From a bacterium (lineage in GTDB: Bacteria > Patescibacteriota > Saccharimonadia > Saccharimonadales > Saccharimonadaceae), in contig JAUIBD010000001.1 in the NCBI GenBank assembly GCA_030427525.1, forward strand, positions 18,628 through 82,627: DNA of 64,000 bases. The letters are read 5' to 3'. The notes beneath the pieces were generated by a model. It was not told the origin of the DNA. It ran no database searches and worked only from the letters and a program-made list of their open reading frames with translations. Of this stretch, positions 1-64,000 are shown piece after piece. Position 1 is the stretch's first letter. Every line of letters begins with the position of its first letter. Both the position numbers and the translations under genes were made by a program.

Positions 1-574
<574 letters not shown>

Positions 575-643
575 TTAGAAGGATCATATTGCCTGGCTAC
601 CGCCTCGACGGTAACGAGACGACAGCCGTGCTTGAGGTGTTGG

Positions 644-678
644 AAGTTCAGGCTTGAATTCATTTCAAACCTGAACTT
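644..678 (-). terminator. Hairpin downstream of the LysM/CHAP gene (candidate terminator)
   Basis: AAGTTCAGG (644-652) pairs perfectly with CCTGAACTT (670-678), and an inner TTGAA/TTCAA pair extends the stem. There is no clear U tract. Confidence 0.4.
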
Positions 679-695
679 GGAGAGTATGCCCTCGC

Positions 696-1721
696 TTAAT
701 GTATATACAAGTAAATGCGCGCTTGGCCAGCAGAAATTGTGCGTTGGTTGACAATATTGAAACCGCCATAAGCATAGTTGTTCATTTCGCTCACCACAAC
801 ATCTCCGTTCGGCTTTACTCTTTCAACTATACCAACGTGTCCAAAGTAGCCGGCTTGGTCAGCAAATACAGCACCTGCGGCTGCGCTATTATTAACCCTG
901 TAGCCACTTGCTCGAGCGTTTGCCGCCCACGTGTTTGCGTTACCCCAGAAGCTACCAACAGGACGGCCTAATTGGGCGCGACGTTCGTATGCGTACCAGG
1001 TACAGTTACCCGGTGCATAGCGGTTACCTACAGATACCGCGCTGATTCCAGAGTCGATTATTCCGCCGCCAATGTCTCCTGAGCCTGTATTAACCTGGCT
1101 GCTTGGAACACCCGCAGCATTTGATAGTTGCTCTACTTTTACCCCATCTGGAACAATAATACGTGACCCTACCTTGAGGCCACTGAGCTCGAGGTCATTT
1201 ACGGCTACAATTCGACTCGAGTTAGAGTTGAAGTTTCGCGCGATTGAACTGACTGTCTCGCCACCAGAAACGGTATGCAAAATACCACTGACAGGTAGAA
1301 TCGTAAGCTTGCGACCTGATTCTATCATGTCAGTATCAGCGAGACCATTGGCCCAACGAATAGTGTCGGCAGATATACCAAATTTGCTAGCAATCTTCGG
1401 AATTGTATCACCCTTTTTGGTGACGTAGGTTGATATCGCACGGTTTGTATTTGTCGGCTTAATAATTTGAGGCTTGGTTACCTCTGTAGTGTCTGTCTGA
1501 GCAAGCTCACTTTTTACGGTAAGAGAAACCGACATACTAGCAGCGTTTGCGGCAATCGGCAGGTTCGCTCGCTCCGCTAGAGCGGCTGCGATATCTGTTG
1601 CAATTACATCATCTACAGATGGACCAACATTGGGTGTAATCGAGGCATCAGCTGCGCTTGGAGCTAGCAACGCCGCTTGCTGTGCAGCAGTATTTTTCGG
1701 CGAATCATAACCAAGCGCCAC
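696..1721 (-). CDS. Secreted peptidoglycan hydrolase with 2x LysM and a C-terminal CHAP domain
   Basis: LysM-like blocks YVTKKGDTIPKIASKFGISADTIRWANGL and HTVSGGETVSSIARNFNSNSSRIVAVNDL. CHAP-like block NCTWYAYERRAQLGRPVGSFWGNANTW...GHVGIVERV. The true start is probably upstream (see finding). Confidence 0.8.
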   Translation of the reverse strand: MALGYDSPKNTAAQQAALLAPSAADASITPNVGPSVDDVIATDIAAALAERANLPIAANAASMSVSLTVKSELAQTDTTEVTKPQIIKPTNTNRAISTYVTKKGDTIPKIASKFGISADTIRWANGLADTDMIESGRKLTILPVSGILHTVSGGETVSSIARNFNSNSSRIVAVNDLELSGLKVGSRIIVPDGVKVEQLSNAAGVPSSQVNTGSGDIGGGIIDSGISAVSVGNRYAPGNCTWYAYERRAQLGRPVGSFWGNANTWAANARASGYRVNNSAAAGAVFADQAGYFGHVGIVERVKPNGDVVVSEMNNYAYGGFNIVNQRTISAGQARIYLYIH

Positions 1722-2119
1722 AATAGCGATCAGGAGTGCGAAGGCACCAGCGTAGGCAGTTAATGCAGCTGCCGACGGACGTAGTTTCTTCGATGCACGT
1801 TTTTGTTTCGATACAACTGGCTGTTTTAGAACAGCTGTTTGTGCATGAGACGAGCTCGGTGCAATGTCGTTACGAATTTTCGTTCTCCTGCCGCCCTCAA
1901 TTACTTAAGGGGGCTTCTACCGTACTTAGTCTTTCTTCTCGCAGTGAGAACAGGACACACATGTCGACCTATGTATTAGTTGATATTGCTATAAATAGTT
2001 CTTGTTCGGTGCCCGTACGACAGTTCGGGTAGGCCCATTTCAGTGAATTCGTGCTGTCTCTCGCAGTAGGAGTTACCTCCTATAGACTCACTGACAAATC
2101 ACGAAATGTGCTGGTACTT

Positions 2120-2148
2120 ATTGTAGCAATGCTTGCATTTTATGTCAA
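2120..2148 (-). promoter_or_regulatory. Near-consensus sigma-70-type promoter driving the LysM/CHAP leader
   Basis: On the minus strand, TTGACA (2148-2143), a 17-nt spacer, then TACAAT (2125-2120). Confidence 0.65.
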
Positions 2149-2217
2149 TACATTTTGTAGGAGGGTTTTATCCCTCGATTTATATCAAACCAGACCGGGA
2201 TGGCTGTGCCCTCACTG

Positions 2218-3366
2218 TTAAAGTATCAGACACTTTTTCTGGCAATGTTTTTCTATATTTGCCTCGTGTTCGGCATTTGTGCGAGCGAAGTATGTTTTGT
2301 CGTCGTCACCACTAAGGAAATAGAGGTAGTCACCTTTTGCTGGATTAGCAACCGCCAGTAATGCGCTCTCACCCGGTGAAGCAATTGGGCCCGGTGGCAG
2401 ACCGTTGTACCTTCGGGTATTGTATGGCGAATCCAGTCCTGGGTCTCGTGCGACCCCAGTTTTATCGGCGATATATTGATATGTTACATCGGATCCTAAC
2501 TGCATACCCTGCTTCAACCGCAATAGAAACACCTGCGCTACTTGCGCTGAGTCAGCAGCCGAGGAAACCTCACGCTGGATTATGGAAGCCAATGTAATGC
2601 CTTCGTATAGAGTAAGACCCTGTTTTTTATACGCTGTTACCAAATTATTCTCGTTTACAACGCTTTCTAGCTGACTAAATGTCCGCTCAAGCACCTGCTC
2701 AACTGTTGCATCGGTAGGAAACTGATATGTTTCGCCGTATATATAACCTTCAAGATCGGCGGATGCTGGCTTGTCAGCAAAGACTGGGTTGTCATAGTCT
2801 TTAGCAAGCGCTTGGTCGACATCTGCCTCAGCGAATCCGGCTTGCAGCAGCACTTTTCTATGCTCCTCTAGGGTTGCTCCTGGATAAAATGTCATGCTAA
2901 AGGTTTCAGTTTTGCCAGAGGTGATCGTCTCGACAATTGTTGGTACGCTTGACCCGCGACTAAATTTAAAGGGTCCTGCTTGTAATTGCCCACTGGCACC
3001 GCTTAGTCGTACATACCACGCAAACGCAGTTGCACTGCGTATTACATCTTTTTCCTTTAGGGTTTCGGCTAAGCTAGCCCCCGTGCTCCCAGCTGGTATC
3101 GTAACCGTTACCAGCTGGTTGCTGCCGGGTTCTACCGGCTGAAGTTGTTGATTATACCAAAGTAATACACCTAAGAATAACAGTACTACAGCACCGACTA
3201 CGCCTATTAGTACAGCGAATAGTCTTTTCTTCGATCGACTTTTTTCCAGTACGACTGGTTCAGAGGGTTCCATCTCTAGTGGAGTTGGGTCGACAGGTTC
3301 AGCTGGCTTCTCCTCTTCAGGTGGAATAATTGGTTCTTTTTGTTTTGGTGGTAAAATATCATTCAT
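2218..3366 (-). CDS. mltG: Endolytic murein transglycosylase MltG (YceG-like)
   Basis: N-terminal TM helix, then YceG hallmarks LASIIQREV and YNTRRYNGLPPGPIASPG. Confidence 0.85.
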   Translation of the reverse strand: MNDILPPKQKEPIIPPEEEKPAEPVDPTPLEMEPSEPVVLEKSRSKKRLFAVLIGVVGAVVLLFLGVLLWYNQQLQPVEPGSNQLVTVTIPAGSTGASLAETLKEKDVIRSATAFAWYVRLSGASGQLQAGPFKFSRGSSVPTIVETITSGKTETFSMTFYPGATLEEHRKVLLQAGFAEADVDQALAKDYDNPVFADKPASADLEGYIYGETYQFPTDATVEQVLERTFSQLESVVNENNLVTAYKKQGLTLYEGITLASIIQREVSSAADSAQVAQVFLLRLKQGMQLGSDVTYQYIADKTGVARDPGLDSPYNTRRYNGLPPGPIASPGESALLAVANPAKGDYLYFLSGDDDKTYFARTNAEHEANIEKHCQKKCLIL

Positions 3367-3767
3367 ATTTGTGCCTCCATGTAATCTTGCAAGATTATTG
3401 CCGCCGCTTCAGCATCGATGTCTTCTTTATTATAGCCAGCTTTTCGTTGTTTTAAACGGTCTTCTGCCATGACGCTGGTCAATGATTCATCTTGAAATAC
3501 GATTTCGGCAATGCCTTCGAGCTTTTTCGCTACGCTCTCTACAAATGCCGTTTGCTGCGTTGCTTCGCCCGATTGATTGCGTGGATAACCAATCACAATA
3601 GTGGAAACACCGTGCAGATCTACCAATTTAGAAATTGCCTCAACTTCACTGCCATCCACTAGTACGACGCCATGAGGTGTGGCAATTTGCACGGTTCCGT
3701 CCGCCACGGCCACACCAATACGAACAGTGCCAATATCAAGACCAAGTAAGGTATTAGTTTGACTCAT
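3363..3767 (-). CDS. ruvX: Holliday-junction resolvase-like nuclease RuvX/YqgF
   Basis: LLGLDIGTVRIGVAVAD motif. I chose the ATG at 3767 (MSQTNTLLGLD). The longer ORF to 3857 would overlap the upstream gene by about 100 nt. Confidence 0.75.
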   Translation of the reverse strand: MSQTNTLLGLDIGTVRIGVAVADGTVQIATPHGVVLVDGSEVEAISKLVDLHGVSTIVIGYPRNQSGEATQQTAFVESVAKKLEGIAEIVFQDESLTSVMAEDRLKQRKAGYNKEDIDAEAAAIILQDYMEAQI

Positions 3768-5367
3768 CCAACTTGAACTGCACAGTAACTTTTTTGCTAT
3801 CGTCTGGCACGGTATTGACCCAAAATGGGAAGAATTTGATATCAACAGAATCAACACCTTGAATTGACTGAATATCTGCCTGAATATCGCCGAATTTCTT
3901 ACCTTTGGCGTTTTCTTTCACCTCTTTCTCGTCAATCTTTGGTCCAACTTGACCAGTGGCTATCAGTGTGGCCTCACCGCCATCGGTCTTTTTTACGACG
4001 TCTTGGAACTGTGCATCGGCGGCGCCAGTATCATATATGCGTTGTTCATCTTTGTTATCGAGAGTATCTGTGAGGGTTGCTTTCAAAAATTCATCAATTT
4101 CGCTACGCGCCACAGCATACATTTTGTAGGTTACCTTGCCAGTTAGCGTGGCGTTGCCCCCAGCGGCTTCAGCTCCTACGGCAGGGTTAGACGTGACGTT
4201 GGCGTAGTCAGTCATAAAGGTATCTTCTAGCACTACAACGTCGCCTTCAAACTTGCCTTTTAGTTGATTTATAATGTCGTCGGTGTTTTGGTCAACCAGA
4301 GATTGCTTTGCCTTTTGCACGTCCGATTCTTTGACTACTTTTACTATTTTGTCTGTTCCCCCAGAGGTAGGGTCGACAAGTGTAGCATCAATATTGTTAG
4401 GTGCGCCAGACATACTGCCGCTCGCCGCGTTATATTTTGCACCGACTTCCGCCGCTTCAACAGTTGTAGGCGCATTGTTATAGTTTGAAATCGTTATCGT
4501 GACATCTGATTGAGTAATGTACGCGAGACCACCAGAAACCAGTTTGGTACCCGCAGGTATGGTGGTGCCTAGTGCGGTAATCGAATTAGTCGAGAATTGA
4601 ACGGTGCCTGTGGCCTTATTACCAACATTCTTGCTGCCAGTTGCGGTAAAATCTTGTGAAATATCTTCTGACTGACTGGCCAATACGGCCTTTAGTGTGC
4701 CTTTTTTAGCATCGGTTTTCAGTTTGTCGCCAACAACAACATCAGTATTAACAGATGAACTGGTTGTCTTCGCAGCAATAACAATTGTCGCATGTGGCGC
4801 AAAGAAAATAGCCCATACCAAAAACGCAATTAGCGCAATACCTCCGGTTATACCAAAGAAAAGTTTCTTCCTAAAACTGCTAAAGTTTGGTACCTTCGCA
4901 CGAGATTTTTTACTCGGTTTGGTTGCCCGAGAAGATCGCGGGGGTGGAGTTGAGGGGATATCATCCATAGTCTCGGCAGCTTCATCAATTCCGTCCGGGT
5001 CGGCTCCTGGCGCCATTTTGGCGTGCTCGCCTATTGGCACTTCATTCCCATCAATCACGTCGACTGAATCGTCAGCATCTAGTGACGATGGTTCTACTAG
5101 TTCCGGCTTGCTCTGGAGATTCTTTGCTACAGGAATCGCCGCGGCCGCGGCAAGGCTAACAAGTGATGCATTGCTGCTGATTAGCACCACGCGTTTGTCA
5201 TTGGTTTTTGCCGCGCGTGCTAATAACCGCAAGTTCACTGCACTTTGCAAAACGCCAGTTCTTTTCGGGGGTACAAGTGCAATAATCTTCTCGTTAGAAG
5301 CCTTAATTTTGCTAATTATACCTGTGATATCGTCTTCGACATCGATGTAAATAACGTCTTTATTCAT
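3754..5367 (-). CDS. Hypothetical single-pass membrane protein (537 aa) in the ftsA-ruvX-mltG cluster
   Basis: Conserved-looking cytoplasmic N-domain (VIYIDVEDDITGIISKIKASNEKIIALVPP...), a basic/Pro linker, a TM helix (LFFGITGGIALIAFLVWAIFFA) and a beta-rich extracytoplasmic domain. No family is confidently recognised. Confidence 0.6.
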   Translation of the reverse strand: MNKDVIYIDVEDDITGIISKIKASNEKIIALVPPKRTGVLQSAVNLRLLARAAKTNDKRVVLISSNASLVSLAAAAAIPVAKNLQSKPELVEPSSLDADDSVDVIDGNEVPIGEHAKMAPGADPDGIDEAAETMDDIPSTPPPRSSRATKPSKKSRAKVPNFSSFRKKLFFGITGGIALIAFLVWAIFFAPHATIVIAAKTTSSSVNTDVVVGDKLKTDAKKGTLKAVLASQSEDISQDFTATGSKNVGNKATGTVQFSTNSITALGTTIPAGTKLVSGGLAYITQSDVTITISNYNNAPTTVEAAEVGAKYNAASGSMSGAPNNIDATLVDPTSGGTDKIVKVVKESDVQKAKQSLVDQNTDDIINQLKGKFEGDVVVLEDTFMTDYANVTSNPAVGAEAAGGNATLTGKVTYKMYAVARSEIDEFLKATLTDTLDNKDEQRIYDTGAADAQFQDVVKKTDGGEATLIATGQVGPKIDEKEVKENAKGKKFGDIQADIQSIQGVDSVDIKFFPFWVNTVPDDSKKVTVQFKLDESN

Positions 5368-5371
5368 TCAC

Positions 5372-6658
5372 TTAAATTCGCAAAATGCGATTGAGTTTTT
5401 CCTTTATCGAGCCGTTGTCGTCGCTGCCTACAATTGTATCATAGCCAACCCGTAGCAGCCCCATGGCGGTTATGAATGTGTGGTCGTTTGCCTTTGCGGT
5501 GATATCATCAATTCCCACTACTGTTTCAGGTGATATTAGCTGCACGCTGGGGCGCTTTGTAAACGGCAAACTTTTGTACCAATCTTCGGTGTTTAAAGCC
5601 TCTACTAGTTTAATCAAACTTGCGCCACCACCACACAACAATATACGCCCAGGTAGGTGGTCGACTGAGTCAAATTCACTGAGGGCAAGTTCGACGCCTG
5701 ACAGCCAGACATCGAGTGTTTTATCGATTGCTTCATCGGCTTGTTTTTTCACGCTTGGTTTAATTTGGTCGTTATCAATGTTGATCTTTAGTTTTTCAGC
5801 GTCTTCATAACCAAGATTAAGCTCGCTTGCTATTGTGCGCGTAAAGCTTCGTCCACCAATACCGAACATTTTAGTACCTTCTACACCACCATCGTTTACT
5901 ACGGCAATGTCGGTGGTACCACCACCAACATCGGCAAGTACAGCTGTTAGATTACTACTGGCGTCGTTGCCTAATACACTGCGACTCACTGCAAATGGCT
6001 CTGCCGCTACTGCCAGAAGCTCTAGCGCAAGTTCGTCAGCTACCCGTTCCAGCGCGCCAATATGCACCATAGGAGCAAACGCAGTGTATATCTGTACAGC
6101 TACGTCTTTACCTTGAAAGCCAATTGGGTTTGATACTTTATAGCCGTCAATATGAATGCTGACCAGCGCGGAATTGACCAGTTTTACTTCTACTTCATCG
6201 TTGCCTGTTTCGAGGGCAATCTGCTTTTGAGCCTTGCCTTGGGCACGTTCTTGTACTTTTTCGATTATAAATTCCATTTCGGAAATATCGAGAGGTCGAT
6301 CTGGCTGCGGGCGTCGGTATTTAATGGTATTAGTCACACCTATCACGAGTTCACCGGCGATGCCAATAACCACCCGCTTCGCCTGCAAACCAGCTTGGTC
6401 TTCTGCTTCAGCCAAGGCTTGTTCGCAGTTTTGCACCACGCCAGCAATGTCGGCAATGGCACCTGTGTGCATATCGCTCACATTTTGCCGAGCCTTACCC
6501 ACGCCTACTATCTTCATTTTGTCATCTTCAACTTTAGCTATTAGAGCTTTCACAAACTCTGTCCCGATATCCAACGCCACGATGTGCTGCTTGTCCTCAG
6601 CCTCTGCCTTTTTTTGACGCATATTACGTATTTTTGCTAAAACCATAAGTAGTACCAT
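5372..6658 (-). CDS. ftsA: Cell division protein FtsA (actin-like ATPase)
   Basis: VALDIGTEFVKA phosphate-1 and DVGGGTTDIAV phosphate-2 motifs. The start is uncertain, because the ATG at 6658 lies inside a TATAAT box. ATGs at 6646 or 6622 are alternatives. Confidence 0.7.
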   Translation of the reverse strand: MVLLMVLAKIRNMRQKKAEAEDKQHIVALDIGTEFVKALIAKVEDDKMKIVGVGKARQNVSDMHTGAIADIAGVVQNCEQALAEAEDQAGLQAKRVVIGIAGELVIGVTNTIKYRRPQPDRPLDISEMEFIIEKVQERAQGKAQKQIALETGNDEVEVKLVNSALVSIHIDGYKVSNPIGFQGKDVAVQIYTAFAPMVHIGALERVADELALELLAVAAEPFAVSRSVLGNDASSNLTAVLADVGGGTTDIAVVNDGGVEGTKMFGIGGRSFTRTIASELNLGYEDAEKLKINIDNDQIKPSVKKQADEAIDKTLDVWLSGVELALSEFDSVDHLPGRILLCGGGASLIKLVEALNTEDWYKSLPFTKRPSVQLISPETVVGIDDITAKANDHTFITAMGLLRVGYDTIVGSDDNGSIKEKLNRILRI

Positions 6659-6725
6659 TATACTACTGTTTGCTAGGGGAGCAAAGCTACTTGCAAAATG
6701 TCACATAATGTGATAATATATAATT

Positions 6726-7751
6726 ATGGAATATGATGATTCAGAGCCAGTTGAACTCTCAATCAGCGACATAAAGGCACTCGAGGATCGAGAACGAGCT
6801 GTTTTAGCCACAGACGTGATTGAAGCGGCAGAGTCGGCCGTTGCATCACTAAGAATACAAAAAGAGCCTTCTGCACAACGGGACACACTATATTTCGAGC
6901 TGGACGAGTTGAATGCCGTGCTGCCACCATCACTATTGGGCAATCTTGCGGGCGGTACAACTTTGGAGAACGCTATCATCACGTTTGACCACAATTTAGA
7001 TGACAAAAAAGGTTCAATTTCTGTACGATTTGATTTAGCTAAGGAAACGGCTGATATGCTGTCTGTTGCTGTTGAGCTTATACCTTCTGTAGAACATGAC
7101 ATGTACGTTGCACTTATGCATATTGAGGGAGAGGATTCACCGATTGCACTGTTTGACCTTGTTCCTCGTACAGAGCTGAACGTATTCTTTGCAAGTATAT
7201 TTTCGCGCTCTAAGACTGGTAAGTATGATGCCTTCAAGCAAATACCGCACAACGAACTCGAGGTTTTACGCCGTCTGCTCGACGCTTTGAGCGAACATAC
7301 AGATGACCACATGTCCGAATCGACCTACATAGAAGGCTGGGCAGATGATGAAAAGACGATACCAATCAATCCTATCCAAGTCAACGAAGACTGTGGACAG
7401 ACCATCAGAATACAGGCTGAAAACAGTAAAGCCCCTCAGCGCAGAGTAATGACGATAGAATTCGACCAAGAGGGCAAACCCTACAGTGAAGGAGATGAGC
7501 TAGACCCTAATTCGATCGACGGTATACGCATCTATGAACCTTCAAACGATCCAAACATAGAGCACACAGCAGAAAGACCTAGTACCGAGCACCTCGTTGA
7601 GTTTTTGGATTTCTTTAATGGAATAGCTCCCATGTCCGAGACCGAAAGCGAGATCCCTGCCGGTGCCATGCTTGATCTACCCGACTCGCAAACAATGAAC
7701 ATTGAAGATTCTAGAGAACTTTCGCCCGAAGAGGATTCTACGCTAGAATAG
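6726..7751 (+). CDS. Hypothetical acidic protein (341 aa)
   Basis: It is the longest ORF at this locus, and its 3' end overlaps the alaS 3' end by 14 nt in convergent orientation. No motif was recognised. Confidence 0.55.
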   Translation: MEYDDSEPVELSISDIKALEDRERAVLATDVIEAAESAVASLRIQKEPSAQRDTLYFELDELNAVLPPSLLGNLAGGTTLENAIITFDHNLDDKKGSISVRFDLAKETADMLSVAVELIPSVEHDMYVALMHIEGEDSPIALFDLVPRTELNVFFASIFSRSKTGKYDAFKQIPHNELEVLRRLLDALSEHTDDHMSESTYIEGWADDEKTIPINPIQVNEDCGQTIRIQAENSKAPQRRVMTIEFDQEGKPYSEGDELDPNSIDGIRIYEPSNDPNIEHTAERPSTEHLVEFLDFFNGIAPMSETESEIPAGAMLDLPDSQTMNIEDSRELSPEEDSTLE

Positions 7752-9708
7752 CCTTGATGCGTCGGATTCCGGCGCTTGAGGCTTCTTCTCTTGTAATCTT
7801 GAATTTCTTGCCATCCTCAAATAGTTGCAGTGTGTGATCGACATGTGGCCCGCCACAAATTTCGAAGCTAAATGGTCGCTCATGTGCGGGCGATTTCTCG
7901 TCCTTCATGCTGTACACCTTTACAGTGTCGCCGTAGCGGTCGCCGAATTGACCTAGTGCACCTAGCCGGCCGGTGGCTTCTTCGGTAGGATATTCTTTAA
8001 AACTAATCTGCAAATCTTTGGCAATTTCGCGGTTTACAATTTCTTCTACTTGGTCCAGCTGTTCACGAGTCACCTTTTCAGGGTGTGAAAAGTCGAAACG
8101 TAGGCGCTCTTCGGTAATATTACTGCCCCGCTGGATTACGTGGTCGCCCAAAACATCACGAAGTGCCTGGTACATTAGGTGGGTTGCAGTGTGGTATTTC
8201 TTGTGCTGCATGGTTTGCCCGCCCAAGCCGCCTTTGAAGGTGCCTTTGGCTGCGGTTTGTGAACGCTGGCGCTGCTCGGCCATTTTCGCGTCGAATTCTT
8301 CACGCCAATTTTCAGATAGTCTCACAGTGGCAAGTTTGTTGCTCTGGTTTAATTCCTCATCAGTAACAGGCGGATTGATTGCTATGATTTCTGCTGTTAA
8401 TTCAGGAGGATAGCCATACGTATCATACGCCGTGAAGACTTCTTCACCAGACATAACTCGCACTCCATCATGCTCCTTGCCAGAAGCAAGTACAAACTTT
8501 AGGCCCTTCCTCAAGGTCTGTCGGAAAGCTTTTTCTTCCTTTATTAGCACAGCGATGACTTCCTCGCGTTTTTCTGCCACTTCTGGGAAATCATCGTGGT
8601 AAAGGTCGGCAATTACTGGCACTACTTCTTGTAAGAAGTTCTGCTCGATACCCAGTTCGAACGCGAAACGAATTGCGCGGCGTAGCAAGCGTCGCATGAC
8701 GTACCCCTGCTCTTTATTGCTCGGCACGCAGCCGTCTACTGCCAGGAAGGTTGCGGCGCGTAAGTGATCGGCAATCACCCGCATAGCATTGGTGTGACTG
8801 TCGTAGCTTTTACCACTTAGCTTCTCCAGCTTTTCAATAATCGGCCACATCAGACTAATCTTAAAGACATCTGGGTCGTCTAATTTAGCAGCTGCAATGC
8901 GCTCTAGGCCAGAGCCGTGGTCTATATTCGGCTTCTCCAGTGGCTCAAACTTGCCATCTGCCACTTTTTTATATGCCATAAACACATTGTTGCCAATTTC
9001 TAGGAAACGGCCGCAGTCGCAGTTCGGGTGGCAATGCTCACCAAATTCTGGATTGTGTTGCGTACCAAAATCATAAAACATTTCACTGTCTGGGCCACAC
9101 GGGTCGCCAATTGGCGTGCTCTCAGGCGCACCGTTGCGGCTCCACCAGTTTTTGCTGCCATCATAAAAGAAAATACGTTCGCCATCCTTTATCCCCCGCT
9201 GGTAGCCAGCTTCTTCGCTGCCGACATCTGCTTGACCGCTGGAAAGGCCTTTTTCGTCGAATAATTTTGCCCATACATCAGCGGCTTCGATATCCTTTTC
9301 AATATCGTACTCCGGAGCACCGATATAGCAGGTGATATAAAGCTTGCTGGCATCAAGTCCCACAACATTTGTCAGGAAATCCCACATCCACTCGATTTGC
9401 TCTTTTTTGTAGTTTGCCGGATTTCCGCCCATATTCCAGTTGCCCAGCATTTCAAAAAAAGTCGTGTGGCGGTTGTCGCCAATTTCTTCAATGTCCATCG
9501 CTCGCAGACACGTCTGACTGTCGACGATTCGATTGCCTTCTGGGTGCTGCTCGCCCAGCAGATAAGGAATAATCGGCTGCATGCCGCTGCCGGTAAATAG
9601 GGTGGTAGGGTCATCGTGAAGCACTAGCGGCGCGCGTTTTACGATAGCATGGCCACGATCTTCAAAGTACTTTAAGTACGCGTTGCGAATTTCTTGAGCA
9701 TTCATCAC
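7738..9708 (-). CDS. alaS: Alanine--tRNA ligase, short form (656 aa, no C-Ala domain)
   Basis: N-terminus IRNAYLKYFEDRGHAIV...TLFTGSGMQP...FFEMLGNW, editing-domain HTATHLMYQAL and CGGPHV. A GTG at 9708 is followed directly by an ATG at 9705. Confidence 0.9.
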   Translation of the reverse strand: MMNAQEIRNAYLKYFEDRGHAIVKRAPLVLHDDPTTLFTGSGMQPIIPYLLGEQHPEGNRIVDSQTCLRAMDIEEIGDNRHTTFFEMLGNWNMGGNPANYKKEQIEWMWDFLTNVVGLDASKLYITCYIGAPEYDIEKDIEAADVWAKLFDEKGLSSGQADVGSEEAGYQRGIKDGERIFFYDGSKNWWSRNGAPESTPIGDPCGPDSEMFYDFGTQHNPEFGEHCHPNCDCGRFLEIGNNVFMAYKKVADGKFEPLEKPNIDHGSGLERIAAAKLDDPDVFKISLMWPIIEKLEKLSGKSYDSHTNAMRVIADHLRAATFLAVDGCVPSNKEQGYVMRRLLRRAIRFAFELGIEQNFLQEVVPVIADLYHDDFPEVAEKREEVIAVLIKEEKAFRQTLRKGLKFVLASGKEHDGVRVMSGEEVFTAYDTYGYPPELTAEIIAINPPVTDEELNQSNKLATVRLSENWREEFDAKMAEQRQRSQTAAKGTFKGGLGGQTMQHKKYHTATHLMYQALRDVLGDHVIQRGSNITEERLRFDFSHPEKVTREQLDQVEEIVNREIAKDLQISFKEYPTEEATGRLGALGQFGDRYGDTVKVYSMKDEKSPAHERPFSFEICGGPHVDHTLQLFEDGKKFKITREEASSAGIRRIKAILA

Positions 9709-9769
9709 CCCCTATTGTAACAGAGGCCACTCGGATTGAGTAGCCTCTGTATTTGTGTACCAAGTAAAT

Positions 9770-10219
9770 TTATTGAGCAGGCGGTACTGGCGGTTGCTGC
9801 TCTTCTGTTGCCGGCGCCTCCGGAGCGGGCGCTTCAGGTGCTGGCATAGCTGGTTCAGCCGGTGCCACAGGATCTGCTACTGGGGTTGCTGGCTCTGCTG
9901 ATGGCACAACTGGAGCTTCTGGTGCTGTTGGAGCAGGAGATGCAGGTGCCATTGGGTCTGTTGGAATTGCAGGTGCTGCTGGTTCCATCGGAGCTGGTGC
10001 ATCCATTGCAGGAGCTTCTGGTGCTGGTGCTGCTGTATCTGCAACTGGTGCAGATGGGTCTGCTACTGGAGCTGTAGGCTCTGCTGGTGCAGGAGCAGAC
10101 ATACCGTCTGCTGGCACTTGTGCATCCATAGCTGGTTCTGTTGGTTGGGTTGGGTTTGCTGGGTCTTGCATGTTTTTCTTACCTCCAAACATATTCTTTA
10201 ATCCATCGAATAGTCCCAT
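9770..10219 (-). CDS. Hypothetical Pro/Ala-rich low-complexity protein (149 aa)
   Basis: MGLFDGLKNMFGGKK N-terminus followed by about 130 residues of AP/EP/PV repeats. A hairpin at 9720-9748 lies downstream. Confidence 0.5.
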   Translation of the reverse strand: MGLFDGLKNMFGGKKNMQDPANPTQPTEPAMDAQVPADGMSAPAPAEPTAPVADPSAPVADTAAPAPEAPAMDAPAPMEPAAPAIPTDPMAPASPAPTAPEAPVVPSAEPATPVADPVAPAEPAMPAPEAPAPEAPATEEQQPPVPPAQ

Positions 10220-10244
10220 ATTCCTCCTTATGCTTATACGGCCA

Positions 10245-11273
10245 TTATACTACGATACCACCACCTAGACATATTTTACCGTCATAAAGCACGGTAGACT
10301 GCCCTGGCGTAATGGCACGCTGTGACTCTTCCAACTGTAACATTCCCTGGCTATAGGTACAATTCACCAGAGGTGCACGATGTCGAATGCGTAGTGCATA
10401 GGTCTGCCCTTCACGCGGCTCTTCGTTAATCCAATGCGTGCTTTGCAGCGTAATATTTTCTTGCCATAAGCTTTCGGTATTCAGGTTTGTTGATACATAA
10501 ACCTCGTTTTTTTCCATATCCTTACCCACAACGTAGTATGGCAAGCCACCGCCAACATTCAGCCCATGACGCTGGCCTAGTGTATAAAATATCGCGCCGT
10601 CGTGTTTACCGACCACATTTTTTGAAGACAAATCGATAATTTTACCAGGTTTTGTCTGGACGTATTGCCCTAAAAATTCACGAATACCGATCTGCCCAAC
10701 AAAACAGATACCTTGGCTGTCTTTTTTGCTGGCTGTTGCTAGGCCTCGTTCCTTAGCCATAGTGCGCACTTGGGGTTTCGTGAATTCACCGAGAGGGAAG
10801 AGTGTTTTTTCAAGCGCGGATTGTTCAACCCTATACAGAAAATACGTTTGGTCTTTGTTTCCGTCTAATGCTAGTAGCAGTTTACCGTTGTTTGTTTGCG
10901 CATAATGGCCGGTTGCAATCATATCGGCGCCTTGTTCAAGGGCGGTCTCAAGAAATAGTTTAAACTTCACCTCTTGATTGCACATAATGTCAGGGTTTGG
11001 GGTGTGTCCTGACTTGTATTCATCTATCATGTACTGCACTACTTTGTCGCGGTACTCGTTTTCAAAATCAAACACGCGAAAATCTATGCCGAGCTGTACC
11101 GCCACTCGTTTTGCATCGGCTAAATCATCCGCCCATGGGCAGCGCATACCCGGTAGATCCTGCGTCCAGTTTTTCATATACACGCCCGTGACTTCATAGC
11201 CCTGCTCTACCAGCAAAGCTGCAGTCAAACTAGAGTCGACGCCACCGCTCATACCAACAAATACTTTTTTCAT
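10245..11273 (-). CDS. mnmA: tRNA 2-thiouridine(34) synthase MnmA
   Basis: PP-loop VGMSGGVDSS, and typical MnmA length and blocks (HYAQ, GICFVG). Confidence 0.9.
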   Translation of the reverse strand: MKKVFVGMSGGVDSSLTAALLVEQGYEVTGVYMKNWTQDLPGMRCPWADDLADAKRVAVQLGIDFRVFDFENEYRDKVVQYMIDEYKSGHTPNPDIMCNQEVKFKLFLETALEQGADMIATGHYAQTNNGKLLLALDGNKDQTYFLYRVEQSALEKTLFPLGEFTKPQVRTMAKERGLATASKKDSQGICFVGQIGIREFLGQYVQTKPGKIIDLSSKNVVGKHDGAIFYTLGQRHGLNVGGGLPYYVVGKDMEKNEVYVSTNLNTESLWQENITLQSTHWINEEPREGQTYALRIRHRAPLVNCTYSQGMLQLEESQRAITPGQSTVLYDGKICLGGGIVV

Positions 11274-11881
11274 TACTGGCTTTGCCCGGCGTAAAAGGCG
11301 ATTATTTTTACGATCTCACCGCCAGCCAGCCACCAGCCGCGTGGTGTAAGCCACCACCAAAACGACCAATCATCATCGTGTGTGGTAGGGTGGTTGCGAA
11401 TAATAACATCATTTCCTACTGCGGCATTAAACTCCAAACTAGCACGGCGCTGGTGGTAGGGTGAGGTCACAAGTATCACGTCATGAAGATCGTATTGCTC
11501 GAATACGTTACTCGTTTTCGTGGCATTTTCTTTGGTAGTCTGTGAAAAGTTTTCTACCAAAATATCACTTGGGTCGATACCCGCATCAATAGCTTGTCGG
11601 CGCATTACTTCAGCGTTACTCGGACCAGAAGTGTCTTTGGCGGCACCAGAGAAAATAAGCTTATTTCCCCAGCCGAGTTTAAATAGTTCGATCGCTTCAA
11701 GTGCTCGTTCGGGTGTATTTCCACCGCTAACTGCCACGATTGCGTCGGCTTTTCTGCATGTGCCGCTAACGGACGGCAGTTTTTCGCATCCGCTAAGGTC
11801 ATTTACCGCAAGGTAATTACCGACTAGCGTAATGCCGGCGATTGCTAGTACAGCTGCGAATATAAGCAACTTAAGCATCAC
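11273..11881 (-). CDS. DUF218/YdcF-ElyC family membrane-anchored protein
   Basis: N-terminal TM helix, then VAVSGGNTPERALEAIELFKLGWGNKLIFSG and SPYHQRRA blocks typical of DUF218. Confidence 0.65.
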   Translation of the reverse strand: MMLKLLIFAAVLAIAGITLVGNYLAVNDLSGCEKLPSVSGTCRKADAIVAVSGGNTPERALEAIELFKLGWGNKLIFSGAAKDTSGPSNAEVMRRQAIDAGIDPSDILVENFSQTTKENATKTSNVFEQYDLHDVILVTSPYHQRRASLEFNAAVGNDVIIRNHPTTHDDDWSFWWWLTPRGWWLAGGEIVKIIAFYAGQSQ

Positions 11882-13028
11882 CTATCCTTTTGTACTCAGC
11901 TTGCACTTCCTCGCTGATGATTCTGGCTGCTTCTTGAATGATTTCTTTAGTACTTAGCTTACCGAGCGTTAATCGGAGGCTACCGTCAGCCTCTGCGTTG
12001 CCGAGCCCAATTGACTTGAGCACATGTGAACGCGTGCCCTTGTTTGCTGCACACGCACTGCCCGTCGCTACCAACACGCCTCGTGATTCAAGTCGAAATA
12101 CGAGCCGCTCACCATCTAGCCCTGGAAATGCAACATGCAACGACCCAGGAAGACGCTTTTTTGGGTGTCCACTAACAACCATATCGCTAAACGTTTTCTG
12201 AAGCGTTATTTGCAGGTTATCACGAAGCTCGCGTAAGCGATTGGCTTCGGACTTGGTATGTTTTTCTGCCAGCTGTGCGGCCTTTGAAAAACCCATTACA
12301 CCAGCTACATTCTCTGTACCATTTCGAAGGCCTCGTTCCTGCCCACCGCCAAGAATCAACGGTAATACACTAACACCAGCCTTGAGCCACAGCAGGCCAA
12401 CTTGTTTAGGGCCGTACATTTTCCCGCTATTAAGCGTTAGCATGTCGACACCAAGCCTGGCAATATGGACATCTATCTGGCCAAAGCCTTGTGAGGCATC
12501 TGTATGAAAGTGAAGGGGAGTCGACTCACCTGCTTCTGCCCTACGATTTCGCTCGGTCTCAATAATTGTTGCAATGTCTCGCAGCGGCTGTATGGTACCA
12601 ATTTCATTGTTTGCTAGCTGAATAGTGACAATTTCAGTGTTCGGTGTAATAGCAGCAGCTATGGCTTCTGGCGTAATAATACCCTTTTCTGTTGGAGCAA
12701 CTAAGGTATGTTCGTGCCGCCCAACTGCCGCCAACACCGCGTGATGTTCTATAGCCGAACTCACTACATGACCTGTTACACCAGATAGTGCTAGGTTGAT
12801 TGACTCTGTTGCGCCTGCAGTGATAACAATTTCATCACCTTTAGCGCCAAATGTACCGGCTAAAAGCGCTTTGGCCTCTTCGTATTCATGACGAACTTGT
12901 ACAGCCGGTGCATACGGGCTTGAGGGGTTGTAAAAATGGGTATCAAAATAAGGACGCATCGCATCAAGAACGCGTTCGTCCATCGGTGTCGCCGCTGCAT
13001 GGTCAAGATAGATTTGCTTCAGGGACAT
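11871..13028 (-). CDS. Cysteine desulfurase (class V aminotransferase, NifS/IscS-like)
   Basis: IYLDHAATPMD-type start, the HTDASQ/SGKMYGPK PLP-lysine region and the catalytic loop ATGSACA. Confidence 0.85.
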   Translation of the reverse strand: MSLKQIYLDHAAATPMDERVLDAMRPYFDTHFYNPSSPYAPAVQVRHEYEEAKALLAGTFGAKGDEIVITAGATESINLALSGVTGHVVSSAIEHHAVLAAVGRHEHTLVAPTEKGIITPEAIAAAITPNTEIVTIQLANNEIGTIQPLRDIATIIETERNRRAEAGESTPLHFHTDASQGFGQIDVHIARLGVDMLTLNSGKMYGPKQVGLLWLKAGVSVLPLILGGGQERGLRNGTENVAGVMGFSKAAQLAEKHTKSEANRLRELRDNLQITLQKTFSDMVVSGHPKKRLPGSLHVAFPGLDGERLVFRLESRGVLVATGSACAANKGTRSHVLKSIGLGNAEADGSLRLTLGKLSTKEIIQEAARIISEEVQAEYKRIGDA

Positions 13029-13059
13029 ACGTTCAATTATACCGTACGATTACACAGTA

Positions 13060-13494
13060 TTAGCTGAGTTTATAGCCAGTATTCGGGTCACGCTGATACA
13101 CCTCGCGAGCCGCACGTTCGTAGTAGATTTGTACAGCAAGGCCAAAGTTTTCTAATTCTGTGCCTTCGATGTAGCTATATCGCGCACCATCTTGGACCTT
13201 TAAAATGCCTTTGTCTTGGACTTCGTACTTAGTTGTAATCGAGTGAGGTTGTTTATTGGCATCAAAATATTCTTCGTGCCAAATCCATGTTTTTGGGTCA
13301 AGATTAAAGAACTCTCGTCTGTGGCCTTTGGGAATTTCACCAAATAGCGTCTTGCCAATCTCGCTCTCCATTTGTATCAGTTGGCGCTCGGTGAGCACTT
13401 TCAGTGGACCCATTTTTTTGGGAACCTTCAAGAATACTGCGGGGTCTTCTGCGCCAGTTAGCAAAGTTAGTGTGTGGCGGATCAGCTTGTTCAT
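13060..13494 (-). CDS. Hypothetical protein (144 aa)
   Basis: Its start overlaps the stop of the upstream ORF as TAATG at 13492-13496. No motif was recognised. Confidence 0.5.
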   Translation of the reverse strand: MNKLIRHTLTLLTGAEDPAVFLKVPKKMGPLKVLTERQLIQMESEIGKTLFGEIPKGHRREFFNLDPKTWIWHEEYFDANKQPHSITTKYEVQDKGILKVQDGARYSYIEGTELENFGLAVQIYYERAAREVYQRDPNTGYKLS

Positions 13495-13859
13495 TACGCC
13501 GCATCCTCTACTTTGCTCGGTACATGGTACTGAAAGTTATCGAAGGTTTCTTCCGAGGCCTTAGCTGTTTCCGCACTATCAACCGGTAGTTCGGCGATTG
13601 TTGTATTTGTCTCTGGCTCTAGCCCGAGAACATGTTTACGCATGGCTTCAATATTAACACCGCGTACTTCAACTGCACGCCGTATCACTTCGTTATGCCC
13701 CAATACTTCGTTACGAACGAAACTGCCGTATACTGCTTGCCTAGCAAGTCCTTCTTCGGTACTACCTATCGATTCAGTTCTACCGTCAGGTCGAAACTCT
13801 AACTGATCGCCGTGTTCAAACGTCGTGTTGGGATCTTTCTGAAATGCGTTCGGTGTCAC
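13494..13859 (-). CDS. Hypothetical protein (121 aa)
   Basis: Translationally coupled to the 144-aa ORF. No motif was recognised. Confidence 0.45.
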   Translation of the reverse strand: MTPNAFQKDPNTTFEHGDQLEFRPDGRTESIGSTEEGLARQAVYGSFVRNEVLGHNEVIRRAVEVRGVNIEAMRKHVLGLEPETNTTIAELPVDSAETAKASEETFDNFQYHVPSKVEDAA

Positions 13860-13917
13860 GAGCAGGCTCCTACCTTCCGATAAGTTGATATATTCTCTTT
13901 TTGTTTGAGATGGCTGT

Positions 13918-14676
13918 TTATAGTGAAAACAGTGTGGTTGCGTTGTGGCTTGTTGTCTCGGCTAGTTCTTCAATGGCCACACCTCGCTGAATTGCGTGGT
14001 ATTGTGCGGTGAAGCTCACAAACGCTGGCTCATTTACTTTACCACGGTGTGGCAAAGGTGTCAAGAATGGTGCATCCGTTTCTAAAAGCATATGCTCTAT
14101 AGGGATGGATTCATACATTTTTCGTTGATTTTCGTCTTTTGTGAAGGTTGAAATACCGTTTACACCAATATAGAGGCCGTTCTCGAGGCCGCGCTGCATA
14201 TTTGACAAATTATCAGTAAAGCTGTGTAAAACGCCTCTTAGACCCGGAAAATTGTTAAATATAGGCCAAAAATCGTCAAACGCATCACGTACATGAAATG
14301 AAACAGGCAAATTTTGGTCAATCGCCCATTGAAGTTGCTGTTCAAGCACGGCAATTTGCTGCTCTTTTGGTGAATGCATGTAGTAATAATCGAGCCCAAT
14401 TTCACCTATACCTACAACTTTTTCATGCTTTTCTTTCAGTATTTCCTCTACTCGCACACAGCTGGTTTTGCTTTCATGTGGATGAACACCTACTACCGCC
14501 CAGCTTGCAGGATGCGTTTTTACAAAATCAACAGCCTCTTGCGACGACTGTTCGTTGGTACCCACACAAATCATGCGTACACCTGCATCAACTGCCCGTT
14601 TGTACGCGGCCTCCCTGTCTAAATCATTATAAAATTCTGATTCATGAATATGGCAATGTGTGTCTGTGTAGTGCAT
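13918..14676 (-). CDS. tatD: TatD-family metal-dependent DNase/hydrolase
   Basis: DTHCHI, GEIGLDYY, SFHVRDA, HSF and ETDAPFL blocks. Confidence 0.85.
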   Translation of the reverse strand: MHYTDTHCHIHESEFYNDLDREAAYKRAVDAGVRMICVGTNEQSSQEAVDFVKTHPASWAVVGVHPHESKTSCVRVEEILKEKHEKVVGIGEIGLDYYYMHSPKEQQIAVLEQQLQWAIDQNLPVSFHVRDAFDDFWPIFNNFPGLRGVLHSFTDNLSNMQRGLENGLYIGVNGISTFTKDENQRKMYESIPIEHMLLETDAPFLTPLPHRGKVNEPAFVSFTAQYHAIQRGVAIEELAETTSHNATTLFSL

Positions 14677-14680
14677 TCTG

Positions 14681-16168
14681 TTAGTTCGCTTTTTTTATTT
14701 GTGGATCTTGTGTATGTAGATATTTTTTAGGGAACATTACGCCATCTGAAGGCACAACAACCCCCGTTTCAAATGTTTGGTGAATATACTTCGCGGTTGT
14801 CGGCAAAAATGGCACCAGCAGGTCGGCTATTTGTAACAAATTGCCCACGCAGTGAGCAAGCACCTCAGATAAATGCCCTTCAGCATCTGGGTCTTTGTCT
14901 TTGCTTTTGGCTATTTCCCACGGTTTCACTTGTTCAATGTATTGGTTTACTGAACGCACCATTCCCCACACTTCATCTATTGCTTCATCAAATTTTAATT
15001 CATCCATGGCACGACGATAATTTTGCATGTCATGTTCGCCCTGTGGCGCATCACCAATCACACCAGCCTGGTACCGAGTTAGCATGTTTGATACGCGACT
15101 TACTGAGTTGCCAAGGTCATTAGCAAGTTCGGTATTGTACGCCGTTTCAAATTTCTCCCAGGTAAAATCTCCGTCATCTTGAGTAGGAATGTGGCGTGCA
15201 AAAAAGTAGCGGAAGGCATCGGCACCATAGTTATCGATAATCTCCATCGGGTCAACCACGTTCCCCACCGTCTTGCTCATCTTGGCACCGCCCACATTTA
15301 CAAAGCCGTGTACCAGTAGTTTCTTTGGTAGCGTTACTCCGATACCAAGCAGCATCGCTGGCCAGATACCCGCGTGGAAACGTAAAATATCTTTGCCAAT
15401 TACTTGCACATCGGCCGGCCAATAGTCACGCCATTCGGGTTTATCAGGGTAGCCAAGAACTGTAATGTAGTTTGACAAAGCATCGAGCCACACGTACATT
15501 ACTTGGCTATCATCGCCGGGCACAGGAACACCCCAACTCAAACTTTTTCGTGGACGCGAAATGCTGACATCCGGCAATCCGTCTTTCATTAGGTTGAGGA
15601 ATTCTTTTTTGCGAAACTCAGGCACGATTTCCATCTTGCCTTTTTCAATTGCTTCACGGATTTTTTCGCTAAATTCGCTGGTTTTTAGAAAATAGTTTTC
15701 TTCTGAAACATGTTCATATTTGGTTTGGTGGTCAGGGCACATGCCACCAGTTTCTTCTACCTCTTTGTCGGTAAAGAACGCCTCATGACCCATACAGTAC
15801 CAGCCAGTGTACGTATTCTTATAGATATGCGGCTGAAGTTGTTGCCAAATATACTGTACGGCACCTTTGTGATGCGGTTCGGTTGTGCGTATAAAATCTG
15901 TGTAGTCTGCACCAACTTTCTTCATAAGTGTTTCAAAATTCACATACATTTTATCGGTATAGGCCTGCGCGTCCATCCCAGCTTCAGCAGCTTTTGCGGC
16001 AATCTTATTTCCATGCTCATCGGTACCCACCTGAAAGCGAACTTCACGGCCGTTTTGTTTCTGGTATCGCGTCCAAATATCAGCCAAAAGGTAGTCGAGT
16101 GCATTACCAATATGTGGCGTACCATTTACGTATGGAATAGCAGTAGTAATGTAAAGATTTTTTCCCAT
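14681..16168 (-). CDS. metG: Methionine--tRNA ligase (short form)
   Basis: TTAIPYVNGTPHIGNA (HIGH region) and KMSKTVGNVV (KMSKS). Confidence 0.9.
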   Translation of the reverse strand: MGKNLYITTAIPYVNGTPHIGNALDYLLADIWTRYQKQNGREVRFQVGTDEHGNKIAAKAAEAGMDAQAYTDKMYVNFETLMKKVGADYTDFIRTTEPHHKGAVQYIWQQLQPHIYKNTYTGWYCMGHEAFFTDKEVEETGGMCPDHQTKYEHVSEENYFLKTSEFSEKIREAIEKGKMEIVPEFRKKEFLNLMKDGLPDVSISRPRKSLSWGVPVPGDDSQVMYVWLDALSNYITVLGYPDKPEWRDYWPADVQVIGKDILRFHAGIWPAMLLGIGVTLPKKLLVHGFVNVGGAKMSKTVGNVVDPMEIIDNYGADAFRYFFARHIPTQDDGDFTWEKFETAYNTELANDLGNSVSRVSNMLTRYQAGVIGDAPQGEHDMQNYRRAMDELKFDEAIDEVWGMVRSVNQYIEQVKPWEIAKSKDKDPDAEGHLSEVLAHCVGNLLQIADLLVPFLPTTAKYIHQTFETGVVVPSDGVMFPKKYLHTQDPQIKKAN

Positions 16169-16235
16169 TACGTCTCATTATATCAGAGGTAAAAATGTTT
16201 AACTAAAATTACTTTACGTATGCTATGCTACAAAC

Positions 16236-16844
16236 ATGAAAAAGCAAGCGTTAGTAGCAATATTTATAGTCGGCGCAATGATTCTGGCAGCAGTTGCCGT
16301 TGCTGCAAATTACCAAATGTTGTCGAAAGAAAATGAAGAAGTAGCAGAATCCGTGGCATCACAGAAGCTGCGTGAAGCACAATTTCAGTACTACGAGCCG
16401 TCATTCATACCTGGCAATCACCAGATACACCGCAAGCTATATACTCGTTCAGATCTACGTTCTGATGTCAGTGAATTTAGTGGCTATACAGATCAAATCC
16501 TTCTTTCACTCCATGAAGATAACAATGTATTTTCAATACTCGAGTTTAATAACGCGGATGGTACCTACGACAGGATTTCCGAGAGTCGAGGAAATAACGA
16601 AGATCCATCGTGCAGATTTGTTATTTCGCCAAAAGGCCAAAAGTACGAAAGTTGTATCGATGAATTCGAAAAGAACATAGAAACCACCATTCGTTTCAAC
16701 AAGGGCACTACCTACGTTGTTGCACACCTTGATAGCCATCCAATTAAATCAATATCAGCAAAAGAGCAGAATATGTTTGTTGATTCATTTGAGCGCAGTT
16801 CGGGTGTAGACCTCGATTACCGACTACTCAACGGTGCTGGCTAA
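16236..16844 (+). CDS. Hypothetical membrane-anchored or secreted protein (202 aa)
   Basis: N-terminal hydrophobic helix ALVAIFIVGAMILAAVAVAA. No other motif was found. Confidence 0.5.
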   Translation: MKKQALVAIFIVGAMILAAVAVAANYQMLSKENEEVAESVASQKLREAQFQYYEPSFIPGNHQIHRKLYTRSDLRSDVSEFSGYTDQILLSLHEDNNVFSILEFNNADGTYDRISESRGNNEDPSCRFVISPKGQKYESCIDEFEKNIETTIRFNKGTTYVVAHLDSHPIKSISAKEQNMFVDSFERSSGVDLDYRLLNGAG

Positions 16845-17572
16845 GCTTCCTTCATCATTGCAACCACTGCAAAACGACCATTCGCATCGCCCAGTGAGTG
16901 TGAGAAATAGTTTGGGTTCGTTGCAGTATTGACATGTGATATATGAATGTTGGCTTTTGGTATGCCAGCTTTTTTAGCTAAAGCGCTGTTGAACCCTGCT
17001 AAATCGAGATGAATTCCGTCGTTTTCCTCACTGGCATAATTTTTCCAGTCTTCATCTGTTAGGTGGTCAAACCATGTCAATATGTAGTCATGTTTTGCTA
17101 CACTGGGTGCCATCCAAATGATAAGATCTTCTGGGTCACTTCCCTTTTCTTTGAAAAATTCGATCGTCTTTTGCATCGTCTTCGCGATAGATGCATGCCG
17201 ACCGAGGTGCGCTAATGCGACGACATTTCGTTTAGAATCGTAAATCACCGTTCCTACACAGTCAGCTATCGGCAAAAACAGTCCAACACCAGGAACCTCG
17301 GTATAGAGAACATCGGCTTGAGCACCTTCGGTGTCTGGCTCAGTGACTTCGCGAATTACATCAAACGTATCGTTTTGATTGTAGCCGATGATTTGATAGA
17401 CGCAGTTTTCATAGCTCAACCCCACGGTCTCACATATATCTTTGCGATTCTGAACAATATTTGGGTCGTCCCGATTTTCTATCGTACGATCAAGTACGGT
17501 GCCGTCATCCCTTGCTGATACAGCTGCTATGACATTATTTGGAAAACAGGAAGGCTGATCGTTCGTAATCAT
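16841..17572 (-). CDS. pgeF: Purine nucleoside phosphorylase/laccase-domain protein YfiH (PgeF, DUF152)
   Basis: ADCVGTVIYD and ALAHLGRHAS blocks. The ATG at 17572 forms an ATGA overlap with the rsmA stop. The ORF track extends to 17596. Confidence 0.65.
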   Translation of the reverse strand: MITNDQPSCFPNNVIAAVSARDDGTVLDRTIENRDDPNIVQNRKDICETVGLSYENCVYQIIGYNQNDTFDVIREVTEPDTEGAQADVLYTEVPGVGLFLPIADCVGTVIYDSKRNVVALAHLGRHASIAKTMQKTIEFFKEKGSDPEDLIIWMAPSVAKHDYILTWFDHLTDEDWKNYASEENDGIHLDLAGFNSALAKKAGIPKANIHISHVNTATNPNYFSHSLGDANGRFAVVAMMKEA

Positions 17573-18333
17573 AGTATTTCTATTAGCTTTCGCCATTGTT
17601 CTATAGTCAATTCTTGAGCACGAAATTCAGGGCTAAGACCTGCCGAAAGAAGTAAATCATCAATGTTCAATTTGTCCCTATGCAGACCCGCTGCGAGGGA
17701 ACTCCGCAGTTTTTTACGACGTTCGGCAAAGCCTGCTTTTACCAGCCGGAAGAAGGCTTTTTGCTGGTCTTTTGCAACTAGCGGTTCATCACGGCGATGA
17801 AGTATGACTACCTGACTGTCTACCTTTGGTGGCGGCGTGAAGTATTCGGCTGGTACCAACGGGCCAAGCTCTACTTCGTGAAAGACCTGGGCAGAGATCG
17901 ATAGCATACTCATGTCGCCAGGTTTGGCCGCCAGACGCTCGGCAACTTCCTTTTGGACCAACAATACAGAGAGTTTTGGTGGATTTGAAGTTTCAGATAA
18001 AAGCTGTACGATTTTCGATGTTATATAGTACGGGACATTCGCAACAACTTTATAGTTAGCGGGTAGCGATGTCAGGTCAAAAGATAGTATATCGGCATTG
18101 TGTACCTGCAAATTCTTGCCCGGGAATTGGCCAGGAAGTTTACGTGCAAGTTCTGGGTCAAACTCAACGGCTTCAACTGCCTTGGCTCTGTCGAGCAGTA
18201 CACTAGTCAGCGTGCCAAGTCCGGGACCGATTTCTAAAATCATATCAGTGTCTGAAATATCTCCACAATCAGCAATCGCCTCTAGTAGGAGGCGATCTTT
18301 TAACCAGTGCTGTCCAAGTGATTTGTTTGGCAT
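17569..18333 (-). CDS. rsmA: 16S rRNA (adenine1518/1519-N6)-dimethyltransferase RsmA/KsgA
   Basis: KSLGQHWL start, the SAM motif ILEIGPGLGTLT and NVPYYITS. Confidence 0.9.
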   Translation of the reverse strand: MPNKSLGQHWLKDRLLLEAIADCGDISDTDMILEIGPGLGTLTSVLLDRAKAVEAVEFDPELARKLPGQFPGKNLQVHNADILSFDLTSLPANYKVVANVPYYITSKIVQLLSETSNPPKLSVLLVQKEVAERLAAKPGDMSMLSISAQVFHEVELGPLVPAEYFTPPPKVDSQVVILHRRDEPLVAKDQQKAFFRLVKAGFAERRKKLRSSLAAGLHRDKLNIDDLLLSAGLSPEFRAQELTIEQWRKLIEIL

Positions 18334-18336
18334 AAA

Positions 18337-19476
18337 CTACCTGTATGTATCTGGTAAGTCCGCTCCACAGTGTGGCCAAGGCTGCCAGCCTCGCCGTTCG
18401 TATAGACCACGCGCGGCTGCATCTTGCTGCGCAGGTGACGCGTCTGCCGGGTCATAGATACCGAAATTGTTTGCCCATGTAGAGTAGCTGAACTGGTAGG
18501 CTCCGCGGTACAAAGGGTTGTTCTTGTTCGCATAGTTTCCACCAGATTCACAGGCGCGGAGTTTTGCGAGTGCAGCTGCAAACCCACCACTAAAGCTTGG
18601 CTTTGCGCCAACAATCTCGACTTGCTCGCTAGCTTTTTCAATTATCACTGTCTTTACTGCACGCTTACTTACTTCTTTACCGTTTTTTACGTACACTTCA
18701 TACGTAACTAGCTTTTTACCTGGAGTTCCTGCAGATTTAACTTTACGGTAGCCCACTTCCCTATTTGCATCTTGGATCTGACGAACTGGTGGCTCGATTA
18801 CTTCTTCGCGAGTCACCAACTGCTTGCCGTCGCGCCATATTTCGATCTTCATTCCAGCGGTAATATTAGTTTGTTTGCTACTAGAGAGTTTATCCTTAGC
18901 GCCTAGGGTAATGTTTTTCTCCTTTAGAAAACCTACAACGTCGGTTGCTTGTGTATACACAGTCTCAGATTCACCGTAGAGTACTAATGTAAGCTCTGTC
19001 GCTCGGTCAATTACCATTCGCTCACTTGCCCCGTCGGCCAGCAGATTATCGGTTAGTTCGAGGCTTGCATTGTCTTCGTCATGCAGAACTATATTTGCCT
19101 GTTTGGCAATTTGTTTAGGGGTACGGTAGGCCGTCATTACCAACTGCTTGGTGGGGCCATCGACTATCACTACTGGCCGTGCCCTATATACGTTTACTTG
19201 GTAATTATTTCCAACAAGCTCTTCGTCTAAACCGGGTTCTACTAAGTCGTTTTTATCAAGCATAATATCTGCTTGCTTAAACACTTCACGTAGAGTTTTC
19301 TTTGAAGTAATGAGACCAGTTTCCTGTCCCTCATCGTGAATAGTAATAAGCCGCTCACCACTGGCAGGTATAGCGTGCGTACGTGGCATAACAGCAATAA
19401 GCACCAGGCTGGCAACTACTATGACAGCGGTGATTAACAGATGAAAAGCTGTAAATTTTTGTGACTCTATTCTCAT
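18337..19476 (-). CDS. RpfB-like resuscitation-promoting factor (DUF348 repeats, G5, Rpf transglycosylase domain)
   Basis: TM anchor, a G5-like segment (GTPGKKLVTYEVYVKNGKEVSK) and a C-terminal ACESGGNY...GAYQFSYSTW...SPAQQD...WPHCG. Confidence 0.8.
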   Translation of the reverse strand: MRIESQKFTAFHLLITAVIVVASLVLIAVMPRTHAIPASGERLITIHDEGQETGLITSKKTLREVFKQADIMLDKNDLVEPGLDEELVGNNYQVNVYRARPVVIVDGPTKQLVMTAYRTPKQIAKQANIVLHDEDNASLELTDNLLADGASERMVIDRATELTLVLYGESETVYTQATDVVGFLKEKNITLGAKDKLSSSKQTNITAGMKIEIWRDGKQLVTREEVIEPPVRQIQDANREVGYRKVKSAGTPGKKLVTYEVYVKNGKEVSKRAVKTVIIEKASEQVEIVGAKPSFSGGFAAALAKLRACESGGNYANKNNPLYRGAYQFSYSTWANNFGIYDPADASPAQQDAAARGLYERRGWQPWPHCGADLPDTYR

Positions 19477-19548
19477 ACAGTGTGTCTCATGCTTTTTAAG
19501 GCATGCACTGCACCTAATTATAGCAAAAAATTGCCTCTATACCTAACT

Positions 19549-21726
19549 CTATACTCGACTTAGGTGTGCGTATTCTATGTTTAGTTTCTTGGTTTGACCA
19601 TTTTCAAAGCGAATTGTAACCGCAAGCCCATCTACATCTATAATCTCGCCTTTACCAAACTGTGCAGAACGCACCGTCTCGCCAACTTCGAACATTTCTT
19701 GAAAATATTCTTCATCAGCGTACGAAGCCCTCTGTCGCTCAGTTTGCATTGCTTCTTTACCAATGTCGTCGAGAAATCGTGATGGCATATTGTAGCCACG
19801 CTGACCAAACTGCAAACGACTCGCAGCATAGGTCAGATGCAATTCTTCACGTGCTCGAGTCATGCCGACATAGCATAACCGCCGCTCTTCCTCGAGCTCG
19901 CTCGGTCCTGCTTCATGAATACGTGAATGGGGAAAAATTCCTTCTTCCATACCTGCTATTATCACGACAGGAAATTCTAGTCCTTTTGCAGCATGCAGGG
20001 TCATTAATGTCACGCTAGCCCCTTTTGCCGTTTCATCTACGCTCGACATCAGCGCAGCCTCTGCCAAAAAATCCTCCAAACTGGCGAATGCTTTCGCATC
20101 TGAAATTAGCGAGCTAATGTTTTCTTCACGCTCCTCTGCTTGTGGCGATCCGTCTCGTAAATAATCTAGATAGCGCGTACCTCTTACCACCTCGTCAGCT
20201 ATCGTACTCGGCTCAACATCTTGTTCTACCATTTGGTGCAGTCTACCTAACATCTGGCCTATTGCACCTAAGGCCTTTTTGGCACGTGGCGTTAACCCAT
20301 CAGCTTGGTCTACTATACACAAACTTTCGATAATATCGCGACCCGTGTTCGCCTGCCATATCAAAAATCGTTCAATACTCGTTGGCCCTATACCGCGCGT
20401 TGGCACATTGGCGATTCTACTAAAACTCATACGGTCGTTCGGCTGATACAGCAAACGTAAATATGCCAATATATCTTTTATTTCCTTGCGATCGTAAAAT
20501 CGAACACCGCCAACAATGTGATACGGGATGTGCAACATCAGCAACGCTCGTTCTAGCGCGTAGCTTTGTGCATTCGTGCGGTACAACAAGGCAAAGTCAG
20601 ATGGCGTGCGACCTGCTGTGTTTATTTGTGAAGCAATACGACTCGTTATTGCATTTGCTTCTTCTACTTCGTCGTAGAATTGATGAATTTGGACTGGTGA
20701 GCCTTCGCCCTCAGCTGTCCACAGTTTTTTATCAGTACGCTCTTTGTTTTTCGAAATGACATTCTGGGCAGCTGTTAGTATCGCACCTGTGCTGCGATAA
20801 TTTTGCTCGAGTTTAGTGACTGTTGCTCCGGGGAAATCTCGCTCAAAGTTCAAAATATTTGTAAAGTCCGCCCCTCGCCAGCTGTATATTGATTGCCAAT
20901 CATCTCCCACCACGCAAATATTTTTTTGCTGGTTTACCAAACTTTTCACAATCGTATACTGAGCTGCGTTGGTATCTTGGTACTCGTCAATCAGGATGTA
21001 TTTAAAGTTGTCTTGCCATTTTTTACGCACTTCTGGTGCTTGTTTAAACAAACGCACGGTTTCCAGTAGTAAATCATCAAAGTCGAGCGCGCCCGCCTTT
21101 TTTCGCTGTTTTTCATACTCAACGTACAGCTTTGCAACAGCCTGTTGAAAGGGGTATTTTGCAGTACTACTAAATTCCTCTGGCGAAATCATTTGGTTTT
21201 TAGCATTCGATATTGTTGCACTAACAGCTCGTGGTTTTATAGAGCTGTCGGCTATACCCAGAGATTTCATGGCTTGTTTTATCAGACTCTGGCGATCGTC
21301 TTCATCGTAAATAACAAAGTTTTTTGGCACATCAATTACTTGACCGTCTTGTCGAAGCAAGCGAACACAGATGCCATGAAAGGTTCCCATCCATGGCATA
21401 AAATTCCTAGGAGGGGCCTGCCCCTCCGCTGGCGATCCAGAAGTGAATTCCGTATCGCGCTCCTCCCCCTGAAGCCGGCGCGATGCACCGTTGCCTTCAG
21501 CGGTTAACTGCCATAGTCGCTGACGCATTTCACCAGCAGCTTTGTTGGTAAACGTCACCGCCAGGATTTGATTTGGCCACACACCTTTTTCTTTCAGTAA
21601 ATAGGCAATTCGATGCGTCAGCGTTTTTGTCTTGCCACTACCCGCGCCTGCCAATATCAGCAACGGACCGTCATCTGCAGTCACCGCTCTTTTCTGAGCG
21701 TCATTTAATCCCTCTAATATGTCCAT
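19549..21726 (-). CDS. pcrA: ATP-dependent DNA helicase PcrA/UvrD
   Basis: LNDAQKRAV, Walker A AGAGSGKTKTLT, DEYQDTN, and VTLMTLHAAKGLEF. Confidence 0.9.
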   Translation of the reverse strand: MDILEGLNDAQKRAVTADDGPLLILAGAGSGKTKTLTHRIAYLLKEKGVWPNQILAVTFTNKAAGEMRQRLWQLTAEGNGASRRLQGEERDTEFTSGSPAEGQAPPRNFMPWMGTFHGICVRLLRQDGQVIDVPKNFVIYDEDDRQSLIKQAMKSLGIADSSIKPRAVSATISNAKNQMISPEEFSSTAKYPFQQAVAKLYVEYEKQRKKAGALDFDDLLLETVRLFKQAPEVRKKWQDNFKYILIDEYQDTNAAQYTIVKSLVNQQKNICVVGDDWQSIYSWRGADFTNILNFERDFPGATVTKLEQNYRSTGAILTAAQNVISKNKERTDKKLWTAEGEGSPVQIHQFYDEVEEANAITSRIASQINTAGRTPSDFALLYRTNAQSYALERALLMLHIPYHIVGGVRFYDRKEIKDILAYLRLLYQPNDRMSFSRIANVPTRGIGPTSIERFLIWQANTGRDIIESLCIVDQADGLTPRAKKALGAIGQMLGRLHQMVEQDVEPSTIADEVVRGTRYLDYLRDGSPQAEEREENISSLISDAKAFASLEDFLAEAALMSSVDETAKGASVTLMTLHAAKGLEFPVVIIAGMEEGIFPHSRIHEAGPSELEEERRLCYVGMTRAREELHLTYAASRLQFGQRGYNMPSRFLDDIGKEAMQTERQRASYADEEYFQEMFEVGETVRSAQFGKGEIIDVDGLAVTIRFENGQTKKLNIEYAHLSRV

Positions 21727-21753
21727 TACTATCTAGTATAGCGAAAATGCTGA

Positions 21754-22785
21754 CTAGATGATATTCATCAAGTAAAGTGCAACGGCCCCACCGGCACCGA
21801 GTGACAGCAAGATAAATATCCATAGCACCCAAAGCCAGCCAGATTTTTTCTTGACCTTCTTATTAGTTGGGTACGGTTGTGTATCGTAAATTGCTGCATG
21901 ACTTTCGTCACCAGTACTTTGTTCTTCCTTGTATTGCTGGTTTATTGCACCGGCCTCCATGCCTGCATTCGACTGCGTATCGTTCTCAAGATTGTCGTGT
22001 TCGCCTGCCTCTACCGCTACCACATCTGCCTTTAGCTCAGCCTGTGTTGGTTCAGCGGGTAGCTGACTTGGCTCTTCGATTGTTTCGTCCTCGGCTGACG
22101 CTTCCACACCATCATCTTTTTCATCCGATGGCGCGTCTTCTTCTAGTACTTCACCGCCAAGTGGACGTTTTTCAACTTTCGCGTCTGAAAGAAATGGTGA
22201 TTCGCTGCCTAAGTTGTCTGTAGATTCGGGCGTTGAATCTGCCGAGGCTTTGGGAATTGACGTCTCTTCAGGCGTTGGTTCTGCAACAGCTTCTACCATT
22301 GCTTCACTTTCAGGTTGCTTTGCCATATCAATTGGGTCTGGCATCGTATGTGCATCAGCTGGTTTCGGTGTTGGCTCAACTTCCTCAGGTTCTTTGGCTG
22401 GTGAGTCTGAAGTTTCCGCAGCATCCGTCGGTGGTGCAATTGAAGCACCAACACGTGAAACTGGGCCCGCTGGTCGAGCACCAGCAGACGATGGCATGAC
22501 ATCCATAAACTTACCACCTCGGCGTTTAGCTGGTGCGGCTGTTTTTGGCTTTGGTGTGGTTGAAGCTACCGAAACGGCGACTGGCTCGGCAACGGTTTCA
22601 GCAGCTGGTTCTGGTATTGATTCTTTCGATTGGTCCACTGGCGTTTCAGCCGTTGCTGGTTGTGGTGTATCTGCCACTGCTTCTTTTGCTTCTGGCGCGG
22701 CAGCGGGTTCAGTGGTTTTTTCAGCACTAGCACTCATCAACGAGTTTACTGCTTTGTCTAGTTCGTCGAAGTCGATGTCTTTCAT
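21754..22785 (-). CDS. Hypothetical acidic low-complexity protein with a C-terminal TM anchor (343 aa)
   Basis: The body is rich in E, P, A and T, and the protein ends in KKKSGWLWVLWIFILLSLGAGGAVALYLMNII. An ATGA overlap links it to the tpiA stop at 22782-22785. Confidence 0.55.
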   Translation of the reverse strand: MKDIDFDELDKAVNSLMSASAEKTTEPAAAPEAKEAVADTPQPATAETPVDQSKESIPEPAAETVAEPVAVSVASTTPKPKTAAPAKRRGGKFMDVMPSSAGARPAGPVSRVGASIAPPTDAAETSDSPAKEPEEVEPTPKPADAHTMPDPIDMAKQPESEAMVEAVAEPTPEETSIPKASADSTPESTDNLGSESPFLSDAKVEKRPLGGEVLEEDAPSDEKDDGVEASAEDETIEEPSQLPAEPTQAELKADVVAVEAGEHDNLENDTQSNAGMEAGAINQQYKEEQSTGDESHAAIYDTQPYPTNKKVKKKSGWLWVLWIFILLSLGAGGAVALYLMNII

Positions 22786-23558
22786 GCTTTTTTACCTTTC
22801 CCTGCCTTATGTGCTGCTTCTATGATTTCTGTGAATTCTTCTTTCTTTAGACTTGCGCCACCAGGTAGTAATCCATCAACTCCAGGTGTGCGCAGGTAAC
22901 TTCCGGCCGATGCGCCCGACACACTGCCGCCATAGATGACACGAAGATCACTCGCTTTCTTGCCATACAAATGCTCAATTTGCCTGCGAATTGAGGCGAC
23001 AGCTGCTTCTACGTCATGTGGTGCGGCATTATTGCCTGTGCCAATTGCCCAAACCGGTTCGTAGGCTATCACAATAGCTTCGACTTCTTCAGAAGTTAAG
23101 TTAGCGAGACCACCTATCAATTGGTCATGTAGTACTGCGTCAGTTTCATTTTCGCTTCGTTCATGCGCAGTTTCGCCTACACATAAAATTGGCGTAATAC
23201 CGTTACGTACAGCTGCTTGCATCTTGGCGCGGATATCTTTGTCACCTTCGTGAAATACGTGGCGTCGCTCAGAGTGACCCACCAGCGCATATTTCACCAA
23301 ACCGTGTAGTTGATGTGCTGATACTTCACCAGTAAATGCACCTTCGTCTCGCCAATAAAAATTCTGAGCGGCCAGTTTGAACTTCTTGTGATCTATTTGC
23401 AAGGCTAGGGTAGGTAAAGCAAGCATACCCGGTGCCAACACAACTTCAACGTTGCGATGAGTCGTTAGTTCCTTCTCGAGAGTATGGACATATAAACTGG
23501 CCTCATGCACGGTGAGATTCATCTTCCAGTTACCAACAATCAGTTTTTTATCCGACAC
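22782..23558 (-). CDS. tpiA: Triosephosphate isomerase
   Basis: VGNWKMN, VGHSERR and AYEPVWAIGTG motifs, with a GTG start. Confidence 0.9.
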   Translation of the reverse strand: MSDKKLIVGNWKMNLTVHEASLYVHTLEKELTTHRNVEVVLAPGMLALPTLALQIDHKKFKLAAQNFYWRDEGAFTGEVSAHQLHGLVKYALVGHSERRHVFHEGDKDIRAKMQAAVRNGITPILCVGETAHERSENETDAVLHDQLIGGLANLTSEEVEAIVIAYEPVWAIGTGNNAAPHDVEAAVASIRRQIEHLYGKKASDLRVIYGGSVSGASAGSYLRTPGVDGLLPGGASLKKEEFTEIIEAAHKAGKGKKA

Positions 23559-23608
23559 CCTAGTTACTGCTTACGCTTTTATTGTCTCTAGTGTACCACT
23601 TGTCATAC

Positions 23609-24826
23609 TTAGGCGTCTAGTAAATGTTCAATTCCGGGGAGTTTTTCCCCAGCCATTAGCTGCAAGCTGGCGCCACCACCAGTAGACACATGGTTAAAGC
23701 TGTCGCCTTTTTTCTTGTCCCAATGCAACACAAAATCAGCCGTGTCGCCACCACCAACAATTGAATCTTGGCCGTGGCTTGTCATGGCCTCTGCTAGTAC
23801 CTCTGAACCTTTGGCAAAGGCTGATGCTTCAGCATACCCCAATGTGCCGTTCCATACTACTGTTTTTGCATGTGCCACAATGTCTGCAAATTTTTCAGCG
23901 GTTGCGTCACCAATATCTAAACACATATCGTCTGCGCTAATATCTGCCAACATCACACTCTTTCTATGCTTTGTTTCGTCGGGTAATTTCCCTACCGCTA
24001 CGTCCATTGGCAGCACCAGAAATTCATCAACGTTTTCTTTGCCCACCTTCTTTTCGGCGTCCGCATAAATTTTATCGAGCGTCTCGGTTTGGTCGCTTTC
24101 GACTTTGCTTGCGCCTACGTTTACCCCTTTGTAGGCCAGAAATGTGTTGGCCATTGCCCCACCTATTACTATGCGATCGGCTACTTTTACAAATTCGTCT
24201 ATCACGGCTATTTTATCGCTTACCTTCGCGCCGCCCATTACTGCTACTAGCGGGCGTTCTGGGTGCTTCATCGCGCTGGAAATACTAGTATATTCTTTCT
24301 CTAGCAGCAGCCCGGCCACGCTCGGTAAGCACAATGTAATCGCCGCCATGCTAGCGTCTTCGCGGTGTGCGTTGCCAAAGGCGTCTTGCACAAAATACTG
24401 GGCACCACTGTCTTTGGCCAGTTGCTTGGCAAATTCTTCGCTATTCTTCTTTTCACCTTCGTTGAAACGCAGATTTTCAATCACTGTTACGCTGCGTTTT
24501 GGCGCGCGCTTTATAGCCATGCGTACTTTTTCGCCAGTGGTTTTGTCAACAAATCGCACAGGCTCGCCTAGCAGTTCCGCTAGTCGCTGGGCTGCAGGTT
24601 CCAGGCTAAATTTTGGGTCGATACCTTCTGGTCGACCTAGGTGTGCCATTAGCACCAGCTTGCAGCCATCTTTTAGCAAATGCTTGATAGTGGGCAGACT
24701 GGCTCGAATACGAAAATCATCGCCTACCTTGCCATCATCGGTCAGCGGGACGTTGTAATCTACGCGCACCAGCACAGTTTTACCTGCTATTGGCACGTCA
24801 CGGATTGTTCGTTTATAGAATTTCAT
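23609..24826 (-). CDS. pgk: Phosphoglycerate kinase
   Basis: VLVRVDYNVP, the MAHLGRP region and GGGDT. I prefer the ATG at 24826 (MKFYKRTIRD). The ORF track starts 9 nt further upstream at 24835. Confidence 0.9.
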   Translation of the reverse strand: MKFYKRTIRDVPIAGKTVLVRVDYNVPLTDDGKVGDDFRIRASLPTIKHLLKDGCKLVLMAHLGRPEGIDPKFSLEPAAQRLAELLGEPVRFVDKTTGEKVRMAIKRAPKRSVTVIENLRFNEGEKKNSEEFAKQLAKDSGAQYFVQDAFGNAHREDASMAAITLCLPSVAGLLLEKEYTSISSAMKHPERPLVAVMGGAKVSDKIAVIDEFVKVADRIVIGGAMANTFLAYKGVNVGASKVESDQTETLDKIYADAEKKVGKENVDEFLVLPMDVAVGKLPDETKHRKSVMLADISADDMCLDIGDATAEKFADIVAHAKTVVWNGTLGYAEASAFAKGSEVLAEAMTSHGQDSIVGGGDTADFVLHWDKKKGDSFNHVSTGGGASLQLMAGEKLPGIEHLLDA

Positions 24827-24842
24827 CCCACCCATTTCCTGT

Positions 24843-26273
24843 TTATTCTAGCACGCGCACGCGAATCGTATCGGTACCACCAATCAGGCCTGGCTGTTTA
24901 CCACTTACAATCACTATCGTAATTGGCTCTTCTGTACCGAAAAATTGATCTTCGCGAAGTTCACGCACGAGAGTCAGGCCAGCTTTTTCACCGTCTGGGC
25001 GAATAAAGCTTTTATTTGCGTAGGTAAGGGCAAGTTGTTGAGCCGCTCGGGGCGAGCTCGAAACACTAATAATCGGTAGGTTAGGGCGGTACGCGGCAAT
25101 GTCCTCGGCTGTCGCGCCAGATTTGGTTTCGGCCACAATTGCCACCGCGTTCACTTGCTCTGCTAGCTTTACTGCTGCTGCGCTAATGGCAGTGCGCGGG
25201 TGTGCATCTTGCTCGGTCAGCACATCTGGAATGGGCGCAGGTGGCGCGTTTTCCTGTGTATACAAAATCACTTTCTTCATAGCGGCAATTGCAAATAGCG
25301 GGTGATCGCCCATGGCTGTTTCGTCTGAAAGCATGACAGCATCAGCGCCAAGTATGACTGCGCTGGCGATATCGTTTACCTCTGCCCTTGTTGGTTCTGG
25401 GTTACTTACCATGCTCGCCATCATCTGCGTCGCTACAATGCTTAGTTTGCCATGCTTTCGACACAGCGCAATTATACGTCGCTGAATAATCGGCACTACT
25501 TCGGCACCTGCCTCAACAGCTAGGTCACCACGTGCAACCATTACACCATCACTTGCTTTCACAATTTTTTCGAGGTTGTCTGGCTGAATGGCTGCTTTTG
25601 TCTCTATCTTAGCAATAATATGCGCCGATGAACCACCAGCCACCAATGTCTGACGCAAACTATGAATATCTTCTGCGGTCTGTACGAAACTCAGCGCCAC
25701 ATAGTCGATGTCTTTATCAAGGCCATATTCTATGTCGGCTGTGTCTTTTTCGGTAATGATGTCGCCTTCAAAATTGGTGTCGGGCAGGTTGATTCCTTTT
25801 CGGCTCATTAGCACTCCGTCGTTTTCTACCTTCACGCGTATCGCGGTTTCAGATACGACTTCCTCAACAATGGTGCGTACTTTTCCATCGAAAATATACA
25901 AAGGTTCGCCTGGATTCACTTTTTCAGCCAGGTTGTACTGAATGGGAATGGTAAAATCTCCGGCGTGTTCCTGTAGCGCAGCGTCAAGCACCAGCATGTC
26001 GCCTGTTTTTACATCCAGTTTGTCGACTGAAAGGTTACCAAGCCGAATTTTTGGCCCTTGCAAGTCTTGCAAGATTGCTACTGGTTTGCCCACTTTTTTA
26101 CTTGCATCACGGATCCACGCAATATGTTGGTCGGCGGCTTCAAATTTTTCGTGGCTAAAATTAAGGCGAAAGCCATTTACGCCTGCTTTGGCCATTGCTT
26201 CTATTTTTTTGTAACTGTCGACAGCTGGCCCAACCGTCGCCAAAATCTTGGTACGTTTAAAGATTACACTCAT
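24843..26273 (-). CDS. pyk: Pyruvate kinase
   Basis: TKILATVGPA, MVARGDLAVE and a typical length of 476 aa. Confidence 0.9.
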   Translation of the reverse strand: MSVIFKRTKILATVGPAVDSYKKIEAMAKAGVNGFRLNFSHEKFEAADQHIAWIRDASKKVGKPVAILQDLQGPKIRLGNLSVDKLDVKTGDMLVLDAALQEHAGDFTIPIQYNLAEKVNPGEPLYIFDGKVRTIVEEVVSETAIRVKVENDGVLMSRKGINLPDTNFEGDIITEKDTADIEYGLDKDIDYVALSFVQTAEDIHSLRQTLVAGGSSAHIIAKIETKAAIQPDNLEKIVKASDGVMVARGDLAVEAGAEVVPIIQRRIIALCRKHGKLSIVATQMMASMVSNPEPTRAEVNDIASAVILGADAVMLSDETAMGDHPLFAIAAMKKVILYTQENAPPAPIPDVLTEQDAHPRTAISAAAVKLAEQVNAVAIVAETKSGATAEDIAAYRPNLPIISVSSSPRAAQQLALTYANKSFIRPDGEKAGLTLVRELREDQFFGTEEPITIVIVSGKQPGLIGGTDTIRVRVLE

Positions 26274-26292
26274 TATGTTCTATTGTAACAAA

Positions 26293-27255
26293 CTACCCAC
26301 TAAAACTCTTGCGGTAATCCCACCTGCCCGAACCTTCTGTTTTGTAGGTCCAGTAGCACTGAGCAATCGCCCCGTCATAGGCATTCACTTGTGTGGTTGC
26401 AAACTCGGCTGTGCGCTCTATCGATACGCCGTAGGGCAACACCGCACTCCATTCACCAATCATCACCGGTTGAAATACTGAAAGTGCCTTCACTAGCCAG
26501 CGGCTGTATTTAGCGATGCGCATGTGCTGCTTCAGTGAGCGTTGTTTGTTGCGCTTACCAAATACGTAGTAAATATGCGTGTCCATAACCACAGGAAAGT
26601 CAGGGTGGGCGAACCAGCCAACTGTATTTGCCATCAATAATGGGTTTAATCCGTCGGAAAATACTATATGCATGTTTGGCCTGGCTACTTTTGTCAGACT
26701 TTTGTAGGCACGACGATAAAAGCGCGCGAGCCGTAGACCTGCCTTGCCTGTGCTTGGTTCGTTTAGCATTTCTATGCCCCACAGCGCTTCATCGTTGTAG
26801 TAACGTTTGGCAAGTGTTTCAAGCAGTTCAATTGTTTTTGTTTGGTTGTGCCTATCGTTCAGCCACTCACCTTTTGAAAGGATTCCCCCATTGTGCTGTT
26901 TATCATTCTGTGCTCCTGGTGCACCGTGCAGGTCTATTAACACTTTCATGCCATAGCGATGCGCCATATCCATCAGCCAGTCGAGTCGTTCTATTGACCC
27001 TACGAATTCTGGGTCTTCGCCTAAAATCCAATAGCCTATTGGTACACGTAATAGTTCAAAATCGTTATCGGCCAGCCACGCTATGTCTTTTTCAGTGATA
27101 AATGTTTTGTGATGTTTGCGAATGCGGGTTTTGCCGCCTTTTTCAGCAGTCAGGCCACGTTCTGTCATTGCTGTCGTACCCTGAAAGAGTGTTGGGGTAA
27201 TCCACCGCTCCAACACAAGCCACCCGCCAAGGTTAATGCCCTTTAGCGCTGTCAT
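26293..27255 (-). CDS. Glycoside hydrolase family 5 (exo-beta-1,3-glucanase-like), no signal peptide
   Basis: GINLGGWLVLERWITPTLF, the acid/base motif IEMLNEP and the nucleophile region VMIGEWS. Confidence 0.7.
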   Translation of the reverse strand: MTALKGINLGGWLVLERWITPTLFQGTTAMTERGLTAEKGGKTRIRKHHKTFITEKDIAWLADNDFELLRVPIGYWILGEDPEFVGSIERLDWLMDMAHRYGMKVLIDLHGAPGAQNDKQHNGGILSKGEWLNDRHNQTKTIELLETLAKRYYNDEALWGIEMLNEPSTGKAGLRLARFYRRAYKSLTKVARPNMHIVFSDGLNPLLMANTVGWFAHPDFPVVMDTHIYYVFGKRNKQRSLKQHMRIAKYSRWLVKALSVFQPVMIGEWSAVLPYGVSIERTAEFATTQVNAYDGAIAQCYWTYKTEGSGRWDYRKSFSG

Positions 27256-27270
27256 AGTCTTAGTATACGC

Positions 27271-27978
27271 CTAGCTGATGGTTGTCCCAAATAGAACACC
27301 TACATAATAGGTCACTATCATGGCCGCCAAACCGCCACCTACTACGCGGAGCACGGCGCGAATGCGTGATGCACCACCTACCGTTGCACTCAGATAGCCG
27401 GTCAAAATCAAAGCAATCAGCACGGCAACAATAGTTACCGGTATACGCCAACTTTCCGGTGAAAAAATAATTGCCAGAAACGGCACCAAACCACCAGCAG
27501 TAAATGCCAGCAGTGATGCGACGGCAGCGTGCATTGGGTTATTGATGTCATCTGGGTCGATATTGAAATGCATACGCAGGTGTGAACGCAGCGGGTTCTT
27601 TTCAGTCAGCTCTTTTGCTGCCTGTTTAGCCGTTTTTTCGCTCAAACCATGCTTCATATATTCGCGTGTTAGCTCTTCTAGCTCGCCTTCTGGGTCCATC
27701 TCTAGCTGCTTTTTCTCTTCATCAATGAATGTTTTTTCGGCGTCACTCTGGCTGCTTACACTCACGTACTCACCCACTGCCATACTCAGGGCACCAGCTA
27801 CCAATGCGGCTAGGCCAGCAGTGACGATTGCCTGGTGGTTACTAGTGGCACCGGCTACGCCCATCACCACGCTACCGGTACTCACAATACCGTCGTTGGC
27901 GCCCAGTACAGCCGCACGTAGTTTGTTCAAAAGGCCATTGTTCAAGTTGTCCGAGGGGACGTTGAATTCATTTTCCAT
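27271..27978 (-). CDS. VIT1/CCC1-family Fe/Mn transporter
   Basis: LRAAVLGANDGIVSTGSVVMGVAG and C-terminal TM helices. Confidence 0.75.
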   Translation of the reverse strand: MENEFNVPSDNLNNGLLNKLRAAVLGANDGIVSTGSVVMGVAGATSNHQAIVTAGLAALVAGALSMAVGEYVSVSSQSDAEKTFIDEEKKQLEMDPEGELEELTREYMKHGLSEKTAKQAAKELTEKNPLRSHLRMHFNIDPDDINNPMHAAVASLLAFTAGGLVPFLAIIFSPESWRIPVTIVAVLIALILTGYLSATVGGASRIRAVLRVVGGGLAAMIVTYYVGVLFGTTIS

Positions 27979-28010
27979 AGCTTTAGTATAGCAGTGTATA
28001 CTGGGAATAG

Positions 28011-28718
28011 ATGAACAATTCGGGGGTCGACACTACCATTTTTTTGTTTGATTTCGATAGCACATTCGTGACTGTCGAAGCATTGGATGAGCTGGCAAAT
28101 ATCGCGCTAGCCAATGCGCCCGACCGCGCCCAAAGCGTGGCGGCTATTGCTGAAATAACTGCTGATGGCATGGCCGGACTGATTGGTTTTGATGAATCAC
28201 TCGCCCGGCGCTTTGCACAAATTTCACCCAGCAAAGCACATTTTGATGCACTGGTTACTCTGCTAAAACATTCCGTCAGTCCATCGTTCGTAGCCAATAA
28301 AGATTTTTTCCAAAAAAACGCCGAGACTATTTACATTGTTTCTGGCGGGTTCAAAGATTTTATCGTACCTGTTGTAGCAGAGTTTGGCATCGACCCTTCG
28401 CATGTGCTGGCAAATGAATTCACATGGAGTTCTGAAGGGCAAACTATCACTGGCTACGACACAGCGAATCCCCTTGCGCACAACGGCGGCAAAATCAAGG
28501 CAATTCAGGCGCTGAATCTACCGAAAAACGCACACAAAATCATGATCGGCGATGGCATGACCGACTATGCTGTGCGCGGTGTGGGGGCTGTAAATGAATT
28601 TATTGCATATACCGATACCGTCAAACGAAAGCCGGTAATCGAGGTAGCAGACTTTGTAGCAACCTCAATTGACGACGTTTTGGCCCACACTATCCAGCCT
28701 AGGGCTATACAGCACTAG
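28011..28718 (+). CDS. HAD-superfamily phosphatase (phosphoserine phosphatase-like)
   Basis: Motif I FLFDFDSTF and motif IV IGDGMTDY. Confidence 0.7.
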   Translation: MNNSGVDTTIFLFDFDSTFVTVEALDELANIALANAPDRAQSVAAIAEITADGMAGLIGFDESLARRFAQISPSKAHFDALVTLLKHSVSPSFVANKDFFQKNAETIYIVSGGFKDFIVPVVAEFGIDPSHVLANEFTWSSEGQTITGYDTANPLAHNGGKIKAIQALNLPKNAHKIMIGDGMTDYAVRGVGAVNEFIAYTDTVKRKPVIEVADFVATSIDDVLAHTIQPRAIQH

Positions 28719-28742
28719 CGAAACTTTCTATACTGTAGGTAC

Positions 28743-29873
28743 ATGGTGGGATTTATTCTTGTGGTTAATGTCGGCTCATCTAGTTTGAAATATAGCTTGT
28801 TTGATGTGGACTCAAGCGAGTTTTACGCTGTTGCTGAACACGATATATCAACCAATGCACCAACCGAGCATATTCATCGACTAAAAGAGCTCATAGATTC
28901 TCAAGCGTCGGCCGAGAAGCCACTGCTGGCTGTTGGATATCGTATTGTTCATGGAGGTAAACGCCAGTTAAAGCATTGCCTTATTGATGATACGGTTGTC
29001 GCCGACTTAGAGGCAGCTGTTCCGCTAGATCCTGAACATCTCCCTGCACAGATTCGACTCGTAAAGCTACTACGTCGTCAATTTCATGATGCGTCGCATA
29101 TTGCTTGTTTTGATACCGCGTTTCATAGCACCATGCCCCGCGCAGCCAGTACTTTGGCGTTGCCAAAACGCCTCAGAAACAAGGGACTGCGGCGCTATGG
29201 ATTCCACGGACTATCGTATGAGTATGTCACAAATGCAATTCGCAACAATTTTCCGAACACACCTCACAGCAAGGTAGTCGTAGCGCACCTTGGCAGCGGT
29301 GCTAGCGTTGCAGCTATACGTGATGGGGTTTCAATAGATACTACCATGGGCCTTACTCCTGCAAGCGGCTTGCCTATGAGCACGCGCATCGGTGATATCG
29401 ACCCAAATCTTGTTAGCTTCCTGCAAAGCCACGAGCGACTTTCAACAAAAGAAACCGCGCGCCTGCTCAACTTTCAGTCTGGATTACTCGGGCTTGGTGG
29501 TAGCAAAGATATGAAAACCTTGATTGAACGCATGGATACAGATGAAGACGCATCAACTGCTGTAGAAGTCTTCGTGTATCAATTGGTTAAATCGATAGGT
29601 GCGTACACGGCCGTGCTGGGTGGACTCGACGCCCTGGTGTTCACTGGTGGTATTGGCGAACAAGCACCACGTATTCGTACTATGGTTGCCGAGGCACTAA
29701 GCTATACCGGAATCGTCATAGATACGAACGAAAACTTGGCAAATAAGCAGATCATTTCAACGCCAGGCAGCTCAGTCGCTGTGTATGTCGCCACAACCAA
29801 CGAAGGCACTCAGATTGCCAAGCATTGTATTCGAATACTACATACTAACAAACACGGAGACTTACATGAGTGA
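28743..29873 (+). CDS. ackA: Acetate kinase
   Basis: [28 protein letters not shown] and HLGSGASV. Confidence 0.9.
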
Positions 29874-32250
29874 CACTATTTCTAACGAGACCTTGGCTGG
29901 TATCGATAAATACTGGCGGGCGGCCAACTATCTTTCAGTGGGGCAAATCTATCTACGCGATAATCCGCTATTAAGGCAGCCGCTTGAACGCAGCGACGTA
30001 AAGAATATTCTGCTGGGACACTGGGGTACAACACCTGGGCAAAACTTCATTTATGCACATCTAAACCGTGTCATCAACGCGCATGATCTAAACATGATAT
30101 ATCTGTCTGGGCCTGGTCATGGTGGCCCAGCACTGGTATCGAATGTCTACCTAGAGGGTAGTTATAGTGAAATTTACCCTGATATTACTCAAGACGAAGA
30201 TGGCATGCGCCGACTATTTCATCAGTTTTCGTTTCCTGGCGGTATTTCTAGCCACGTATCACCACAGGTCCCCGGTTCGATTCACGAAGGTGGTGAGTTA
30301 GGCTATAGCCTAAGCCATGCATTTGGCGCTGTATTCGATAACCCCAATCTAATAGCGGCGTGTGTTGTGGGTGATGGCGAGGCCGAAACTGGACCCTTGG
30401 CTACGGCATGGCATTCAAATAAATTTCTTAGCCCAGTTGGTGATGGTGTTGTACTACCTATCTTGCACCTAAATGGCTATAAGATTTCTAACCCAACCAT
30501 ACTCGCGCGTATAGAGCGCGATGAGTTAGAGCAGCTATTTCGCGGTTATGGATGGGAGCCCTACGTAGTAGAAGGTAGCGACCCAGCCACAATGCATCGT
30601 TTAATGGCTGAAACAATGGAAACGGTGACCAGTGAAATTAAGCGCATAAAGAAACAAGCTGCCGACTACGCCGACTTCCCTCGCCCGCGGTGGCCAATGA
30701 TTATTCTGATATCACCCAAAGGCTGGACGGGTCCAAAGACCGTCAATGGGCTGCCAAATGAGGGTAATTTCCGTTCACACCAAGTTCCGCTAGCACTTGA
30801 TGAAAATTCGTCAGACGAGGATTTCAAGCAACTAGAATCATGGCTACGGAGCTACAAACCCGAAGAGTTATTCGATGAAAACGGCACATTACTACCGGAT
30901 ATTGCTGCCCTCGCACCAAAAGGCGATCGACGCATGGGAGCTAACCCACATACAAATGGCGGCAAGCTACTGCGACCTTTGCAGGTGCCAGATTTTAGGG
31001 ATTATGCACTGGCCGTACCGGAACCGACTGAAACGCGCAGCAGTAGCATGCGCGCACTTGCGCCTTTCCTGCGTGATATCTTGCGCATGAATGACGACCA
31101 AAAGAATTTCCGTATCTTTAGCCCAGACGAAACTATGTCAAACCGCCTAGGTGGCATATTCGAAGTTACCGACCGTCAATGGGATGCCCGTATACGTGAC
31201 GGCGATGAAGCATTGGCCCCGACTGGTCGCGTGATTGACAGCATGCTATCCGAGCATATGGCTGAGGGTTGGCTAGAGGGCTATCTGCTAACTGGTCGCC
31301 ACGGTCTATTCCATAGCTACGAGGCATTTATTCGTATTATCGACAGTATGCTAAATCAGCATGCCAAATGGATAAAAATGAGTTCGGAGCTGCCATGGCG
31401 CGTACCAATTTCATCGCTGAACTACCTGCTTACCAGCCATGTTTGGCGCCAAGACCACAACGGCTTTACACACCAAGACCCAGGTTTTATTGACCATTTG
31501 TTGAATAAAAAAGGTGAAACAATTCGTGTGTACCTTCCACCAGATGCCAACACACTACTTTCGACAGTCGACCACTGTTTGCGCAGTCGGAACTATATCA
31601 ACCTAATGATATGTGGCAAACACGAGGAAGCACCGCAATTCCTTAGTATGCCAGAAGCTATTGAACATTGCTCAGCTGGTCTCGGTATATGGAAATGGGC
31701 ATCAAACGACCATGAAAGTGAGCCAGATGTCGTGCTAGCATGTGCTGGCGATGTGCCGACTCTCGAGACATTAGCGGCAGCGGCGATTTTGCGCGAACAT
31801 CTGCCAGAGCTAAAAGTACGAGTCGTAAATATCATCGATATTATGAAGCTCGAGCCAGAAAGTGAAAGTCCGCACGGCCTATCAGACACCGACTACGACG
31901 ACATCTTTACCACAGACAAGCACATTATATTTGCCTTTCACGGCTATCCGTGGCTTGTACACCGTCTTACGTACAGGAGGAAGAATCGCAACCTACACGT
32001 GCGTGGGTACAAAGAAGAAGGCACTATTACTACTGCGTTCGATATGTGCGTACTAAACAATATTGACCGTTTCAATCTAGTCATCGACACGCTCGACCGC
32101 GTTGGTGATGCATTTGGCAGTAAAGCTGTGTACCTAAAGCAGTCTATGGAGAAAAAATTAGTCCAGCACCGTGAATACATTACCGAAAATGGCTTCGATA
32201 TGCCCGAAATTCGCGACTGGCACTGGGTATTCGACGACAAAGAAGACTAG
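29866..32250 (+). CDS. xfp: Xylulose-5-phosphate/fructose-6-phosphate phosphoketolase
   Basis: [25 protein letters not shown] and EGGELGY motifs. The ATG at 29866 follows GGAGA and overlaps the ackA end by 8 nt. The ORF track's 29785 start is an in-frame extension inside ackA. Confidence 0.9.
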
Positions 32251-32431
32251 GCAACACCTGGTCTGTTGAGTACCAACGACATACCGTTCTCACTTATACT
32301 AACTGATAAGAAACAAGCAAAATGACAAATTGTTGCGACTGTGTGTGCAGCCTTTGCAGTACTGAATTCTATAGTGATCCACTCGTTTCCGAAGATATCG
32401 ACCTCTACATGTTAATGTTGTACATTTCCCA

Positions 32432-32575
32432 TTCGACGGCATGACCGATTACGCTGTGCGAGGGGTGGGATTGGTAGATGAATTTGTAGCATATACAGAA
32501 ACGGTGGCTCGAAAGCCGGTTATCGAGGTAGCGGACAAAGCGGTCGACTCCCTAGATCTTATTCTTCAGCCCTAA
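32432..32575 (+). pseudogene. 3' remnant of a second HAD-phosphatase gene (paralogue of 28011..28718)
   Basis: Translates FDGMTDYAVRGVGLVDEFVAYTETVARKPVIEVADKAVDSLDLILQP*. The intact gene has GDGMTDYAVRGVGAVNEFIAYTDTVKRKPVIEVADFVATSIDDVLAH. There is no start codon or N-terminal part upstream. Confidence 0.75.
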
Positions 32576-33092
32576 GCAGTGCCGCCATTTGGGCGATTCT
32601 TACCAGATCTTCAAGCACATCAACAGGGTGGTGTGCTGCATCTACCTCGTGCGTTGACGCTTCTTTAAACCATGGCTGTCTTAGCCTGAATACTCGAAGT
32701 GCGCCTTCCTCATCAACCAGAGCCGGACGATCCGTATCGCCACGGTTTCGCAGGCAAGCTCTTGCAACTTCAAATGGAATTTGCAACAACACAACTGGCC
32801 CGTAACTCTGTGCTGCAGAAAGAGCATTTCTGCCTAGCTCGGTACGGACAATTTCACCAGTCGTAGCGATGACGCCAGGTTCTGCGTCTAACAATTCTTG
32901 CAGCGCCAACACTTCTTGTGTAACTAGTTCCACCGGATCTTCCCTGAAGAGTTGTGCTACATCTACACCTCTACCCTTCATGTGTAATTCCGTATCATGA
33001 AACGGTACTTCCATGCGAGCTGCTGCAGCCTTGCCCACAAGAGATTTTCCAGCCCCTGGGGTACCAATTAGTACTAACCGCTCCTTTAACAT
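32559..33092 (-). CDS. Shikimate-kinase-family P-loop kinase
   Basis: LIGTPGAGKSLVGKAAAARMEVPFHDTE, and VIATTGEIV in place of the usual VIATGGG. The start was chosen at MLKERLVLIG. The ORF track extends to 33131. Confidence 0.6.
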   Translation of the reverse strand: MLKERLVLIGTPGAGKSLVGKAAAARMEVPFHDTELHMKGRGVDVAQLFREDPVELVTQEVLALQELLDAEPGVIATTGEIVRTELGRNALSAAQSYGPVVLLQIPFEVARACLRNRGDTDRPALVDEEGALRVFRLRQPWFKEASTHEVDAAHHPVDVLEDLVRIAQMAALLRAEE

Positions 33093-33157
33093 AATTCTGA
33101 CTAGTATGTACCCCCTCTTGGGTTTAATCAAGCATTAGCTCGAACGATCGACGTTGC

Positions 33158-33745
33158 TCATCTCCATAAGACGAGAATTGCAATAACGAGGAAGTTACCC
33201 ATGAGTGCCAGCCTAGAATATCGGCGTGCGGTGCGTAGCGTAATGTATGTTATGAAGCCGGCAAACAAATATAGCGGGAGTGTTTGTAGTGAAGCTAAGT
33301 GCCACAAATCTGCTGGTAAATAATAGTAGATATAGTCATCAAATAGCCACAGAAAACTAAGGTTCACTAACGTTTCAATAACTATTGCCTCTACCATAAA
33401 TATCGTGGAAAACGCGAGTGCCGACGTTAGTTTTTTTCGCTTCAGTAAATCTTTCAGTAAGTATATATGTAAGCCAATCATTCCCCATAAAAACACAGAA
33501 TAGATCGATGTATAGCTGTCGTGTATCGGCAAAACATGATACACCCAGAGTGGAGCATTGAAGACTGCCTGGTACACTGAATCAAATATTATTTCACCGA
33601 TTAAGCCAAGCGCTGCCATTGTGGTGATATAAAGGCTCATTTCGCTCCAATTGGGTACAATCACTTTTCCCGCCAGCATACAATTACCCACGTATATAAT
33701 TACGAGCCAACTAAGTGCAAAAAGTATAAGCGACATACCATCCAT
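33158..33745 (-). CDS. Hypothetical polytopic membrane protein (195 aa)
   Basis: Five to six hydrophobic helices. No motif was confidently recognised. Confidence 0.5.
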   Translation of the reverse strand: MDGMSLILFALSWLVIIYVGNCMLAGKVIVPNWSEMSLYITTMAALGLIGEIIFDSVYQAVFNAPLWVYHVLPIHDSYTSIYSVFLWGMIGLHIYLLKDLLKRKKLTSALAFSTIFMVEAIVIETLVNLSFLWLFDDYIYYYLPADLWHLASLQTLPLYLFAGFITYITLRTARRYSRLALMGNFLVIAILVLWR

Positions 33746-33831
33746 TCTGTCTACTATACCGCATCTTTCGGGCTAAAATTATTCGGTTTATTGATTGATT
33801 ACGGAAAACGAGGCATACTAGTAATGCTTTT

Positions 33832-34752
33832 ATGAAAAAACAAACAAAATGGCTATTAGTTGCGTTTGCTGGTGCTGCATTGGCGGCGCCAAACCCTATG
33901 GTGATTCATCTTGTTTCGAATGATATCGACCCCTACATGCTAAACGTTGTTCGGTTTTTGCTTGCGGGGTTGGTTTTCTTGCCGTATCTACTAAAAGACC
34001 TGCGTGCCATTTTGCGTCGCGGCAAAAAAGGGCTAAAGTGGCTGCTAATTGCCACCAGTTCGCTGGTAGTGGCTGGCACGACATATACCATGGCGTTAGC
34101 GCAGGCACCTGCCAGCTATATTGCGCTATTTGGCCTCGTTTCCCCTGTTATGATAGTGGCATTTGCATCACTAATCATGCGAGAACGTATAAGTAAACGA
34201 GCATTTTCGGGTGTCGTTATAGCTGGTATGGGCGCGTTCATTCTAGCAGCAGTACCGCTGCTAGCTGCCGATAAAGTAGAGCTAAAAATTTACCCACTTG
34301 CCACATTTCTAGCGGTTGTTTCTGCTATAGGCTACCCGTTTTACGTGGTAGCAGCCAAAGAAGTCACACGCTTCCGTATTCATGTATTCTCGGTTATTTC
34401 GTTCTCTAGCCTCGTTACCAGCCTTGCAAGCCTTGGCATTTGGTTTGTCGCAACAGATCGCTCACTACCTGAGCCAACGCCCGTAATGCTCCTTGCCCTA
34501 CTCTTTATGGGAGTCGTTGTACTCGGCATTTCCCGTTCGTTATCATTTTTCAGCTACAAACACCTCTCGTCCCCAGTGCTGAGTACTATGTTTTACCTAG
34601 AATCACTGCTCGCTGTCATGCTGCCAGTGGTGCTAATTGGTGAAAAAGTATCATTCGAAATGCTCATCGGTGGCCTACTAATCATGCTCGGTGTCTACGT
34701 TTCCGGGCATCATATTCGCATCCACCCGCATCATCATGCACTAAAACCTTGA
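33832..34752 (+). CDS. EamA/DMT-family transporter
   Basis: About ten TM segments in two repeated halves, at a typical length of 306 aa. Confidence 0.65.
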   Translation: MKKQTKWLLVAFAGAALAAPNPMVIHLVSNDIDPYMLNVVRFLLAGLVFLPYLLKDLRAILRRGKKGLKWLLIATSSLVVAGTTYTMALAQAPASYIALFGLVSPVMIVAFASLIMRERISKRAFSGVVIAGMGAFILAAVPLLAADKVELKIYPLATFLAVVSAIGYPFYVVAAKEVTRFRIHVFSVISFSSLVTSLASLGIWFVATDRSLPEPTPVMLLALLFMGVVVLGISRSLSFFSYKHLSSPVLSTMFYLESLLAVMLPVVLIGEKVSFEMLIGGLLIMLGVYVSGHHIRIHPHHHALKP

Positions 34753-34878
34753 CTTTGAAGTTCATTTAGGTTATGATTAAGGTAGTTTTACGTATTCCTT
34801 ACCTAAAATTCGGATGAATGCTCACTTCTATTAGCCTAGCGATTCATCACTTGATGAACTGAAAGGCATCTAAAAAAC

Positions 34879-36156
34879 ATGTATAAAAAACGTCCCTCAA
34901 ACGGGAATCGTGGTACTGCTGCGCGGCCAAACCGTGGCCCAAACAGCTCGAACCGCTCAAACAACAGCCGTCGCCCAAACCGTGGCGGCAACCGCTCTGG
35001 CGGCAACCGTGGCAAAAGCGGTAGCCGTGGCAAACAATTCATTCACGAATCCAAATTTATCAACCGCGAGGTTGTGCAGCCAACAGCCGAGGTAGAGGTA
35101 CACACCCCTACTCATGCTAGTTTTGCTGAGTTTCGTTTGGTAGAACCGTTGCAGAAAAACATTGCGAGCCTTGGCTTTGAAACACCCAGCGCGATTCAAG
35201 ACCAAACTATTGGGCTTGGGCTCGCTGGCAAAGATATCATTGGCCTAGCCAACACCGGCACGGGTAAAACCGCGGCGTTTCTGCTGCCTATTATCAACCG
35301 CCTATACCGACAGTGCGTGCAAGGTTCAGTGCTAATCATGGCGCCAACTCGTGAGCTGGCCGACCAGATCGACCAAGAATTCCGTAAATTCGCCCGCGAT
35401 ATGAAGCTGTACTCTGTACTGCTAGTTGGTGGCGTAAACATTGGCCCACAATTTCGTAGCTTGCAGCGTCGTCCGCATGTCATTATTGGCACACCTGGTC
35501 GTATCAAAGACCACATCGAACGTGGCTCGCTAACCCTGATAAACATCAATACATTTGTACTAGACGAAGCCGACCGCATGCTAGACATGGGCTTTGTAAA
35601 CGACATTCGCCAGATTGCCTCATTCCTTCCGGGCAACCGCCAAACTATGTGCTTTAGCGCTACGTTTAGCGACGCCGTGCGCAAGATTACCAATGATTTT
35701 ATGGTAGAACCACAGCTCGTATCGGTGAAAAAGGCTGAAACTAGCGACCACATTCACCAAGACATCGTGCACTACAGCGACAACCAGCACAAAAAAGACT
35801 TATTACTTTCACTACTGGCAGACGACGCACTAGAAAAAGTAATAATTTTTGGCGAAACCAAATACGGTGTACAGCGCCTGTCTGACACTATTGAAAAACA
35901 AGGCATTAGCTCGCGCGCAATTCACGGTAACAAATCTCAGGGTCAGCGAAACCGCGCCCTAGCAGATTTCAAGACTTCGAAAGCTCGTGTGCTCGTAGCC
36001 ACCGACGTAGCTGCGCGCGGCCTCGACGTACCAAATGTCAGCCACGTGATCAATTTCGACACGCCAACTACATACGACGATTATGTGCACCGCATCGGCC
36101 GAACAGGCCGTGGCGGCAAGGTGGGTGCTGCGCTGACTTTTGTGCAGAAGAAATAG
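34879..36156 (+). CDS. DEAD-box ATP-dependent RNA helicase with an RG/RN-rich N-terminal tail
   Basis: Q motif (FETPSAIQ), ANTGTGKTAAF, DEAD, SAT and HRIGRTGRGG. Confidence 0.9.
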   Translation: MYKKRPSNGNRGTAARPNRGPNSSNRSNNSRRPNRGGNRSGGNRGKSGSRGKQFIHESKFINREVVQPTAEVEVHTPTHASFAEFRLVEPLQKNIASLGFETPSAIQDQTIGLGLAGKDIIGLANTGTGKTAAFLLPIINRLYRQCVQGSVLIMAPTRELADQIDQEFRKFARDMKLYSVLLVGGVNIGPQFRSLQRRPHVIIGTPGRIKDHIERGSLTLININTFVLDEADRMLDMGFVNDIRQIASFLPGNRQTMCFSATFSDAVRKITNDFMVEPQLVSVKKAETSDHIHQDIVHYSDNQHKKDLLLSLLADDALEKVIIFGETKYGVQRLSDTIEKQGISSRAIHGNKSQGQRNRALADFKTSKARVLVATDVAARGLDVPNVSHVINFDTPTTYDDYVHRIGRTGRGGKVGAALTFVQKK

Positions 36157-36160
36157 CAAA

Positions 36161-36592
36161 TTATCTGAAAAGTTGGAATTTCTTTGTCAAAGCCTTGATT
36201 GTATCTGTATCTGCGAATGTTACGATTCCTAGATATTCAAGTTCATCTTCGCTAGTCGCGGCAGTTGCATCGACTTGTTCTTGCGATGTACCGATAGTCA
36301 TGGTTGAAGTAAAATCATTGTACGGCAAGCCCTGAGCAATCAGCTCGTTGCGTAATGTACGAATTTGGTTTGAGTTCCCTGCTTTTAACACTATAAACGG
36401 AAAGTGTGAGATGCTTGGGTGGCTAGTGCCAGAGGCGTCCACATACTCGATAAAGGCATAGTCTGATTCAGAGTATTTCGCCACAAAACCAGCCGTCATA
36501 TGCCCTAATGCGTTAAATAAACGACCTAATTCTGCTTTTTTATTTAATACAGCTACAAATCGATACGTTGTCTCGTCTGGTAAGTTTTGCAT
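36161..36592 (-). CDS. Hypothetical protein, possibly DUF2000 family
   Basis: Its size and the blocks LNKKAELGRLFNALGHMTAG ... FPFIVLKA ... LGIVTFA resemble DUF2000 as I recall it. This was not verified. Confidence 0.4.
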   Translation of the reverse strand: MQNLPDETTYRFVAVLNKKAELGRLFNALGHMTAGFVAKYSESDYAFIEYVDASGTSHPSISHFPFIVLKAGNSNQIRTLRNELIAQGLPYNDFTSTMTIGTSQEQVDATAATSEDELEYLGIVTFADTDTIKALTKKFQLFR

Positions 36593-36609
36593 GACCTAAT
36601 TGTACACGA

Positions 36610-37242
36610 CTACGGAAAAATGTCGTGATTTCCACCATTCACAATCACAGCTTGATCATCCGTAATATGTTCAGTTTTGAAACCTGCGTTCTGCAGGTTT
36701 CTTTCTATTTCGGCCATATCTTCGCCATATTTTACATTGTCCCAGTGTGGTACAACAGCGATATCTGTCAGTACTAGCCCGTCGTAAATTACTTCTGGTG
36801 CTTTTGCAGGGTCGTCGACAGGTTCAAAATATTTCAGAGTTGGGCCACCGACAATTGCACCTGCGCTGCCACCGCCGTAGATTTTTCCATCCGAAACGAG
36901 TCGTTTTATCATCTCGTCCGCACCAGTTTCACGCAAAATCCAACGTAGATAATAGGTATTTCCGCCGCCAAGCCATATTGCGTCGGCTTTTTCTAATTCG
37001 GCGAGTAGCTGCTCTTTCTTGTTTGTATATTCCTTTAAATCAATCAATTCGACTTGGAATCCATGCGATGTAATGGCATCGCGGTTTTCATACATCCAGC
37101 CCTTCTTTTCTTCTACATACGTATCGGCGGCATTTTCAATGAGTGCAAGCCTTATGTCGCTAGGCTTTTCTTTGCCGGTGAGCTCCACAAATGAAGAGAG
37201 TTGCGATGGCGATATTGCGAGGGAGGAGAGGAAGAGTTTCAT
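36610..37242 (-). CDS. Peptidase S51 (dipeptidase E-like)
   Basis: IWLGGGNTYYL and the nucleophile region YGGGSAGAIV. Confidence 0.7.
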   Translation of the reverse strand: MKLFLSSLAISPSQLSSFVELTGKEKPSDIRLALIENAADTYVEEKKGWMYENRDAITSHGFQVELIDLKEYTNKKEQLLAELEKADAIWLGGGNTYYLRWILRETGADEMIKRLVSDGKIYGGGSAGAIVGGPTLKYFEPVDDPAKAPEVIYDGLVLTDIAVVPHWDNVKYGEDMAEIERNLQNAGFKTEHITDDQAVIVNGGNHDIFP

Positions 37243-37248
37243 GATGTG

Positions 37249-38400
37249 TTATTCCTGCTCAGCGACTTCGTCAACCTTTACGGGTAGCATGCCTTCCGCC
37301 TCCATCCTATCAAGAATGCCACGAGTCAGTTTGTTTCCCGACAACTGCAAAACATATTCTCTCCCATTCGGCTTGAGGGTTCGTATGAAATTTTGTTTGC
37401 GCATTTTCGCTAAACGCTTCGATATTACAACGTGCGAATAGTCTTCTGGCCATAAGTCTTTAATATCACCAGCCTTTATCCTCTGCTTGCGGGCAAGTCT
37501 GTTTAATATCTTGGTTTCGATATCATTAGTTATATTTTTTTCATTTGCCCACAAGAAAGTTGGCATAAGTAAGCGGTCTTTAACGAAATTTCTATCAGCA
37601 AGTTTTTGAGATTTTTTGATTTCATCTTGAAGGCCTTCAAGTACATATTCACACCACTCCTGCATACTTTCTTCTCCACCCTCATCTGCAATCGAGAGCT
37701 TATCATAGTATTGCTCCCTATCTCCGGCGAAGACTGATGTCGGATTAAAAAGTCGCGCTGATCCTGGGGTGATAAAACCTTTTTTACATAGCATGCTATA
37801 GGTTAACAGTCTGACGGCTCTTCCATTCCCGTTGCCGAAAGGATGTATCCACACAAAGCGATGATGTGCCACAGCAATTTTTAGCAAATCCACTTTTGGA
37901 TCACAGTCTTCGTTAATATAATCAAATAGTTCGTCCATTAGATCTTTAATGTCTGAGGGTTGTGGCAATACGTGTTTGGAGTTTGCGATTTCGCGATAGT
38001 CAACACGGTATGATCCCGGGCGTGTGTCGCCTTCATTGTCTGGTGAAAGGTTCTTCACAACCATCTCGTGTAAATGCGATATGAACCTCGCATCAATTTT
38101 TGTCTCAGCAATATTATCATCAATGAACTCCAGAGCCTCTATTAGATTTGAAATCTCGATTAGCTTTTCGTTATCGGTATCTTTTTTATCTAATTTTCTC
38201 TCAACAAAGGTGGCGAGCGTAGTATGATTTCCCTCAATTCTCGCTGATGACAACGCTTCAACTATATGAAAAAGGTTCTTTAACTCGTAAAACACCCATG
38301 GTTCTGTACTGCCTGACACTCCATGATTGCGTAACTGCTGAAGCTCGACAATTATATCCGTCAGTTTTGAATTAAATGTTGGTGTAGGCGTAACTATCAT
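37249..38400 (-). CDS. fic: Fic-family protein (Fic_N, Fic core and a C-terminal winged-helix-like tail)
   Basis: Core motif HPFGNGNGRAVR (HxFx[DE]GNGRxxR) and the N-terminal SSARIEGNHTT block. Confidence 0.85.
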   Translation of the reverse strand: MIVTPTPTFNSKLTDIIVELQQLRNHGVSGSTEPWVFYELKNLFHIVEALSSARIEGNHTTLATFVERKLDKKDTDNEKLIEISNLIEALEFIDDNIAETKIDARFISHLHEMVVKNLSPDNEGDTRPGSYRVDYREIANSKHVLPQPSDIKDLMDELFDYINEDCDPKVDLLKIAVAHHRFVWIHPFGNGNGRAVRLLTYSMLCKKGFITPGSARLFNPTSVFAGDREQYYDKLSIADEGGEESMQEWCEYVLEGLQDEIKKSQKLADRNFVKDRLLMPTFLWANEKNITNDIETKILNRLARKQRIKAGDIKDLWPEDYSHVVISKRLAKMRKQNFIRTLKPNGREYVLQLSGNKLTRGILDRMEAEGMLPVKVDEVAEQE

Positions 38401-38425
38401 CTACTCCAATTGTAACTTAGTGTTT

Positions 38426-38493
38426 ATGAATATGTAACCTTTACCGTCATTTTATAGATGAAATATGTAACCATAAGCATAACCATATGTACC
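38426..38493 (-). repeat. Direct repeats GGTTACATAT(T) upstream of fic
   Basis: Plus-strand ATGAATATGTAACC (38426-38439), ATGAAATATGTAACC (38458-38472) and a partial copy CCATATGTACC (38483-38493). Confidence 0.6.
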
Positions 38494-38517
38494 CTAACTC
38501 ACATTGCAGACTCGTTT

Positions 38518-38581
38518 TGGTGATTCCGCGGAGAATACTGAGTTATATCTTCAGCGCAATAGAGAAAACTAAGAGGTAGCT
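38518..38581 (-). repeat. Degenerate copy of the tRNA-Glu 3' end plus about 45 nt of flank (copy d)
   Basis: TGGTGATTCCGCGGAGAATACTGAGTTATATCTTCAGCGCAATAGAGAAAACTAAGAGGTAGCT aligns along its whole length with 41168-41232. Confidence 0.7.
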
Positions 38582-38642
38582 CCCGCGGAGAAGAACGCTT
38601 CAAATCTACATCTACGCAGAAATGTGCGAACTAACCTCAATT

Positions 38643-39251
38643 CTAAATGTCTCGAGCATACAGGGTTTGCTGTACACCGGCAATTGGAGCGCCAGTGCGA
38701 CGCGTGCTTGTGAAACCATGGCCTAGCAAAATCGGCACCGCAGGATCATTATCTGTAGCAGAAACCAAAAGTCGCACTTGCTCTTCACGGGCTTCGCATG
38801 CCGCATGTCGAACTAATTTTGTAAGAATTTGGTCTCTTCGCTCAGGCGAAAGTGCGTGCTCGGCAGAAAGCTGAAATATACTGAGTGGTCTGTCTGGTCT
38901 ATGATAATTACCAACTAGAGTTCTGGCCCGGTTTATGACTTTACCAACACCACGGCTGAATGGTGCATCATCTGCACGATTCCACTCTGATAATTTCAGT
39001 ACTCCGTCTAGAGAACCATCCAGCCATGCGCCCATATACGCAAGATATGCCAGCTCTTCTCCTGTCTGCACACCACGCTCTAAGCTGTCTAGCTGCCCGT
39101 CAACCAGCTCGTCAGACCCGGGGTCTGCAATTTTTCTTGCTTCTTCTTCTGGCAAACCAAGGGTGTGCACCAAATCTTGCAGCACCAAAACTTGTACTCG
39201 CTCGGCGTTCTTGAGCGTTGGCTGTATTGGGGCTATATCTATACGCGACAT
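38643..39251 (-). CDS. Hypothetical protein (202 aa), possibly a degenerate GNAT-fold protein
   Basis: The C-terminal LLGHGF and a preceding helix resemble GNAT motifs A/B, but the Q/RxxGxG/A signature is not intact. Confidence 0.4.
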   Translation of the reverse strand: MSRIDIAPIQPTLKNAERVQVLVLQDLVHTLGLPEEEARKIADPGSDELVDGQLDSLERGVQTGEELAYLAYMGAWLDGSLDGVLKLSEWNRADDAPFSRGVGKVINRARTLVGNYHRPDRPLSIFQLSAEHALSPERRDQILTKLVRHAACEAREEQVRLLVSATDNDPAVPILLGHGFTSTRRTGAPIAGVQQTLYARDI

Positions 39252-39302
39252 GTTAGTAGATATTAATGACAGTGTTTGGTAATTTTGTCAATGGAATAGC
39301 TG

Positions 39303-39316
39303 CTGGTGACCTCACG
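39303..39316 (-). repeat. 14-nt exact copy of the tRNA-Glu 3' end (copy c)
   Basis: TGGTGACCTCACGG is identical to 41356-41369. It is embedded in a CTGGTGA...TCACCAG inverted repeat. Confidence 0.6.
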
Positions 39317-39389
39317 GTTCCAACGCTTCACCAGATTTTTTGCTAGGCTTTTTAAAACATGGTATCGTATGTGTAAGCGAGAGACACGT

Positions 39390-39513
39390 TCACGCTAGCA
39401 GGAAGGGGGTGGACCCCCATGATGGAGACCGGTTGGGACCAGGACTGACCTGGACACCGCCAGGGTGGGACGGCAGCACGCTGTCCCACCCTGGCCCGCG
39501 CCCTTCTTGCGCA
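39390..39513 (-). other. GC-rich foreign DNA fragment with a 12-bp GC hairpin
   Basis: Hairpin CCAGGGTGGGAC (39459-39470) / GTCCCACCCTGG (39482-39493). The 13-mer GCCCTTCTTGCGC (39499-39511) is identical to the 3' end of the 83-codon ORF at 41690-41702. Confidence 0.6.
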
Positions 39514-39620
39514 CACTTATACAAATGTAAGTTGTACTGATGAGTTCAAAAGAACGAAAAGTGTGTAGCAGTATATGATAGTTGCTAAAGTGTAAATAAT
39601 ATGCTATTGTATATCTATCT

Positions 39621-40613
39621 ATGCACTATGCGATGGAATCATTTACGGGTGTCCGCCCCACCGCTGACTTGACGGTTGCCAACTATATTGGTGCGGTCAA
39701 GCCAATTCTTGACGCCGAAGAAGCAGAACCCGACGCTCAGTCGGCTGTGTTTTTAGCAGAAATACATGCTGCCACCACGGCTAACCCTCGCGATGTGGCC
39801 GTGCACTCGCGTGAACTGACTCGAACGCTAATTGCAAGCGGCTACAACGGTGAAATTTATAGCCAGTGGGACATAGAAGACCTAGTAGGCCCTACCGAAC
39901 TATCGATTCGGGGATTGGTGAGTGTTGCCCGCCTGTTGAGGCTGCCAACGCTAAAAGACAAAGTTGGTGGTGATGACAAGATTGATACGGCGCCAGTAGA
40001 CCTGGCTATGTACCCTATGATGATGGCTGCAGACATAATTTTAGCGCGGCCTGAGTTTGTTCCAACCGGAAAAGACCAGTTGCCACACCTTGAAATAACC
40101 CGTGAAATAGTGCGTGCCCATAATGCTAAATACGGTACAGAACTACCTATGCCTGAAGCAAAAAATGTTGACCCCATTAACATCGGTACTCTGAGTCGTC
40201 ATGAAGGCAAAATGAGTAAAACCGAGCCTAAGGGTGCAATATTCCTCGGCAACTCACCAGACGAAGCGAGAACAAAAATCATGAAAGCAGTTACTGCGTC
40301 TGGGCCTGGAGCTGAAATGGACGCAAGGATAGACAACCTACTAACAATTGCCCGTGGCCTTGCATCTGCATCTGATACTAGACTGGATGAACTGACGGAA
40401 CTTGCCGATGCAGTGAAAGCGGGCGAACCACAAACACCAACATTCAAAGATGGCGTAGCAGAAATTACAGGTGATTTTATAGCTGACCTGCAGGAACGAC
40501 GTGACAGCGTGAGTGACAGCGAGGTTGATGAACGTCGATCGAGAGGTCACGAGTGGATTCGACCAATAGCAAGCGCAACGCTAGATACTATAAAAACGTC
40601 ACAACGAACGTAA
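39621..40613 (+). CDS. trpS: Tryptophan--tRNA ligase (divergent)
   Basis: TVANYIGA corresponds to the TIGN/HIGH-type motif of bacterial TrpRS. Also present are YPMMMAADIIL, VPTGKDQLPHLEITREI and KMSKT. Confidence 0.7.
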   Translation: MHYAMESFTGVRPTADLTVANYIGAVKPILDAEEAEPDAQSAVFLAEIHAATTANPRDVAVHSRELTRTLIASGYNGEIYSQWDIEDLVGPTELSIRGLVSVARLLRLPTLKDKVGGDDKIDTAPVDLAMYPMMMAADIILARPEFVPTGKDQLPHLEITREIVRAHNAKYGTELPMPEAKNVDPINIGTLSRHEGKMSKTEPKGAIFLGNSPDEARTKIMKAVTASGPGAEMDARIDNLLTIARGLASASDTRLDELTELADAVKAGEPQTPTFKDGVAEITGDFIADLQERRDSVSDSEVDERRSRGHEWIRPIASATLDTIKTSQRT

Positions 40614-40635
40614 AACACAGGGTGGCTCACGACGT

Positions 40636-41157
40636 ATGGCGCTGGAAATAACGAAATACGGTGGGAAAAGCGAGCTGCCAACTAGCGTTGGCGATGAATT
40701 AGCTGTGTTGTTTGCCAACAATTACCCACCGAACTATGCCCCACCCGTAGAACGCAATGATCTTGCTGCCAGAGAAGATGCTTCAGCGATTCAAAACCTA
40801 TTAAACCGTGGTCGGACATATTACCTGGGCACGGCAGGTTGTCGGCTAGCTGGGTTTCTTGAGTCTAGAACACTCGACCAAGATGATGATACAACCGTTG
40901 AACTGATGACGTGGTTGATGGTTGATGAGGCACATAGAGGCAACGGTGTTGCAACAAGGCTTCACGCTGCATTTATAGCTGACGCGATGCTACGCGCCAG
41001 ATCACGCTTGCCCAAACCAACTGTGGCACGGCTGGGTGTTCACAACGAAAACCCTGCACGTGCTATGTACGAACACTGGGGCTATAGCGACGATGGCCAC
41101 CCCGAGAGCGCGCCCGAGATCATACTTATGAGCAAACCGCTTGTACCTGAACTGTAA
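40636..41157 (+). CDS. GNAT-family N-acetyltransferase
   Basis: Motif A LMVDEAHRGNGVATRLHAAFI and the C-terminal YEHWGY. Confidence 0.7.
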   Translation: MALEITKYGGKSELPTSVGDELAVLFANNYPPNYAPPVERNDLAAREDASAIQNLLNRGRTYYLGTAGCRLAGFLESRTLDQDDDTTVELMTWLMVDEAHRGNGVATRLHAAFIADAMLRARSRLPKPTVARLGVHNENPARAMYEHWGYSDDGHPESAPEIILMSKPLVPEL

Positions 41158-41167
41158 TGTGCATTAC

Positions 41168-41238
41168 TGGGTGACCTCACGGGGAATACTAAGGTATATC
41201 TTCGGCGCAATAGAGAAAGCTAAGAGGTAGCTTTCTCT
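41168..41238 (-). repeat. Copy of the tRNA-Glu 3' end (19 nt with one extra G) plus flank and a 9-bp hairpin (copy b)
   Basis: TGGGTGACCTCACGGGGAAT compares with the tRNA's TGGTGACCTCACGGGGAAT. The flank is shared with copy d. Hairpin AGAGAAAGC (41212-41220) / GCTTTCTCT (41230-41238). Confidence 0.75.
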
Positions 41239-41252
41239 ATTTGCTTCTCGCT

Positions 41253-41287
41253 ATCGCACCCCGATTGCTTGCCATTCTGGCAAGTCC
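41253..41287 (-). pseudogene. Decayed tRNA-Glu fragment (T-arm and anticodon-arm-like region)
   Basis: ATCGCACCCCGATTGC matches tRNA-Glu 41373-41388 (ATCGAACCCCGATTGC) at 15 of 16 positions. The adjacent TTGCCATTCTGGCAAG forms an arm-like hairpin. Confidence 0.5.
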
Positions 41288-41322
41288 AATCGGAATTCGG
41301 TTCCGCCGAGAGTGTTGCCAAA

Positions 41323-41353
41323 GTAAAAACGCCACCGATGGTGACGTTTTTAC
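41323..41353 (-). terminator. Intrinsic terminator directly after tRNA-Glu
   Basis: A 14-bp stem with one mismatch, GTAAAAACGCCACC-GAT-GGTGACGTTTTTAC, followed on the minus strand by TTTGG. Confidence 0.65.
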
Positions 41354-41355
41354 TT

Positions 41356-41430
41356 TGGTGACCTCACGGGGAATCGAACCCCGATTGCCAGGATGAAAAC
41401 CTGGTGTCCTAACCGTTAGACGATGAGGCC
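41356..41430 (-). tRNA. tRNA-Glu (anticodon UUC), CCA encoded
   Basis: A cloverleaf can be drawn: acceptor GGCCTCA/TGAGGTC, D arm GTCT..GGAC, anticodon arm CCAGG-TTTTCAT-CCTGG, T arm CGGGG-TTCGATT-CCCCG. Confidence 0.9.
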
Positions 41431-41686
41431 AAAATATGAGTGAAACGGCCACGAAATCTGCTTGCATATTTCTGGACATTTCCGAGTATTTTGGAGCTCA
41501 TATGGTCTGAAAGATCCATATGAGGTTTGTTTGTAAGGTGCTGGCACAAAGCCATATTTTTAGCCTACCCTGCGGTAGACTTCAGTTATTCTACCAAAAA
41601 AACGACCCCTTGGAAAGAGCCAAGAGGTTATCGCAGGTGCGGGGGGCGCCGGTGTGAACCAGCGCCGCCCCCGCACCGTAGAGGCG

Positions 41687-41938
41687 TCAGCCCTTCTTGC
41701 GCTTGCGCCGCTTGCCGGTGACGCGGGCGACGTTGCCGTCGATGATCTCAGCGTCACCGTTCTCGAGTGCGAGCTTCAGCAGATGCTCGATCCCGCTCTC
41801 CTCGGCGCCCGGGCAGCGTGCCGCGAGCTGCCGGGGGAAGTCCTGCGGCGAGCAGTTCAGGTCGTCGTGCTTGCCCCGGCGCCAGGCGTTGAACACCTTG
41901 GTGTCGTAGCAGTTCACCGCAACAGATGCGACCGCCAT
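41687..41938 (-). CDS. Small hypothetical protein (83 aa) encoded in a GC-rich foreign insert
   Basis: Almost every third codon position is G or C (atg gcg gtc gca ... aag cgc aag aag ggc tga). GAGGAG lies 8 nt upstream of the ATG, and a GC-rich hairpin follows the stop. The C-terminus is basic (KRRKRKKG). Confidence 0.6.
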   Translation of the reverse strand: MAVASVAVNCYDTKVFNAWRRGKHDDLNCSPQDFPRQLAARCPGAEESGIEHLLKLALENGDAEIIDGNVARVTGKRRKRKKG

Positions 41939-41999
41939 CTATACCACTCCTCGTGGGGGTTGTGCACGTGAACCCGGGTTCCCGGCGTGCAATGTAGTT

Positions 42000-42027
42000 A
42001 CTATACAGCGAAAAAATAATATGTCAA
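42000..42027 (-). promoter_or_regulatory. AT-rich promoter upstream of the GC-rich ORF
   Basis: On the minus strand, TTGACA (42027-42022), a 16-nt spacer, then TATAGT (42005-42000). Confidence 0.5.
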
Positions 42028-42162
42028 CGGGGGTCGCAAGCGTTTTTTCATTCCGCTTGTGCTTATGTGTGAAAAATTACATAGAAATTGTGGGTGCTTA
42101 TGTTTTATGGTATTCTAGTGTAAATCCTATAAACATGGGGTAACAACTGCGAGGAGGTAATT

Positions 42163-43302
42163 ATGCGAAGCAAGCTATTTGGGTTTGTCCTAGCACTAGT
42201 AGCGGTAGCTACAATCGGGGTGGTACAACAACAAACAAACGCGGCCCTACCCGGCCAAGTTGGTGACGCGCCCAGGTGTACGGTAAAAGCCGTAGGTGCC
42301 CGCGCAAGCGCCTTTACTGTAAACGGCGGCAATGCCAAAGTGACATTCAAGGTAACTGGCGACAAAAAATGTCGCGTACAGCTCTCTACCAATTCGTTTT
42401 ATGCACCGAGCATGAATGGTCGCCCCTATGAAAAACAAACTCTATTCGACCGCCAAACCAAAGTATTTGGCCCTGGCCAGCACACCATGAGTGTGGCTGT
42501 ACCTACCAAAAGTACCAAAGCAAAAGGCTGCTACTACCAGCTAGATCTAACCTACGGCACACGCAACGTACTACCTGTACTTGCCTATGCGCACGGCAGA
42601 GTAAACTGCGAAGTAGTCGTACAACAAAACCCTGTGGCGCGCTGTACTGGCCTGAAAGTAGATACCATTAGCCGCACAAAATTCAGCCTGACTGGCACAG
42701 CGATGGCTCGTGACGGCGCCAAGATAAAAGGCTACACCTTTAAGCTTGTACAAGGTGGATCTGTAGTGAAATCAAAAACCATCACTACCAGCGCAAAAAC
42801 CGCTACTACCACTATGGTACGTACGGTACCTGGCGATTACAAAGTGCGCCTAACAGTTAGCACATCACTTGGTGACCGCACCAGCGCAAACTGCGTGGTA
42901 AACCTAACTATCCCACCACTGCCACCAGAACCACCAGTGGTGTACGTGAAGGTATGTGACCCTGAAACTGGGGAAACGCTGACAGTAAAAGAAGGTGAAG
43001 AAGATGCCTATGTACCACTAGGCGACCCGGCTTGCGAAAACGTGCGGGTATGTGTACTCGAAGATGGCACCTTTACCACAATTAAGCAGTCTGAGCTTGA
43101 TAGCAACAGTGAACTATACAGCCTAGACCCCGCTGATTGCGAAGAGACAGAAGAGCCACCAGTTGAAGAGGAATACTACGACTACGAAGAAGTAGAGGAA
43201 CTACCACAAACTGGCCCTGCCGACACCTTGCTGCAGGTAACAGGTGCGATCAGCTTGGCTGCTGCTGGTACCTACTACTGGCTAAGTCGCCGCAACGCGT
43301 AA
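42163..43302 (+). CDS. LPXTG-anchored surface protein (379 aa), short paralogue
   Basis: GAGGAGG SD, signal peptide MRSKLFGFVLALVAVATIGVVQQQTNA, one Ig/PKD-like module, Cys-bracketed repeats, then LPQTG, a hydrophobic helix and RRNA. Confidence 0.8.
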   Translation: MRSKLFGFVLALVAVATIGVVQQQTNAALPGQVGDAPRCTVKAVGARASAFTVNGGNAKVTFKVTGDKKCRVQLSTNSFYAPSMNGRPYEKQTLFDRQTKVFGPGQHTMSVAVPTKSTKAKGCYYQLDLTYGTRNVLPVLAYAHGRVNCEVVVQQNPVARCTGLKVDTISRTKFSLTGTAMARDGAKIKGYTFKLVQGGSVVKSKTITTSAKTATTTMVRTVPGDYKVRLTVSTSLGDRTSANCVVNLTIPPLPPEPPVVYVKVCDPETGETLTVKEGEEDAYVPLGDPACENVRVCVLEDGTFTTIKQSELDSNSELYSLDPADCEETEEPPVEEEYYDYEEVEELPQTGPADTLLQVTGAISLAAAGTYYWLSRRNA

Positions 43303-43318
43303 ATAGCTAGGAACAATG

Positions 43319-43350
43319 AATAACCCTTCTCGCTTGAGAGGGGTTATTTT
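43319..43350 (+). terminator. Intrinsic terminator after the first LPXTG gene
   Basis: A 13-bp stem, AATAACCCTTCTC-GCTT-GAGAGGGGTTATT, whose 3' end runs into a T-rich stretch. Confidence 0.7.
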
Positions 43351-43459
43351 AGTATATTATGCAATGTTTATACCCTATAATTTCGCTATAATACATAACC
43401 ATAATCTGTAAATGGAAAATATAAAGGTTGTGCTTATTTGACAAAAGTTGTATAAAGTA

Positions 43460-43488
43460 TTGACATTTTTATATTTTTGTGATAGAAT
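43460..43488 (+). promoter_or_regulatory. Consensus-like promoter of the second LPXTG gene
   Basis: TTGACA (43460-43465), a 17-nt spacer, then TAGAAT (43483-43488). Confidence 0.6.
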
Positions 43489-43558
43489 GCCATGTAAGCA
43501 CCTCGAAAGAGGTGGGAGGACACTATTAACTTTATTACACCCTGTGAGGAGGAATGTA

Positions 43559-45928
43559 ATGAAAGGTAAACTATTTGGGTTTGCGCTTGCGCTTCTTTCT
43601 GTAGCCACCATTGGTGTGGTTCAGCTTCAGACTAAAGCGTATGTCGACACAACCCCTGACTGTGACCAATACGCAGTCATCAAGTGTGGTACCGCTGGAC
43701 CAGCTCAGCTGCGTACAGAGTACGACACATACAACACTAGCTCGAGTAACGGTTCTACCGTTCGCCAGGGCGACATACACAAGATATTCAGCGCACTAGG
43801 TATTAGCCGTGCTGAACTAAACGGCACCTTTAAAACCGGTGTTGTATACCAAAACGGAAACGTGGTTGTAGGCGGTAAGGTAGTTGCTACCGACGCTCGC
43901 ATGGCAGCTCGTAACCTAGGTGGCACCGCGATTGCTGGTGCAAACGCAGGCATTATGTCTGTAAGCAAAATGGGTAGCGCCCAAGAAGCAATGGTAAAGT
44001 TTGACGCCAATGGCCGATTCCTTTTCGCCGTTATGACTCCTTGTGGTAACCCAGTTGCTGCAAAGGCTACACAGCCAAAACCAGTAGCAAAGTGTGAAAA
44101 CGTGAAGGTTGAAAAACTTGAACGTACTAAATTCCGCTTTACTGCTAGCGCAAGCGCTAAGTACGGTGCTAAAGTAACTGGCTACCAGTTCAAGGTGCTA
44201 CGTGGTTCAAGCGTTATCAAGAATGTAACGCAAAACTCAAACACTCTTACCTACAACCAGCCTAACGCTGGTGACTACAAGGTACGCGTGGTTGCCAAGA
44301 CATCACTTGGTGACAAAACCAGTGAGGACTGTGTAAAGACATTTACTGTACAAGAAAAGCCTGAAGCTTTCTGTAAGAATGTAACTGTGCAGACTATTAG
44401 CCGAACTAAGTTTAGCTTTACTGCAAAAGCATCTACATTCCGATCTCAGGTAACTGGTTACATCTTCCGTGTCTTCAAGGACGGAACAAAGATTGACGAG
44501 AAAACAGTAACGACTAGCAACCTATCTGCAACAGTTAACTACAGTCAAGCGACTGCAGGCGACTACACAGTAAAAGCTATCCTAAAGACGACCCTTGGTA
44601 ACAAGACAAGTGCTGACTGTGAAAAACCATTTAGTGTTACTCCTCCTGAAAAACACCCAGGCGTGAAGGTAGAAAAGACCGTGAACGGCGTTGAGCTTGC
44701 TCAGGTAGCCCTAAACGAGAACTTTACCTACGAGATTGCCGTAACGAACACTGGTGACGTTGACCTAACCAACGTAGATGTTGTAGATACTCCAGAAGCT
44801 GGCGTGACTCTAGCTCCTACACAAGCTGTAGGCACCGTTGCAAACAATACATGGAGCTACACTATTCCTACCCTAAAGGTTGGTGAGACTCAGAACTTTA
44901 CCCTCAACGCTATGGTTCCTGAATACCTAGCTGGTAAGATTAAGAACACTGTATGCGTAGACACTACCGATGTTCCTGGTGAACCAGATGACTGTGACGA
45001 CGCGTATGTAGAAGTACCAAAGCCACACGTAAAGATTAACAAGCTGGTTGACGGCGTAGACTACAAACTAGTGGGTGTAAACGTAGAGTTTACCTACCAA
45101 ATAGCTGTAACCAACGACGGTAAAGTTAACCTAAAGAATGTTAAGGTAAGCGACCAAGCTCCTGCTGGTGTTACCTTCCTAGCAGCAAGTGCTGGTACGG
45201 TAACTCCTACTAGCTGGAACCACACGATTCCTGCCCTAGCAATTGGTGAGACTCAGAACTTTACGATTACTGCGAAAGTTCCGAACCACAAAGACAACTC
45301 GATTGTAAACACAGCTTGTGTAGACGCAACAGAAGTTCCTGGAAGCCCAGACGACTGTGACGACGCAACGGTGGAAACCAAGAAGGTATACGTGTGTGAC
45401 CCTGCAACTGGTGAGATCATTAAGGTTGACCAGTCTGAAGCAGGCAACTACGAACCAGTAAACAGCCCTGCATGTAAAGATATCGTGGTTTGTAACCTAG
45501 AAACTAGCGAGATCGTTACTATCAAGCAGAGTGAGTACGACCAGAACTCTGAGATGTACTCTACTAACCTCGCTGACTGTGAAGAAGAAAACATGGTTCC
45601 TGTTTGTAATCCTGCAACTGGTGAGATCATCACTGTTACAGAAAGCGAAAAGGATAACTACCTTCCAGTAAACAGCGACGAATGTAAAGACCTGACGGTA
45701 TGTCGAGTAAGCGACAAGGCGATCGTGGTAATCAAGAAGAGTGCCTACGACCAAACTGTATACACGACTGACCTAACGAAGTGTGAAGAAACACCTGTAA
45801 CTCCACCTCAGCCACCTGTGAAAGAACTCCCAGTAACTGGTGCTGCAGATGTAGTTGTGAAACTAGCTGGTGCTACTTCACTAGCCGGTGCTGGTGCATA
45901 CTACTTGCTAAGCCGTCGCCGCGACTAA
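43559..45928 (+). CDS. LPXTG-anchored multi-domain surface protein (789 aa), long paralogue
   Basis: GAGGAGG SD and signal peptide MKGKLFGFALALLSVATIGVVQLQTKA. It has two Ig/PKD-like modules, two DUF11-like repeats (VEKTVNGV...NFTYEIAVTNTGDVDL; INKLVDGV...FTYQIAVTNDGKVNL) and Cys-bracketed VC(D/N)PATGE repeats. The C-terminus is LPVTG, a helix and RRRD. The ORF track's 43448 start is an in-frame extension. Confidence 0.8.
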   Translation: MKGKLFGFALALLSVATIGVVQLQTKAYVDTTPDCDQYAVIKCGTAGPAQLRTEYDTYNTSSSNGSTVRQGDIHKIFSALGISRAELNGTFKTGVVYQNGNVVVGGKVVATDARMAARNLGGTAIAGANAGIMSVSKMGSAQEAMVKFDANGRFLFAVMTPCGNPVAAKATQPKPVAKCENVKVEKLERTKFRFTASASAKYGAKVTGYQFKVLRGSSVIKNVTQNSNTLTYNQPNAGDYKVRVVAKTSLGDKTSEDCVKTFTVQEKPEAFCKNVTVQTISRTKFSFTAKASTFRSQVTGYIFRVFKDGTKIDEKTVTTSNLSATVNYSQATAGDYTVKAILKTTLGNKTSADCEKPFSVTPPEKHPGVKVEKTVNGVELAQVALNENFTYEIAVTNTGDVDLTNVDVVDTPEAGVTLAPTQAVGTVANNTWSYTIPTLKVGETQNFTLNAMVPEYLAGKIKNTVCVDTTDVPGEPDDCDDAYVEVPKPHVKINKLVDGVDYKLVGVNVEFTYQIAVTNDGKVNLKNVKVSDQAPAGVTFLAASAGTVTPTSWNHTIPALAIGETQNFTITAKVPNHKDNSIVNTACVDATEVPGSPDDCDDATVETKKVYVCDPATGEIIKVDQSEAGNYEPVNSPACKDIVVCNLETSEIVTIKQSEYDQNSEMYSTNLADCEEENMVPVCNPATGEIITVTESEKDNYLPVNSDECKDLTVCRVSDKAIVVIKKSAYDQTVYTTDLTKCEETPVTPPQPPVKELPVTGAADVVVKLAGATSLAGAGAYYLLSRRRD

Positions 45929-45974
45929 GAGACTGACCGCTCGAAGCTAGAGAGGCCAACTCTCATACAAAAAC

Positions 45975-46006
45975 GTAACCCCTTCCGTATACTCGGAGGG
46001 GGTTAC
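45975..46006. terminator. Bidirectional terminator hairpin between the adhesin gene and the histidine kinase gene
   Basis: A 13-bp stem, GTAACCCCTTCCG-TATACT-CGGAGGGGGTTAC. It overlaps the kinase stop codon. Confidence 0.65.
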
Positions 46007-47310
46007 TTTATTGGTAAAGAAAAGCCGAACGTACTGCCACGGCCTGGCTTTGATTCGAAAATGATTTTGCCATTATGGCCATCGATGACTTCTTTGGCGA
46101 GGTAGAGCCCTACACCCGTGCCATCGGGTCGTTGCATGCGTGCGTTGCTGGCGCGGAAAAACTTTTCAAATAGTTTTTCTTGCTCTGCCAGTGGCACGCC
46201 AATACCTTGGTCGATTACTTTTACCGAGAGCTGTTGTTTCGTTTCAGTCAGTTCAACTGTGATGGTCGTTTTTTCGGGACTATAGTAAATAGCATTATCC
46301 ATGAAGTTCATCAGCACTTGGCGGATTTTTGATTCATCTACCGACACCATTACAGGTGTTTCGGGCACTTTTAGATCAATGGTGAGACCACGAGCCTTTG
46401 CGTTTACTTCTAGCTGCTTTGCTTCTTGGCGAATAATTTTGGTAATATCTGTGTCTTTGGCGTCGATTTGAAACTTCCCCGTTTGAATACGTGATACGTT
46501 GAGAAAGTCGCTGATGAGTCGGACCATGCGTTCGCTGCTGAGAAATGCTTCGGAAAGTAGTTTACGTTGTTCTTTGGTTATTTCACCCGCGTCACCCTCT
46601 AGCACCATTGAAAGGTAGCCCTTTATGCTGGTGAGTGGCGTGCGTAACTGATGCGAGGCCATGCTAACGAACTCGTTGCGGGCATTTTCAAGCTCGGTCA
46701 CTTGATCACCTGAACGAGAGTCGACATCAGTAGCTAATGCGACTTTTTGCTCGAGCACACTGTTGCGTGAATGTACTCTGTGTGTGTTGAGCGCACTGGC
46801 TACGGCATGGGCAATATCGTGACGGCTGACATCGATAATGTTTTCTTGCCAGGTGGAAAGTTTGTGTTTAGTACGTATAAATAGGTACCCTACTCGCTGG
46901 TCGGCGTGATTGAGAGGCATCACATAGCGCACTTGATAGCTAGTAAGTAGCTTCGCCACATGGCTACGATCGCTAATCTTTTTTACGTCAATTACCTTAC
47001 TGTGTAGCTCGTCGTCGAGGCTGCGAGCTTCTTTCCATGACATTACAGGAGTAGCTTCTTTTGCTGAATCAACGGTTGTACATTCTTCGTCATCAAGATA
47101 TACCAGCAACGCTACACTTTTCACATGTAGTTCGTACTGCATGGCCATTGCTAAGGTGTACATACGGTCTTCTAGGTCGCGGTGCGAGTGGGCATTGCCC
47201 AAAATACGCATACGCGCCGTGCCGATGGCTTGCGACCGTTGCTTGGACATGGTAATTAGCACTTGAGCCAGCAACAACGCCGCTGCAACACCGAGTAAAA
47301 CTGCTTCCAT
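46003..47310 (-). CDS. Sensor histidine kinase
   Basis: N-terminal TM helix, the HisKA H-box SHQLRTPLTSIKGY and the HATPase blocks DNAIYYS and GTGVGLYL. Confidence 0.85.
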   Translation of the reverse strand: MEAVLLGVAAALLLAQVLITMSKQRSQAIGTARMRILGNAHSHRDLEDRMYTLAMAMQYELHVKSVALLVYLDDEECTTVDSAKEATPVMSWKEARSLDDELHSKVIDVKKISDRSHVAKLLTSYQVRYVMPLNHADQRVGYLFIRTKHKLSTWQENIIDVSRHDIAHAVASALNTHRVHSRNSVLEQKVALATDVDSRSGDQVTELENARNEFVSMASHQLRTPLTSIKGYLSMVLEGDAGEITKEQRKLLSEAFLSSERMVRLISDFLNVSRIQTGKFQIDAKDTDITKIIRQEAKQLEVNAKARGLTIDLKVPETPVMVSVDESKIRQVLMNFMDNAIYYSPEKTTITVELTETKQQLSVKVIDQGIGVPLAEQEKLFEKFFRASNARMQRPDGTGVGLYLAKEVIDGHNGKIIFESKPGRGSTFGFSLPIK

Positions 47311-47364
47311 GCCCCTCCCTATTTACTTGCTCATGAATCTACTTGTTAGTATTATAAAACAAGC

Positions 47365-47733
47365 ATGAGCAAAATAGCTATTATCGAAGACGACCCTGTA
47401 ATAAACCAGATGTACCGCATGAAGTTTGAGGCGGCAGGTTTTGATGTTCAGCTGGCAGATAATGGAACTCGCGGTATTGAACTGGTTGAGTCATTTCATC
47501 CTGATATCGTGCTACTAGATCTGCAGATGCCCGAAAAAGATGGCGTAGAAGTACTGCGTGCTGTGCGTGGGTTTGACTGGGCAAAAGATTTGCCTGTTTT
47601 GATTTTGACTAACTTAGGTGAGGAAGAATCACCAAGTGATTTAAAAAGCCTTGGTATTAGCGGATATATCGTAAAAGCAGACTACACACCTAGCCAAGTA
47701 GTTGAGCTCGTTAACGAGACTCTGGCTGCCTAG
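47365..47733 (+). CDS. Single-domain response regulator (CheY-like receiver only)
   Basis: IIEDDP, the phospho-acceptor context IVLLDLQMPEKDG, and LTNL...K. At 122 aa there is no output domain. Confidence 0.8.
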   Translation: MSKIAIIEDDPVINQMYRMKFEAAGFDVQLADNGTRGIELVESFHPDIVLLDLQMPEKDGVEVLRAVRGFDWAKDLPVLILTNLGEEESPSDLKSLGISGYIVKADYTPSQVVELVNETLAA

Positions 47734-48538
47734 TTTCCCGAGCAGCGCGAATAACATTGTCGAACAGCGCCGCCACTGTGAGTGGCCCAACACCACCTTT
47801 TTCTGGGGTTATTGTTAGGTCTTCTCTGGTTCGTATATCATCAGCGATATCACCGAGTAATTTGCCGTGTTCAGATGATGTTGCTGCGTCTACCACCACT
47901 GCACCAGGCTGAACCGAATCGCTGGTAATAAGCCTAGGCACGCCCGCTGCAGACACAATCATATTGTGGCGCTTTAATTGTGCCAGCATATTCTTGCTGT
48001 TTTCATCGAAAATGGTGATGTCGTAGCCGTACTCGCGCCACAGTTTCGCCAGTGGAGCGCCCACCAGACGTCCATGGCCAACCAGTGCAATCTTTTTGTT
48101 TTTCATATCAACGTTAAAACCGTTCACCAGCCAATCTATAGCCATGGCAGTCGCTGGCGTAAAGCGTGGCTCTGATCCAAGCCCATCGACATCTTTCGCT
48201 GGGTCAACTACATTCAACACTTCATCGATATTCAAGCCGTCAGCAATGGGAAGTTGCACAATGATGCCATGAACTGAAATATCGTTATTTAGCGTTTTGA
48301 TGGTCTCGATAACATCATCGACGGCAGGCGTATGAATATCAACATCAACTAAAATGTCCTGGCCATATCGCTGCTTCATACGAACGTAAGTATTTATGAC
48401 GTCTTCATCACGCAATTGAATAATCGCAAGTTTAGGTGCGATTTCATGTGCCTGACGCAAGTTGCGAACTTGGCGTGCTTGGCGTTCTTTAATATATTCA
48501 GCTAATTCAAAGCCATTTAGTAATTTCACTCTATACAT
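47711..48538 (-). CDS. folD: Bifunctional methylene-THF dehydrogenase/methenyl-THF cyclohydrolase
   Basis: LLNGFELAEYIKE..., LAIIQL, VVGHGRLVGAPL-type and GGVGPLTVA blocks. The start was chosen at MYRVKLLNG (48538). The ORF track's 48670 start adds a Trp/Cys-rich stretch that looks like a translation artefact. Confidence 0.85.
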   Translation of the reverse strand: MYRVKLLNGFELAEYIKERQARQVRNLRQAHEIAPKLAIIQLRDEDVINTYVRMKQRYGQDILVDVDIHTPAVDDVIETIKTLNNDISVHGIIVQLPIADGLNIDEVLNVVDPAKDVDGLGSEPRFTPATAMAIDWLVNGFNVDMKNKKIALVGHGRLVGAPLAKLWREYGYDITIFDENSKNMLAQLKRHNMIVSAAGVPRLITSDSVQPGAVVVDAATSSEHGKLLGDIADDIRTREDLTITPEKGGVGPLTVAALFDNVIRAARETRQPESR

Positions 48539-48598
48539 TTTAGCATGTATGGTGGTATGGTATGAGGGAGTATAACCACAATCAATAGGGGAGAATGT

Positions 48599-49105
48599 AT
48601 GGAAAACCAACCAATGGCGGCAGATGCGCCAGCACCAGAAGAAAAACCAGTAGTTGCCGCGCCAGCACACGCAAGTTCAGAGCCACGCTCGAAAGCATTT
48701 GCCTTCATGATTTTGTTGCTCTTTGGCTACTTTGGTATGCACAAAATTTATCTTGGACACAAGAAAGAAGGCTGGACACGATTCGGCCTAGGTGTCGCTT
48801 CGATTTTGACCCTTATACTTATCGTTGGCTATTTAATAATGTTGGTGCTGGCGGTTTGGACATTAGTAGACTTCTTCATGTTACACCTAAAGACTACCAC
48901 TGATGCTGAAGGCCAGCCGCTGGCTGTGAACAAGCGTGATGCTAAATGGGAAAAAGGTATCTTTATCTTCCACATCGTAGTCGGTGTTCTGTACGTTCTC
49001 GCAGTTATTGCAGCTGTAAGCTTGGTTGCCTTTGGCGGCGTTCAAGAAAAAGCACTCGAGGAATACAACTCAACTCAGTTCAACAGCTCAGGCTTCTATC
49101 GATAA
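48599..49105 (+). CDS. TM2-domain membrane protein
   Basis: FAFMILLLFGYFGMHKIYLGHKKEGWTRFGL is the TM2 signature region. Confidence 0.65.
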   Translation: MENQPMAADAPAPEEKPVVAAPAHASSEPRSKAFAFMILLLFGYFGMHKIYLGHKKEGWTRFGLGVASILTLILIVGYLIMLVLAVWTLVDFFMLHLKTTTDAEGQPLAVNKRDAKWEKGIFIFHIVVGVLYVLAVIAAVSLVAFGGVQEKALEEYNSTQFNSSGFYR

Positions 49106-50320
49106 AAGCTTGCGAGCAGCTGAAACAAGATACAGTGATCCGGTAATGATCACTGTATTTTTTTCGGTTTGTAGCGCCATGTACAATGCCTCATGGAGGT
49201 TCGGCTGGTCTAGCGCCTTCATACCCAGCTCGCCGCAACGTTTTTGTAATTCATCAGCAGGAATTGAGTGACGGCTTTTTATATCTTGACCAACGCTAAA
49301 TTCTGTACAGATGGCTGGCACATGAAGCGCGGCAATCTGCGGCAAACAGTCACTAATGCGCGTGTCATGCCCTTCGCTAAAGCTAATGACCCACTGACTA
49401 TTCTGAATCGTTGCTTTATTGAGCGAAGCAATAAAAGCTGCAAGTTTTTGCGGGTTATGTGCGCCGTCTAAAATCACTTTTTTACCATTCACTGTGTGCA
49501 CCTCGAAACGCCCCGGTGGCGTGTCCCGCGCTGCCATTTCTAGCTGTTCGTCAGTTAGGTGTGGTAATGAATCGCGTTTTTCGATTGCATCATACACCGT
49601 TCGGGCTAATCGCCAGTTACCGTGCTGATAGTTTGGCAGGTTCTTCGGAGCATCGTAATCTTGTTGCCAGTGCACCTGCGAACCATAAAATACGCTACTT
49701 AGGTCACTATTTTCTGATGAAATAAAGGCTTGATTGCCTGTGTGAATAATGCCTGCTTTTTGGGTAGCGATTTCTTCCAGCGTATCACCCAGCACTTCCA
49801 TGTGGTCATAGCCGATTGGTGTGATAACACATAATTTGTCAGCACGAGTTATCACATTACTCGCATCCATTAACCCACCGAGCCCTGTTTCAACCACCGC
49901 ATAGTCAACCTGTTTTTGCGCAAACAACCATAGCGCAAACGCAGCCGTTAGTTCAAAATATGATGGGCGAAGGTCACTCCACTGCTCGATTTGCTCACGA
50001 AACGTATTTACATATTCTACATACTCTTTTTCGGGCAGAACACCATTTACTTGTGCCCTTTCGCCAATACTAACGATGTGTGGCGATACGGTGAGCCCCA
50101 CCGTCTGCCCTGCCTGTTGTAGTAGCGCACGTATAAAATAGGCCGTGCTGGTTTTGCCAGATGTACCAGCAACATGTACCACCCTCAGCTTATTCTGTGG
50201 GTTGTCTAAACGTTTCATCAGCTCGCGCATAGTTGCCAACGAGTATTCTTTGGCCATGCGCGGTGGTGAGTACAACAGAAAAAATTCTTCAGCTTCTTTA
50301 ATTGAAGTCACTGCCTTCAT
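49088..50320 (-). CDS. folC: Folylpolyglutamate synthase/dihydrofolate synthase (Mur-ligase family)
   Basis: P-loop HVAGTSGKTSTA, VVETGLGG, and a typical length of 410 aa. Confidence 0.8.
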   Translation of the reverse strand: MKAVTSIKEAEEFFLLYSPPRMAKEYSLATMRELMKRLDNPQNKLRVVHVAGTSGKTSTAYFIRALLQQAGQTVGLTVSPHIVSIGERAQVNGVLPEKEYVEYVNTFREQIEQWSDLRPSYFELTAAFALWLFAQKQVDYAVVETGLGGLMDASNVITRADKLCVITPIGYDHMEVLGDTLEEIATQKAGIIHTGNQAFISSENSDLSSVFYGSQVHWQQDYDAPKNLPNYQHGNWRLARTVYDAIEKRDSLPHLTDEQLEMAARDTPPGRFEVHTVNGKKVILDGAHNPQKLAAFIASLNKATIQNSQWVISFSEGHDTRISDCLPQIAALHVPAICTEFSVGQDIKSRHSIPADELQKRCGELGMKALDQPNLHEALYMALQTEKNTVIITGSLYLVSAARKLLSIEA

Positions 50321-50341
50321 TACCTCATTATAACAGAGGTG

Positions 50342-50686
50342 CTAGAGAAGCTTGAGCATAAGCGCGACTACAGCCAGTAGAACGGCACCGAGTAGCGTAA
50401 GAGCGCTATATACTACTATCATCACGGCACGCTTTACATCGCCCTTCAATGCCGTTACTAATGGGTACCCAAGTACTAGTGAACCGCATGTCAGTGCTGA
50501 GAAAACAAATACCAGCAGAAACAGGACTGGCGCAAATAGTGGCGTTTCTGCGTCTGAATATATTCGGTCAGACACGCTACTAAGCGCATTTAGCAGCAGA
50601 ACAAGCAAAAGTATATACAGCAGTACACTGGCACCTTGCAGGAAACCAATTTGCCACGCGGGAGATTGGTCTATGCGTTGTTTCAT
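50342..50686 (-). CDS. Hypothetical membrane protein (114 aa)
   Basis: Three to four hydrophobic helices, with an ATGA-type overlap to the upstream ORF. Confidence 0.5.
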   Translation of the reverse strand: MKQRIDQSPAWQIGFLQGASVLLYILLLVLLLNALSSVSDRIYSDAETPLFAPVLFLLVFVFSALTCGSLVLGYPLVTALKGDVKRAVMIVVYSALTLLGAVLLAVVALMLKLL

Positions 50687-51198
50687 TTCTTAGTTTTCTT
50701 TGCCTTTTTCTCGGCTGGTTCAACAAAGCGATGATAGCCGAGGTACAGCACCACAGCTAGTGATACAGTGACGACTACAAAGACGTACTTGCTGTCTTCT
50801 GCGGCAAAACCACGAATGAGGCTGTAGATGAGCGTGAAGAGACCACCGAGCATAATACCGTCGGCCACTATTTTTACTTTTCGCTTTTCTAGGTACAAAC
50901 TGACACCAAGCAGAACAACTGCGGCGACCAGTGAAATGATAGATACATTTCTGTTGTACGGTTGCACGGCTTTTTCAAAATCACGCTGTGCTTTATCAAA
51001 TTCTTTTTGCTGCTCTTGCTGTTTGGCTGTCATTTTTTCACCATATGAATATAGCTCCGTTGGGTATTCTGGTTGTTGTGGACCAGGATAAAATGTATCG
51101 ATACCTACACCAATAAAAATAGCTAGCAGCACACCCAGAAAGAACGTGTACACCAGCTTCAAGACTTTGTTGTCATCTACTTTCATACTTACCTCCAT
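50683..51198 (-). CDS. Hypothetical membrane protein (171 aa)
   Basis: Hydrophobic helices flank a charged KQQEQQKEFDKAQRDFEK loop. Confidence 0.5.
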   Translation of the reverse strand: MEVSMKVDDNKVLKLVYTFFLGVLLAIFIGVGIDTFYPGPQQPEYPTELYSYGEKMTAKQQEQQKEFDKAQRDFEKAVQPYNRNVSIISLVAAVVLLGVSLYLEKRKVKIVADGIMLGGLFTLIYSLIRGFAAEDSKYVFVVVTVSLAVVLYLGYHRFVEPAEKKAKKTKK

Positions 51199-51257
51199 TT
51201 ATGAGGCTATTATGCGCCTATCGATGCAAAAAAGCCACGAGGATGAAATTTTTGTGT

Positions 51258-51803
51258 CTATTCAGCCCTGTTTCCATTCGGCTGAACAACCCACCAAAGG
51301 CCACCGTGGGTACTGACATTGTGGCACTTCACTTCCCCAGGGCCTTCATGGGCGTAGTAGTAGAGCGGATGATTATTGTAAGTTACCTGAGTCGTTCCGT
51401 CTGTGCGCTTGGTGGTTCCTAGTAGTTTGCTGTCGACATCGCCAGATGCGACTGGTGTTCCATCAGTTAGCACTGGTGGCCACGCAGCCTCGCAATCGCC
51501 GTAACATTCCGGGGTTGAGGATTTTTCTACTTCCCATATGTAAATGGCTTGTTCTTTACTATCGAAAAGCATTGGGCCAAATTCGCTATTTCCCGTGGTA
51601 ATCGTAGTTCCGGTGCGTGCAACTTTCTTTTTCGTGTTTGCATCTTTCGTAGTTGGCTCGGCTGGTTGTAGTTGCTCGGATGAGTTTTGGGCTGTGCTGT
51701 CGCTGTTTGACTGGTAGATGGCGTACGCACCGACTGCGACGCCCATCGCAACAACGAGAAGAGCCACCCAGATGAATATGCGTTTTTGGTTCCTTTTTGC
51801 CAT
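51258..51803 (-). CDS. Secreted protein with SCO0930-type 'Yx(FWY)xxD' repeats (COG4315-like)
   Basis: TM/signal helix IFIWVALLVVAMGVAVGAYA. Repeat blocks YIWEVEKSSTPECYGDCEAAWPP and PLYYYAHEGPGEVKCHNV...GGLWWVV. The start was chosen at MAKRNQK. Confidence 0.6.
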   Translation of the reverse strand: MAKRNQKRIFIWVALLVVAMGVAVGAYAIYQSNSDSTAQNSSEQLQPAEPTTKDANTKKKVARTGTTITTGNSEFGPMLFDSKEQAIYIWEVEKSSTPECYGDCEAAWPPVLTDGTPVASGDVDSKLLGTTKRTDGTTQVTYNNHPLYYYAHEGPGEVKCHNVSTHGGLWWVVQPNGNRAE

Positions 51804-51860
51804 GTGTACATGATAGCACGTCAACCTTACGTGGTGTCATGCTATTGATTAACAACCAGT

Positions 51861-52205
51861 TCAGTTTTGGTTTAGCAGCGTGCCATGCACAATGTGGAAG
51901 TGTAGGTGTTTTGAATCTTGGTACTCACCGAGATTTGTAAGAATCCGACAGCTGCCGTACTTCTGCTGCATATCAGCAGCGATGGTTTTGATCGTGTTCA
52001 GAATCTCTTTTGCGATTGGCGATGGAAATTCAAGGTCAAGAAACGAGCCAATGTGCTGTTTGGGAGTCACAACTACATGGTGTTCCCAAAATGGTTTTGT
52101 ATGATGATATGCCAAGACATTTTCGCTTTCGAATACCACACGAATGTCTATTTTTCTTGGAATAACGAGGTCGCAGTAGATATCTTTTCCTGTGTACTCT
52201 AGCAT
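51861..52205 (-). CDS. HIT-family (histidine triad) protein
   Basis: HHVVVTPKQHI and the triad HLHFHIV. The start was chosen at MLEYTGKD, 6 nt after a TGtTATAGT box. Confidence 0.75.
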   Translation of the reverse strand: MLEYTGKDIYCDLVIPRKIDIRVVFESENVLAYHHTKPFWEHHVVVTPKQHIGSFLDLEFPSPIAKEILNTIKTIAADMQQKYGSCRILTNLGEYQDSKHLHFHIVHGTLLNQN

Positions 52206-52252
52206 GATTCTACTATAACAAAGTCGTCTGTTCACGTGATACAATCATGCAT

Positions 52253-52585
52253 ATGGTTCATCCACACCATCATTTACATATACGAAAAAGAATACACCAG
52301 AAACACGAACCCTACCCTAGCCCAAAACCGTTTATTCGATATCTAGATAGGTGGGTTTCTGTACTTGGTACGGTTACGTCCCTCGCTGTGTTACCGCAAG
52401 TATTAGAAATATGGGCAAAAGAAAGCGCTGAGAATATATCGATACTAACCTGGGGCCTATTTACGATATGGAGCTACACGATGCTACTTTACGGGGTTGT
52501 GCACAAGGCAAGACCAATCATTATCACCTACATTCTCGCGGCAATACTAAATACAATGGTTGTAGCTGGAATATTTGTTTTTTAA
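52253..52585 (+). CDS. PQ-loop/SemiSWEET-like small membrane transporter
   Basis: TSLAVLPQVLEIW...ISILTWGLF...LLYGV fits the SemiSWEET PQ-loop pattern. The N-terminal tail is His-rich. The start is 52247 or 52253. Confidence 0.5.
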   Translation: MVHPHHHLHIRKRIHQKHEPYPSPKPFIRYLDRWVSVLGTVTSLAVLPQVLEIWAKESAENISILTWGLFTIWSYTMLLYGVVHKARPIIITYILAAILNTMVVAGIFVF

Positions 52586-53154
52586 ATCTGAGCTTTTCCC
52601 AGTGAATCTTCAACAAAGTACTCCCAGCCTGGTTTCCAATCACCAGTTTTACGCCAGTCCTCTTTTATGACCTGCTCCCAACTCTTACCACGCAGCAGAA
52701 CCTCCAGTGCAAATTGTGGTGCTTGGTGTGCCATGATAGCAATGTGTTTTCCATTATAGTTTTGCTTTAGAAACTCTAGAAAATCTGCTATGCGCGCCTC
52801 AACATCTTTGTAACTTTCACCATTAGGAAATGGCGTATCGATTCGTAATTCTTTACCACCGGCAAAAGCTTCTTGGCCAGGCTTGCCGTTCATTTCGCCA
52901 TAGTCACACTCGCGTAATCTAGCGTCTTGAATAATTTCGTAGACACCCTTAAAACCAAGTTCAGCGGAGACGATCGCTCTCTTCAAGTCAGAGCAGAACA
53001 TGACGTCAAACGTTTTATCAGCAACTTCATCTTTCAGTGCTTTAGCTTGTTGCATACCAAGCTTGGAAAGCTCGCCTGGGTTTTGACCAGTTGCAATCTC
53101 CTGCTCATTGTCGATGGTAGTACCGTGCACAAAATAAGTTATTCTAACTGCCAT
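52582..53154 (-). CDS. Histidine-phosphatase (phosphoglycerate-mutase-like) family protein
   Basis: ITYFVHGTT corresponds to the RHGET motif with Arg replaced by Val. Also present are CSDLKRA and the HQAP region. Confidence 0.6.
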   Translation of the reverse strand: MAVRITYFVHGTTIDNEQEIATGQNPGELSKLGMQQAKALKDEVADKTFDVMFCSDLKRAIVSAELGFKGVYEIIQDARLRECDYGEMNGKPGQEAFAGGKELRIDTPFPNGESYKDVEARIADFLEFLKQNYNGKHIAIMAHQAPQFALEVLLRGKSWEQVIKEDWRKTGDWKPGWEYFVEDSLGKAQI

Positions 53155-53316
53155 ATTGTCCTATTCTGCTGATAATTTTATCTGCTACTTCATCGATTGA
53201 CATCTCAGACGTATCAATTACCTCACCAAAATTCGGTGATGCAATTCCTGTATCATAATGGTATTAGATGTTGTTGATTTACCCGCATTGACACTACCGC
53301 TTATAAAGATGACCAT
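53144..53316 (-). pseudogene. Collapsed P-loop (Walker A) kinase gene
   Basis: The ATG at 53316 gives MVIFISGSVNAGKSTTSNTIMIQELHHRILVR*, with the stop at 53218-53220. Another frame continues ...GIASPNFGEVIDTSEMSIDEVADKIISRIGQYGS*, a typical small-kinase C-terminus that overlaps the next gene's start by 11 nt. Confidence 0.55.
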
Positions 53317-53330
53317 TCATTTATTATATC

Positions 53331-53376
53331 AAAACAGAGGTGTTTTACCTCTGTTTTAAGCATAAGCTATATGGAG
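53331..53376 (-). repeat. Copy 1 of the tRNA-Lys 3' flank with its terminator hairpin
   Basis: AAAACAGAGGTGTTTTACCTCTGTTTTAAGCATAAGCTATATGGAG compares with 55072-55117 AAAACAGAGGTATTTCACCTCTGTTTTAAACATAAGCTGTATGGAG. Confidence 0.8.
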
Positions 53377-53399
53377 TTTTATTGTGGAGACAACTAGAA

Positions 53400-54404
53400 C
53401 TAGTTATCGGTCTTTAATACCCGGATGCGGTTGAAGTTTTTACCTTTGATACCAAGATTGATGTCTTGCCACTCGAAACGTGAGGCCTCTAGCTGTTTTG
53501 GGCTGAGTACACGCTCTAAGTATTCATCCCCCGACTCCTGCAATACACCAGCACTTGCCCAGAACTTGGCAACTGAATGTTTTGTACTGCCAACAGCAAT
53601 GTATCCACTAAATGGCATCGCGCTTATGCGAATTATACTGTCGTCTTCCAAATAAGGCTGCAGAGTTTTTGTTCTGAATATCGCTTGGTGCTCAAGCTCG
53701 ACTTTCCGGTGCCAATCAGGGTCGTTTGCTTGACCGGGTTTTAATCTCACATTAAATTCAGTAATCTTTTTTTCTGCGTCAGTCATTTCAGGATATTTTT
53801 CGCCAAGCTCATCAAAAAGAGCTTTCTTCGCGTCTTCAATCTCTTCATCATATTCATTGATGTCTTCGTATTCTTCTGCATGACGACCATAAGTAATACT
53901 AACCTTGTCTGGCAAATATTCCTCAAACCAGTCAAGTAAAACCCTGAATGAGCTTGAATACTGGTCCGTTTCTGAGCGAGAGACATTATTTAGACGCTCA
54001 ATCGAAACATCTTGAGAGTAAAAGCCAAACTCGACTCCGTGTTCATAAACGCTGCAAATCGTTCGTATCCAATTTACGAAGTACATCAGACTAAAAAGCT
54101 CAGCCCAGTCTACCTCTGGAGCTTCATCTATACGCCAAATCTTATTTCCTCCGAAAAGCAATCCTATCTTTATGGGCGTTTTCTTCGAAACCGCGATGTG
54201 GATAGCATGCTTACACGCGTCGATAGCTACCTGATCCGCCGCATACTTACGAAATTTTTTCGACAATATTTTGGACAAAATGGCAGCCTCAAGCTTATCG
54301 GACTCAATTACTTGAAGTTCTATAGGCTCTTTGAGACTTAGAAGCTTTGATTGAATATATTCTTGTGCTGTCATAGTTGTGAATTGGAGATGCGAGGTAG
54401 ACAC
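53400..54404 (-). CDS. Hypothetical protein (334 aa), cassette gene B
   Basis: Intact ORF with a GTG at 54404 or an ATG at 54374. No family is confidently recognised (see finding). Confidence 0.55.
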   Translation of the reverse strand: MSTSHLQFTTMTAQEYIQSKLLSLKEPIELQVIESDKLEAAILSKILSKKFRKYAADQVAIDACKHAIHIAVSKKTPIKIGLLFGGNKIWRIDEAPEVDWAELFSLMYFVNWIRTICSVYEHGVEFGFYSQDVSIERLNNVSRSETDQYSSSFRVLLDWFEEYLPDKVSITYGRHAEEYEDINEYDEEIEDAKKALFDELGEKYPEMTDAEKKITEFNVRLKPGQANDPDWHRKVELEHQAIFRTKTLQPYLEDDSIIRISAMPFSGYIAVGSTKHSVAKFWASAGVLQESGDEYLERVLSPKQLEASRFEWQDINLGIKGKNFNRIRVLKTDN

Positions 54405-54473
54405 TACGCTACCGTACGCAGCCTTTCGGGGCTACCACCTGTTCTCGGTCATCGCATCAAATATCATTATATC

Positions 54474-54520
54474 AAAAAACAGAGGTGTTTTACCTCTGCT
54501 TTGCGAAAACCAGATTGGAG
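54474..54520 (-). repeat. Copy 2 (more degenerate) of the tRNA-Lys flank with its hairpin
   Basis: AAAAAACAGAGGTGTTTTACCTCTGCTTTGCGAAAACCAGATTGGAG. The CAGAGGT/ACCTCTG stem and the terminal TGGAG are retained. Confidence 0.65.
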
Positions 54521-54543
54521 GTCTATTGTAGAGATAATGGGAA

Positions 54544-55056
54544 CTACAGTAGCTCGATTATGCCAATGACAGCATTGCTTTTCTCTACCCCATCCTTAAA
54601 GGCAAAGCCGTCTGTTTTGATGTCAGTTCGGCCATGGTATCGATGCTCGACCACATCAAAGTAACTCGCATCATAGATTGTGAGTATATCTATCTTTGTC
54701 GGGCGACCATGTACGCTAATCGCACTGTGGTAAAATCCATAGATTACTTGCCATCCTAGATTCATATGTTCATGGACGGTTTCCTCAAATGCGAATAGGT
54801 CGATATGCTTGTTGTCAACGTTTTCGTAGCGGTCACCTCTACGTGCCTCATCGTATCTATCCGTGCCTGTCGTGATAATAGTTTGAATTAGCTCTTCTCG
54901 ATCAATATTGTGTTCGGATGAACCAATGCCACGCAGTAGTATTTCATCCCCCGAGAAATTATTCATCAGAGCATTATCTATCTTTCGTCCGATAGATTCA
55001 TAATTCGGCTCAGACTCTACCGTATATTCTGGCACCGCGATTTCAATTCTCTTCAT
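54544..55056 (-). CDS. Hypothetical protein (170 aa), cassette gene A
   Basis: The start was chosen at MKRIEIAVPEY. The ORF track's 55104 start would run through the tRNA terminator hairpin. No motif was recognised. Confidence 0.5.
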   Translation of the reverse strand: MKRIEIAVPEYTVESEPNYESIGRKIDNALMNNFSGDEILLRGIGSSEHNIDREELIQTIITTGTDRYDEARRGDRYENVDNKHIDLFAFEETVHEHMNLGWQVIYGFYHSAISVHGRPTKIDILTIYDASYFDVVEHRYHGRTDIKTDGFAFKDGVEKSNAVIGIIELL

Positions 55057-55071
55057 GTATTTATGATACCA

Positions 55072-55098
55072 AAAACAGAGGTATTTCACCTCTGTTTT
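55072..55098 (-). terminator. Intrinsic terminator of tRNA-Lys
   Basis: An 11-bp perfect stem, AAAACAGAGGT-ATTTC-ACCTCTGTTTT, with the U tract continuing on the minus strand. Confidence 0.75.
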
Positions 55099-55112
55099 AA
55101 ACATAAGCTGTA

Positions 55113-55189
55113 TGGAGGGCCCACTGAGACTTGAACTCAGGACACCCTGCTTAAGAGGCAGGTGCTCTAACCAGCTGAGCTATGGGCCC
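55113..55189 (-). tRNA. tRNA-Lys (anticodon CUU), CCA encoded
   Basis: Acceptor GGGCCCA/TGGGCCC, D arm GCTC..GAGC, anticodon arm CCTGC-CTCTTAA-GCAGG, T arm CTGAG-TTCAAGT-CTCAG. Confidence 0.9.
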
Positions 55190-55206
55190 ATAGCTTCACT
55201 CTGGAA

Positions 55207-55235
55207 ACTATACCAAACAGAGGTCGTTTTGTCTA
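55207..55235 (-). promoter_or_regulatory. Promoter of tRNA-Lys
   Basis: On the minus strand, TAGACA (55235-55230), a 17-nt spacer, then an extended -10 TGgTATAGT (-10 hexamer at 55212-55207). Confidence 0.55.
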
Positions 55236-55301
55236 GAGGCTATATTTACACACCACGAATTTTGGAGTAGTATCAAAGCAGTAATAACGTGGAGGTACGC
55301 G

Positions 55302-55802
55302 ATGAGCGAGCAATATAATACACAGCCAGCGGGGCTGGAAAAATCACTAGATGGTATGTATAAGAAATGGCCACAATTGCCCGAAGGTTTCAAAAAATGG
55401 CTAGCAAACAATGTATGGTGGCTCGCGCTTGTAGGTGCAATTTTATCGGCCTTAAGCGTGCTTACCTCATGGAATTATGCCGGCCAAGTTTCGCGCGTAG
55501 ATGATTTCGCACGAAGTTATGGTGTAGATCTATATAATGGCGGTAGCTCAACGTATTGGTGGATTATGATGGCTGCTTCTGCTGTAGAGGCGGTACTGCT
55601 GTTTATGGCATTTCAAAAGCTTAAAGAGCACAAAAAAGATGGATGGAACCTGCTGTTCTATACGTCATTGGTGAGTGTTGGCGCCACTGTTTTAGCTGCC
55701 TTTATGTCAAAATCTGTCGTGGGTACACTAATTGGTGCTGCCATAGGTGCATTAATTAGCTGGTTCTTCTTATTCGCTGTTCGCAGTAAGTTCACGAAAT
55801 AA
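55302..55802 (+). CDS. Hypothetical membrane protein (166 aa)
   Basis: Four hydrophobic helices after a short cytoplasmic N-terminus. Confidence 0.5.
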   Translation: MSEQYNTQPAGLEKSLDGMYKKWPQLPEGFKKWLANNVWWLALVGAILSALSVLTSWNYAGQVSRVDDFARSYGVDLYNGGSSTYWWIMMAASAVEAVLLFMAFQKLKEHKKDGWNLLFYTSLVSVGATVLAAFMSKSVVGTLIGAAIGALISWFFLFAVRSKFTK

Positions 55803-55804
55803 GA

Positions 55805-57370
55805 CTACAGTTCGTCTTTTTTCGCGCTGATAAATGCGCTCCACTGACGCACCAAACGCAAGATGGTTTTTAGTGGCAGCTCGATAAGCATATCAAGCAC
55901 CAAAGCTACTAAGTTTACCTTGGCGTATTTATCACTAATGTAACGACCCACTACCACGAACGGCATATACAGAAAGTCACGTACTACGGTGACACCATTT
56001 TGCGTGCTATCGATTGATTCGAGCTCACGTATCATGCGGCTTAGCCGGAAGCCAAGGAAGCTGGCGCCGGAGAGGAATACGAAGAAGACACCGAGATGGA
56101 GAAGATCGAAGCCAAAGTAGTGCCACAACGCCCAAGCAACACCGCCAAATACCAACATGAATACTGCTGCGTAGGCGATGTTGTATCCCGCACTGAACTG
56201 TTGACTAACTTTACGAAGCAGCTGAGGCTTTGTTTCATCGTCATATAGCGTATGCTCAACTTCACGTACCAGCTGCATGGTATTTGCCGGGCCTGGCATA
56301 AGGAGTGTTGTGCGTAGTAACACCATGTATAGGGGTGGGAATAGTAAATTTATCAGCAGCGGTGTCCACAAAATTGCGCCAGCAACGACATAGTCATACG
56401 GTATTTCGATACCAATGCCAATGAGGAACTTTGTAATAATAAGGAAAATGACGCTACGAATAATGCCTTGGTTTACCTTTTTACTAATTGCGTCGTAGTC
56501 ATCAGTCACCTGTTTTTCAAACACCACCAGAAATTGTGATTTGTTCTCGAGTAGTTGTGGTAAACTCGGATCGGCCTCGACCAGATGGCGAAGTACGCGT
56601 AGATGCGCACTACGGCGGTCGATAACGTGATACAGTTTTTCAGTGTTTGAATCACTAAACAGTTCATCGATCTGCTTGTTGGTTTGTATATACGGTGACA
56701 GATGCTCTGGTGCCTGCTGATAGCGCTTTAGCAGACCCAATCGAATCACCGCTTCATCCGACTTTAGTAGTGCACGGTGGATTGCCACATACAGCGCAGT
56801 CTCGGTATTCGAGGGCTTGCTACCCAGCAGCTTAGCAAAGTCGAGTGTGCGCAAAAAGTGGGTGTGTGCAAATTGAGTGAAGGCTTGTAGATAGCTGCTG
56901 TCGTTTAGTAACCACTCGGTTTCAACCGCAAGTAACTCATAGCTCCACTGTTCGACTTGTTGACTGCCTACTCCCTTTGCCTTTTCTAAGTCCAGGTACA
57001 GCTTGTAGTACTTTTCTGCCAGCTCGCTGATAGTCTGCATGGTTGACTCTGGCACGGAATCGTTGGCGACGTACCCTGCCTGTGTCAGTTCAATCAGTAA
57101 CTCCTCGCCACAATTAGCGATTCGTGATGTATCTCGCAGCAAGAAAAGTCGTTTAAAAAAACGACGGATCGCGCGTTGCAATAATACGTGTTCTTCCGTG
57201 TATTCTGCGGCATTTCGTAGTTGCTCGTACGCTGCTGTAATAGTTGCACCAGCACCAACAACATGTACTTTTTGTGCAGCCTCCTGCTTCTTCGAGCGGG
57301 CGGTTGCTTGTTCGTGAGCATGTGCTAATGCTTTCGCAAATTGATGTCCGATGGTGTTTAACTGTGTCAT
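55805..57370 (-). CDS. Hypothetical large membrane protein (521 aa)
   Basis: A soluble helical N-terminal half and a polytopic C-terminal half. It starts 12 nt downstream of tRNA-Arg. Confidence 0.55.
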   Translation of the reverse strand: MTQLNTIGHQFAKALAHAHEQATARSKKQEAAQKVHVVGAGATITAAYEQLRNAAEYTEEHVLLQRAIRRFFKRLFLLRDTSRIANCGEELLIELTQAGYVANDSVPESTMQTISELAEKYYKLYLDLEKAKGVGSQQVEQWSYELLAVETEWLLNDSSYLQAFTQFAHTHFLRTLDFAKLLGSKPSNTETALYVAIHRALLKSDEAVIRLGLLKRYQQAPEHLSPYIQTNKQIDELFSDSNTEKLYHVIDRRSAHLRVLRHLVEADPSLPQLLENKSQFLVVFEKQVTDDYDAISKKVNQGIIRSVIFLIITKFLIGIGIEIPYDYVVAGAILWTPLLINLLFPPLYMVLLRTTLLMPGPANTMQLVREVEHTLYDDETKPQLLRKVSQQFSAGYNIAYAAVFMLVFGGVAWALWHYFGFDLLHLGVFFVFLSGASFLGFRLSRMIRELESIDSTQNGVTVVRDFLYMPFVVVGRYISDKYAKVNLVALVLDMLIELPLKTILRLVRQWSAFISAKKDEL

Positions 57371-57381
57371 GACAAAAAATA

Positions 57382-57458
57382 TGGTACACCCGGTAGGATT
57401 CGAACCTACGACACCTGGTTCCGAAGACCAGTGCTCTAATCCGCTGAGCTACGGGTGC
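57382..57458 (-). tRNA. tRNA-Arg (anticodon UCG), CCA encoded
   Basis: Acceptor GCACCCG/CGGGTGT (G1-U72), anticodon arm CTGGT-CTTCGGA-ACCAG, T arm GTAGG-TTCGAAT-CCTAC. Confidence 0.85.
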
Positions 57459-57526
57459 ATAGTGACTATTCTGTTCTTACAGAGGTAATTATACATGAAA
57501 TTATATGTTTGCGCTATACTCTCAGT

Positions 57527-58546
57527 ATGGACGTACACCAAAATATTCCGCTAAAAAATTACCTGACAATGAAGTTGGGTGGTGTAACGAAATACATGAG
57601 TGAGGTGCACACACCAAACGAGCTTGCCGAGGCGTGCCGAGCAGCCAAGCAGCAAGGTATTCCGTTTTTTATTCTTGGTGGGGGAAGCAATGTTATCGCC
57701 AAGGACGAGGGCTTTAGTGGACTTGTTATTTTGAATAAAATCAATGGCTTTGAGGTAATAGAGGACACTGCCACTCATGTTGTACTTAAAATCGGTGGCG
57801 GCGAAAACTGGGACTCGACAGTCGCAAAGACGGTTGAGATGAACTTGACTGGTATTGAAGCAATGTCGGGCATACCAGGAACGGTGGGCGCCTCACCCGT
57901 GCAAAACATTGGTGCATATGGCCAGGAAATAGCAGATACGCTGCTATCAATAGAGGCATACGATAGTACGACCGACAGTTTTGTTGTGCTGCAAAATGAC
58001 CAATGTGGATTTAGTTACAGATCAAGTATATTTCGTGAGGCGGATATGGGTCGCTACGGAATCTACACGGTGACTTTAAAACTATACAAATCTGCCCCAC
58101 AAGCACCATTTTATGATGCGCTGCAGCGATATTTCGAACAAAATTCAATAACGATGTTTACTCCAAAAGTTGTACGTGACGCCGTACTAGCAATTCGACA
58201 TGACAAACTACCCGACCCGAAAGAACGACCAAACGCTGGTTCATTTTTCAAAAACTCTATTATAGAAGATTGGCAACTTGGTGAACTAAGAGAAGCATGG
58301 CCCGATATGCCTGCTTACGATTTAGGTGATAAACACTATAAAGTACCGACAGGATGGTTGATAGAACAAGCGGGTATGAAAGGTAAATTGATAAACGGCA
58401 TACGCGTGCACGACAAAAACTGCCTGGTGCTCATTAATGAGTCAGCTTCATCGTACGCAGATTTAGCAGCTGCTAAAGAAGCCATCATTGATGCTGTACG
58501 TGACCTATTCAGAATTACAATCATTCAAGAACCTCTTGAGATATAG
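57527..58546 (+). CDS. murB: UDP-N-acetylenolpyruvoylglucosamine reductase
   Basis: LKNYLTMKLGG, FILGGGSNV, GIPGTVGASPVQNIGAYG and AGSFFKN. The ATG at 57527 lies 6 nt after TATACT. Confidence 0.9.
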   Translation: MDVHQNIPLKNYLTMKLGGVTKYMSEVHTPNELAEACRAAKQQGIPFFILGGGSNVIAKDEGFSGLVILNKINGFEVIEDTATHVVLKIGGGENWDSTVAKTVEMNLTGIEAMSGIPGTVGASPVQNIGAYGQEIADTLLSIEAYDSTTDSFVVLQNDQCGFSYRSSIFREADMGRYGIYTVTLKLYKSAPQAPFYDALQRYFEQNSITMFTPKVVRDAVLAIRHDKLPDPKERPNAGSFFKNSIIEDWQLGELREAWPDMPAYDLGDKHYKVPTGWLIEQAGMKGKLINGIRVHDKNCLVLINESASSYADLAAAKEAIIDAVRDLFRITIIQEPLEI

Positions 58547-58584
58547 CTTGTTTTCGTATAGAAAAATGCTTATGCTAATAGTAT

Positions 58585-59166
58585 ATGGTTTTACGTGGGC
58601 GTTCGAAGGGTTTTACAATTGTTGAGCTGCTCATTACACTTGCGATTGCTGCAGCATTGCTCGCCCTTGGTGTGGCAGGCGTACGTTCTCTGCAAGGCTA
58701 CGCGAGAGACGACGAGCGGGAAGCTGACGTTGCAGCAATTGCGCGAGGGCTAGAACAACGCTATGCGAACGGGAACCCGTATGCTACTGCGGTACCGCCT
58801 GACTATGTCGAAAAAGGCTCTTACCCAGGAATAAACGAGTGGTTTCATATGTATGGCAGCACCAAAGCAAACTACACACCCGCCACGTATACGGGAGGCT
58901 ATGCTACACGAGTATTGCCAGGTACATCTACAGCGACTTTCACTAGTCCTTCCGGTGTTGGCTGGGCCCCAACCTGTTCATTCGCATGCCAACCTGCAGG
59001 CGATAGCGCAACAATCAACTCAGCCCTATCTACAGATAAATATGCTTACGAACCTGTAGCCAGTAACGGAGCTATTTGCTACAACGGAAACTGCCCTAGT
59101 TTTAACATTTATTGGAAAAGTGAAGTTGACGGAACGATTCATAAGCTGAGGAGTAAGCACCGATGA
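58585..59166 (+). CDS. Type IV pilin-like (prepilin N-terminus) protein
   Basis: Prepilin signature KG/FTIVELLITLAIAAALLALG. Confidence 0.7.
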   Translation: MVLRGRSKGFTIVELLITLAIAAALLALGVAGVRSLQGYARDDEREADVAAIARGLEQRYANGNPYATAVPPDYVEKGSYPGINEWFHMYGSTKANYTPATYTGGYATRVLPGTSTATFTSPSGVGWAPTCSFACQPAGDSATINSALSTDKYAYEPVASNGAICYNGNCPSFNIYWKSEVDGTIHKLRSKHR

Positions 59167-59552
59167 TTCAAGGCCAAGAAGGATTTAGTGCTGTTGAGCT
59201 GCTGATCACCCTATTTATTGGCAGTATTTTTCTGTTGGCCGGCTACCAACTGTCCACGCAGGTATCAAAAGACGGTGCAGATGCAGCGAAAACTGCCAAG
59301 GTCTCAAATATTGTCTATGATCGCTTACGTCAAATCCGATTCGATGCCAACCAAGATACTTGCAACCCAACAGTTCCGACTGCTCCAGCCAATGAGCAAG
59401 TGACTATTCCTGGACTGAGAGGTCCGGCAACACTTGTAACAACATACTCATGTCCATTTAGCGGTGTTGGGGTAGTCAAAGTCACCATTAATGCAACCTA
59501 TAATGATGGTATATCAAACAGGGTACTTTCACATGCGATATTCAGCAACTAG
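59163..59552 (+). CDS. Type IV minor pilin-like protein
   Basis: EG/FSAVELLITLFIGSIFLLAGY. A 4-nt overlap links it to the upstream gene. Confidence 0.65.
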   Translation: MIQGQEGFSAVELLITLFIGSIFLLAGYQLSTQVSKDGADAAKTAKVSNIVYDRLRQIRFDANQDTCNPTVPTAPANEQVTIPGLRGPATLVTTYSCPFSGVGVVKVTINATYNDGISNRVLSHAIFSN

Positions 59553-60363
59553 ATCACAGCGCGGGTTTACACTCATCGAAATGATGATTATTGCACCTGT
59601 TGTTATTTTATTGATTGGCGCATTCGTTGTGTTTACTGTGTCGCTCACAGGTAGCAGCTTGCGGCTACGTGAGCAGAACACCATGTCATACGACATACAA
59701 AACGCCCTCAATACCATTGAAGATGATGCCACCTTAGCAATGGCGTTTTCGTCTACTACTGTCTCTGGCACAAGCGGAACATCATATTCAATTAATACAC
59801 CCCAGGGCAATAATAATGGCTCAGGTGCCACGGGTGTGTTCACCGCTTCAGCTAGCGGTCCATTGCTCGTAAAATCAGCTGCAACTACTACTAACCCCAG
59901 TGTCAGTAACCGTTCACTGGTGTATTATGCTCAACCTGATGCCACTTGTACTTCTGGAACATTGGTCGCTAATGACCCTTACCCTGTGCTTTACGTATAT
60001 TTTGTCCGCTCTAATACACTGTGGCGACGGGTGATTCTAGGAACGGTCAATTCTGGTGGATACCCAGCACTCTGTAATGGTCCTGCTTGGCAAAAAGCAA
60101 GCTGTGACCCTTCCCTAGTGGGCTCGTATCCATCAGTATGTAGTACTGAAGACACACAGTTACTCGATAATGTTTCAACTTTTTCGATTAACTACTACGC
60201 AAATGCTGGTGATACTAACCCGATGAGTATATCGAACTACAACTGGGATGATAACAGTTCACCACAGGGTATTGCAGTCACAATCTCGACCAGTAAAAAC
60301 ATTGCCGGTGCTACCATCACCCAATCAAGATCGCTTAGGGTGTCGAGCGTAAACGTACGGTAA
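59533..60363 (+). CDS. Type IV minor pilin-like protein
   Basis: RG/FTLIEMMIIAPVVILLIGAFV. The start was chosen at MRYSATRSQRG. Confidence 0.65.
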   Translation: MRYSATRSQRGFTLIEMMIIAPVVILLIGAFVVFTVSLTGSSLRLREQNTMSYDIQNALNTIEDDATLAMAFSSTTVSGTSGTSYSINTPQGNNNGSGATGVFTASASGPLLVKSAATTTNPSVSNRSLVYYAQPDATCTSGTLVANDPYPVLYVYFVRSNTLWRRVILGTVNSGGYPALCNGPAWQKASCDPSLVGSYPSVCSTEDTQLLDNVSTFSINYYANAGDTNPMSISNYNWDDNSSPQGIAVTISTSKNIAGATITQSRSLRVSSVNVR

Positions 60364-60441
60364 TGTTTTCAAAACGCTTGCGCTTACTTTTTTCCTGTAG
60401 TATAGTACGTTTATAAAGCTTAACGTAGGGGGCAATCAGAA

Positions 60442-60930
60442 ATGACTCTTAATAACATCAACAGTATTCGCAAAGATCGCGGTTTCACGATCGTCGAGCT
60501 ATTGATCGTGATTGTGATTATCGCTATTTTGGCGGCAATCATCATCGTTGCATACAACGGTATCACGAATCGAGCGCACGCTAGCGCTGCCAAACAAGCT
60601 GCGCAGAACGTTGTGAACAAAGCCGAAGCATATAACGCAGAGGAAGGAAGCTATCCTGCTACATTTGGTGCACTCACCAGTGCAACAAGTGACAAGAGCT
60701 ACCAGCTTGTGTCTACCGCTGCTACACTAAACACAGACGTAGCTGCAATTTCCGCTGCGCCAACAATCGACAAGACTATCGACTTTTACGAATGCCACGA
60801 TGCTAGCAACAATCAAGTTGGTAACCGTGTAGGATTCTGGGACTACAGTGCTAGCCCACAAGCAGTTGCCTTCAATACCGCTGGTACAACTACCGGTACT
60901 GGTATTACCTGCGCTCGTGTAACTAGCTAG
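60442..60930 (+). CDS. pilA: Type IV major pilin (PilA-like)
   Basis: RG/FTIVELLIVIVIIAILAAIIIVAYNGITNRA, and a C-terminal Cys pair (ECHD...ITCA). It has its own SD (GGGGG) and a terminator. Confidence 0.75.
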   Translation: MTLNNINSIRKDRGFTIVELLIVIVIIAILAAIIIVAYNGITNRAHASAAKQAAQNVVNKAEAYNAEEGSYPATFGALTSATSDKSYQLVSTAATLNTDVAAISAAPTIDKTIDFYECHDASNNQVGNRVGFWDYSASPQAVAFNTAGTTTGTGITCARVTS

Positions 60931-60950
60931 TCAAGATTGATTAGATAAGT

Positions 60951-60979
60951 AAACTACCGCCCATATAGGCGGTAGTTTT
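60951..60979. terminator. Bidirectional terminator between pilA and glyA
   Basis: An 11-bp perfect stem, AAACTACCGCC-CATATA-GGCGGTAGTTT, followed by TCGTTT. Confidence 0.75.
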
Positions 60980-60994
60980 CGTTTGCCTCATCTA

Positions 60995-62278
60995 TTAGTG
61001 GTGGGTTGGCATGGGGAAGTCCTTCAGGAAGCTCTTCGTTGCTTTCCTGAGTTCGGCAAGCTTGGCGTCGTCATCACGCGCATCAATCGCATCTTTCAGC
61101 CACTGTGCAATTTGTGGCATGTGCTCTTCTGTTAGACCTCGCGTTGTGAGCGCTGGCGTACCCAAGCGAATGCCGCTTGGTTTAAACGGTGGATTCGGAT
61201 CGTCAGGTACGGAGTTTTTATTCAGCGTTAGGCCAATTTTATCGAGTGCTTCTTCAGCGACTTTACCGTTCACGCCGAAACTTTCTTGAACATTTGCCAA
61301 AATAAGATGATTACTAGTGCCGTTTGTTACTAATTTAAAGCCACGCTGCATCATTTCGTCGGCCAATACACTTGCATTTTTTACGATCTGAGTCGCATAG
61401 TCTTTGAACTCAGGCTTGAGCGCTTCACCGAAGGCAACTGCCTTTGCGGCTATTACGTGCATATGTGGGCCGCCCTGCATGCCTGGAAAAATAGAGCGAT
61501 CAATCAGTGTAGGGATGTTGTCGAGCGTTTTCTCTGGAGCACGGAGTGGATTTCCTACTGTTCCCCTACTTAGAATTAGACCTCCGCGCGGGCCTCTTAA
61601 GGTTTTGTGGGTTGTGGTAGTGATGACGTGGAATCCATAGTCGAATGGGTTTTTTGCGACCCCCGCAGCAATAAGCCCAGCAATGTGTGCCATGTCAGCC
61701 ATTAGTAGCGCGCCAACTTCATTACCTATCTCTGCAAATTTTTTATAGTCGAGTTCGCGCGGGTAACCAGAGAATCCTGCTAGCACAATCTTCGGCTTGT
61801 GCTCAAGCGCTAATTCGCGCAAGTGATCATAATCAATCTCGCCTGTTTCAATATCTTTCATTTTGTATGGTATAAAGTTGTACAGCTTTGCGCTGCGAGT
61901 CATTGGGTTGCCGTGTGTCAGATGTCCACCGTGACTGAGGTCCATCGCGAGCACTGCATCACCGGGTTCAAGCCATGCACTGTACACTGCCTCATTCGCA
62001 GGCGCTCCAGAATGTGGCTGTACATTTGCGTGATCTGCATTGAACAGCTGTTTTGCGCGGTCGATTGCAAGCTGCTCTAAAGGATCGGTAAAATCTTGCC
62101 CTCCGTAGTAGCGCTTGCCCGGATACCCTTCAGAATATTTGTTCGTAAAGACGCTACCGAGCGCCTCAAGCACATCGGCCGATACATAATTTTCACTGGG
62201 AATTAGTTCAAGTCCCTCTTTTTCTCGTTGCTCCTCACCCGCGATAAGTTTCGCAACAACATCATCTTGCATAGTCAT
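60995..62278 (-). CDS. glyA: Serine hydroxymethyltransferase
   Basis: LELIPSENY, the HGGHLTHG-type block and TTTTHKTLRGPRGG. The start at MTMQDD follows AGGAGGG. The ORF track extends to 62341. Confidence 0.9.
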   Translation of the reverse strand: MTMQDDVVAKLIAGEEQREKEGLELIPSENYVSADVLEALGSVFTNKYSEGYPGKRYYGGQDFTDPLEQLAIDRAKQLFNADHANVQPHSGAPANEAVYSAWLEPGDAVLAMDLSHGGHLTHGNPMTRSAKLYNFIPYKMKDIETGEIDYDHLRELALEHKPKIVLAGFSGYPRELDYKKFAEIGNEVGALLMADMAHIAGLIAAGVAKNPFDYGFHVITTTTHKTLRGPRGGLILSRGTVGNPLRAPEKTLDNIPTLIDRSIFPGMQGGPHMHVIAAKAVAFGEALKPEFKDYATQIVKNASVLADEMMQRGFKLVTNGTSNHLILANVQESFGVNGKVAEEALDKIGLTLNKNSVPDDPNPPFKPSGIRLGTPALTTRGLTEEHMPQIAQWLKDAIDARDDDAKLAELRKATKSFLKDFPMPTHH

Positions 62279-62387
62279 AAAATTTACCCTCCTGGTTGTA
62301 AGTGTTTGCCTAAAGATGACGTAAGACGTTATAACATACACCTATTATAGCACTTCACAAATATATCGTATGTGATATACTCTCAAC

Positions 62388-63920
62388 ATGACTGCGAGCA
62401 CTTACAAGGAACAGCTTGGTCAGCTAATCCAAAGAAATAGAACAGATAAAGACATGACTCAAGCTGAGCTTGCAAAGGCACTTGGCACATCTCAGTCCGC
62501 TATAAACCGCATTGAAAAAGGTGGACAAAATATTAGCGTGGAGATGTTAGCACGTATAAGTGAGGTGCTCGGTAGTAACCTAGTAATGCTGAACAAGACG
62601 GGCCAAATGAGCTACCGTATTCGTGGTGGCAGTAAATTATCCGGCGAAATTGAAGTAAATACAAGCAAAAATGCCGCTGTTGGATTATTGTGTGCAAGCT
62701 TGCTAAACAAGGGCAAGACGACATTCCGACATGTGGCGCGGATTGAAGAAGTAAACCGGATTATAGAAGTGCTCGAAAGTATTGGTGTTAAAATTCGTTG
62801 GATTAACGAATCTGACCTAGAGATTGATCCACCAGCCAAATTGAAACTTGAAGATATGGACGTAGCTGCGGCAAAGCGTACCAGAACCGTTATTATGTTT
62901 CTTGGGCCTTTACTCCACCAGTATACTGACTTTAAACTCCCATTTGCAGGGGGCTGTAACCTAGGTAAACGAACAGTCGAGCCGCACATGGACGGCCTGG
63001 CGCCATTTGGCATGCGCGTCGAGGCAGCAGCTGGCACCGACTATTACCATGCAACCGTAAAGCCACGAAGGATTGAACGCACTATTTTGCTGACAGAACG
63101 TGGCGATACCGTTACCGAAAACGTTGTTATGGCAGCTGCACTCTACGACGGTGTCACGACAATTCGCAACGCCAGCCCAAACTATATGGTGCAAGATGTG
63201 TGCTACTACCTTGAGAAGCTTGGAATCAAAGTAGAGGGTATAGGAACGACAATCTTGAAGATTCATGGCAAGCGCCATATCAATAAAAATGTTGAATATC
63301 ACCCAAGTGAAGATCCAATTGAGGCAATGAGCTTTATTGCAGCTGGTATTATTACGAGTTCAGAAATTACTATCAAACGTGCACCTATCGAATTTTTAGA
63401 GCTTGAACTGGCAGTGCTCGAAAATATGGGGCTACGCTATTCACTTTCAGACGAATATCGCGCACGGAATGGCCATACTAGGCTCGTTGATATTACTCTG
63501 CAAAAGTCGGAATTAATTGCCTCAAAAGACAAACTTCACAGCATGCCCTTCCCCGGTGTCAATATGGACAACTTGCCTTTCCTTGGCTTAATTGCCACCG
63601 CAGCTCGTGGCCGAACCCTACTACATGACTGGAGTTATGAAAACCGCGCTATTTATTTTACAGAGCTTTCTAAGTTGAATGCAGACATCGAGATGGTTGA
63701 CCCGCACCGCGTGTACTTAACCGGGCCGACAAGATGGAAGCCAGCAGATATGGTTGCGCCACCCGCTCTGCGTCCATCCGTCGTTATTTTACTTGCTATG
63801 CTGGCCGCACCTGGCGTATCAACGCTACGGGACGTTTACTCGATAAATCGTGGCTATGAGAATATTGCCGAGCGCTTAAACGCGATAGGCGCAAAAATTG
63901 AAACTATCACAGACCTCTAG
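62388..63920 (+). CDS. murA: UDP-N-acetylglucosamine 1-carboxyvinyltransferase fused to an N-terminal XRE-type HTH domain
   Basis: Residues 1-70 carry MTQAELAKALGTSQSAINRIEKGGQNISVEMLARISEVLG (HTH_XRE). From about residue 75 the sequence is YRIRGGSKLSGEIEVNTSKNAAVGLL..., with the catalytic GGCNLGKRTVEPH. Confidence 0.85.
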   Translation: MTASTYKEQLGQLIQRNRTDKDMTQAELAKALGTSQSAINRIEKGGQNISVEMLARISEVLGSNLVMLNKTGQMSYRIRGGSKLSGEIEVNTSKNAAVGLLCASLLNKGKTTFRHVARIEEVNRIIEVLESIGVKIRWINESDLEIDPPAKLKLEDMDVAAAKRTRTVIMFLGPLLHQYTDFKLPFAGGCNLGKRTVEPHMDGLAPFGMRVEAAAGTDYYHATVKPRRIERTILLTERGDTVTENVVMAAALYDGVTTIRNASPNYMVQDVCYYLEKLGIKVEGIGTTILKIHGKRHINKNVEYHPSEDPIEAMSFIAAGIITSSEITIKRAPIEFLELELAVLENMGLRYSLSDEYRARNGHTRLVDITLQKSELIASKDKLHSMPFPGVNMDNLPFLGLIATAARGRTLLHDWSYENRAIYFTELSKLNADIEMVDPHRVYLTGPTRWKPADMVAPPALRPSVVILLAMLAAPGVSTLRDVYSINRGYENIAERLNAIGAKIETITDL

Positions 63921-63967
63921 TCTACCCCTGGTAAATATGCTACAATAGCTCTCGTGTAACATGCGTG

Positions 63968-64000
63968 GCGGATGTAGCTCAGTTGGTTAGAGCGACGGGT
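63968..64000 (+). tRNA. tRNA, 5' part only (anticodon lies beyond the window)
   Basis: GCGGATG-TA-GCTC-AGTTGGTTA-GAGC-G-ACGGG gives the acceptor 5' strand, the D arm and the start of the anticodon stem. TGCTACAAT lies about 25 nt upstream. Confidence 0.7.

Follow-up and report, generated by a model that had tools for sequence, protein, structure and literature searches.

Downstream copies of the tRNA-Glu(UUC) 3' end at a probable insertion hotspot of Saccharimonadales

In Dehalococcoides, tandem genomic islands (ssrA-GIs) are inserted in the T-loop of ssrA and bordered by 20 bp repeated from the 3' end of that gene, with a serine recombinase of ~540 aa encoded on the reverse strand beside attL; 15 ssrA islands lack any integration module and were read as cis-mobilizable or fixed remnants (McMurdie et al. 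2011, PMC3146451). In the tycheposon islands of Prochlorococcus, serial integration drives older elements deeper and leaves partial tRNAs scattered, with tyrosine recombinases as the usual enzymes and large serine recombinases in the minority (Hackl et al., 10.1101/2020.12.28.424599). Here, we describe a locus of this kind in a 64-kb stretch of DNA from a Saccharimonadales genome, called the window below. Positions 38519 to 41430 probably belong to an insertion hotspot at the tRNA-Glu(UUC) 3' end, of which they would form the portion nearest the tRNA, with three displaced ends bounding three units. The pattern is the well-known scar of repeated site-specific insertion, here without a surviving recombinase.

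Copies of the tRNA-Glu(UUC) 3' end in the window

The tRNA gene, its 3'-end copies and the flanks associated with them are as follows.

41356-41430, minus strand: intact tRNA-Glu(UUC) with encoded CCA (ARAGORN; Rfam tRNA, 62.4 bits)
41170-41187, minus strand: copy (ii), 18/18 identical to tRNA positions 57-74, from the last T-loop bases to the acceptor end
39304-39317, minus strand: copy (iii), 14/14 identical to tRNA positions 62-75
38519-38536, minus strand: copy (iv), degenerate, 13/18 match to the tRNA 3' end, distal end of the array
41188-41232, minus strand: flank F, the 45 nt adjoining copy (ii) on its 5' side as read along the tRNA, part of direct repeat D1
38537-38581, minus strand: flank F', the D1 partner of flank F

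The tRNA-Glu(UUC) is the target of the hotspot, on its attB side, and is identical at 75 of 75 positions across 27 Saccharibacteria species genomes. Every copy is on the same strand as the tRNA and 3' of it, and no additional tRNA-Glu copy was found elsewhere in the window. Searching the 64 kb with the 18-mer of copy (ii) and up to three mismatches retrieved only copy (ii) and tRNA-Glu itself, with 0.03 matches expected by chance; the initial annotation had described this copy as 19 nt at 41168-41187, and the exact match covers 18 nt. Copy (iii), for which the chance expectation is 0.00, is an exact 14-nt match as claimed, shifted by one base from the 39303-39316 first given. Together, copies (iii) and (ii) place a 13-nt direct repeat, CCGTGAGGTCACC, on both sides of a 1,865-bp block containing trpS. 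Copy (iv) is not significant by itself. It is part of D1, a direct repeat in which the 63 nt at 38519-38581 recur at 41170-41232 with 86% identity; 49 nt of it are 92% identical. The claim that copies (ii) and (iv) share about 45 nt of flank is borne out, since flanks F and F' are identical at 41 of 45 positions (91%). This shared flank means that the first (168-nt) and third (~770-bp) units stem from related elements, and flank F would correspond to an inserted unit's right arm.

Could these repeats reflect chance similarity or an assembly artifact at a repeated tRNA? Short-read contigs from several samples do break within the tRNA, and copy (iv), like a further fragment (i) described below, is weak when taken alone. 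Against this stand the match expectations, the length and identity of D1, the recurrence of the same feature in many independent assemblies, and a contig of a different sample (L001, ERR3428546) that is 100% identical over 39222-41384 and thus across copies (ii) and (iii), meaning that the order of copy (iii), trpS-GNAT, copy (ii) and the 168-nt unit is not an assembly artifact of the source contig. This reading is extremely improbable and effectively refuted; the repeats are confirmed as genuine and far above chance, which answers the statistical doubt raised with the initial annotation.

No recombinase gene was found in the window by tblastn with the serine recombinases of relatives, and Pfam gave no recombinase match for the neighbors of the array or the tested unassigned ORFs (186-521 aa), in agreement with the earlier statement that none is left.

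The tRNA-proximal module and the locus in relatives

The first unit is a non-coding module with several structured parts, none of which is assigned to a strand.

41188-41355: 168-nt module running from a terminator through an inverted degenerate tRNA half and hairpins to flank F, bounded by copy (ii)
41318-41358: terminator hairpin directly after tRNA-Glu (inverted repeat I5, 19-nt arms, 95% complementary)
41253-41320: palindromic pseudo-tRNA stretch, with an inverted tRNA 3' half, a hairpin and a direct 15/16 copy
41209-41241: perfect 14-bp hairpin (inverted repeat I10, 100% complementary), inside which D1 begins

The stem of the terminator hairpin takes in the tRNA CCA, and a terminator scan placed its call within it, at 41330-41343. 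The hairpin lies between an A-run and a T-run, and this terminator may therefore work bidirectionally; the 14-bp hairpin could be a candidate plus-strand terminator for trpS-GNAT. The pseudo-tRNA stretch combines the tRNA 3' half, degenerate and inverted (~41286-41320), with a hairpin (41265-41283) and with fragment (i) (41253-41268), which matches 41373-41388 in direct orientation (D5) at 15 of 16 positions (E 0.03-0.09), a real but weak similarity. Self-complementarity reaches 79% over 100 nt (41290-41387), and neither Rfam (E<=1) nor ARAGORN, even with its thresholds set low, called a tRNA in the stretch. Fragment (i) had been counted as the first of four displaced tRNA fragments. This is ruled out, since it is a variable-loop/T-stem segment rather than a 3'-end piece and forms one arm of the palindromic stretch within the module; the three 3'-end copies (ii), (iii) and (iv) stand.

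The locus was compared across ~30 Saccharibacteria loci. At least 9 other species, 8 of them with an identical tRNA, have a module of the same architecture, which means that the segment from the tRNA to copy (ii) is no window-specific islet. A counterpart of the terminator hairpin was found in all module-bearing relatives, and inverted T-arm pieces occur at the same offset in seven (L018, L022, L023, L027, L029, L031, and L032). Among the 27 species with an identical tRNA, 8 of the 21 relatives whose flank extends for 190 nt or more carry a copy of the tRNA 3' end (11-22 nt) 132-187 nt downstream, the longest being 22 nt and beginning in the T-loop at T55. Locus L048 has a variant tRNA together with a degenerate copy that matches its own variant 3' end.

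These observations bear on a different reading, in which selection maintains the module, with its 3'-end copy, as a functional part of the tRNA-Glu locus and the trpS-GNAT adjacency is ancestral. The module would then be a structured RNA or DNA element, such as a 3'-UTR, an antisense RNA, a bidirectional terminator complex that insulates the locus, or a decoy for processing, with gene conversion from the tRNA keeping the copy tRNA-like. It is favored by the recurrence of one architecture (terminator, TGG plus inverted T-arm piece, hairpins and direct copy) in at least 10 species, by the tracking of the tRNA variant in L048, and by the position of the modules of the window and of L036 in the 3' region of a trpS-GNAT operon. 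Moreover, the hairpins hold constant positions while their stems diverge in sequence among relatives, with compensatory change in 4 of 21 predicted pairs (three sequences); a pure relic fails to account for this, which counts against the hotspot. However, the module is absent from many species with an identical tRNA (L010, L013, L015, L016, L019, L021, and L030) and has no Rfam family match, and copies of 11-22 nt, some missing the CCA end, suit decay better than constraint. The serial structure of L023 is also difficult to reconcile with a selected module: the last 22 tRNA nt and next 52 nt of L018 are 93% identical to the 22-nt copy and following 52 nt of L023, implying that a 166-nt unit bounded by the 22-nt repeat, absent from L018, separates the tRNA of L023 from its 22-nt copy, and overall two or three units lie in series there, one internally deleted. 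Since this reading also leaves copies (iii) and (iv) and the near-identity of ORF202 (see below) to L022 unexplained, we consider it quite unlikely.

Beyond the tRNA-Glu interval lies a conserved block, VIT1-GH5-pyk-pgk-tpi, and the number of genes in between ranges from none (L010 and L031) through ~5 (L048) to ~12 in the window. The locus is empty in L010 and L019, where GH5 or pyk directly follows the tRNA terminator, and occupied by a recombinase gene in L014 and L026; its content varies by species, and the invariant synteny that would speak against a hotspot was not seen. The recombinases of L014 and L026 are large serine recombinases of 560-577 aa (Resolvase, Recombinase, and Zn_ribbon_recom) abutting tRNA-Glu, encoded on the reverse strand and reading into the tRNA 3' end, with a Replic_Relax gene alongside; truncated remnants of such genes occur in L033 and L024. 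The available 5-7.5 kb of L014 and L026 contain no displaced tRNA copy, which counts against the hotspot and leaves their elements as only a candidate source of the repeats.

Alternatively, the repeats might have arisen without a recombinase, through local duplication, replication slippage or fold-back priming, or else, after natural transformation, through homology-facilitated illegitimate recombination in which the perfectly conserved tRNA gene anchors an interspecies exchange of adjoining DNA. A tRNA identical across species is an ideal anchor, the palindrome that extends around the terminator resembles a fold-back product, the 63 nt of D1 would suffice for RecA-type recombination of a circle, and the window itself has no recombinase. 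Nevertheless, copies in several independent lineages stop at the tRNA 3' end and the longest start in the T-loop, an att-core signature (PMC3146451), recombinase-bearing elements sit at exactly this site in L014 and L026, and slippage would not import genes of foreign origin, as ORF202 and the SoFic-like gene are. We regard such an origin as unlikely and infer that a site-specific recombinase made the junctions of the window. By analogy with the Dehalococcoides ssrA islands, a large serine recombinase with the T-loop as its site of action would be the leading candidate, and a tyrosine integrase is possible.

Gene content of the trpS and distal blocks

The second and third units and the gene beyond them contain the following features.

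39380-39512, no strand: GC-rich patch (~60-65% GC in the composition profile) with hairpin I8 at 39459-39495, far end of the trpS block
39512-39565, plus strand: minimal type III hammerhead ribozyme motif within the leader of trpS, with three stems and every core nucleotide readable
39621-40613, plus strand: trpS, tryptophanyl-tRNA synthetase, 330 aa, Saccharimonadales type (Pfam tRNA-synt_1b)
40636-41157, plus strand: GNAT acetyltransferase, 173 aa (Pfam Acetyltransf_7/1/10), convergent with tRNA-Glu, last gene of the block
38643-39251, minus strand: ORF202, 202 aa, predicted GNAT fold, unnamed family of ~200 aa, cargo of the distal block
37249-38400, minus strand: SoFic-like Fic-domain protein (Pfam Fic, 1.1e-18; PADLOC SoFic, 2.2e-47, nearly full length)

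The trpS block of 1,865 bp consists of an apparent GC-rich gene remnant, the hammerhead, trpS and the GNAT gene. The TrpS protein scores 149.9 bits with TIGR00233, under the model cutoff; its best relatives are 64% identical, and in those at 53-59% identity trpS lies in another conserved neighborhood with no tRNA-Glu nearby. GNAT orthologs follow trpS in L036 and L038. The hammerhead, with predicted cleavage between 39519 and 39520, scores 22.9-24.4 bits with Rfam Hammerhead_3, under the gathering score; it is near-identical in L036, L037, and L038, with two compensatory pairs, and the motif occurs once in the window versus 0.05 expected. The GC-rich patch and positions 41637-41702 both contain GCCCTTCTTGCGC followed by a hairpin, and the patch looks like the remnant 3' end and terminator hairpin of a gene resembling the GC-rich 83-aa gene at 41687-41938; the L036 and L038 contigs start within a comparable patch.

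The trpS-GNAT block adjoins tRNA-Glu(UUC) in the window and tRNA-Glu(CUC) in L036, which belongs to another lineage and shows no recognizable displaced copy beside the block. Conservation of a hammerhead-led trpS block at 64% TrpS identity and its position beside tRNA-Glu in L036 mean that it could be old and vertically inherited. Hence, the trpS-GNAT islet of the initial annotation is indeed bounded by repeats but is a conserved block, and its insertion may be old. The bordering repeat of only 13-14 nt and a composition profile without anomaly count against the hotspot here.

The closest relative, L022 (histidine kinase 77% identical in amino acids, core DNA 70-75%), has the order tRNA, module, 18-nt copy, 11 nt, and ORF202, interrupted solely by an inserted IS1595 element, which duplicated 8 bp of its target. 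Its ortholog of copy (iii) abuts the module, with the same ORF202 promoter 11 nt on, and deleting the 1,865 bp between the 13-nt repeats of the window would yield this junction. The L022 contig stops within ORF202, so that the comparison covers the left end of the unit and the contig end is possibly chimeric.

The distal block (~770 bp, 38537-39303) comprises ORF202 and flank F'. ORF202 has no match in Pfam, PHROGs, NCBIfam, or PADLOC but 70 remote homologs. Its AlphaFold2 model (pLDDT 94.7) matches GNAT acetyltransferases only in Foldseek (best E 3e-7, TM about 0.6), predicting a GNAT-fold protein; a role as recombinase was rejected on these matches. ORF202 DNA is 95% identical to that of L022 (~99% in the coding part), against 70-75% in core genes, showing at the level of sequence comparison a recent horizontal sharing with this relative. 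The SoFic-like gene is the first past the last repeat, in a region of lower GC (36-44%), and its resemblance to SoFic makes it an anti-phage defense candidate.

Proposed serial insertion at tRNA-Glu and comparison with known systems

Under serial insertion at the tRNA-Glu 3' end, units with their own copy of the tRNA segment from the T-loop to the 3' end would recombine site-specifically at that segment. With each insertion, the incoming copy would restore an intact tRNA and the earlier 3' end would be shoved downstream, where displaced copies could also serve as entry points for later units. What remains would be the 168-nt non-coding unit, the trpS block and the ORF202 block. None of the three encodes a recombinase, and no excision junctions were seen for them, which counts against the hotspot; we infer that they are now immobile. 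By analogy with cis-mobilizable elements (CIMEs), they would be fossils, at best cis- or trans-mobilizable remnants. The serial integration first proposed for this locus is supported in its core by the relatives and the repeat statistics, with fragment (i) and the islet details corrected.

CIMEs and site-specific accretion have been described for streptococcal ICEs, and CIMEs are usually several kilobases long and derived from identifiable ICEs. The concept is referred to in PMC3146451 as well. In sequence layout, the window units resemble CIMEs: they lie in tandem between attL- and attR-type repeats, lack recombination and transfer genes, and share their site with recombinase-bearing elements. 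Integron cassette arrays and clusters of attC sites lacking an integrase (CALINs) offer another parallel: small promoter-less or single-gene units lie between structured, imperfectly palindromic sites of ~60-150 nt whose structure is conserved above sequence, and arrays without an integrase occur (CALINs); the attP of CTX phage is likewise a folded single strand. The repeat in the window is tRNA-derived and direct, however, and IntI and attI are absent, so this parallel is offered as an idea only. Tycheposon islands share the tRNA-adjoining position, the streamlined genome, full and partial tRNAs as att repeats, the proposed displacement of older elements by later ones, and degenerated elements, whereas the window has no replication or integration module and far smaller units. 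As in the ssrA-GIs, the units lie in tandem downstream of one small RNA gene with copies of its 3' end as borders, insertion would be in the T-loop, and the recombinases of L014 and L026 resemble the ssrA-GI integrase in size and placement. Unlike the ssrA-GIs, the target is tRNA-Glu instead of tmRNA, the host is a Saccharibacterium, the recombinase is gone from the window, and the units are much smaller (0.17-1.9 kb), one being non-coding and another carrying a housekeeping-type trpS.

A tandem array at the 3' end of tRNA-Glu

The tRNA-Glu locus is an array of an already known kind, in which remnants without a recombinase lie in tandem behind the 3' end of a tRNA. One of its boundaries is an intact gene, tRNA-Glu(UUC), detected with ARAGORN and Rfam, and three displaced copies of the tRNA 3' end all lie 3' of it, at lower coordinates and in the orientation of the tRNA:

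41356-41430, minus strand: tRNA-Glu(UUC)
41170-41187, tRNA sense: copy (ii), exact, 18 nt
39304-39317, tRNA sense: copy (iii), exact, 14 nt
38519-38536, tRNA sense: copy (iv), degenerate, 13 of 18 positions, at the end of a 63-nt direct repeat

The displaced repeats described in the initial annotation are thus real and exceed chance, with 0.03 copies of the 18-nt match expected in the window and none of the 14-nt match. Copy (iv), which had been proposed as a degenerate copy with shared flank, matches poorly by itself, but it is credible because it forms the terminal part of a 63-nt direct repeat shared with 41170-41232 (86% identity overall, 41 of 45 positions in the flank). No additional tRNA 3'-end copies were found elsewhere across the 64 kb. 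In the window and eight relatives, the copies start at tRNA positions 54 to 62 and end at 68 to 75, extending from the T-loop/T-stem to the 3' end, the canonical sublocation, and the 22-nt ones begin in the T-loop. A contig from a separate sample is 100% identical over 39222-41384, indicating that this arrangement is not an assembly artefact. Samples ERR3428546, SRR33155353, SRR33155355, SRR33155356, and SRR33155357 contain the organism.

A further piece, at 41253-41268, had been counted among the displaced tRNA fragments. It does match the tRNA at 15 of 16 positions, but together with an inverted degenerate tRNA 3' half (~41286-41320) it makes up a palindromic stretch beyond the tRNA terminator; self-complementarity of 41290-41387 is 79%. 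An opposite-strand pseudo-tRNA gene in this region was considered and rejected, since ARAGORN returned nothing credible at low thresholds and Rfam nothing at E ≤ 1.

Used as an exact query, the 75-nt tRNA recovered 27 species-level genomes with an identical gene, nearly all labelled Saccharibacteria, and searches with TrpS and the histidine kinase placed the window in Saccharimonadales. Additional loci came from contigs encoding homologues: L036 and L038 (TrpS 64% identical), L043, which is the contig of the closest relative, L022 (GCA_030431855.1; histidine kinase 77% identical), L048 (histidine kinase 70% identical), and the near-identical strains L044 to L047. The 5' side of tRNA-Glu is syntenic (FolD, response regulator, histidine kinase, and surface proteins), and the distance from its 3' side to a conserved VIT1-GH5-pyk-pgk-tpi block is very different among loci. 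GH5 follows tRNA-Glu immediately in L010 and L031, as pyk does in L019; about five genes intervene in L048, and in the window the block is reached only after 13 kb (27978 down to 22782). Related genomes thus differ in presence/absence or content, with empty sites in L010 and L019 and different cargo in L048, L020, and L022. The core of the proposed integration hotspot is supported by these empty and differently occupied sites and by the recombinases found at the same locus in L014 and L026, while its details had to be corrected.

Near-identical Logan contigs terminate inside tRNA-Glu. Among short-read contigs, L001 ends at 41384 and L044 at 41406, both in tRNA-Glu, and L022 at window-equivalent 39063, inside the 202-aa reading frame ORF202. 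Such breaks are expected because these sequences are common to co-occurring Saccharibacteria; the hotspot explains why short-read assemblies break at tRNA-Glu, and systematic fragmentation of metagenome-assembled genomes at such hotspots can be foreseen. A tRNA-Glu 3'-end copy offers a practical marker for variable DNA in Saccharibacteria assemblies.

The pyk-pgk genes lie downstream of tRNA-Glu in L018 and upstream, inverted, in L023; one breakpoint of this inversion falls at the tRNA-Glu array. L048 and L049 are assemblies of a single species and share an identical histidine kinase, yet they are not alike upstream of tRNA-Lys (L049 1-6600 versus L048 1-6300). There, in place of other genes in L048, L049 has a block encoding a serine recombinase of 555 aa, a methyltransferase, and an MvaI/BcnI-type restriction enzyme, which points to a second tRNA-adjacent insertion hotspot in the lineage. 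Between the histidine kinase and tRNA-Glu of the window, two paralogous surface proteins of 379 and 826 aa (42163-45928, plus strand) have LPxTG-like C termini and PKD/CLIPPER-like repeats; their number and length vary among relatives (789 versus 826 aa even in strains 97.8% identical in DNA).

Cargo genes and the hammerhead-like leader of trpS

The genes and noncoding features carried beyond tRNA-Glu are as follows:

40636-41157, plus strand: GNAT, the nearest gene to the tRNA outward
39621-40613, plus strand: TrpS, second outward
39512-39565, plus strand: hammerhead-like motif, complete minimal type III (also L036 20-73 and L038 24-77)
39380-39512, no strand: GC-rich patch, third outward
38643-39251, minus strand: ORF202, known from remote homologues and a structure model
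37249-38400, minus strand: Fic protein, beyond the last repeat

A stretch of 1,865 bp is enclosed by copies (ii) and (iii), which make up a 13-nt direct repeat, and removal of this stretch recreates the junction type of L022. The trpS-GNAT pair had been viewed as an islet between tRNA copies, but the block is an old unit. The same order of GC-rich remnant, conserved leader, trpS, and GNAT is found in L036 and L038, whose TrpS and GNAT are only 64% and 48 to 52% identical to those of the window. In L036 a tRNA-Glu with anticodon CUC, which is a different gene, lies 128 nt beyond the end of the block; no clear displaced tRNA copy is present there, and no homology of its spacer to the window, including the noncoding unit next to tRNA-Glu, could be demonstrated. 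More distant relatives carry trpS in another conserved neighborhood without a tRNA-Glu gene. Hence, the block has moved at least once and is associated with tRNA-Glu genes twice. It may have entered by recombination at the tRNA end, perhaps long ago.

The TrpS protein had no close relatives in a search against species genomes. All Saccharimonadales TrpS proteins examined (alignment A4) read TVAN where class I enzymes have HIGH, so the TrpS of the window is typical of its lineage, and in the subclade with the hammerhead-GNAT context KMSKS is replaced by KMSKT.

A T-box leader for trpS was rejected, as there is no Rfam match to one and the conserved leader is hammerhead-like. Sequence and Rfam alignment reveal the hammerhead core (CUGAUGA ... 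GAA, A15.1-U16.1, and H17) and three stems: 5 bp in stem I, GUUC/GAAC in stem II, and 7 bp in stem III, which is open. Across four sequences, 95% of cells are paired, with 2 compensatory pairs, and the motif is near-identical in DNA across three lineages with TrpS only 64% identical. The Rfam score of 22.9 to 24.4 bits is below the gathering threshold of 48.5. The trpS leader is thus classed as a hammerhead-like motif, not a proven ribozyme, with predicted cleavage after A39519. Our literature search found no mention of hammerheads together with Saccharibacteria.

The GC patch beside the hammerhead (39380-39512) looks like a truncated copy of the 3' end and terminator hairpin of an 83-aa gene located on the other side of the tRNA. 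This gene (41687-41938, minus strand) has terminators and a near-consensus promoter (42027-42000) of its own and belongs to a segment of 66 to 69% GC (41603-42027) immediately 5' of tRNA-Glu in a genome of ~47% GC. It matched nothing in Pfam, PHROGs, NCBIfam, or PADLOC and gave no tblastn match in phage and plasmid collections. The segment may be of foreign origin, with a high-GC host as one potential source.

Synteny between L022 and the window extends over 16 kb at 70 to 75% DNA identity, but the ORF202 segment is 95% identical, and ~99% in its coding part, indicative of recent sharing between diverged genomes. This high identity is only indirect evidence that the unit may have been mobilized along with, or by, a recombinase-bearing element using this site. 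The junction at ORF202 is of one type in the two genomes, the order in L022 being tRNA, a module unrelated in sequence to that of the window, an 18-nt copy, 11 nt, and the ORF202 promoter. This order is broken solely by an IS1595-family element (oriented L022 5743-7762; L043 ~14440-16470), whose insertion point is precisely the interval from the displaced tRNA copy to ORF202. The element is composed of a Zn-ribbon and DDE transposase, a P63C-domain passenger gene, and terminal inverted repeats, and its target duplication is 8 bp long, TCGTCATT. Since the L022 contig stops inside ORF202, its right end is seen in the window only, where arm F' (38537-38581) and copy (iv) follow. F' is 92% identical to F (41188-41232), the arm preceding copy (ii); an arm common to the innermost module and the ORF202 block is as would be expected if both derive from related elements.

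ORF202 has no family match in Pfam, PHROGs, NCBIfam, or PADLOC, no exact-match contigs, and no word-index homologues, and neither its protein nor a 33-nt word of its DNA found anything in JGI metagenomes. Only an exhaustive HMMER search recovered 70 remote homologues of ~200 aa. Its model (pLDDT 94.7) structurally matches GNAT acetyltransferases only, which rules out a small recombinase and identifies ORF202 as cargo rather than a decayed recombinase.

Directly past the last tRNA copy, a low-GC stretch carries the Fic gene. Its product matches the SoFic defense profile of PADLOC over full length (2.2e-47, residues 41 to 349), and the active-site motif HPFGNGNGR is present in the translation. 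It scores 46 bits against a cutoff of 550 for the NCBIfam SoFic equivalog, indicating a SoFic relative, not the equivalog. Upstream of this gene (38401-38518), two to three AATATGTAACC copies at 38428-38478 resemble operator repeats.

Saccharibacteria have tiny genomes, and to our knowledge their gene gain and loss have been little described. The locus probably shows a classical route at work in them, in which units are inserted site-specifically at the 3' end of a tRNA gene, accrete, and decay. The cargo is adaptive in type, with two GNAT-fold acetyltransferases and a SoFic-like defense gene; a tryptophanyl-tRNA synthetase behind a hammerhead-like leader is more unusual.

Noncoding modules next to tRNA-Glu

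Between tRNA-Glu and copy (ii) lies a 168-nt noncoding module (41188-41355). Of 21 relatives with enough flank, 8 have a 3'-end copy of 11 to 22 nt located 132 to 187 nt past the tRNA, and the architecture is the same in every case: a terminator with CCA in its stem, TGG followed by an inverted degenerate T-arm/acceptor piece, and finally one to three hairpins. The tRNA-Glu sequence of L048 is a variant, and the downstream copy in L048 matches this variant. The last 22 tRNA bases of L018 plus the next 52 nt are 93% identical to the 22-nt copy plus 52 nt of L023, meaning that a 166-nt unit was gained in L023. A second, internally deleted unit follows there, so units accumulate in series and decay. 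An apparent fragment at +1709 in L024 was dismissed as a chance match inside a high-GC coding region.

Could these modules be more than relics? We consider it unlikely, but worth stating, that the modules (110 to 190 nt) are recombinase-less miniature integrative elements specific to Saccharibacteria tRNA-Glu. Their recombination might then occur in trans, perhaps with folded single strands as substrates, an idea modelled on integron attC sites and the CTX-phage attP. In its favor, the hairpins keep their position while changing sequence, which pure relics do not explain; each module opens with an inverted degenerate copy of the tRNA 3' half and closes with a direct 3'-end copy, the two predicted to pair into a stem mimicking the 3' end of the tRNA gene; and modules are serial in L023 and occur beside both tRNA-Glu(UUC) and tRNA-Glu(CUC). 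If this were true, the hammerhead-trpS-GNAT block would be a cassette moved by the machinery of the modules. A reduced epibiont genome would then carry the gene of an aminoacyl-tRNA synthetase as mobile cargo, and this cassette might confer resistance to an inhibitor.

Recombinases and comparison with known systems

As the initial annotation had stated, no recombinase was found in the window: tblastn with the recombinases of relatives gave no match, nor did Pfam on neighbor genes or on unassigned reading frames of 186 to 521 aa. Because no site-specific recombinase gene was found beside the tRNA, the units of the window are classed as remnants, not elements. In related species, this tRNA-Glu is the site of elements with a large serine recombinase. 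L014 and L026 encode a recombinase of 560 to 577 aa (Resolvase, Recombinase, and Zn ribbon) on the reverse strand, reading into the tRNA-Glu 3' end and followed by a Replic_Relax gene, and only C-terminal remnants of such a gene persist in L033 and L024. Searches of viral contigs gave no matches to flank F, to the L014 recombinase, or to the 22-nt core of the tRNA.

The array differs from integrons and CALINs in that its separating repeats are tRNA derived, and no integrase was found in the window. The layout of the hotspot, including the L014 and L026 recombinases, is that of the Dehalococcoides ssrA islands, which are arranged in tandem with 20-bp copies of the ssrA 3' end, insert at the T-loop, and carry a serine recombinase on the reverse strand at attL, many islands being without any integration module (PMC3146451). 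It also agrees with the serial integrations of Prochlorococcus islands (10.1101/2020.12.28.424599). The units of the window (41188-41355, 39318-41169, and 38537-39303) further resemble CIMEs: they are without recombination or transfer genes, encode only GNAT, TrpS, and the GNAT-fold ORF202, and are flanked by copies of the tRNA 3' end.

Follow-up and report, generated by a model that had tools for sequence, protein, structure and literature searches.

The stalks of Gram-positive LPXTG proteins are built from repeats such as Rib, SHIRT, the G5-E repeats of SasG/Aap and the B repeats of SdrD, which are 50-130 residues long, lack disulfides and are stabilized by their fold, by Ca2+ or by isopeptide bonds. 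Disulfides are found in the pilins of Actinomyces oris and Corynebacterium, sortase substrates that are folded by MdbA/VKOR, carry their disulfides inside Ig-like domains and are polymerized by a pilus-specific sortase encoded beside the pilin gene. The Actinobacteria are also the known hosts of cultivated Saccharibacteria. A further stalk domain, DUF11, has since been characterized and renamed CLIPPER, and experiments have shown it to be a stalk domain with an isopeptide bond in fibrillar adhesins (PMC12617251). Within the Saccharibacteria themselves, PilX1 and PilX2 are type IV pilus adhesins of Nanosynbacter lyticus, and the authors of that work invoke a further "undiscovered adhesin" (bioRxiv 10.64898/2026.10.06.756255). 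The PamA/PamB pili of Ca. Mycosynbacter amalyticus are CPR-restricted and have Ig-like folds and paired cysteines (bioRxiv 10.64898/2026.03.03.709456). Undiscovered close-range adhesins are still expected in this field.

Here we describe two adjacent genes, A and B, in a 64,000-nucleotide stretch of a Saccharimonadales genome (the window). We consider it probable, with some reserve, that their products are Saccharimonadales-specific, sortase-anchored rod-like proteins on the Gram-positive fibrillar-adhesin plan, most likely used for short-range attachment; a role as host-attachment adhesins is plausible from their architecture.

Genes A and B encode related, predicted surface proteins

A previous reading of the sequence alone had proposed that the two genes are paralogous, and BLASTP bears this out: the leaders align, as do the Ig-like modules at 38-45% identity and the Cys units at 43-52% identity (E 2e-27 to 8e-19). 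Both genes have the GAGGAGG ribosome-binding site (RBS) that it had described, 5-6 nt 5' of each ATG, both leaders fit M(R/K)xKLFGF(V/A)LAL..VATIGVVQ as it had proposed, and at both C termini LPQTG or LPVTG is followed by a hydrophobic stretch and then RR (LPQTG...YYWLSRRNA in A and LPVTG...YYLLSRRRD in B). The RBSs and leaders were read directly from the sequence, as were the signal peptides, in each of which a basic n-region leads into a hydrophobic core of 17 residues, followed by TNA/TKA ahead of the mature start. The leader of gene A is also present in N1- and N2-type relatives. Gene A comprises the following features.

42151..42157, plus strand: RBS GAGGAGG of gene A, with the ATG at 42163
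42163..43302, plus strand: gene A, a 379-residue LPXTG surface protein (N1 head, Ig-like module, unit A, unit B, LPQTG)
42163..42243, plus strand: Sec-type signal peptide (MRSKLFGFVLALVAVATIGVVQQQTNA), with a putative cleavage site
42244..42618, plus strand: N1 head domain, residues 28-152 (family HMM, E 1.4e-66)
42628..42912, plus strand: PKD-like Ig module with Cys161 and Cys244 as brackets (family HMM, 5.9e-27)
42949..43143, plus strand: stalk of unit A (Cys265-Cys291) and unit B (Cys297-Cys326), acidic, pI 4.05
43201..43299, plus strand: sorting signal of LPQTG, hydrophobic helix and RRNA (NCBIfam TIGR01167, 16.0 bits against a cut-off of 15.9)
43326..43343, plus strand: terminator-like hairpin followed by a T-run, 3' of gene A

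Because a terminator-like hairpin follows gene A, the two genes are presumably transcribed separately. The features of gene B are these.

43460..43488, plus strand: promoter-like site (TTGACA, 17 nt, TG, TAGAAT) with 11/12 matches, a consensus match only
43546..43552, plus strand: RBS GAGGAGG of gene B, with the ATG at 43559
43559..45928, plus strand: gene B, a 789-residue LPXTG surface protein (N2 head, two Ig-like modules, two CLIPPER domains, units A-B-A-B, LPVTG)
43637..44074, plus strand: N2 head domain, residues 27-172
44075..44632, plus strand: two PKD/Y_Y_Y-like Ig modules (Cys179-Cys258 and Cys272-Cys354)
44654..45373, plus strand: two CLIPPER (DUF11) domains (Pfam PF01345, 93.6 bits against a cut-off of 24.6, in two stretches)
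45389..45787, plus strand: stalk of units A1 (C613-C639), B1 (C645-C674), A2 (C683-C709) and B2 (C715-C742)
45827..45925, plus strand: sorting signal of LPVTG, hydrophobic helix and RRRD

A mechanical list of open reading frames places the start of gene B at a TTG at 43448; we take 43559 as the true start, a position supported alike by the RBS, by homology of the leaders and by the orthologues. The sorting signal of gene B scores under the cut-off with both TIGR01167 (13.4 bits) and PF00746 (14.8 bits), although the motif is plain by eye, and the Pro-rich linker ETPVTPPQPP comes before it.

Sequences and models together give a layout that runs, from wall to tip, through a Pro-rich wall-crossing linker preceding the LPXTG, an acidic array of Cys units, the CLIPPER domains, basic Ig-like modules and a basic head. 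Charge is polarized along it, with a pI of 9-10 for the head and Ig modules and 4.1-4.4 for the CLIPPER domains and stalk. Ig-like modules, CLIPPER domains and Cys units stand in series before the LPXTG, the tandem stalk and anchor by which fibrillar adhesins are recognized.

Composition of the stalk

Family-specific HMMs find one Ig-like module in A and two in B, the count given by the sequence-only reading, and among 105 modules the Cys pair is kept in 90% or more. The PKD profiles searched (PF00801, PF18911 and PF22352) stay below their cut-off of 27, the best scores being 23.9 bits in A (K319L-like_PKD) and 24.8 bits in B (PKD_4); Y_Y_Y reaches 31.8 bits in B, in two stretches, against a cut-off of 26.6. 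These are best named PKD/Y_Y_Y-like Ig modules.

The two DUF11 domains previously noted are indeed confined to gene B, and they also match TIGR01451 (61.7 bits against a cut-off of 24). Candidate isopeptide triads are K373/D410/N463 and K495/D532/N584, and the K, D and N are invariant in 15/15 family modules. Compared by spacing, these triads (+37, +90) are close to K715/D748/N806 of PDB entry 9IFR (+33, +91), the bond here being a predicted one. Disulfide loops are predicted at C466-C479 and C587-C600.

The Cys-bracketed unit is about 30 residues long and occurs as two related subtypes, A (C-x25-C) and B (mostly C-x26-C), arranged A-B in gene A and A-B-A-B in gene B according to family-specific HMMs. 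Both arrays had been located correctly from the sequence alone, the Cys brackets spanning nt 42955-43140 in A and 45395-45784 in B. The alternation described earlier is real, but the two kinds are not separate repeats: each subtype HMM weakly matches the other, so that units A and B are diverged subtypes of one repeat. Exactly two Cys residues at fixed spacing are present in 689 of the 694 complete units (230 proteins), and single-unit proteins hold only that one pair. An AlphaFold2 model of the four-unit array of gene B (pLDDT 90.2) folds each unit into a β-hairpin and a short helix, and each is probably closed by one disulfide.

The impression that this repeat is distinctive was well founded. 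It has no family match in Pfam or NCBIfam, the model of the array has no match in the PDB, and the ∼30-residue unit, like the heads described below, is absent from all database descriptions. Its occurrence is restricted to Saccharimonadales (407 protein clusters among 1.84 billion), with 1-9 copies per protein, and across ∼230 relatives module number is the variable feature, as had been suggested, with N1, N2 and other heads freely joined to differing numbers of each module. In nearly all of the 85 + 145 proteins examined, the LPXTG follows immediately after the units, and an LPXTG-like anchor is present in 139/145 of the second set.

Two conserved head domains

The N1 head of gene A contains four Cys residues, is basic (pI 9.8) and is strongly conserved across 47 modules, with no relative in Pfam or the PDB. 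For the N2 head of gene B, the AlphaFold2 model is very confident (pLDDT 96) and has no structural relative in the PDB. Cys35 and Cys43 of N2 are a likely pair, and Cys162-Gly-Asn164 is invariant; Cys162 is without a partner, and this unpaired Cys and one Arg are the only invariant side chains. No known adhesive or lectin domain is similar to either head, which counts against an adhesive role, and the recognized adhesive (ligand-binding) domain that is a further mark of fibrillar adhesins was found in neither N1 nor N2. We also considered N2 as a thioester domain (TED) and rejected this, there being no Pfam TED match, no PDB match and, despite the invariant unpaired Cys, no invariant Gln.

N2 could be a new fold with a reactive Cys/Arg site that, by analogy with thioester adhesins, would join epibiont to host by covalent or redox chemistry. 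Taken jointly with the Cys unit as an undescribed, disulfide-closed, wall-proximal stalk mini-domain of Saccharimonadales, and with a kinase and receiver (see below) that would tune expression on contact, this more elaborate proposal seems to us doubtful.

That the heads lack a lectin- or adhesin-like match would also suit a non-adhesive coat or spacer, a covalently stapled, protease-resistant brush that would protect the tiny cell, set the spacing of the envelope or present phages and host defences with a variable target or decoy. We think such a role unlikely, since N1 and N2 are compact and strongly conserved with invariant residues, which argues for a specific ligand or chemistry, and since a head on a stalk is the plan of fibrillar adhesins.

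A variable locus beside a histidine kinase gene

Genomic context supplies further points that speak for a coat. The locus is a variable slot beside a tRNA-Glu gene, and the rapid turnover of head and module content among relatives is what would be expected of surface molecules under diversifying pressure. Two further findings weigh against the attachment reading, the second of them also favoring a coat. In the cultivated S. epibionticum, no such surface gene lies between the tRNA-Glu and kinase genes, and the locus is therefore dispensable for the epibiotic lifestyle as such. Two probable relatives in strain ML1 of that species, judged as such by annotation, length and synteny, not sequence, were individually dispensable in Tn-seq on the host, SEML1_0144 being non-essential (NE/NE/NE) and SEML1_0329 only late growth-deficient (NE/NE/GD) (PMC10633639 Table S1); redundancy could be an alternative cause of this.

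Downstream of gene B are the histidine kinase and receiver-only regulator that the sequence-only reading had pointed out.

45975..46006, no strand assigned: hairpin (13 bp, G+C-rich) between gene B and the histidine kinase gene, which converge
46003..47310, minus strand: histidine kinase with one N-terminal TM helix, HisKA and HATPase_c
47365..47733, plus strand: receiver-only response regulator

A histidine kinase is encoded within the flanks of 46/79 related loci, compared with ∼7% expected from 7 kinases per Mb, and in four different gene arrangements, although phmmer picks up any HisKA/HATPase protein, so that the kinases of the other arrangements need not be orthologues. A second LPXTG gene of the genome (C4:12326-14413) likewise has a kinase gene 700 bp away. 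The kinase and receiver probably regulate A and B or share their regulation. These associations, together with a regulator consisting of a receiver domain only, could be taken to mean that the anchored proteins act as the surface part of a signalling module, reporting contact or wall stress to the kinase and receiver, with sensing as their main role. This is quite improbable: read from its sequence, the kinase lacks an extracellular domain and has only one TM helix, at the N terminus, and there is no obvious direct way for it to touch a wall-anchored protein; gene B and the kinase gene face each other across one common terminator; and in S. epibionticum the kinase, regulator and FolD genes are retained although the surface gene is missing.

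Anchoring and assembly

The sequence-only reading required a sortase in the genome, and four sortase genes are present (PF04203, 49.9-84.5 bits against a cut-off of 26.6), on contigs C4, C6, C18 and C23. None of the four reaches a cut-off among the sortase subclass profiles. A 448-residue sortase of S. epibionticum, SEML1_0327, was essential in Tn-seq (PMC10633639 Table S1). The genome also encodes a DsbA-like oxidoreductase (Thioredoxin_4) and VKOR.

It is very unlikely that A and B are the tip and shaft pilins of a sortase-polymerized pilus joined Lys-to-LPXTG by a class C sortase, as two adjacent LPXTG genes with Ig-like and isopeptide-type domains, a score of 29.5 bits against a cut-off of 30 for TIGR04226 ("isopeptide-forming fimbrial protein") and a 407-residue sortase nearest class C might suggest, for that sortase scores 82.8 bits, far under the class C cut-off of 160, no sortase gene lies near A and B on their contig (C2), the family alignments reveal no obvious conserved lysine of a pilin motif, most relatives are single genes, and a terminator separates A from B.

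Discussion

We therefore return to short-range attachment by wall-anchored rods as the reading that we favor. The shared Sec leader would export A and B, the DsbA-like/VKOR pair would oxidize their paired cysteines, and one of the four sortases would then cleave the LPXTG and join each protein to the cell wall. The CLIPPER domains keep candidate Lys, Asp and Asn residues for a predicted internal isopeptide bond, and the Ig-like modules are predicted to be stapled by their Cys pair. The head would be the ligand-binding part, its reach being set by changes in module number, and the surface bound by the epibiont would most plausibly be the host envelope. With their shuffled modules and their undescribed stalk repeat and heads, these proteins are plausible candidates for the close-contact adhesins that have yet to be found in these epibionts.

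Among the adhesins of the same bacterial group, PilX1 and PilX2 face the same problem of binding the host wall. They differ in being minor pilins of a pilus tip, with lectin-like jelly-roll or β-propeller domains and without LPXTG, and have no homology to A or B. By their description, PamA and PamB share paired cysteines thought to stabilize an extracellular structure, but form donor-strand-exchange filaments for which no LPXTG or sortase role is described. The actinobacterial pilins have in common with A and B a need, in A and B a predicted one, for extracytoplasmic disulfides, for which the DsbA-like protein and VKOR are encoded here; unlike them, A and B have no adjacent sortase and show no sign of a pilin motif.

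The LPXTG stalk repeats of Gram-positive bacteria resemble the Cys units in being tandem and adjacent to the wall anchor, in varying in copy number and in presumably projecting a head. The Cys unit is unlike them in its length of ∼30 residues, in its one invariant Cys pair and in having no match in sequence or fold.

Closest overall are the CLIPPER-stalk fibrillar adhesins, such as B9T28_05395 of Acinetobacter silvestris (PDB 9IFR; Protein Sci 2025, PMC12617251). The family described here differs from these in having only 0-2 CLIPPER copies, heads unrelated to any catalogued adhesive domain and an additional uncatalogued Cys mini-repeat between CLIPPER and anchor, and in belonging to a 1-Mb epibiont of other bacteria. 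It shares with them a signal peptide, a distal head, a tandem Ig-like stalk and a C-terminal sorting signal, and gene B in particular has two bona fide CLIPPER domains in which candidate Lys, Asp and Asn positions are kept and a predicted disulfide loop lies near the last strand.

RESULTS

Paralogous LPXTG Protein Genes

The sequence-only reading had proposed that two neighboring genes encode paralogous, sortase-anchored surface proteins, and our comparison bears this out. The shorter protein is the product of gene A and the longer that of gene B, with these elements in and around them.

41356-41430, minus strand: tRNA-Glu
42151-42157, plus strand: GAGGAGG of gene A, read from the sequence
42163-43302, plus strand: gene A, open reading frame of 379 aa
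43326-43343: terminator-like hairpin 3′ of gene A
43460-43488: near-consensus promoter 5′ of gene B
43546-43552, plus strand: GAGGAGG of gene B, read from the sequence
43559-45928, plus strand: gene B, ATG start, 789 aa

A mechanical list of open reading frames opens gene B at a TTG codon (43448); we take ATG 43559 to be the true start because GAGGAGG precedes it and the leader that follows is the same as that of gene A. This common leader, already claimed from the sequence, reads M(R/K)xKLFGF(V/A)LAL..VATIGVVQ in both proteins, and the predicted sortase-type C termini are likewise present, with LP(Q/V)TG followed by a hydrophobic stretch and then RR. BLASTP alignments of the two proteins cover their leader, an Ig-like module, and the Cys-rich region at the C terminus (E 2e-27 to 8e-19).

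The terminator-like hairpin after gene A and the promoter-like site before gene B suggest that the two genes are probably transcribed separately. Their GC content is like that of the remainder of the window, and Rfam gave no structured RNA within or between them. A short hairpin, AAGCACCTCGAAAGAGGTGGGAGG (43496-43520), falls in the gene B 5′ UTR, after the promoter-like site and ahead of the ribosome-binding site, and has no Rfam match. The 10-mer TTGTGCTTAT occurs at 42057-42066 and 43428-43437, 106 and 131 nt 5′ of the two start codons, and a related GGGTGCTTATG is found at 42091-42101. The genome holds five copies of the 10-mer against ∼1.9 expected, which is too weak an excess to call it an operator; a regulatory site common to both genes is one possibility, and a remnant of duplication is another. 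DNA repeats inside the two genes are just 64-83% identical, indicating that the duplications are old, and nothing among them points to a recent duplication or to a tract prone to slippage and phase variation.

Known Domains

The DUF11-like modules ascribed to the long protein were recovered by Pfam, which places two DUF11 domains in it at 93.6 bits (cut-off 24.6), together with a DUF7507 match and Y_Y_Y at 31.8 (cut-off 26.6). PKD-type matches fall slightly under the Pfam cut-off in both proteins, and NCBIfam matches are to TIGR01451 and the LPXTG anchor model. These domain searches gave no match for the N-terminal or the Cys-rich regions of either protein. DUF11 has recently been characterized and renamed CLIPPER, a CnaA-like Ig domain in which an Asp catalyzes an internal isopeptide bond between Lys and Asn; the domain is typical of fibrillar-adhesin stalks (PMC12617251, PDB 9IFR). 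Candidate triads in the long protein (first CLIPPER domain, K373/D410/N463; second, K495/D532/N584) were assigned solely by conservation and spacing: the residues are invariant in 15 diverse CLIPPER modules of the family and their spacing resembles that of 9IFR, a structure that the family CLIPPER profile did not retrieve from the PDB sequences.

Cys-bracketed Stalk Units

The C-terminal stalk is built of units of ∼30 residues bracketed by cysteines, for which searches with the C-terminal 190 residues of the gene B protein returned 36 homologous proteins and searches with the gene A protein 51. Subtype A has the consensus VC(N/D)P(A/E)TGEIITVxESEAxxYxPVxSxxC, always spaced C-x25-C, and subtype B has VCxLxTKxIVTIxxSxFDxxxY(S/T)xDLxxC, mostly spaced C-x26-C; because the HMM of each weakly matches the units of the other, we regard them as diverged versions of one repeat. 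Exactly two cysteines are present in 689 of the 694 complete units (230 proteins), the remaining five having one extra in the flank, and no unit lacks cysteine. In single-unit proteins the stalk holds just that one pair. With two cysteines per unit and a lone pair in the single-unit proteins, the simplest reading would be a disulfide within each unit, and on the same two observations we rejected metal binding by the pairs. The genome encodes a DsbA-like thioredoxin-fold protein and VKOR.

AlphaFold2, run on a 30-row alignment, modeled the four units of the gene B protein with a mean pLDDT of 90.2, each predicted as a β-hairpin, a short helix, a bridge of one or two residues, and a 3-10 turn. 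At 0.49, the pTM of this four-unit model would fit a beads-on-a-string array, for which Foldseek found no match in the PDB with E < 1.

Head Domains

The N1 head of the gene A protein is a very strongly conserved domain of 125 aa with four cysteines and has no relative in Pfam or the PDB sequences. Among 95 modules of the N2 type, which heads the gene B protein, only Gly-44, Cys-162, and Asn-164 are invariant, with Arg-118 conserved in 96%. Cys-35 and Cys-43 vanish together in some members that keep Cys-162, and the cysteine count is odd in proteins where N2 directly precedes the units; together these patterns point to Cys-162, within a Cys-Gly-Asn-Pro motif, as an invariant unpaired cysteine. 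A thioester-domain reading of N2 was found wanting: the head has no TED hit in Pfam, no structural match in the PDB, and no invariant Gln. The pI is basic for heads and Ig-like modules (9-10) and acidic for CLIPPER domains and stalk (4.1-4.4).

Family Architecture and Distribution

Family HMMs made for N1, N2, the Ig-like module, CLIPPER, and the two units were used to annotate 85 homologues, and a second set comprised the best 145 of the 407 clusters found when 1.84 billion representatives were searched with a profile, giving a family of ∼400 clusters at 50% identity. The layout follows a rule: a head (N1, N2, or other), 0-3 Ig-like modules, 0-4 CLIPPER domains, 1-9 units, a Pro-rich linker, and LPXTG, with an LPXTG-like anchor in 139 of the 145. 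Units are nearly always the final element ahead of the anchor, and in a few proteins they also serve as spacers between other modules. Module number, suspected from the outset to be the variable feature, does differ among close relatives of the gene B protein, one of which (70% identity) has one CLIPPER domain versus two. Leader and anchor are common to the N1- and N2-type proteins of the sub-lineage, which argues that heads are exchanged on a common chassis.

In a phylum survey of 401 evenly sampled genomes, the unit profile hit 8 of the 12 that belong to the same family and 2 of the 11 from elsewhere in the order, but neither of 2 from the remaining class and none of ∼376 from the remaining phylum. 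A locus scan with a pattern from the full-length family alignment, one genome per GTDB species, gave 79 loci, all named ones belonging to Saccharibacteria, Saccharimonadales, or Nanosynbacter and including the complete genome of oral taxon 488 strain 106.1.1. In the genome studied here, units are confined to genes A and B. It also encodes two unrelated LPXTG proteins and a third family member, whose variant N2 head lacks the Cys-35/Cys-43 pair and which also has two Ig-like modules, a linker rich in Cys, one DUF11 domain, and LPHTG.

Contig C28, 5205-7064, plus strand: third family member, 613 aa, adjoining gyrB divergently

Sortases and Kinase Neighborhood

A sortase is needed for the anchor to function as proposed from the sequence, and the genome encodes four, none of which reaches an NCBIfam subclass cut-off. 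The largest has a 200-residue Gln/Ala/Tyr-rich N-terminal extension ahead of its TM helix.

Contig C4, 30242-31555, minus strand: largest sortase, ∼407 aa
Contig C4, 12326-14413, plus strand: unrelated LPHTG protein, 681 aa, no Pfam match

The two-component pair noted 3′ of gene B is confirmed, and the order in the window is tRNA-Glu (−), a small conserved gene, gene A, gene B, histidine kinase (−), receiver-only regulator (+), and FolD (−). Genes A and B fill a variable slot (41356-46003) from tRNA-Glu to the conserved kinase/regulator/FolD block. An N2-type orthologue (∼51% identity) stands, with gene A missing, ahead of the same block of kinase, regulator, FolD, and FolC genes; upstream of the closest relative of gene B there is no gene A, and another locus has two N1-type genes in tandem in its slot. 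Kinase homologues lie within the flanks in 46 of 79 related loci, in four different arrangements, where chance adjacency would be ∼7%, from 7 kinase-like genes per Mb. The C4 LPHTG gene is likewise divergent from a kinase gene (C4, 9688-11625, minus strand) 700 bp away, and pairing of kinase and LPXTG genes may be a recurring pattern here.

DISCUSSION

Saccharibacteria live attached to other bacteria. Given the architecture of the two proteins, the sortases, and the disulfide-forming machinery, we are confident that genes A and B encode a sortase-anchored, covalently stapled surface rod. From sequence, the best-supported function would be attachment, with the rod displaying a ligand-binding head. 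The rivals are a non-adhesive coat, pilus subunits, and a role in signaling; as to the last, the kinase in the window has a single TM helix and lacks an external domain, which makes a regulatory link more plausible than a sensory one. The pilus reading was found wanting: no sortase gene lies near genes A and B on their contig, and the best class C sortase score is 82.8 (cut-off 160).

Three domains, the Cys unit, N1, and N2, appear to be undescribed and confined to a single order, and our literature search found no paper on these proteins or the repeat. All three are uncatalogued and could enter the domain databases. The invariant free cysteine of N2 is a residue open to simple mutagenesis, and the family has a conserved genomic link to a two-component system. 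If the disulfide mini-domain is mechanically robust, few known stalk modules would be as small.

Type IV pilus tip proteins, the known host adhesins in Nanosynbacter, are so far the only proteins of Saccharibacteria shown to bind the host, and several groups have postulated one or more additional close-range adhesins (e.g. bioRxiv 10.64898/2026.10.06.756255). A lineage-specific, combinatorially shuffled, wall-anchored family with members in cultivated oral strains provides a concrete candidate list for these missing adhesins. In S. epibionticum (SEML1_0677-0681) the kinase follows directly after tRNA-Glu, with no surface-protein gene in the interval. SEML1_0144, which carries Y_Y_Y and DUF11 divergent from gyrB and is non-essential in all three Tn-seq calls (PMC10633639, Table S1), is by synteny the probable counterpart of the C28 paralogue. 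SEML1_0329 (379 aa, PKD-domain annotation) was called non-essential, non-essential, and growth-deficient (PMC10633639, Table S1); its best structural matches are LPXTG proteins, and it is a probable family member. The largest sortase of our genome is similar in size to the essential SEML1_0327 of strain ML1, a 448-aa sortase called growth-deficient, essential, and essential (PMC10633639, Table S1).

Follow-up and report, generated by a model that had tools for sequence, protein, structure and literature searches.

Probable serial insertion of promoter-bearing gene cassettes at the 3' end of a tRNA-Lys(CTT) gene in Saccharimonadales

CIMEs, integrase-less elements flanked by att sites, lie next to ICEs in tandem arrays; Streptococcus agalactiae has them at the tRNA-Lys(CTT) 3' end and S. 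thermophilus at fda, and they are presumably moved by the recombinase of another element, in cis or in trans. In the reduced genome of Dehalococcoides, ssrA-specific islands are reportedly arranged in tandem between direct repeats derived from a small-RNA gene's 3' end, and in these respects resemble the locus described here. In the streamlined genome of Prochlorococcus, tycheposons occupy tRNA hotspots at which successive integrations push older elements inward (10.1101/2020.12.28.424599). The present locus belongs to the Saccharibacteria/Patescibacteria, whose genomes measure ~1 Mb and whose accessory gene gain and loss are poorly understood.

Analysis of the 64,000-nt window, that is the whole stretch of DNA under study, confirmed the three copies of a hairpin-bearing unit described in the initial annotation, one each after tRNA-Lys(CTT), gene A and gene B (55072-55117, 54476-54521 and 53331-53376). 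With the third copy as reference, the tRNA-adjacent copy is 91% and the middle copy 72% identical. The unit is ~90 nt long, more than had been reported, and runs from a decayed pseudo-tRNA 3' end that begins at the upstream stop codon (TAGTTGCAA...GGCCC) through a core TCCA, the conserved spacer GCTTATGCTTAAAA, a terminator hairpin and an extended -10 box to a leaderless ATG. The internal copies reach ~26 nt further 5', overlapping the TAG stops of genes A and B (54545-54516 and 53401-53372); the sequence C(C)TCCA is preserved exactly at each of the three junctions, and the ~26 nt of decayed pseudo-tRNA end are found at the two internal ones. The anatomy of the locus is as follows.

55207..55235, minus strand: tRNA-Lys promoter (TAGACA, 17-nt spacing, TG-TATAGT; 10/12 consensus match plus TG extension)
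55113..55189, minus strand: tRNA-Lys(CTT) with encoded CCA (ARAGORN; Rfam RF00005, 69 bits)
55119-55113, minus strand: junction core CCCTCCA, the last tRNA-Lys bases, attI-like from junction comparisons
55063..55112, minus strand: 5' module of cassette A (spacer TACAGCTTATGTTTAAA, hairpin, -10 box; -14.2 kcal/mol)
55098-55072, minus strand: cassette A hairpin AAAACAGAGGT-GAAAT-ACCTCTGTTTT (RNA folding)
55071-55063, minus strand: extended -10 box TGGTATCAT of cassette A
54544..55056, minus strand: gene A, 170 aa, leaderless (start codon set by alignment)
54516..54545, minus strand: 3' end of cassette A, pseudo-tRNA end AGTTCCCATTATCTCTACAATAGACC plus core TCCA, overlapping the gene A TAG
54466..54515, minus strand: 5' module of cassette B (native-type spacer ATCTGGTTTTCGCAA; -16.4 kcal/mol)
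54502-54476, minus strand: cassette B hairpin
54475-54466, minus strand: -10 box TTGATATAAT of cassette B
54385..54458, minus strand: tRNA-Cys-like cloverleaf leader, 74 nt, directly 5' of gene B (folding)
53400..54374, minus strand: gene B, 324 aa, IsnA/PvcA-like, divergent
53372..53401, minus strand: 3' end of cassette B, pseudo-tRNA end AGTTCTAGTTGTCTCCACAATAAAAC plus core TCCA, overlapping the gene B TAG
53323..53371, minus strand: 5' module of the third cassette (spacer TATAGCTTATGCTTAAA; -17.2 kcal/mol, z = -5.5)
53357-53331, minus strand: hairpin of the third cassette
53332-53323, minus strand: -10 box TTGATATAAT of the third cassette
53150..53316, minus strand: P-loop kinase gene remnant (translations)
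52582..53154, minus strand: histidine phosphatase (His_Phos_1; Pfam E = 1e-27)

Cassette A measures 593 nt, and cassette B, with the tRNA-Cys-like leader and the IsnA-like gene, 1140 nt. The hairpin CAGAGGT-N5-ACCTCTG occurs three times in the window against 0.21 expected, a count reached in 0/100 shuffles, and in the whole 996-kb assembly it is found at the three unit sites only. A profile HMM built from the units of other genomes alone (nhmmer) picked out these three sites and no others (E = 1e-17, 2e-12 and 1e-9), the match at 1e-9 also covering the 3' extension of cassette A. Neither the hairpin search nor the profile HMM revealed further unit copies in the assembly, and the unit is not a genome-wide terminator. 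Directly 3' of the units, TGGTATCAT follows the tRNA-proximal copy and TTGATATAAT both internal copies, exactly as previously annotated.

Folded as RNA, the three hairpins reach -14.2, -16.4 and -17.2 kcal/mol with z-scores of -2.8 to -5.5, and the units show the properties of intrinsic terminators, namely a hairpin of -14 to -17 kcal/mol followed by 4-6 U; in the units of other genomes, G·U-tolerant variants are also present. The units went unnoticed by a simple scanner for promoters and terminators, since their U-run is taken up by A-U pairs. T-run-TGNTATAAT closes every unit and precedes an ATG by 6-8 nt, and each cassette appears to carry its own predicted promoter. The hairpin and promoter are part of the 5' end of the downstream cassette and not of the end of the upstream one; that of cassette A doubles as the terminator of tRNA-Lys. 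The initial annotation read each unit as terminator, promoter, orphan gene; as described below, the genes are no orphans. A possible RNA pairing of the pseudo-tRNA end (GCAAUAGCG) with the spacer (CGCUUAUGC) was dropped, as the changes, inspected by eye, were not compensatory.

The unit is widely distributed in the order. The pattern TCCA-N4-GCTTATGNTTAAAACAGAGG was detected in 46/401 genomes, representing 36/255 genera of Saccharimonadales, with zero control matches. In these 46 genomes, which have the consensus-type spacer of the cassette A 5' module in common, the unit lies after tRNA-Lys(CTT or TTT), often in tandem, and 12 genomes carry at least two copies of the pattern within 10 kb. Within the genus of the present genome the pattern is found in only 3/20 genomes. 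In a set of 52 distinct units, the consensus AGTTGCAAYAGC...GGCCC-TCCA-ATACGCTTATGCTTAAAA is common to at least 23 internal ones. Conservation is higher in the 14-nt spacer than in the hairpin, and the spacer is retained even in units with a different hairpin sequence, and the internal pseudo-tRNA end is conserved and unlike every real tRNA-Lys. The constrained, att-like part comprises the pseudo-tRNA end together with the core CCCTCCA and the spacer GCTTATGCTTAAAA. Of the attachment site originally suggested, the tRNA-like end stands, with the spacer added to it, and the terminator hairpin, whose sequence is exchangeable, does not. The internal units of the present genome are degenerate (their extension is ~60% identical to the consensus), a decay that suggests an old rather than a currently active array; current activity in this genome is doubtful.

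Co-oriented, mostly one-ORF cassettes separated by units were observed here and at 25 other loci. Their cargo consists of varied small enzymes from 44 Pfam families, including kinases, NUDIX and HAD hydrolases, phosphatases, deaminases and APH-type phosphotransferases.

Comparison of the tRNA-Lys loci of relatives showed that genes A and B are accessory: gene A is present in 1 or 2/41 relatives and gene B in 4/41, and neither is a syntenic core gene. In G002, a genome of the same genus, tRNA-Lys runs through TCCA into ATCTGC..., followed by the leader and gene B, and gene A is missing. The present sequence (G000) to the right of the TCCA after gene A matches this tRNA flank of G002 at 108/120 positions (90%), in contrast to only 44/120 for the sequence to the right of the tRNA's own TCCA. 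The junction of this presence/absence polymorphism therefore falls precisely at TCCA, and a second pair, G139 versus G198, likewise has its junction at TCCA. These exact boundaries between empty and occupied sites support the central idea of the initial annotation, serial site-specific insertion at the tRNA end. Cassettes have also been transferred between families. A cassette with a 114-aa gene is 87% identical over 445 nt of DNA between G224 (family f8), where it is tRNA-proximal at tRNA-Lys(TTT), and G132 (family f55), where it is internal in a tRNA-Lys(CTT) array, and the homology extends from right after CCCTCCA up to the following pseudo-tRNA end and its TCCA. Between the same two genomes MurB is 29% identical. 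For other cassette genes, identities across families are 78-96%.

Genes A and B are members of conserved Saccharibacteria/Patescibacteria families. The family of gene A, with 55 homologues, is conserved in Saccharibacteria; no Pfam, NCBIfam or PDB fold match was obtained for its product (model pLDDT 89). Gene B has more than 436 homologues and a weak match to Pfam PF05141. Its model (pLDDT 94) matched PIsnA (9dh4) and PvcA (3e59) in Foldseek with TM 0.63 and E = 1e-10, followed by TyrRS and CDPS, and thus predicts an isonitrile-synthase-like fold of the class-I aaRS-related Rossmann type. In metagenomes, the nearest homologues of A (64%) and B (79%) both lie away from tRNA-Lys, and therefore yielded no extra junctions. 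In the third cassette, a stop cuts short the Walker-A N-terminus of the kinase, MVIFISGSVNAGKSTT, and the C-terminus is encoded in a different frame; the P-loop kinase is an internally deleted cargo gene. The histidine phosphatase is probably the second gene of this cassette; its homologue in G224 (G224_5804, 49% identical) forms a stand-alone cassette between two units.

The cloverleaf leader and gene B constitute a striking find separate from the cassette system. The leader has a 7-bp acceptor-like stem, a discriminator U and a CCA end, and its D, anticodon and T loops are non-canonical, the T loop having 8 nt and the anticodon loop 5-6 nt. It was not called by the Rfam scan of 52500-56000 at E <= 1, which returned only the tRNA, nor by ARAGORN with relaxed thresholds, and only the mitochondrial mode drew the cloverleaf. 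The leader is found upstream of gene B in 73/83 relatives of gene B, a genuine tRNA-Cys(GCA) occupying its position in 26 of those 73. Covariation supports the cloverleaf: in the alignment 97% of cells are paired, and double changes occur in 15/21 pairs. Relatives outside the order have a genuine tRNA-Cys(GCA) in the leader's place. A cloverleaf derived from tRNA-Cys is thus paired, across many Patescibacteria, with an isonitrile-synthase-like enzyme of aaRS fold, and this combination points to a tRNA-linked enzyme or a tRNA-mimic control element that has so far gone undescribed.

We consider it likely, judging from the sequence comparisons, that the locus arose by serial site-specific insertion of promoter-bearing cassettes at the tRNA-Lys(CTT) end. 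Each cassette consists of spacer, terminator hairpin, T-run, extended -10 box, one or more leaderless ORFs, TAG and ~26 nt of pseudo-tRNA 3' end, and neighbouring cassettes are joined at the 7-bp core CCCTCCA, which is also the tRNA end. Entry and exit would proceed by recombination of the tRNA end (attI-like) with the junction of a circularised cassette (attC-like, composed of pseudo-tRNA end, TCCA and spacer). For cassette A, the predicted circle junction is ...CAATAGACCTCCA joined to TACAGCTTATGTTT..., and the predicted empty site is tRNA ...GGGCCCTCCA joined to ATCTGGTTTTCG.... Since insertion would take place at the tRNA end, the newest cassette should adjoin the tRNA, the order here being cassette A, cassette B and the third cassette with its collapsed kinase gene. 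An inserted cassette would provide a fresh terminator for the tRNA and its own promoter, and would thus be insulated and leave the tRNA gene unharmed. We infer that the junctions were made by a recombinase which, not being encoded at the locus, would either work in trans or have been active at an earlier time.

As already noted in the initial annotation, no recombinase was found in or beside the array; the same was true of all 26 arrays inspected, and none was detected in the cargo among the 25 commonest of the 44 Pfam families. Candidate enzymes would be the single tyrosine recombinase, of Xer type, or a large serine recombinase such as the 550-aa one of G000 (contig C2:132461-134113). In this genome, the sister gene tRNA-Lys(TTT) is the site of a ~9-kb serine-recombinase island with two resolvase-domain genes and a gene that is DNA methyltransferase-like by motif. 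Xer-like tyrosine recombinases (PF00589) numbered one per genome examined and were located far from the arrays or on other contigs; the two Xer copies in G000 reflect two co-binned strains. A tyrosine recombinase near the arrays was rejected, as PF00589 matched only the Xer located elsewhere. Xer-exploiting elements (IMEX) use a dif-like site, in which two arms of ~11 bp flank a 6-bp centre. The spacer motif TTATG(C/T)TTAAA agrees at 8-9/11 positions with the canonical XerD arm, with no XerC-like arm, and a simple scan of the genome for dif-like palindromes gave no convincing candidate. A serine recombinase (PF00239) as obligatory partner was discarded, with 14/20 unit-positive versus 16/20 unit-negative genomes showing no association; serine recombinases are missing from six genomes with good arrays, and PF00239 matches lie outside arrays. 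Similarly rejected as mobiliser was the Y1 (HUH) transposase (PF01797), present in 6/20 unit-positive versus 6/20 unit-negative genomes, one array (G025) containing a Y1 transposase ORF. Nor do the units fit an IS200/IS605 or REP-RAYT system, there being no Y1 association and only three hairpins per genome. A search of IMG/VR with a spacer 17-mer for an attP-bearing phage gave none, merely three chance matches without the hairpin.

Tentatively, and as a possibility to which we lend less than even weight, Saccharimonadales may possess a true, still active cassette system, equivalent to integrons in function, different in build and with its recombinase elsewhere. The tRNA-Lys 3' end would then be the entry site and the 60-90-bp element of pseudo-tRNA end, CCCTCCA and GCTTATGCTTAAAA the cassette site, with the large serine recombinase of co-resident islands as the enzyme, or Xer in genomes that have nothing else. 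Such a system would rank among the main routes by which genes enter and leave these tiny epibiont genomes. If serial insertion holds, an order-wide tRNA-Lys cassette platform would be a concrete mechanism of gene gain and loss, because boundaries are sharp, modules self-insulating and cassettes visibly shared between families. The unit consensus would be a searchable signature with which the flexible gene pool can be catalogued, and the system poses the question of which enzyme recombines CCCTCCA, testable in the now genetically tractable Saccharibacteria.

Homologous recombination by itself could also be considered, the units being useful terminator-promoter modules of 60-90 nt that, together with the tRNA gene, serve as portable homology for DNA uptake and RecA-mediated exchange between strains, with no site-specific enzyme. 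This would be in keeping with arrays that nowhere contain a recombinase and with the natural competence of Saccharibacteria, in which DNA is integrated via homologous recombination (PMC10633639). Furthermore, the tRNA-Lys(TTT) gene of G002, taken as a whole and with its unit, resembles those of other families, and the gene B body has been replaced between G000 and G002 (39% aa identity) behind a leader differing by 1 nt, so that homologous recombination also remodels the locus. As sole explanation we regard it as unlikely: it leaves the origin of the first junctions unexplained and accounts neither for cassette homology whose two limits, in different families, coincide exactly with CCCTCCA, nor for a conserved pseudo-tRNA end different from all genuine tRNA-Lys, nor for a spacer better kept than the hairpin that would have the regulatory role.

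Quite unlikely, in our estimate, is that the units are scars of larger integrase-carrying islands which lost the integrase and most genes and left cargo between att scars. Such decay is known from tycheposon islands (10.1101/2020.12.28.424599) and from islands of the CIME type, and the island with the serine recombinase at tRNA-Lys(TTT), the chimeric, attL-typical tRNA-Lys of G009, and a second tRNA hotspot in the window, at tRNA-Glu, with tRNA-end fragments and no integrase, would all fit. However, single genes are enclosed by more than 20 internal units from many families, which include the stop codon and have the leaderless start 6-8 nt after the -10 box, and integrase remnants were seen in none; one-gene cassette boundaries are identical in two families, and uniform compact modules are not expected from random decay. 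Local tandem duplication of the tRNA-Lys 3' region, with vertically inherited genes in between, is largely refuted and highly improbable, since, despite the close identity of copies 1 and 3 and a cassette GC content (0.41-0.44) little lower than in the flanks, nearly all relatives lack genes A and B, the terminator after tRNA-Lys(CTT) is unrelated in 17/20 same-genus relatives inspected, the unit consensus is common to distant families, and the internal copies match this foreign consensus instead of the genome's own tRNA.

Several known systems resemble the locus. CIMEs share with it the bounding att repeats, the lack of recombination genes and the tandem arrangement at a tRNA-Lys 3' end, but they are decayed ICEs of kilobase length, whereas the modules here are uniform, hold single genes, have a conserved 5' insulator and are accompanied by no ICE. 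The ssrA islands of Dehalococcoides reportedly differ in carrying serine-recombinase genes and many genes each. With tycheposons the locus has in common the tRNA hotspot in a streamlined genome and the partial tRNAs and degenerate elements scattered in the island (10.1101/2020.12.28.424599). Tycheposons, in contrast, have their own tyrosine recombinase, replication genes and true partial-tRNA repeats; the present array is devoid of a recombinase, and its repeat shares only CCCTCCA and the diverged pseudo-end with the tRNA. As in tRNA-linked islands generally, the DNA starts at the CCA end of tRNA-Lys(CTT), direct repeats bound the inserts and precise empty sites exist in relatives (G002 versus G000, G139 versus G198); no tyrosine or serine integrase gene lies inside the element. 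Integrons differ in that this platform has no IntI gene and uses a tRNA gene 3' end as entry site, and in that the array unit lacks the R''-L''/L'-R' architecture of attC, the R/L boxes and the GTTRRRY core, the only long palindrome of its consensus being the terminator. Moreover, each cassette here has its own terminator and predicted promoter, whereas integron cassettes use the common Pc promoter. Like integrons, the locus has cassettes of one gene each, all oriented alike and lined up behind a fixed entry site with the presumed newest nearest to it, a site-like element formed from two cassette ends between cassettes, small accessory enzymes as cargo, and cassettes shared across distant lineages.

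Three recurring hairpin units had been proposed downstream of tRNA-Lys(CTT) in the initial annotation, each ordered as a terminator followed by a promoter, and both proposals were confirmed. The 46-nt copies showed 91% and 72% identity to the reference copy located after gene B, and the hairpin core was present three times in the window compared with 0.21 occurrences expected. Upon searching the whole genome (G000), no hairpin core was found outside the three sites, and a profile built exclusively from the units of other genomes detected exactly these three in G000, with E-values of 1e-17 to 1e-9. The unit hairpins are stable as RNA (−14 to −17 kcal/mol), and behind each hairpin come a T-run and an extended −10 box, with an ATG a few bases on. 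While the 46-nt copies are thus real, their extent had been underestimated: the unit is longer, and its internal copies carry a pseudo-tRNA end upstream. The array is arranged as follows.

Features of the tRNA-Lys(CTT) array in the window
55189-55113, minus strand: tRNA-Lys(CTT), with encoded CCA
between tRNA-Lys(CTT) and gene A, minus strand: unit 1
55056-54544, minus strand: gene A
between gene A and the 74-nt leader, minus strand: unit 2
54458-54385, minus strand: structured leader, 74 nt
54374-53400, minus strand: gene B
between gene B and the kinase stump, minus strand: unit 3
53316-53150, minus strand: stump of a P-loop kinase gene (from translations)
53154-52582, minus strand: histidine phosphatase gene (from Pfam)

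The kinase stump has suffered an internal deletion, with a Walker-A N-terminus and the C-terminus in another frame, and still overlaps the start of the histidine phosphatase gene. A SemiSWEET transporter gene (52247-52585, plus strand) and a HIT-family gene (51861-52244, minus strand) form the remainder of a variable stretch which spans from the array to a conserved lipoprotein gene; G002, a genome of the same genus, has a HAD phosphatase in place of SemiSWEET and HIT. Judged by the names of its homologues, G000 belongs to Candidatus Saccharibacteria, order Saccharimonadales. The G000 assembly comprises 996 kb in 29 contigs, the window lying within one of 201 kb. Two contigs, C15 and C28, are 72-83% identical over kilobases, with Xer genes 97% identical, indicating that the bin holds pieces of two related strains, with a few contigs from the second.

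Comparison of 52 distinct units from 30-odd genomes revealed that 19 are located right behind an intact tRNA-Lys (CTT or TTT), and at least 23 are internal. In front of each internal unit lies a conserved pseudo-tRNA end, which begins at, or a few bases from, the upstream stop codon. The consensus of the internal units is (T)AGTTGCAAYAGC-N10-GGCCC / TCCA / ATAC-GCTTATGCTTAAAA, after which come the hairpin, a T-run and TGNTATAAT. In the window, units 2 and 3 are decayed representatives of this type, with the pseudo-ends AGTTCCCATTATCTCTACAATAGACC/TCCA and AGTTCTAGTTGTCTCCACAATAAAAC/TCCA, respectively, whose first bases are the TAG stop codons of gene A and gene B. Conservation is strongest in AGTTGCAA, GCCC-TCCA and the spacer. 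As the hairpin sequence may differ wholly while the spacer is kept (e.g. GACGCG-aaag-CGTC), the hairpin is a generic terminator, and the specific constraint lies on the pseudo-tRNA end, core and spacer.

Of 401 Saccharimonadales genomes, 46 matched the pattern TCCA-N4-GCTTATGNTTAAAACAGAGG with up to three mismatches; they come from many families and from 36 of the 255 genera, and the reversed control pattern gave no matches. Two or three copies inside 10 kb were present in 12 genomes. Of the 20 genomes of the own genus, just three (G000, G002 and G016) carry a unit behind tRNA-Lys(CTT), and the other 17 have unrelated terminators there. Being conserved between families but patchy within the genus, the unit is no ordinary vertically inherited flank. 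At three loci from three different families (L079, L080 and L093 of G183, G112 and G086), a gene for a 289-aa membrane protein, 96% identical among them, faces the tRNA-Lys(TTT)-linked unit in convergent orientation and appears to be horizontally mobile along with it.

The tRNA-Lys locus was compared between relatives. In G002, whose flanking proteins are 80-87% identical to those of G000, TCCA and ATCTGC... follow the tRNA, then come hairpin, leader and gene B, and gene A is absent. The G002 tRNA flank agreed at 108 of 120 positions with the G000 sequence that begins after the TCCA behind gene A, but at only 44 of 120 with the one that begins after the TCCA of the tRNA itself; this latter G000 sequence is of the order-wide consensus type. 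Thus, the gene A module, consisting of its own spacer, hairpin and promoter at the 5' side and a pseudo-tRNA end at the 3' side, was gained or lost exactly at CC/TCCA. The same junction pattern was found at tRNA-Lys(TTT) between G139 and G198. A third comparison concerned a cassette with a 114-aa gene that G224 (family f8) and G132 (family f55) share at 87% identity over 445 nt. It is tRNA-proximal at tRNA-Lys(TTT) in G224 and the fifth block of a tRNA-Lys(CTT) array in G132. Homology extends from the spacer through hairpin, promoter and ORF to the pseudo-end and breaks off at the TCCA that follows, whereas the sequences left of CCCTCCA, the tRNA in G224 and the pseudo-end of the previous cassette in G132, are unrelated. 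MurB is 29% identical between these two genomes, and other cassette genes were 78-96% identical between families with MurB at 29-43%. Taken together, the three junction comparisons indicate that each cassette is a separate module, delimited by CCCTCCA and exchanged horizontally, and that the terminator and promoter form the 5' end of the cassette that follows them.

A chimeric tRNA-Lys(CTT) was observed in G009 (L036, contig C1), its 5' part resembling that of G004 (GGGTCCA...CCTGGG) and its 3' part, from the T loop onward, that of G014 (CCCCTCCTGGCCC). Its T stem and acceptor stem are both mismatched, as an attL-type scar with a crossover in the T loop would be.

The cargo amounts to 38 genes and 44 Pfam families, including HAD, EEP, NUDIX, AAA_18 kinases, SDR, deformylase, His_Phos_1, deaminase, methyltransferase, APH and α/β hydrolase. 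Genes A and B, found in one or two and in four of 41 relatives, respectively, are accessory by this distribution, rather than core genes of all relatives. No recombinase occurs among the 25 commonest cargo families, and the sole exception of this type among array ORFs is a Y1 transposase gene in the G025 array, a class of enzyme which showed no association with the units. In that tRNA-Lys array (L019; G025:C26, 656-3615), NUDIX and 130-aa genes are duplicated exactly, flanking the Y1 (IS200-like) gene.

The reported absence of a recombinase from the locus was upheld: the single Xer-type tyrosine recombinase per genome is encoded far from the arrays, and a 550-aa large serine recombinase ORF (L046:462-2114, within G000:C2:131975-134113) lies ∼51 kb past the window end. 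The frame of the latter crosses the sister tRNA-Lys(TTT) gene (C2:134025-134101) in antisense and lies at the edge of a ∼9-kb island, which also contains another resolvase-like gene and an ORF of 421 aa that is cytosine-methyltransferase-like by motif only. At this site, G002 instead carries a unit and an EEP-family cassette. The island indicates that tRNA-Lys-directed recombination exists in G000. Large serine recombinases are common in the order, but were missing from six array-bearing genomes and overall unassociated; among the Xer, Y1 and serine recombinases compared with the arrays, no enzyme was tied to the cassettes.

Promoter and ATG of gene B are separated by 74 nt that fold as a cloverleaf, in which an acceptor-like stem of 7 bp is joined by a discriminator U and a terminal CCA. 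Of 83 gene B relatives examined (L016, L018, L026-L028, L101-L181), 73 have such a leader in front of the gene, and their genomic surroundings are unrelated. At 26 loci, mostly from other Patescibacteria phyla, ARAGORN called a tRNA-Cys(GCA) that ends 1-25 nt before the start codon. In Saccharimonadales, the leader has non-canonical D and T loops, a U73-like U and a CCA end, and gave no tRNA call; no Rfam family matched the cloverleaf. Its four helices are strongly supported by covariation (97% of cells paired and double changes in 15 of 21 pairs, compared with 34-45% paired in slid controls). By these criteria the leader is tRNA-Cys-derived and, in Saccharimonadales, a degenerate tRNA-like structure. 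The gene B protein model (pLDDT 94) matched the isonitrile synthases PIsnA and PvcA (TM 0.63, E = 1e-10), the next matches being TyrRS and cyclodipeptide synthases, and so the product is predicted to be an IsnA/PvcA-like enzyme of aaRS fold, paired with the leader. The leader may be a tRNA mimic for processing or autoregulation, or this tRNA-like RNA may be a substrate or partner of the enzyme. The gene A protein also gave a confident model, which matched no known fold relative.

Serial site-specific insertion at, or excision from, the tRNA end would be the simplest account of the array. Homologous recombination was clearly also active at the locus, because the gene B bodies of G000 and G002 are only 39% identical and yet their leaders differ by one base; on its own, however, it cannot account for the sharp and conserved cassette boundaries. 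The G000 array seems to be ageing, judging by its decayed internal copies and collapsed kinase gene. The pattern fits tycheposon islands, known tRNA hotspots of streamlined genomes. Functionally, the array is like an integron, in that the tRNA end would act as attI and the pseudo-tRNA end, core and spacer as attC, but it differs in that the Saccharimonadales cassettes bring their own insulator and promoter, and in that their recombinase would act in trans or belong to the past.
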